From positions 1 through 14,824 of the forward strand of contig CAVVOB010000006.1 in NCBI GenBank assembly GCA_963749655.1: a stretch of DNA of 14,824 nt, written 5' to 3'. A program made the translations under genes and the position numbers. Shown here piece after piece: positions 1 to 14,824 of this stretch. Every line of letters begins with the position of its first letter. Within the stretch, counting starts at the first letter, position 1. The notes under the pieces are model-generated. The model made no database searches. It was not told the origin of the DNA and saw nothing but the letters and a program-made list of their open reading frames with translations. Source of the stretch: Nitrospirota bacterium. GTDB taxonomy: Bacteria; Nitrospirota; UBA9217.

Positions 1-160
1 GTTCCTGATCCCGCACAATATGCAGGTATGAGTCGGGGTGGTGGCGGTCGTGGCTGGAAGCGCCCCGCGTTATGAGCAGGGGAAAGAAAGTGTCCGGCCG
101 TGCATAAAGTGCCGCGAGAGAGTCGATGTTAAGGAAATGCAATACTCTGCGATGGCTCAT
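1..160 (-). CDS. Possible 5' part of a divergent hypothetical gene (MSHRRVLHFLNIDSLAALYARPDTFF...), runs off the window
   Basis: ATG at 160 (- strand) with 53 open codons to the window edge; AAGGA-like motif upstream; no recognisable family motif. Confidence 0.35.
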   Translation of the reverse strand, partial: MSHRRVLHFLNIDSLAALYARPDTFFPLLITRGASSHDRHHPDSYLHIVRDQE

Positions 161-177
161 TTCTCAGTAATACATCC

Positions 178-206
178 TTGACATGGTGACGGACGATAAT
201 TATACT
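178..206 (+). promoter_or_regulatory. Sigma70-type promoter of the receiver-PilZ gene
   Basis: TTGACA(178-183)-17 bp-TATACT(201-206), about 60 nt before ATG 266. Confidence 0.7.
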
Positions 207-265
207 CAAAAAAATACGTTCATTATGACGTTCTCATTAATAGTGTTTGTCGGTTCTGGAGTTGG

Positions 266-943
266 ATGATGCGCAAGCCGCGGGTGATCATTTTCGACGA
301 CGAAGTGTTCATCTTGAACATGCTGAGGGACTTCTTCCTCATGCGGGGATATGAGGTTCTCTCCTACAGCGATCCCACGCCCATTTGCCCGATCTATGGA
401 CATGGCGGCGACGTCTGTTCAAGTCACCACCGCTGCAGCGATGTCATGATCACCGACTTCAACATGCCCGGCGTGAATGGGGTCGAACTTCTCGAACACC
501 AGAGCCGGAAAGGCTGTAAACTGAACATCAGGAACAAAGCGGTCATCTCGGGATATATTGATGAAAAGAACCGGACGAAGGTCCGGCAGCTGGGGTGTTC
601 CTTTTTCCAGAAGCCATTCAACCTCCATTCCCTGATAGAGTGGCTTACGGCGTGCGAACAGCGGATCGACCTGAGCCAGAAGGTGGCCACACGGCGAAAA
701 GAGCAGCGCTTTGAAAGTGACCGCGAGGTCCTGTTCCGGGTCCCCGATTCCGACGACGTCTATACCGGCATTGCGGTCAATGCAAGCACTACGGGGCTCT
801 GCCTCAAGGTCCCCACTCCTTTGCAACGGGAGCAGATCATCAACTTCCACGCTAGTCCCTTTCACTCCTTCAGCAACGCATCCGTTCGCTGGGTCACCAA
901 GATCGACAACGGCTCATATCTCGCAGGCGTGCACTGCGCCTAG
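266..943 (+). CDS. Response regulator receiver domain + C-terminal PilZ domain
   Basis: VIIFDD, ITDFNMPGVNG (phosphoacceptor D), ISG, FQKPF receiver motifs; PilZ motifs RRKEQRF (RxxxR) and NASTTG (D/NxSxxG). Confidence 0.85.
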   Translation: MMRKPRVIIFDDEVFILNMLRDFFLMRGYEVLSYSDPTPICPIYGHGGDVCSSHHRCSDVMITDFNMPGVNGVELLEHQSRKGCKLNIRNKAVISGYIDEKNRTKVRQLGCSFFQKPFNLHSLIEWLTACEQRIDLSQKVATRRKEQRFESDREVLFRVPDSDDVYTGIAVNASTTGLCLKVPTPLQREQIINFHASPFHSFSNASVRWVTKIDNGSYLAGVHCA

Positions 944-1201
944 TGATGGCGGTGCGGAAAGACCCGGTCTATAACGTGCATCGCCCGCTCATTGCCCGAA
1001 AACGCGGTGCGTGATCCCCGCTTCCCCGCTTTTGCACATTCCTCATATCGTTACCTAACGTCATAATGCGGCCTGCATACGTGCGATCGCGGTCATATAA
1101 TGTCGAGTGCGCGGTTTCCGACGGTCGTCAGGCAGATCATGAACAAGGTGAAAGGCTTGTGAGGATGTGTGCAGCGCTATGGGGCAAGAAGGAGAGGCAT
1201 C

Positions 1202-1543
1202 TCAGCAGGTGATGTGAAAAGCGGCAATGACCTTGTCTGTTCCCTGAAGGGAGTTGAACAGCTCGACGGCCTGTTTTGTCTTATCGACCCGGACTTCGAT
1301 CCCCTTGGAGGTCAGATAATTGCGGATCTGGTCAGGGATGGACAGGACGCCGGCATAACCCGTTCCGATGATCAGGATGTCCGGTTCGGCATTGACGATG
1401 TCGGCGAATTCCCTGATCTGCGGACGGTGCTCTTCTTCCCGGGGCCACGATTCATCCACGCGGTCAGGATATACGATCACATCACCATGATAGGTCTTTC
1501 CCCCTATCGTAATGCAGCCGAATTTAAAGGATTCAATCTTCAT
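1202..1543 (-). CDS. Mth938-like (DUF498/598) domain protein
   Basis: IESFKFGCITIGGKTYHGDVIVYPD, PDILIIGTG, TKQAVELFN, AAFHITC C-terminus; 113 aa. Confidence 0.88.
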   Translation of the reverse strand: MKIESFKFGCITIGGKTYHGDVIVYPDRVDESWPREEEHRPQIREFADIVNAEPDILIIGTGYAGVLSIPDQIRNYLTSKGIEVRVDKTKQAVELFNSLQGTDKVIAAFHITC

Positions 1544-1937
1544 GAGGCAAACTCCCGAACAAACTGCAATATTTTATACCATGAACATGAACAGGAATCA
1601 ATACAATATATCCCTCACCGCAAGCTGTCGTTACCGGAGTTTCGCGATTTCGTGACAATGCGATTCCATGACAATGCCAGGATACGCTGGTCCGAATACA
1701 TCATTTCCGAATGTTAGTTTCCTTTTTCCGGGAGCATCTTTTCTCCCCGCAGGGAAGGTTCTTATGGACGAGACCCAGAAAAGCAGTTTTTCCCGGGCGC
1801 AACGAGCGTCAGGAAAACGCCCTTGGTAATATCGTATTCCGGGTGTATCCTGTCATAGTTGATGGCTCTATGCTCTCTGTTGTGCAGCCTTGATCCGCAT
1901 ACCGGAGCAGTATTCGGCCGGGAAGGGAATCGTTCCT

Positions 1938-2342
1938 ATGCTGAAATACCTTTTTGTGCTGCTTTGCCTTGCCGCTCCAGCTGCTGCGAATGTGCGGACC
2001 GCAGAGCCTCCGCCCGCTTGGTTGAAAAGCGTATCCTGCCGGATCCTTATCAGAGAGAGCGGGTCGTCGGTGAACTTGCGGCCCCTGAACGACGGCATCG
2101 TCGACACGCTCAGCAAGAATTCCGTTGATCATAGTATGAGCGCGGTCATCACCGGCGGCCGGATGCTTGGTGCCAAGGTTCAACACGTCTATGTGAAGAT
2201 GCCGAGCGAGCGGTTCAATGTGGCCATGACCCTGGACGGACAGACCTTTCTTCGGATGAACCACCTCGATCTCGATATTTTTCTTGAGACGTCCATAGAC
2301 GGTCATGTCTATATTCTGCACTGTTTCCAGGAAACCAAGTAG
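1938..2342 (+). CDS. Hypothetical secreted/periplasmic protein
   Basis: ATG 1938 after GGAAGGGA; N-terminus MLKYLFVLLCLAAPAAA resembles a signal peptide with AxA cleavage site. Confidence 0.6.
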   Translation: MLKYLFVLLCLAAPAAANVRTAEPPPAWLKSVSCRILIRESGSSVNLRPLNDGIVDTLSKNSVDHSMSAVITGGRMLGAKVQHVYVKMPSERFNVAMTLDGQTFLRMNHLDLDIFLETSIDGHVYILHCFQETK

Positions 2343-2456
2343 GGAACTCAGATCCTACAACAGCACTACATTTATTCGCCCGCTGATCCATCAAACGAGA
2401 AGGATTGCGCTCACTCCTGGAAACACCCGGGGGTGCGAGGAAGGAACCCGACGTCT

Positions 2457-3086
2457 GTGAAATTCAAGATTGATCTTCATGTCCACTCCCGGAACAGCGG
2501 GGATAATGACGCAGATCCCGAGGAGACCGTGAGCCGCGCCATCGAGCTCGGGCTCGGCGGTATTGCCTTTACGGAGCATTATTCGTTCGAGGCCTCCGAA
2601 CCTGTCGAGCGTTTGCGGGAAAGATACCGCGAGGCCATCATGCTCTTCCGGGGCGTCGAGTTCTCGGCTGCCGAGGGACACTGTCTCATCTTCGGTGTTG
2701 ACACGGACAAGCTGGATATGAGGTTCGCCCCGATCAGGGACCTGGTTCGCGTCGTGACGACGGCGGGGGGTGTCGTTATCCCCACGCATCCCTACCGGGG
2801 AGGGAACAGCATGGGCGATCTGCTTTTCGCGCTTCCGGGCATCAGCGCCGTAGAGGGCTACAATGGCGCCAATATGCACGCCATGAACGTAAAGGCGATG
2901 GCAGCAGCCGTCAAGATGAACCTTCCCTATACAGGCGGTTCCGATGCCCACCAGCCGAGCGAGGTGGGCTCCTGTTATACCGTGTTCGATGACGCGGTGA
3001 CCTATGAGAACTTTCTCCCGCTTCTCAGGGCCGGCAGGTTCACGGGCATGGACACACGAAAGATATCCCGGGCCATGATGCTCTGA
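2457..3086 (+). CDS. PHP-domain metal-dependent phosphoesterase
   Basis: IDLHVHS, AFTEH, GVEFS..GH, THPYR, GGSDAH motifs; GTG 2457 after GAGGAAGGA. Confidence 0.9.
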   Translation: MKFKIDLHVHSRNSGDNDADPEETVSRAIELGLGGIAFTEHYSFEASEPVERLRERYREAIMLFRGVEFSAAEGHCLIFGVDTDKLDMRFAPIRDLVRVVTTAGGVVIPTHPYRGGNSMGDLLFALPGISAVEGYNGANMHAMNVKAMAAAVKMNLPYTGGSDAHQPSEVGSCYTVFDDAVTYENFLPLLRAGRFTGMDTRKISRAMML

Positions 3087-3226
3087 GATCCGATCAGCGT
3101 CAGTGGACAACGTCCCCGCACCACCCTTTTCCCCCATCTTCCCCTGATCACCGTCTGCCGCTTTGCAGAAAAATGCATATGGCCTCTGCAACGACCAGAG
3201 AAGGCATATCTTCGTTGCCGGAGGTA

Positions 3227-3255
3227 TTGACATCCGGTGTCCTGAGCGTTATGTT
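3227..3255 (+). promoter_or_regulatory. Sigma70-type promoter upstream of the NmrA-like gene
   Basis: TTGACA(3227-3232)-17 bp-TATGTT(3250-3255). Confidence 0.5.
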
Positions 3256-3375
3256 TATTCTATAGAGGACATTAAAAGACCTGATTAGACGACAGCGTCG
3301 GCTTTTTAACGGGTAGGTGTCCTGCGAAATGGGTGCCTGTAAGGGTATCCGTATCGGCAGGTGAGGAGGTGCATA

Positions 3376-4287
3376 ATGTTAGTTATCACGGGAGCAACAG
3401 GAAAGACCGGGAGCAAGCTCGCGGAAATACTTCTGGAAAAGGGTCATAAAATAAGGGTGATCGGGAGGGACACGGGAAAGCTTAAGGCATTCATTGAGAA
3501 GGGTGCAGAGGCAGCCGCAGGAGATATGGCAGACAGGACATTTCTAACCAAGGCATTCCGCGGCGCTGAAGCGGTGTACGCCCTTATTCCTCCGAATTTC
3601 GTCGTTGCGGACTTTCGCGAGTATCAGGCAAAGATCGGCGAGAGCATTGTTGCGGCGATAAAGGACAGTGGGGTCAGATACGTTGTGAACCTGAGCAGCC
3701 AGGGGGCCCATTTGCCCGACAGGACCGGTCCCATCAAGGGCCTTCATGACCAGGAAGAACGGCTGAACAAGCTCAAGGGTGTGAACGTCCTGCACCTTCG
3801 GCCCACCTATTTCATGGAGAACCTCCTTATGAACATCGACCTGATCAGGAAGATGAACATTATGGGGTCCGCGGTCCGGGGTGACGTTAAGTTCGCCATG
3901 ATCGCCGCGAAGGACATCGCTGCATACGCGGCCGAGCGTCTGATCAAGCGTGACTTTGCCGGCAAATCCGTCGTGGACCTCCTGGGGCAGCGCGATCTGT
4001 CATTGAACGAGGCTGCGGCGATCATCGGAACGAAACTGGGAAAACCGGACCTCAAGTACGTGGCCTTTCCCTACGAGGACGCCGAGAAGGGGATGGTGGC
4101 ATCAGGCCTTACCCCTGGTCTGAGCAAACTCTATGTCGAGATGAGCAAAGCGTTGAACGAGGGCCTGTTCGCCGTGAACGTTGCCCGGACGAGGGAGAAT
4201 ATGACGCCGACCGCCTTCGAGGCATTCGCAGATCTTTTTGCGGCAGCTTACCAGACCTCGGAATCGGGAGGGCGCAAAGTCGCTTGA
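3376..4287 (+). CDS. NmrA-family NAD(P)-binding protein (atypical SDR)
   Basis: LVITGATGKTGS Rossmann motif, VVNLSSQGA, LRPTYFMENL, DIAAYAA; RBS AGGAGG 3364-3369. Confidence 0.9.
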   Translation: MLVITGATGKTGSKLAEILLEKGHKIRVIGRDTGKLKAFIEKGAEAAAGDMADRTFLTKAFRGAEAVYALIPPNFVVADFREYQAKIGESIVAAIKDSGVRYVVNLSSQGAHLPDRTGPIKGLHDQEERLNKLKGVNVLHLRPTYFMENLLMNIDLIRKMNIMGSAVRGDVKFAMIAAKDIAAYAAERLIKRDFAGKSVVDLLGQRDLSLNEAAAIIGTKLGKPDLKYVAFPYEDAEKGMVASGLTPGLSKLYVEMSKALNEGLFAVNVARTRENMTPTAFEAFADLFAAAYQTSESGGRKVA

Positions 4288-4321
4288 TATGAACGAGTGA
4301 AATATGGGCACTCTTTTGATC

Positions 4322-4355
4322 CCGGACCAGGACGTCGCTGGTTCGGTTTTTTTTT
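4322..4355 (+). terminator. Rho-independent terminator after the NmrA-like gene
   Basis: CCGGACCAG-7 nt-CTGGTTCGG 9-bp stem (one G.U) followed by T9. Confidence 0.85.
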
Positions 4356-4413
4356 CTCGTTCCGGGCAAATTATGATAGAATCGCCTATGGATCTGCGGG
4401 ACAGGGGGAACGC

Positions 4414-4647
4414 ATGAAGGTCACGGGTGCCCTGGTTTTGGCTGCCTTGGCTGCGGCGATCACGGTCGTGTTCGCATTTGCGGACAGGGGCGCTCCCCTC
4501 ATTCCCCGTGATATCTTCCATACGATCGTCATCAACAACTCAGCATGTACGACATGCCATACTCCGGGCAAACAGGCTCCGCTGAAAGCGTCCCACGCTC
4601 CGAAGGAAGAATGCATGTCCTGTCATAAAACGAAACAGTCGAGATGA
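4414..4647 (+). CDS. Small periplasmic diheme c-type cytochrome (77 aa precursor)
   Basis: Hydrophobic signal peptide ending AFA; two CxxCH motifs (CTTCH, CMSCH) plus two extra His (IFH, ASH) as likely distal ligands; GGGGGA RBS. Confidence 0.82.
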   Translation: MKVTGALVLAALAAAITVVFAFADRGAPLIPRDIFHTIVINNSACTTCHTPGKQAPLKASHAPKEECMSCHKTKQSR

Positions 4648-4680
4648 TCCGATCGGACACCGCCCGAACGTTCGTCGATT

Positions 4681-4709
4681 TTGACAACGGGCGCGTTTTT
4701 CCGTATAAT
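4681..4709 (+). promoter_or_regulatory. Perfect-consensus sigma70 promoter for the groES-like gene cluster
   Basis: TTGACA(4681-4686)-17 bp-TATAAT(4704-4709); GGAGG RBS before ATG 4766. Confidence 0.85.
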
Positions 4710-4765
4710 TTCCCCGCAGGGGGACAGACACTACCCATGTACGGGGATAGGGAGGCGCAAGAACA

Positions 4766-5367
4766 ATGAAGATCAAGCCGTTGAATGATTGGGCGGTCAT
4801 TGTACCGTCCGAAGCGATGACGCGAACCGCGGGAGGGCTTTATATCCCGGACGCGGCAAAAGAGAAGCCGGCCGAAGGGACCGTCGAGGCCATCGGCCCC
4901 GGCGCCTTTGAGGAAGAGAAGCGGGGAGAGAAAAAAAGGAGAAAAAAGAGCGAAAGTTCATAGCCACCTCGGTCAAGCCGGGCGAGCGGGTCATGTATGA
5001 TCGCTACGCGGGCCAGAAGATCACGATCGGCGGCGCCGAGCGTGTTCTCGTTCGGGAAGTGAACATCCTGGGCATTCTTCCACCGGCACCGTCGAGGCCG
5101 CCAGAGGACCTGCCGCCGCTCATGCTGCCCGCGGTGACCGCAGCCGGTTCATCGACGGCACTGATCCCGCGGAAGTCAGGCGCCATCATGGTGAAAAAAG
5201 AGGCGTCGAAGCCGGTGGTGAAGAAGGCCGTCAAGAAAGCCGCAAAGAAGAAGGCCCAGGGAAAGGCAAAACCGGCGGCCAAGAAGGCAGTGAAAAAGAC
5301 CGTCGCCAAACCGAAAAAAGCAGCGGCGAAGAAGGCCGCGCCAAAGAAAGCGAAAAAGAAACGGTAG
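4766..5367 (+). CDS. GroES/Cpn10-like co-chaperonin with Lys/Ala-rich histone-H1-like C-terminal tail; interrupted by a -1 frameshift near 4931-4948
   Basis: Frame 1: [39 protein letters not shown], stop at 4963; the -1 frame continues [44 protein letters not shown] (GroES C-half), then [12 protein letters not shown]...; joined about 200 aa. Confidence 0.8.
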
Positions 5368-5377
5368 GTAATGACAC

Positions 5378-5986
5378 ATGACCGGCGCTGATGATCAGAA
5401 TAGCACCCGGGAGGCGAAGATCCGGGAGATCCTGGAACAAGAGATCCAGGACGGCGAGGACCTGGCGAACGACGCCCGGAAGATGATCGGGTACCTGCTC
5501 CGGGACAAGAAGGGTTACGGTCAGGAAGACATCCGGAAAGGCCTCGCCTTCGAAGTGACGCTCGGACAGGAGGTTTTCTGGTCCTCGGCGGATTTCCTTG
5601 TATCCGTGAACGGCAGGATGGGTATGATCATCAAGTGCGCGGCAGGGTCGCTTGATTCCCGTGAGCGCCAGGCCGTGGCGGCGGCGCGGGTCATCGCATC
5701 CCCACCGCTGCCCGTCGCTGTCGTGGCCGATCCCGTGACGGCCGAGGTGCTCGATGTCGCATCGGGAAAGGTTATCGGTGAGGGCTTCGGCGCCATACCG
5801 ACGAGAGAACAACTGGTGGATATGCTGGAAGGGAATGCAGCGCAATCCCTGAACGACAAGCGCCTGGAGAAGGAAAAGCGCATCCTGCTCGCCTTCGACG
5901 CCATCAAGTGCTGCGTGCCCCAGGGTGGAAGCGGCGGCGTGCAGATCGGCCCGGATCCGGATCCGGATCAGGATGCAAAATCCTAA
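5378..5986 (+). CDS. Stand-alone type I restriction HsdR N-terminal-like (PD-(D/E)xK fold) protein
   Basis: YLLRDKKGYGQEDI, ADFLVSVNGRMGMIIKC, RERQAVAAAR, IPTREQL pattern resembles HSDR_N-type domains; no helicase domain. Confidence 0.65.
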   Translation: MTGADDQNSTREAKIREILEQEIQDGEDLANDARKMIGYLLRDKKGYGQEDIRKGLAFEVTLGQEVFWSSADFLVSVNGRMGMIIKCAAGSLDSRERQAVAAARVIASPPLPVAVVADPVTAEVLDVASGKVIGEGFGAIPTREQLVDMLEGNAAQSLNDKRLEKEKRILLAFDAIKCCVPQGGSGGVQIGPDPDPDQDAKS

Positions 5987-6040
5987 GGACCGATCGATCT
6001 TGATCCTCTTAGAATCCTGTCTGTTTAGCCACCCTTCCCC

Positions 6041-6882
6041 ATGACCCAACTTACCGAAGAGACCTTCGAAAAGACCCTTCAGACCTTCATCCGCTCGGAC
6101 CAGATCGACCTCCGCGACGTTTCCTTCATCGACCCTTACGGCATGGTGGGGCTCCTTGAGATCGGCGAGCTTTGCATGCTCGAGGACATCAAGAAGACCA
6201 TCCTTCTTCCCCGTTCAGAGGAGGTCCGGCGCTATCTCGAACGGATGGACTTCTTCACGAGCGCAAGGCGTATTTTTCCCTCGAACCGATGCATGTACCT
6301 TCCCCGGCGTCGGCGGGCAGGTCGGCGGACTCCGACGTACTGCTCGAGATCACGCCGATCGAACGTGCGAACGATATCCACTACATCGTCGGCAAAGTGG
6401 AGGAACGGGCGCAGGTCATACTGGCAAAGCACTTACGCTACGACAGTCGGGCGATCAACGGCTTCATTGTGGCATTGTCGGAGATCTGCCAGAACATCGT
6501 CGAGCACAGCGAGAACAAGGGATTCGTCGGCATCCAGAGGTACCGGTACCCGAGCCTGGGAAAGAACATCGTGAAGATCGCGGTCATGGATGCCGGGATC
6601 GGTTTCAGAAAATCTCTTTCATCACGGTTCAGGCTTAAAAGCGACCTGGATGCCCTTGAAAAGGCATTGCTTCATGGCGCGTCGCGCCACGAGGACGAGG
6701 GCAGGGGACACGGCTTGGCTGCGGTCCGGCGTTTCGCCGAGCAATGGCAGGGCAGGCTCTCCATCCGCTCGGGTACGGCACGGCTTTCGATCATCCCCAA
6801 ATGGGCGCGAGGAAAAGAACGTGAGCTGAACCTCACGAACTTCCCCGGTAGCCAGATCAATATAATCCTTCCTGAAGTGTGA
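6041..6882 (+). CDS. STAS-like + HATPase_c (RsbW/SpoIIAB-like kinase fold) protein; -1 frameshift near 6255-6285
   Basis: Frame from 6041: IDLRDVSFIDPYGMVGL..VRRYLERMDFF (STAS-like); -1 frame: YFSLEP..LLEITPI..ALSEICQNIVEHS (N box), DAGIGF (G1), GRGHGLAAV (G2), FPGSQINI; joined about 280 aa. Confidence 0.8.
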
Positions 6883-6884
6883 TA

Positions 6885-6897
6885 TTTCAACTACTTA
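6885..6897 (+). promoter_or_regulatory. Possible IHF-binding site
   Basis: TTTCAACTACTTA vs consensus WATCAANNNNTTR (1 mismatch) in an AT-rich tract upstream of the -35. Confidence 0.3.
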
Positions 6898-6928
6898 CGA
6901 ATATATAAGATTGCACGAAATAATCCAC

Positions 6929-6971
6929 TTGACAAGTCTGCCAAAATATGGTTCAATAGAATCAATTGAAC
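6929..6971 (+). promoter_or_regulatory. Sigma70 promoter with overlapping inverted-repeat operator candidate
   Basis: TTGACA(6929-6934)-17 bp-TTCAAT(6952-6957) with extended TG; GTTCAAT-N7-ATTGAAC (6951-6971) overlaps the -10 and start region. Confidence 0.6.
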
Positions 6972-6991
6972 GTAGAGATGCAAGGCTATTT

Positions 6992-7024
6992 CTGTTTAAG
7001 GTCATAGATACTGATCTTAAACAG
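6992..7024. repeat. 13-7-13 inverted repeat in the ORF6N leader; copy of the intragenic palindrome
   Basis: CTGTTTAAGGTCA-tagatac-TGATCTTAAACAG (12/13 Watson-Crick, one G.T). Confidence 0.85.
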
Positions 7025-7061
7025 TGTGACACGTTGGCAATTAAGCAGGGTGGAGTCGTCC

Positions 7062-7610
7062 ATGGAAACAATGGTCACAACAGAATCTATAGAACGGAAA
7101 ATCTACATCATCCGTGGTACGAAGGTGATGCTCGATAACGACCTTGCCGAACTGTATGGTGTGACGACGAAGGTGCTTCTTCAGGCAGTCAAAAGGAATA
7201 AAAAGCGTTTTCCCTCCGATTTCATGTTTCAGCTAAAATATCAAGACGTTGCAGTTTTAAGGTCACAAACTGTGACCTTAAAGACCGGGCGGGGAGAGCA
7301 TCGGAAATACGTTGCTTATGTATTCACTGAGCAGGGTGTTTCCATGTTATCCGGCATTTTGAACAGTGACCGTGCGATCGAAGTGAATATTCAGATCATG
7401 CGTGCCTTCGTTAAGCTTCGTGAAATGATATCGACGAATAAAGACCTATCTAAAAAGCTGGAGGAACTTGAGAAAAAGTACGATTCCCAGTTCAAGATAG
7501 TCTTCGACGCCATCCGGGCCCTTGTGTCACAACCGGAACCGAAGGAAAAGAAGATCGGGTTCATCAAGGAGAACCGCGCGTCCTACACCACAGCGGTCGA
7601 TATCCGCTGA
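7062..7610 (+). CDS. ORF6N-domain (KilA-N-like) DNA-binding protein with C-terminal coiled coil
   Basis: KIYIIRGTKVMLDNDLAELYGVTTKVLLQAVKRNKKRFPSDFMFQL, YVFTEQGVSMLSGILNSDRAIEVNIQIMRAFVKLR, KKYDSQFKIVFDAIR, KKIGF; GGAG RBS; visibly more AT-rich than neighbours. Confidence 0.92.
   Translation: METMVTTESIERKIYIIRGTKVMLDNDLAELYGVTTKVLLQAVKRNKKRFPSDFMFQLKYQDVAVLRSQTVTLKTGRGEHRKYVAYVFTEQGVSMLSGILNSDRAIEVNIQIMRAFVKLREMISTNKDLSKKLEELEKKYDSQFKIVFDAIRALVSQPEPKEKKIGFIKENRASYTTAVDIR
7256..7282. repeat. Perfect 12-bp-arm palindrome inside the ORF6N CDS
   Basis: TTTAAGGTCACA-aac-TGTGACCTTAAA, overlapping the codons for LRSQTVTLK. Confidence 0.9.
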
Positions 7611-7640
7611 GCGGAACAAAAGGGAATAATCAAGAAACTC

Positions 7641-8192
7641 ATGCTGACCTGCGACCTCTATACCATCCTCAAAGAAGAGTTGAAGAACGGCTCGAACAAT
7701 CTTGTGACCCGTCCCACGGGCCAGGCGGTGCGGGAGCGCATCGAGCGTGACCTGGAGCAGGCGCCCGAAGGGGCGGTGATCGGTCTGGATTTCTCGAAGG
7801 TCGGGGTGATCGATTACTCCTGCTCCGATGAGATCGTTGCCAAACTCCTTTCGCGCCTCCTCGCGGGGGAGTACGGTGAAAAATATCTGATGCTCACAGG
7901 CATGAATGAGAACCAGCGCGAGAACATCGAAGTTGCCCTCGAGCGGAAGGACCTGGCCATCATCGCCGAGACCAGGGAGGGGGCAAAGGCGGTGCTCGGG
8001 AACCTTAACAAATACCTCAAGGACACCCTGGCGTTCGTCGTCGAACGGAAGAAGGCCACGGCGCGGGAACTTTCCGAAGCGGTTAAGATCGAGGCGAACA
8101 CGAGCGGTACCCGGCTCTTGAACCTGTACAAGAAGCGGCTGGTCAGAAGGGTAGGCGGCGAGGGTGCGATGTGGGCCTACGAGGCGCTGTAA
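7641..8192 (+). CDS. STAS-like (DUF4325-like) domain + C-terminal winged helix-turn-helix protein
   Basis: LVTRPTGQAVRERIE, IGLDFSKVGVIDYSCSDEIVAKL (STAS-like); TARELSEAVKIEANTSGTRLLNLYKKRLVRR (wHTH). Confidence 0.75.
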   Translation: MLTCDLYTILKEELKNGSNNLVTRPTGQAVRERIERDLEQAPEGAVIGLDFSKVGVIDYSCSDEIVAKLLSRLLAGEYGEKYLMLTGMNENQRENIEVALERKDLAIIAETREGAKAVLGNLNKYLKDTLAFVVERKKATARELSEAVKIEANTSGTRLLNLYKKRLVRRVGGEGAMWAYEAL

Positions 8193-8197
8193 GCAAA

Positions 8198-8671
8198 ATG
8201 AACATGAAAAAACTCAGAGACAATATGGTCCTCTTCATCGCCCAGGGCGCCTACAGCGGCCGGCTCCCAAAGGCGCCCGGTACGGCAGGGACCGTTGTCG
8301 GGATACTTCTCTATCTGATGGTAAAAGACCTCAGCCCCCTCTGGTACGGTGCCGTATGCGTCGGCGTGACCGTTCTGGGGACCTGGGCGGCAGGATACGC
8401 AGACTGTATACTCGGAACGAAGGACAGCCCGTCCATCGTCATCGACGAGATCGCCGGTTTTCTCGTGGCACTGTTCCTGGTCCCCTTCGCCTGGGGATAC
8501 GTTCTTGCGGGATTCGCCCTGTTCCGGTTCTTCGACATCCTGAAGCCTTGGCCGCTCAAGAGACTGCAGGACATGCCCGGCGGACCTGGTGTGATGCTGG
8601 ACGATATCGGGGCGGCGGTCTATACGAATGTCATTTTGCAGGTTGCAGGATTGATCGTACACCCATGGTAA
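8198..8671 (+). CDS. pgpA: Phosphatidylglycerophosphatase A
   Basis: SGRLPKAPGTAGT, KDSPSIVIDEIAG, FALFRFFDILKPWP, GVMLDDIGA. Confidence 0.95.
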   Translation: MNMKKLRDNMVLFIAQGAYSGRLPKAPGTAGTVVGILLYLMVKDLSPLWYGAVCVGVTVLGTWAAGYADCILGTKDSPSIVIDEIAGFLVALFLVPFAWGYVLAGFALFRFFDILKPWPLKRLQDMPGGPGVMLDDIGAAVYTNVILQVAGLIVHPW

Positions 8672-8700
8672 CCCGAAGAACGAGAAGAAACGTCACTCCC

Positions 8701-8806
8701 TTATGAAACCACGGGTCCCGACCATGTCGGGACACACCGATAAACACGGGAAATCTGAAAAAATCGCTTGTAACCGTGTGCGGCGAAGCCGCCTGTGGTT
8801 ACATAA
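8701..8806. repeat. Multi-branched palindromic intergenic element (REP/MITE-like)
   Basis: Outer stem TTATG-A-AACCACGG...CTGTGGTT-A-CATAA enclosing GTCCCGAC-cat-GTCGGGAC, ACACGG...CCGTGT and GCGGC-gaa-GCCGC. Confidence 0.7.
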
Positions 8807-8841
8807 GTTGTGCGACCTATGGGCAAAAAGGAGCTGAATCC

Positions 8842-10077
8842 ATGCGTGCTGAGATCATAGCTACAGGTTCCGAACTGCTGACCGGCGGGGTCATCGACAC
8901 CAATTCTCTGTATCTAGCGGAAGAGCTCCTGGATATCGGCATTGAGACGGCCTTCAAGACCGTCGTCGGCGACAACGACAAGGACATGGACGAGGCGCTT
9001 CGCGGCGCCCTGGCCCGGGTGGACGTCATCCTCGTCACCGGCGGCATCGGCCCCACCGAGGACGATATGACGCGCAAGGCCGTTGCCCGGGTGCTCAAGA
9101 AACGTCTGGTCCTGAGCGATGACGCCTTGAAGGCGGTCAAGGCCGTGTTCTCGGCAAAGGGCAAGGAGTACCCCGGTGCCAACGACCGGCAAGCCCTTAT
9201 TCCGGGCGGTGCGCGTATCCTTCGTAATCCCGTGGGCGTAGCCCCCGGCTTCTATTGCGTCAACGAGGGAAAGTTCGTCGCCGTCATGCCCGGCGTGCCT
9301 GCTGAGATGCGGGCCATGTTTCGCGAAGGGCTCCGGCTGGTACTGAACGAACATTTCGGCGGCAAGGCCGTCATCCGCAGAAAGGTCCTGCACACCTGCG
9401 GTCTCTCGGAGTCGAAGGTCAACGAACTGATACAGGACATCCTGAAGCAGAAACACCCTGCCATAGGCCTTACGGCAAAAGAGACCGGTGTCGATGTCCG
9501 TATCGTAGCGCGGGAAGGCAGCGGCGCGAGATCCCGGACAGTGATGGAGCGGACCGAATCCGAGATCCGGAAGAAACTGGGCGACGCGGTCTATGGCGTT
9601 GACGGCCAGGACCTGGAGGAGATCGTCGGCGCGCTGCTTCGGCAGCGAAAGTTCACGATCGCCGTGGCTGAATCGTGCACCGGCGGCATCATCGGCGGAA
9701 GGCTCACGAATATCGCCGGCAGCTCGGAATATTTTGAGCGTGGTGTGGTGGTCTATAGCTATGAGGCCAAGACCAGCCTGCTCGGTGTTCCGGCAGGTTT
9801 GATCGAGTCACGGGGCGCTGTGAGCAGCGAGGTTGCCGGCGCCATGGCGGGCGGGATCCGCGATCAGGCGAAGACGACCTTCGGCCTTGCGGTAACGGGC
9901 ATTGCGGGTCCGGGCGGCGGCACGCCGGAAAAGCCCGTGGGACTGGTATACATCGCGCTTGCATCGAAGGACGGCGTGAAGGTCGACGAGTTCCGCTTCC
10001 TCGGGACCCGTGAGCAGGTGCGCCTGCGCACGGCACAGGCGGCACTGGATATGGTGAGGAGATATCTGATTGCGTGA
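8842..10077 (+). CDS. cinA: Competence/damage-inducible protein CinA (MocF-like domain + PncC NMN deamidase)
   Basis: AEIIATGSELLTG..DTNS, TGGIGPTEDDMT, MPGVPAEM, AVAESCTGG, GAVSSEVA, VTGIAGPGGGTPEKPVGLVY; AAGGAG RBS. Confidence 0.96.
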   Translation: MRAEIIATGSELLTGGVIDTNSLYLAEELLDIGIETAFKTVVGDNDKDMDEALRGALARVDVILVTGGIGPTEDDMTRKAVARVLKKRLVLSDDALKAVKAVFSAKGKEYPGANDRQALIPGGARILRNPVGVAPGFYCVNEGKFVAVMPGVPAEMRAMFREGLRLVLNEHFGGKAVIRRKVLHTCGLSESKVNELIQDILKQKHPAIGLTAKETGVDVRIVAREGSGARSRTVMERTESEIRKKLGDAVYGVDGQDLEEIVGALLRQRKFTIAVAESCTGGIIGGRLTNIAGSSEYFERGVVVYSYEAKTSLLGVPAGLIESRGAVSSEVAGAMAGGIRDQAKTTFGLAVTGIAGPGGGTPEKPVGLVYIALASKDGVKVDEFRFLGTREQVRLRTAQAALDMVRRYLIA

Positions 10078-10078
10078 G

Positions 10079-10195
10079 GCAGTCGAGAAGCAGTCGAGGT
10101 GCCGTTGACTGATTCTGACTGCATTATGACTGCAGTACGACTGAAGTATGACTGCATCATGACTGAAGTACGACTGCAGTATGACTGGGGTCAAC
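10079..10195. repeat. 11-bp tandem repeat array (consensus GACTGCAGTAT) with inverted partner units
   Basis: GACTG at 10107, 10117, 10128, 10139, 10150, 10161, 10172, 10183; GCAGTC (reverse complement of GACTGC) at 10079 and 10090. Confidence 0.9.
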
Positions 10196-10198
10196 CGC

Positions 10199-10756
10199 AT
10201 GCGCCTATTCATTGCCATCGAACTTCCTCCTGAGATTAAGCAGGGGATCGCGAAGGTCCAGGAACAACTCAGGGAGACCGGAGCGAACGCGGGATGGACC
10301 AGGCCTGAGGGCCTTCATCTTACGCTCAAGTTCCTGGGCGAGATATCTGAAGAAAAGGCATCTGTGATCATGGCGGCATTGACCGGTGCGGCCGAGGGAT
10401 CGGGGAAGCTGAACCTGGAGGTCGCAGGTGCCGGAGCTTTCCCGAACGAAAAGAATCCCCGGGTACTTTGGCTCGGAGTAACGGGAGATGTCGAGAAGCT
10501 TGGCTCGCTTCAGGCCGCGGTGGAGAACGCGATGACTGGCCTGGGATTCGAACGGGAAGAGCGCACGTTCAGCCCCCATCTGACCCTGGCGCGGATCAAG
10601 TTCCCGAAGCCGCGGGACAACTGGCAGCAGAAGATTGAGAGCATCAGGAACGTGAAGCTCGGCGGGTTCGAGGCCGGTCATATCAGCATGATGAAAAGCG
10701 AACTGAAGCGCGAGGGAGCGGTGTATACGGAAGTGGGAAGGGTGGAACTGAAGTAG
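10199..10756 (+). CDS. thpR: RNA 2',3'-cyclic phosphodiesterase (2H phosphoesterase, LigT)
   Basis: MRLFIAIEL, two HxT motifs (LHLTLKFLG, PHLTLAR), GAFP..PRVLWLGV. Confidence 0.95.
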   Translation: MRLFIAIELPPEIKQGIAKVQEQLRETGANAGWTRPEGLHLTLKFLGEISEEKASVIMAALTGAAEGSGKLNLEVAGAGAFPNEKNPRVLWLGVTGDVEKLGSLQAAVENAMTGLGFEREERTFSPHLTLARIKFPKPRDNWQQKIESIRNVKLGGFEAGHISMMKSELKREGAVYTEVGRVELK

Positions 10757-10791
10757 CAGGAGTCAGGAGACAGGAGCCGGAAGTCAGGAGA
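10757..10791 (+). repeat. Heptamer tandem repeat x5 (CAGGAGH)
   Basis: CAGGAGT CAGGAGA CAGGAGC CGGAAGT CAGGAGA directly after the thpR stop. Confidence 0.8.
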
Positions 10792-10812
10792 AGGGCAAAG
10801 AAAATAAGGCTA

Positions 10813-10848
10813 TTGACATCGATCACGAATACAATACGCTGACAGCGT
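10813..10848 (+). promoter_or_regulatory. Putative recA promoter with overlapping 13-bp palindrome
   Basis: TTGACA(10813-10818)-16 bp-TACGCT(10835-10840); ACGCTG-A-CAGCGT at 10836-10848. Confidence 0.5.
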
Positions 10849-10869
10849 TACGTGAAAAGGAGAAAAGAT

Positions 10870-11967
10870 ATGGTAGACAAGGACAAATTAAAGGCGCTGG
10901 AACTGGCGGTGGGCCAGATCGAAAAGCAGTTCGGCAAGGGTTCCATCATGCGGCTGGACAAGGACGAGGTGCCGGCGAACATCGCGGCGATCTCGACGGG
11001 GTCCCTGGGGCTGGACGTTGCCCTGGGCATCGGCGGTGTGCCGCGCGGCAGGATCATCGAGGTCTACGGGCCCGAGTCGTCGGGCAAGACCACCCTGGCG
11101 CTCAACATCATCGCCCAGGCCCAGAAGCTGGGCGGACAGGCGGCTTTTATCGACGCTGAGCATGCCCTGGATGTTGCCTATGCGCGAAAGCTGGGCGTCA
11201 AGTCCGATGAGCTGCTCATCTCGCAGCCCGACACGGGCGAGCAGGCGCTGGAGATCACCGAAACGCTGGTACGAAGCGGCGCAATCGATGTCATTGTCGT
11301 GGACTCCGTTGCCGCGCTCACGCCGCGGGCTGAGATCGAGGGGGAGATGGGCGACGCCCACATGGGTCTCCAGGCGCGGCTCATGAGCCAGGCTCTCCGG
11401 AAACTCACCGGGGCCATCAGCAAGTCCAACACGACCCTTGTCTTCATCAACCAGATTCGCATGAAGATCGGTGTCATGTTCGGCAATCCCGAGACCACCA
11501 CCGGCGGCAACGCCCTCAAGTTCTACGCGTCGGTCCGGCTCGACATCCGGAAGATCTCGGCCATCAAGGAGGGCGAGGAGGTGACGGGCGGCCGCGTGCG
11601 CGTGAAGGTGGTGAAGAACAAGATCGCGCCGCCCTTCCGGTCGGCGGAGTTCGATGTGATGTTCAACGAGGGCATCTCCAAAATGGGAGAGATCATCGAC
11701 ATCGGCGCCGAGAAGAACATCATCGAAAAGAGCGGAGCCTGGTTCTCCTACGGCGGTACGCGCATCGGCCAGGGGAGGGAGAACGTGAAGACCTTCCTGA
11801 ACGAGCATCCGGAGATGGCCGCCGAGATCGAGGCAAAGGTCCGGGAGTCCTACGGGCTGAAGGCCGTTCCCGCCGCTCCGACGGAGGAGGCTCCGGCAAA
11901 GGAGACGAAGGAAAAAGAGCCGCCCGTGGAGAAGGAGAAGCCGGCAAAGGCAGCACGGGGCAAATGA
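10870..11967 (+). CDS. recA: Recombinase RecA
   Basis: [20 protein letters not shown] Walker [54 protein letters not shown]; AAGGAG RBS; no intein. Confidence 0.99.
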
Positions 11968-11993
11968 CCGCGGGACATTTGTGTTGATCAAGA

Positions 11994-12024
11994 CGAAGCT
12001 CCCTGCTTGCCCCAGGGAGCTTCG
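11994..12024 (+). terminator. Strong hairpin downstream of recA (terminator or mRNA-stabilising stem; no U-tract)
   Basis: CGAAGCTCCCTG-7 nt-CAGGGAGCTTCG, 12-bp perfect stem. Confidence 0.55.
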
Positions 12025-12084
12025 CTGCGTTCAGGGCATCTTCTTTCCTCGACGGGGTGATCACTGTCTCACCCTATCTTCTGC

Positions 12085-12113
12085 TCGAACTCCGCGGAAA
12101 ATTCGTGTATAAT
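12085..12113 (+). promoter_or_regulatory. Possible promoter for pilT
   Basis: Perfect TATAAT(12108-12113); weak -35 TCGAAC 17 bp upstream; GAGGAG RBS before ATG 12179. Confidence 0.4.
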
Positions 12114-12178
12114 AAGCTCATTGAAATCCGCCGAACGGGACCGATCCCAGACGGAAAAAGAAGAACGAGGAGACTCCC

Positions 12179-13397
12179 ATGGCTTTGAACGATTTGCTCA
12201 AAATGACATTCGAACGGAAGGCGTCGGACCTGCACCTCAAGGTCGGGGTGCCGCCTATCCTTCGGGTCGACGGCCGGCTGATTCCCCTGGAGACCGAGAA
12301 GCGCCTGACCCAGGATGATACCATCGGCATGGCGGCCAGCATCATGAACACGCCGCAGAAGAACCGGTTCAATGAGAAGAATGAACTGGACATGGCCTAT
12401 GCCGTGCCCGGCCTCGGTCGTTTCCGGGTGAACGTATTCAAGCAGCGCGGCAGCGTCGGCCTGGTCTTTCGTATGGTCCCCGCCAAGATCCTGAACTTTG
12501 AGGACCTTCTCCTCCCGCAGGTCCTTACGAAGATCGCCCAGGAGCAGCGCGGCCTCATTCTCGTGACGGGTACGACCGGCAGCGGCAAGTCCACGACCCT
12601 GGCGGCCATGATCGACTACATCAACACCTCGCGGACGTCGAACATCGTCACCATTGAGGACCCCATCGAGTTCCTGCACCGCGACAAGAAGAGCATCGTG
12701 AACCAGCGCGAGATCGGCTCCGACACCTTCAGCTTCGGCGATGCCCTCCGGAGCGCCCTCCGGCAGGACCCCGACGTGATTCTGGTGGGTGAAATGCGCG
12801 ACTTCGAGACCATCTCCATCGCCCTGACCGCAGCGGAAACCGGCCACCTGGTGCTGTCCACGCTCCACACGGTGGACACCACGGAAACTATCAACCGGAT
12901 CATCAGCGTGTTCCCGCCGTACCAGCAGAAGCAGGTGCGCATGCAGCTGGCCGCCGTGCTCAAGGGGATCGTGTCCCAGCGGCTCATTGCCCGGGCCGAC
13001 GGCAAAGGCCGCGTGGCAGCGGTAGAGGTCATGCTCGGGACCCTCTCGGTCCGCGAAGCCGTGATCGACGAGACAAAGACGCGCCAGATCCCGACGATCA
13101 TCGCCCAGGGCATGGTCCACTACGGCATGCAGACCTTTGACCAGTCCCTCCTCGGCCTGTACAAGAAGGGGCTTATCACCTACGAAGAAGCGCTCCTGTC
13201 CGCCAGCAACCCCGACGACTTCGCGCTCAAGGTCAAGGGCGTCTCGTCTACGAGCGACATGGCCTACGATGAAGAAGAGAAGAAGAAGTCCGGCACCTGC
13301 TATCCGGGGGACCATCGGCGGGACCCCGGGCGGTACCAAGTCGCCGGGCTCCGCGACGAGCAGCGAGTTCAAGATCGACCGGTTCGGGGACAAGTAA
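12179..13397 (+). CDS. pilT: Type IV pilus retraction ATPase PilT/PilU family; apparent +1 frameshift near 13285-13295, likely true stop at 13397
   Basis: ASDLHL, GRFRVN, GTTGSGKST (Walker A), TIEDPIE, LRQDPDVILVGEMRD, GHLVLSTLHT, GMQTFDQSL; the +1 frame gives a plausible tail PAPAIRGTIGGTPGG..EFKIDRFGDK*. Confidence 0.9.
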
Positions 13398-13400
13398 ATC

Positions 13401-13501
13401 GAGTGCGGAGTGCGGGTATACATGACCCTCACCCCTGCCCCTCTCCCCTGGAGGGAGAGGGAAAATGGGAGAGGGGGCTTTTTCAACGCGGAGTGCGGAA
13501 T
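13401..13501. repeat. BoxC-like pyrimidine/purine palindrome nested in GAGTGCG heptamer repeats
   Basis: CCCTCACCCCTGCC-CCCTCTCCC-ctgga-GGGAGAGGG plus a second GGGAGAGGGGG arm; GAGTGCG at 13401, 13408, 13491. Confidence 0.75.
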
Positions 13502-14020
13502 AGAAACCACACTACTGACAGGAATGAACAAGGCGTTGCCGATCAGCCGGAAGCAGCGCAAGATAAGCTCCTGAAACGGGCGAAGAACTCCGCCTACCGG
13601 TACCTCACTATCCGTCCCCGCAGCCGCAAGGAGCTGGCAGACAAGCTGCGGGACAAAGAATTCTCCGACTACATCATTGACGCCGTGCTGGATCACGTGA
13701 TCAAGCTCGGATACCTTGACGACGCAAAGTTCGCGGCCCAGTGGGCCGCGAGCAGGGTCAGGGGCCGGGGATTCGGCAGACGGCGTTTGGAACAAGAGCT
13801 CCGGATCAAGGGCATCAGCAGAGAGATCATCAAGGAAACGCTCAACACGCTCTTCGAGGAAGCTCCCGAGGCAGAGACGGCCCGCAAAGAAGCTGAAAAA
13901 AAGCTCAGGACCCTGACCCGGTTCGAACCGGAGGTCCGCCGCAGACGCCTGGCGGGATTCCTGGAACGCAAAGGGTTCTCCTCCGAAATTATCCGCAGTA
14001 TTCTCCATGCCGTTCGTTGA
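13493..14020 (+). CDS. recX: Regulatory protein RecX (start uncertain; in-frame GTG 13493)
   Basis: AYRYLTIRPRSRKELADKL, LGYLDDAKFA, GFGRRRLEQELRIKGI, RRRLAGFLERKGFS. Confidence 0.93.
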   Translation: MRNRNHTTDRNEQGVADQPEAAQDKLLKRAKNSAYRYLTIRPRSRKELADKLRDKEFSDYIIDAVLDHVIKLGYLDDAKFAAQWAASRVRGRGFGRRRLEQELRIKGISREIIKETLNTLFEEAPEAETARKEAEKKLRTLTRFEPEVRRRRLAGFLERKGFSSEIIRSILHAVR

Positions 14021-14120
14021 TCTCGCTGCAGCAACAAGGACCGAAACACACCAACGATCAGTTGCGTACCGCGCACACTATCTGATATCTCTATCCGTCC
14101 TGTCGGAACGGGGCTCCATC

Positions 14121-14453
14121 ATGCCTGAACGATTGATCAGCGAGGCGCTTATCCCTGTGGTCGCCACGAGCGATACGTCGCGCATGGCCGTGGGGGAGCC
14201 CGGCCTTCCGCGCGAGTTCCTGTGGAGGGGAAGGACGGTCCATATCAGCACTGTCCTGCGCGCCTGGCGCGAGACCGGGAAATGCCATCACGGCAGCCCG
14301 GAGCTCTATGTCCGCAAGCACTGGTACGAGGTTACCGTGGACGACGGCGCGACGATGAAGATATACTTTGACCGGCAGCCGCGGCGGGGGCGTGGGCACA
14401 AAGAGCCCAGGTGGTGGCTGTTCAGCATCAACGGACCGGAAGCCAACCCGTGA
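14121..14453 (+). CDS. DUF6504-like protein resembling the ImuB C-terminal domain
   Basis: PREFLWRGRTVHISTVLRAWRE..YVRKHWYEVTVDDGATMKIYFDRQ..RWWLFS; 110 aa. Confidence 0.7.
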   Translation: MPERLISEALIPVVATSDTSRMAVGEPGLPREFLWRGRTVHISTVLRAWRETGKCHHGSPELYVRKHWYEVTVDDGATMKIYFDRQPRRGRGHKEPRWWLFSINGPEANP

Positions 14454-14824
14454 TCTTGAAGGAAAGAACGGAGATCGACCGGCCAATTGCCCACGTCTGG
14501 CGTTTTGTCGGAACTCCCGAGCTGTTCCTCCAGTGGAACGACAAGATCGTGGAAATGGAGGCGCGGGGCGCTTTTCAGCTGGGCCAGCGTTTCACTACCC
14601 GGTATGAGATGAACCGCAAACAGCTGCAGTGCCGGTCGCAGGTCACGAGACTCGAGGAAGGGCGGTTGCTGGAGCTGCAGCACGGGAATTGCTCCGGAAA
14701 GGGCGTTCATGGAGACATCAAGGTCATTGAGCGGATAACGCTGGAGGAAAAGGGCGGCCGCACCATCGTGACAAAGGATGTTCATATGATGAATCATGGG
14801 ATCCCCTGGTTCTTCGTTATGTTC
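14450..14824 (+). CDS. SRPBCC (START/polyketide cyclase-like) family protein, 3'-truncated by the window edge
   Basis: GTG overlapping the previous stop (GTGA); MILKERTEIDRPIAHVWRFVGTPELFLQWNDKIVE..LGQRFTTRY..VTRLEEGRLLEL, open to the end; absent from the supplied ORF track because it has no stop. Confidence 0.8.
   Translation, partial: MILKERTEIDRPIAHVWRFVGTPELFLQWNDKIVEMEARGAFQLGQRFTTRYEMNRKQLQCRSQVTRLEEGRLLELQHGNCSGKGVHGDIKVIERITLEEKGGRTIVTKDVHMMNHGIPWFFVMF

Follow-up and report, generated by a model that had tools for sequence, protein, structure and literature searches.

Some DNA-binding proteins have their binding site in the very gene that encodes them, as in lambda ori, the iterons of which reside within gene O, and in parS within spo0J/parB. 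The palindrome described here in ORF6N-domain genes resembles them in being a symmetric site in a tolerant part of the coding sequence that is inherited together with the gene, the binding by ORF6N being putative. Unlike these sites, however, it is found at one fixed place across a domain family and many phyla, and its arms co-vary, rewrite the encoded peptide and occur in two codon phases, with no role in replication or partition indicated. No site in its own binder's gene is known to be fixed family-wide, to rewrite the peptide or to survive a change of phase. A further likeness exists to intragenic operators and roadblocks such as lac O2 in lacZ, gal OI in galE and the PurR site in purB, which share with the ORF6N palindrome an operator-like position past the start codon, sometimes with an upstream partner (cf. 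6992-7024 and 7256-7282 below). These sites, in turn, are confined to single species, reside in target genes and not in the regulator's own gene, and do not dictate amino acids throughout a family. Few uncharacterised 'regulator' domains are as common in phages, plasmids and defence islands as ORF6N and its relatives KilA-N, Bro-N and Rha, and ORF6N has no known DNA target; a family-wide site embedded in the ORF6N gene is a concrete candidate for such a target.

With respect to palindromes more generally, REP elements with their RAYT genes are likewise short palindromes clustered at one particular gene (PMC3733652). They are, however, located outside genes, are present in many copies and bear a GTAG or CGTC tag (PMC3733652). 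In ORF6N, by contrast, the key copy is part of the coding sequence, and the protein does not belong to the HUH enzymes. The coding palindromes of Nematomorpha mitochondria are, like the ORF6N palindrome, inverted repeats in coding sequence with both arms translated; they are up to 284 bp long and scattered over many genes of few genomes and, in contrast to ORF6N, are reported with neither matching non-coding copies nor a family-wide fixed position (PMC6649704).

In titles and abstracts of the literature on ORF6N, and on Rha, antirepressor, inverted repeat and KilA-N, nothing was found on an intragenic palindrome, and the sole match to the palindrome strings themselves was an unrelated table entry of a CRISPR finder. 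Thus, no printed description of the ORF6N palindrome was found, and an earlier account outside the literature searched is possible.

The ORF6N gene and its low-GC segment

The window is the whole stretch of 14,824 nucleotides from a Nitrospirota bacterium analysed here. The features of its segment with the ORF6N gene are given below together with the two neighbouring genes. WIN denotes the window's own locus, and L001 and so on denote the other loci.

6172-6882: HATPase_c gene (Pfam), GC about 0.58, 5′ of the low-GC segment
6883-7640, plus strand: low-GC segment (0.41-0.48) with leader and ORF6N gene (composition profile)
6929-6971, plus strand: candidate promoter region with TTGACA (6929-6934) and a second small palindrome (hexamer by eye, inverted-repeat scan)
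6992-7024, no strand assigned: leader copy of the palindrome with 13-nt arms and a 7-nt spacer, ending 38 nt before the start codon
7049-7055, plus strand: Shine-Dalgarno-like GGTGGAG, 6 nt 5′ of the ATG at 7062 (by eye)
7062-7610, plus strand: ORF6N-domain gene P0001, 182 aa (Pfam PF10543, E 4.3e-32; translation)
7253-7285, no strand assigned: intragenic family palindrome with core 7256-7282 and centre 7269, encoding V65-K74
7641-8192: weakly DUF4325/STAS-like gene (Pfam), GC about 0.58, 3′ of the low-GC segment

P0001 is a member of the ORF6N family, as it matches the PF10543 profile over residues 13-98 with 110.7 bits at a cut-off of 27.8; the same Pfam label is carried by thousands of its homologues. 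A protein 94% identical to it is P0002. In the AlphaFold2 model, long helices (residues 103-139 and 142-155) follow C-terminally to the domain, and residues 67-81, with a pLDDT below 50, make up the loop that links helix 60-66 to strand 86-89. According to this model the loop could be a place able to tolerate the constraint imposed by the palindrome, and comparison of homologues shows that the loop holding the palindrome segment accepts insertions of 13-15 residues. Searching the PDB with the P0001 sequence returned nothing below E 0.2, and a classification by Foldseek was dropped, the best PDB match having an E of 0.16 and the matches being mostly winged-helix regulators and the Dachshund/SKI domain. 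The ORF6N gene has a GC content of 0.46, compared to 0.60 in its flanks. A consensus promoter scan of 6800-7700 called no promoter on the plus strand.

The two palindromes in the window

The first-pass annotation had pointed out two related palindromes, and direct reading of the sequence bears out their coordinates, distance and similarity: TTTAAGGTCA-tagatac-TGATCTTAAA is located at 6995-7021 in the leader and TTTAAGGTCA-caaactg-TGACCTTAAA at 7256-7282 within the gene, 261 nt apart and with 19 of 20 arm bases in common. The 13-nt arms attributed to the leader copy are present as well (6992-7004 and 7012-7024, 92% complementary, with one G.T mismatch), and so is the stop, the coding phase giving L-R-S-stop. 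The 10-7-10 geometry said to be common to both does find both sites, but the intragenic copy is really of the form 12+3+12, its arms 7256-7267 and 7271-7282 being 100% complementary. Its codons read V-L-R-S-Q-T-V-T-L-K, with the centre at 7269 as the first base of codon 70. When the 14,824-base window was searched for the 10-7-10 pattern with up to three mismatches, exactly two sites were obtained, compared to a mean of 0.00 in 200 dinucleotide shuffles.

A covariance model, R1, was built from 97 sites (see below) and run over 484 kb. With this model the intragenic copy scores 43.6 bits (E 2.7e-08), whereas the leader copy is a weak family member (E 0.039 on the minus and 0.23 on the plus strand) because its centre, TAGATAC, is without the family core CAAWTTG; its outer arms resemble the intragenic copy.

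A palindrome at a fixed place in ORF6N genes

A profile-guided scan of species-representative genomes yielded 80 loci with relatives 54-75% identical to P0001. Residue 66 was mapped by tblastn and the DNA taken, giving 89 gene copies from the window and the 80 loci; eight plasmid genes with 34-50% identity extend this set to 97 copies, and six further plasmid genes to 103. The palindrome is found round the same codon in the 89 gene copies, including L055 and L067 with 6 of 13 pairs, and in 101 of the 103 copies 9 or more of the 13 pairs are formed at this position of the domain. Among the 97 copies, 33 have all 13 pairs, 37 have 12, 17 have 11, six have 10, two have 9 and two have 6; the six further plasmid genes have 9-12. 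The two poor copies are those of L055 and L067, each with a perfect in-frame copy 42 nt downstream. The palindrome is kept across 34-100% protein identity and two reading phases, and comprises 79 distinct 25-mers among the 97 copies. Its carriers belong to the Nitrospirota, Planctomycetota, Acidobacteriota, Bacteroidota, Legionella, Campylobacterota, Spirochaetota, Bacillota and an archaeal bin, and its AT-rich codons persist in genomes of up to 75% GC. The ORF6N family element is a palindrome of 25-27 bp (up to 33 bp) with the consensus TTTGAGGTCACAA-W-TTGTGACCTCAAA.

The statement in the first-pass annotation that the LRSQxVT-type segment is encoded by palindromic DNA therefore holds in general. 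Its description of this segment as variable holds for the wider family, where it varies and always by paired changes in the arms, but not for 48 close homologues, among which L66, R67, S68, Q69, V71 and T72 show no variation. On two Segatella copri plasmids (L087 and L092, 4.1 and 3.0 kb), the only annotated genes are ORF6N and, in one of them, a replication protein.

Constraint on the DNA

Comparison with synonymous shuffles, which the first-pass annotation had proposed as a test of palindromicity, reveals a clear excess of pairing: whereas 11.9 of 13 pairs are observed on average, the shuffles give 5.4, and in 85 of 89 genes (the exceptions being L055, L067, L071 and L075) at most 1% of them equal the observed pairing. 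For the gene in the window the values are 12 of 13 versus 5.1, with none of 2000 shuffles as high. Since the palindrome is centred on codon position 1, every wobble base has as its partner a base from the second codon position of the opposite arm.

In addition, the arms co-vary beyond what the codons demand, as had been suggested for examination. In the 97-row alignment, standard pairs occupy 84.1% of the cells versus 68.1% after shuffling, and 269 cells have changes on both sides versus 102.6 (in either case 0 of 500 shuffles as high); such both-sided changes are seen in 14 of 16 pairs, and sliding the partner column by 1-3 positions lets the pairing fall to 28-42%. These paired changes alter the peptide, giving, e.g., LRSQIVTS, LRSQFATL, LRCQAGIL, LRFQFGTS, LVSQNVIP, LKSQIVTS, WRCQIGTS and MRSQFVTA. 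In seven copies (the third gene of L043, L087, L088 and L092-L095) the centre even lies on codon position 2; these keep 11-13 of 13 pairs and read VVANCDH, VIKKFDN, LVENFDR and similar instead of LRSQxVT.

Taken together, the palindrome in ORF6N genes is maintained by selection on the DNA itself, and the excess over shuffles, the co-variation of the arms and the change of phase identify LRSQxVT as the shadow of a DNA symmetry and not as a protein motif. ORF6N hence provides a clean natural case of a nucleic-acid constraint overriding protein sequence, even through a change of reading phase, and for annotation and protein design the conservation of this loop should not be taken as a functional protein motif.

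Leader copies and other additional copies

At E <= 0.01, model R1 finds about 33 sites beyond the gene sites in the 484 kb, nearly all of them with an ORF6N gene at a distance of about 800 nt or less. Farther than 800 nt from every ORF6N gene, the density of palindromes, irrespective of sequence, is only 0.11 per kb. Dispersal of the REP/RAYT type was considered and rejected for the DNA searched, as the 14.8-kb window has just two copies and the 484 kb have no more than three or four family sites for which the closest ORF6N gene is over about 700 nt away.

Of the 89 loci searched with the model, 17 have leader copies, with 19 sites upstream of the primary gene; three additional sites precede paralogues in L043 and L047. 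Candidates ahead of the genes of L016 and L079, found by regular expression only and not at E <= 1 with the model, were excluded from this count. Arm bases match those of the gene's own intragenic copy in only three of the 19 cases (WIN 19/20, L051 20/20, L085 19/20) and differ in 16, and the leader copy of the window is an equally good match (19/20) to the copies of nine of the 88 other loci. Over all loci, the matching between leader and intragenic copy is weak (summed identities 274 versus about 245, 55 of 5000 permutations as high) and is driven by three loci. In a three-way alignment with the window's two closest relatives, the place of 6992-7024 is taken by a decayed 10-7-10 repeat in L001 and by a 68-nt gap in L002. 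A matching leader copy is therefore no family feature; because it seldom matches its own gene and is absent or decayed in relatives, the leader copy is best regarded as an optional, fast-evolving accessory and not as a coupled partner.

By contrast, the second small palindrome (arms 6951-6960 and 6962-6971, GTTCAATAGA and TCAATTGAAC), which lies between TTGACA and the leader copy, is kept in L001 (about 2880-2906) and L002 (1317-1345) and may be the real promoter or operator element of this leader. The promoter-proximal part of the leader is kept in all three loci, each of which has a TTGAC −35-like motif, perfect TTGACA being found in the window only. A common promoter geometry round the leader copies was sought and dropped, no pattern being apparent among the 22, the hosts of which are diverse; only five of them have any sigma-70-like candidate nearby.

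In five loci a second copy lies in frame 39-45 nt after the first, with differing arm bases:

L002, 1561-1632: second in-frame palindrome
L010, 3186-3263: second in-frame palindrome
L063, 3186-3263: second in-frame palindrome
L055 and L067, 3165-3239: second in-frame palindrome; in both loci the first copy is decayed and the second perfect

Further copies are situated directly after the stop codon or downstream (L082, L052, L043, L022) or are isolated (L025, L061). In L077, three different family palindromes spaced by 36 nt (2449-2553) precede a small gene upstream of the ORF6N gene; by eye, this array lies directly upstream of a promoter-like TTGACA...TATTAT, and the small gene resembles a BrnA-type antitoxin. 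In L043 (2850-5630), three ORF6N genes follow one another in tandem, the second with a frameshift; every gene has its own upstream palindrome, and the arm bases differ among all of these. The additional copies thus form a looser class of leader, post-stop and second in-frame copies that are gained, decay and are lost between close relatives. That they might be relics of older ORF6N genes was rejected for the upstream copies, as a short ORF6N-like fragment was found only in L023 and L042; the other significant profile matches (L047, L060, L066, L072) are full downstream paralogue genes.

In 30 non-coding copies in the vicinity of ORF6N genes, the consensus base is kept in 27-30 of 30 at positions −6, −5, −3, −2, −1, +2, +3 and +6, and the element is therefore sequence-specific beyond mere self-complementarity. 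Two sites of the family type lie apart from ORF6N genes. One is a perfect 29-nt copy (L090, 2499-2529) on a Sulfurospirillum plasmid, between genes for DNA polymerase IV and Sir2, with no ORF6N match on the plasmid; the other, with 10 of 13 pairs, lies in an intergenic stretch of phage P7 (L089, 2501-2524) and many P1-like plasmids, where the adjoining P7 ORFs have no Pfam match and no ORF6N gene is nearby.

Close relatives of the locus

The ORF6N gene resides at one locus in WIN, L001 and L002, within a conserved block of genes:

Window, 5378-8706: conserved gene block
L002, 1-3136: conserved gene block
L001, 3583-4671: conserved gene block

L002 shares the neighbours of the window (HATPase gene 88% identical in DNA, DUF4325-like protein 90% identical), and L001 shares the downstream genes (DUF4325-like protein 95%). 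The gene order common to the window and L002 is an HSDR_N_2-like gene, the STAS/HATPase_c pair, ORF6N, the DUF4325-like gene and an unknown ORF. Compared to the window, the ORF6N protein is 65% identical in L002 and 75% in L001, in contrast to 85-95% for the flanking proteins of the three loci and 85-97% for those of the block shared with L002. The ORF6N gene evolves or is exchanged faster than its neighbours. Some ORF6N paralogues are mosaics. Genes for tyrosine recombinases or integrases are found beside ORF6N in L081, L093-L095 and L074, these loci being plasmids of Parabacteroides and Legionella and a single genome bin. Such neighbours are a hint that ORF6N may take part in controlling integrative elements.

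Possible functions of the palindrome

Our tentative reading, to which we assign a probability of about 45%, is that an ORF6N dimer binds the palindrome as duplex DNA, so that the gene would carry the site of its own product, supplemented by optional auxiliary operators, with both the binding and the dimer being putative. In line with this, a symmetric site with conserved bases co-occurs with the ORF6N gene, as seen in the 30 non-coding copies and the clustering of the extra sites. The ORF6N domain, followed by long helices, is annotated as a predicted nucleic-acid-binding domain, and the ORF6N protein is the most economical candidate binder because it is the sole constant partner, the upstream neighbours being unrelated across 74 loci. 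The palindrome would then be recognised in double-stranded form by a symmetric dimer, in all likelihood that of the ORF6N protein of the same gene. With the site inside the gene, regulation would travel with the gene into any neighbourhood, and the bound protein might limit the expression of its own gene as a roadblock or second operator, whichever promoter reads in, leader copies such as 6992-7024 acting as auxiliary operators near the ribosome-binding site. Template switching in quasi-palindromes is a known mutational process that corrects the arms; it could copy a change from one arm to the other and so reinforce the strict symmetry.

The estimate is no higher because leader and gene variants usually differ and binding by ORF6N is only predicted: with leader arms differing in 16 of 19 cases, either one protein must accept several variants or the symmetry has another cause. 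The family-type sites on the Sulfurospirillum plasmid and in phage P7 likewise count against the palindrome being the protein's own site, as does the lack of a consistent promoter geometry round the leader copies. The first-pass annotation had proposed that the protein binds a site within its own gene plus a matching leader operator, so that site and protein sequence are coupled; this survives in the weak form of a shared core as putative site, but not as allele-specific coupling. A stricter version, according to which the loop encoded by the palindrome would itself read the palindrome as its binding site, each variant recognising its own encoding DNA, we regard as very unlikely. If it were true, paired arm changes would alter site and reader together, co-resident paralogues would stay orthogonal, and leader copies of another variant would be inputs from other paralogues. 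The palindromes of co-resident paralogues are indeed less similar than random pairs (13.5 versus 16.1 of 24 positions, 259 of 10,000 as low), a comparison that is confounded by the overall divergence of paralogues, and the 16 leader copies not matching their own gene argue against a simple self-coupling.

Other explanations dispense with a bound dimer. The palindrome might be an mRNA hairpin that acts on stability, processing or ribosome pausing, with leader and trailer copies as hairpins in untranslated regions: the copies near the gene are all probably transcribed and lie close to start codons or right after stop codons, and when 6965-7300 is folded, each copy of the window forms a stable local hairpin, in the minimum-energy as well as in the centroid structure. 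The cross-pairing between the two copies that the first-pass annotation had envisaged is, however, absent from this fold, and there is no bias of mismatches towards an RNA strand, A.C being at least about as frequent as G.U when the sense strand is read (A.C 28 and G.T 16 in genes, 12 and 14 in non-coding copies), which disfavours a selected mRNA hairpin, since G.U should be tolerated there and A.C should not. Moreover, bases of the non-coding copies are conserved beyond pairing alone, the innermost pair, where the loop would be, is standard in 57 of 95 rows, and the three-copy array of L077 lies upstream of its promoter-like sequence. For 6700-7800, Rfam 15 gives no match at E <= 1, and folding of the whole leader yields nothing remarkable (z −1.9). 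An RNA function thus seems improbable, and the mismatch symmetry and the conserved core point to a DNA-level site, with the proviso that a cruciform or a single-stranded DNA hairpin would give the same mismatch symmetry as a duplex site.

Such an extruded structure is the basis of another proposal, namely a hairpin or cruciform recombination site by which ORF6N cassettes are moved, duplicated or swapped via a recombinase or replication. It would fit the lone ORF6N genes beside unrelated genes at 74 loci, the GC content of the window's cassette of 12-14 points under its flanks, the higher identity of flanking than of ORF6N proteins in the relatives, the second in-frame palindromes, the short coding relics beside the upstream copies of L023 and L042, the integrase genes adjoining ORF6N at five loci, and the poor correlation between N- and C-terminal identities of ORF6N proteins (r 0.30). 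In a change-point analysis, admittedly a crude test since the pairs depend on one another and some parts of the gene are more conserved than others, chi-square exceeds 25 in 162 of 3916 pairs, yet the breakpoints pile up at −120 to −91 (67) and +120 to +149 (79) as counted from the palindrome centre, with only one pair in the −60 bin and three in the +60 bin, and the clearest mosaic, formed by the two paralogues of L060, switches about 55-70 nt past the centre. Furthermore, most loci have no recombinase nearby and the upstream neighbours share none, the gene stays at one locus in WIN, L001 and L002, and coding relics were seen in only two of the examined loci. The suggestion of the first-pass annotation that the repeats are insertion sites is therefore not borne out, and we consider recombination an unlikely basis of the symmetry. 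An integron attC site, by definition an imperfect palindrome of at least 57 nt that closes a cassette on its 3′ side and has an integron integrase for a neighbour, is not what is found here either, the element being 25-33 nt long and inside the coding sequence, with no integron integrase in the window. Nor do the two copies of the window resemble an intrinsic terminator, in which a run of T comes after a GC-rich stem: a terminator scan of 6800-7700 lists neither of them, and neither has a T run behind it. Finally, the palindrome might have no function at all, being an ancient insertion in a tolerant loop, with arms kept alike by template switching and nearby copies as duplicates. The low-confidence, insertion-tolerant loop, the known correction of quasi-palindromes and the fast decay of leader copies between close relatives would agree with this, but the retention in 101 of 103 genes over the whole range of identities and both phases, the perfect copy adjoining where the ancestral one decayed (L055, L067), the retention of the core bases in non-coding copies and the persistence of AT-rich codons in GC-rich genomes make it distinctly unlikely.

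Other features of the window

The remaining genes of the window code, according to Pfam, for a response regulator with a PilZ domain, an NmrA-like protein, a small cytochrome c, CinA, a LigT-type phosphoesterase and RecA. At 12074-14020, two long ORFs of 644 aa (minus strand, with no Pfam match) and 613 aa (plus strand) overlap on opposite strands. At 5955-5990, at the 3′ end of the HSDR_N_2-like ORF, GGATCC units form a run, which surfaced in the palindrome scan as overlapping even-centred palindromes.
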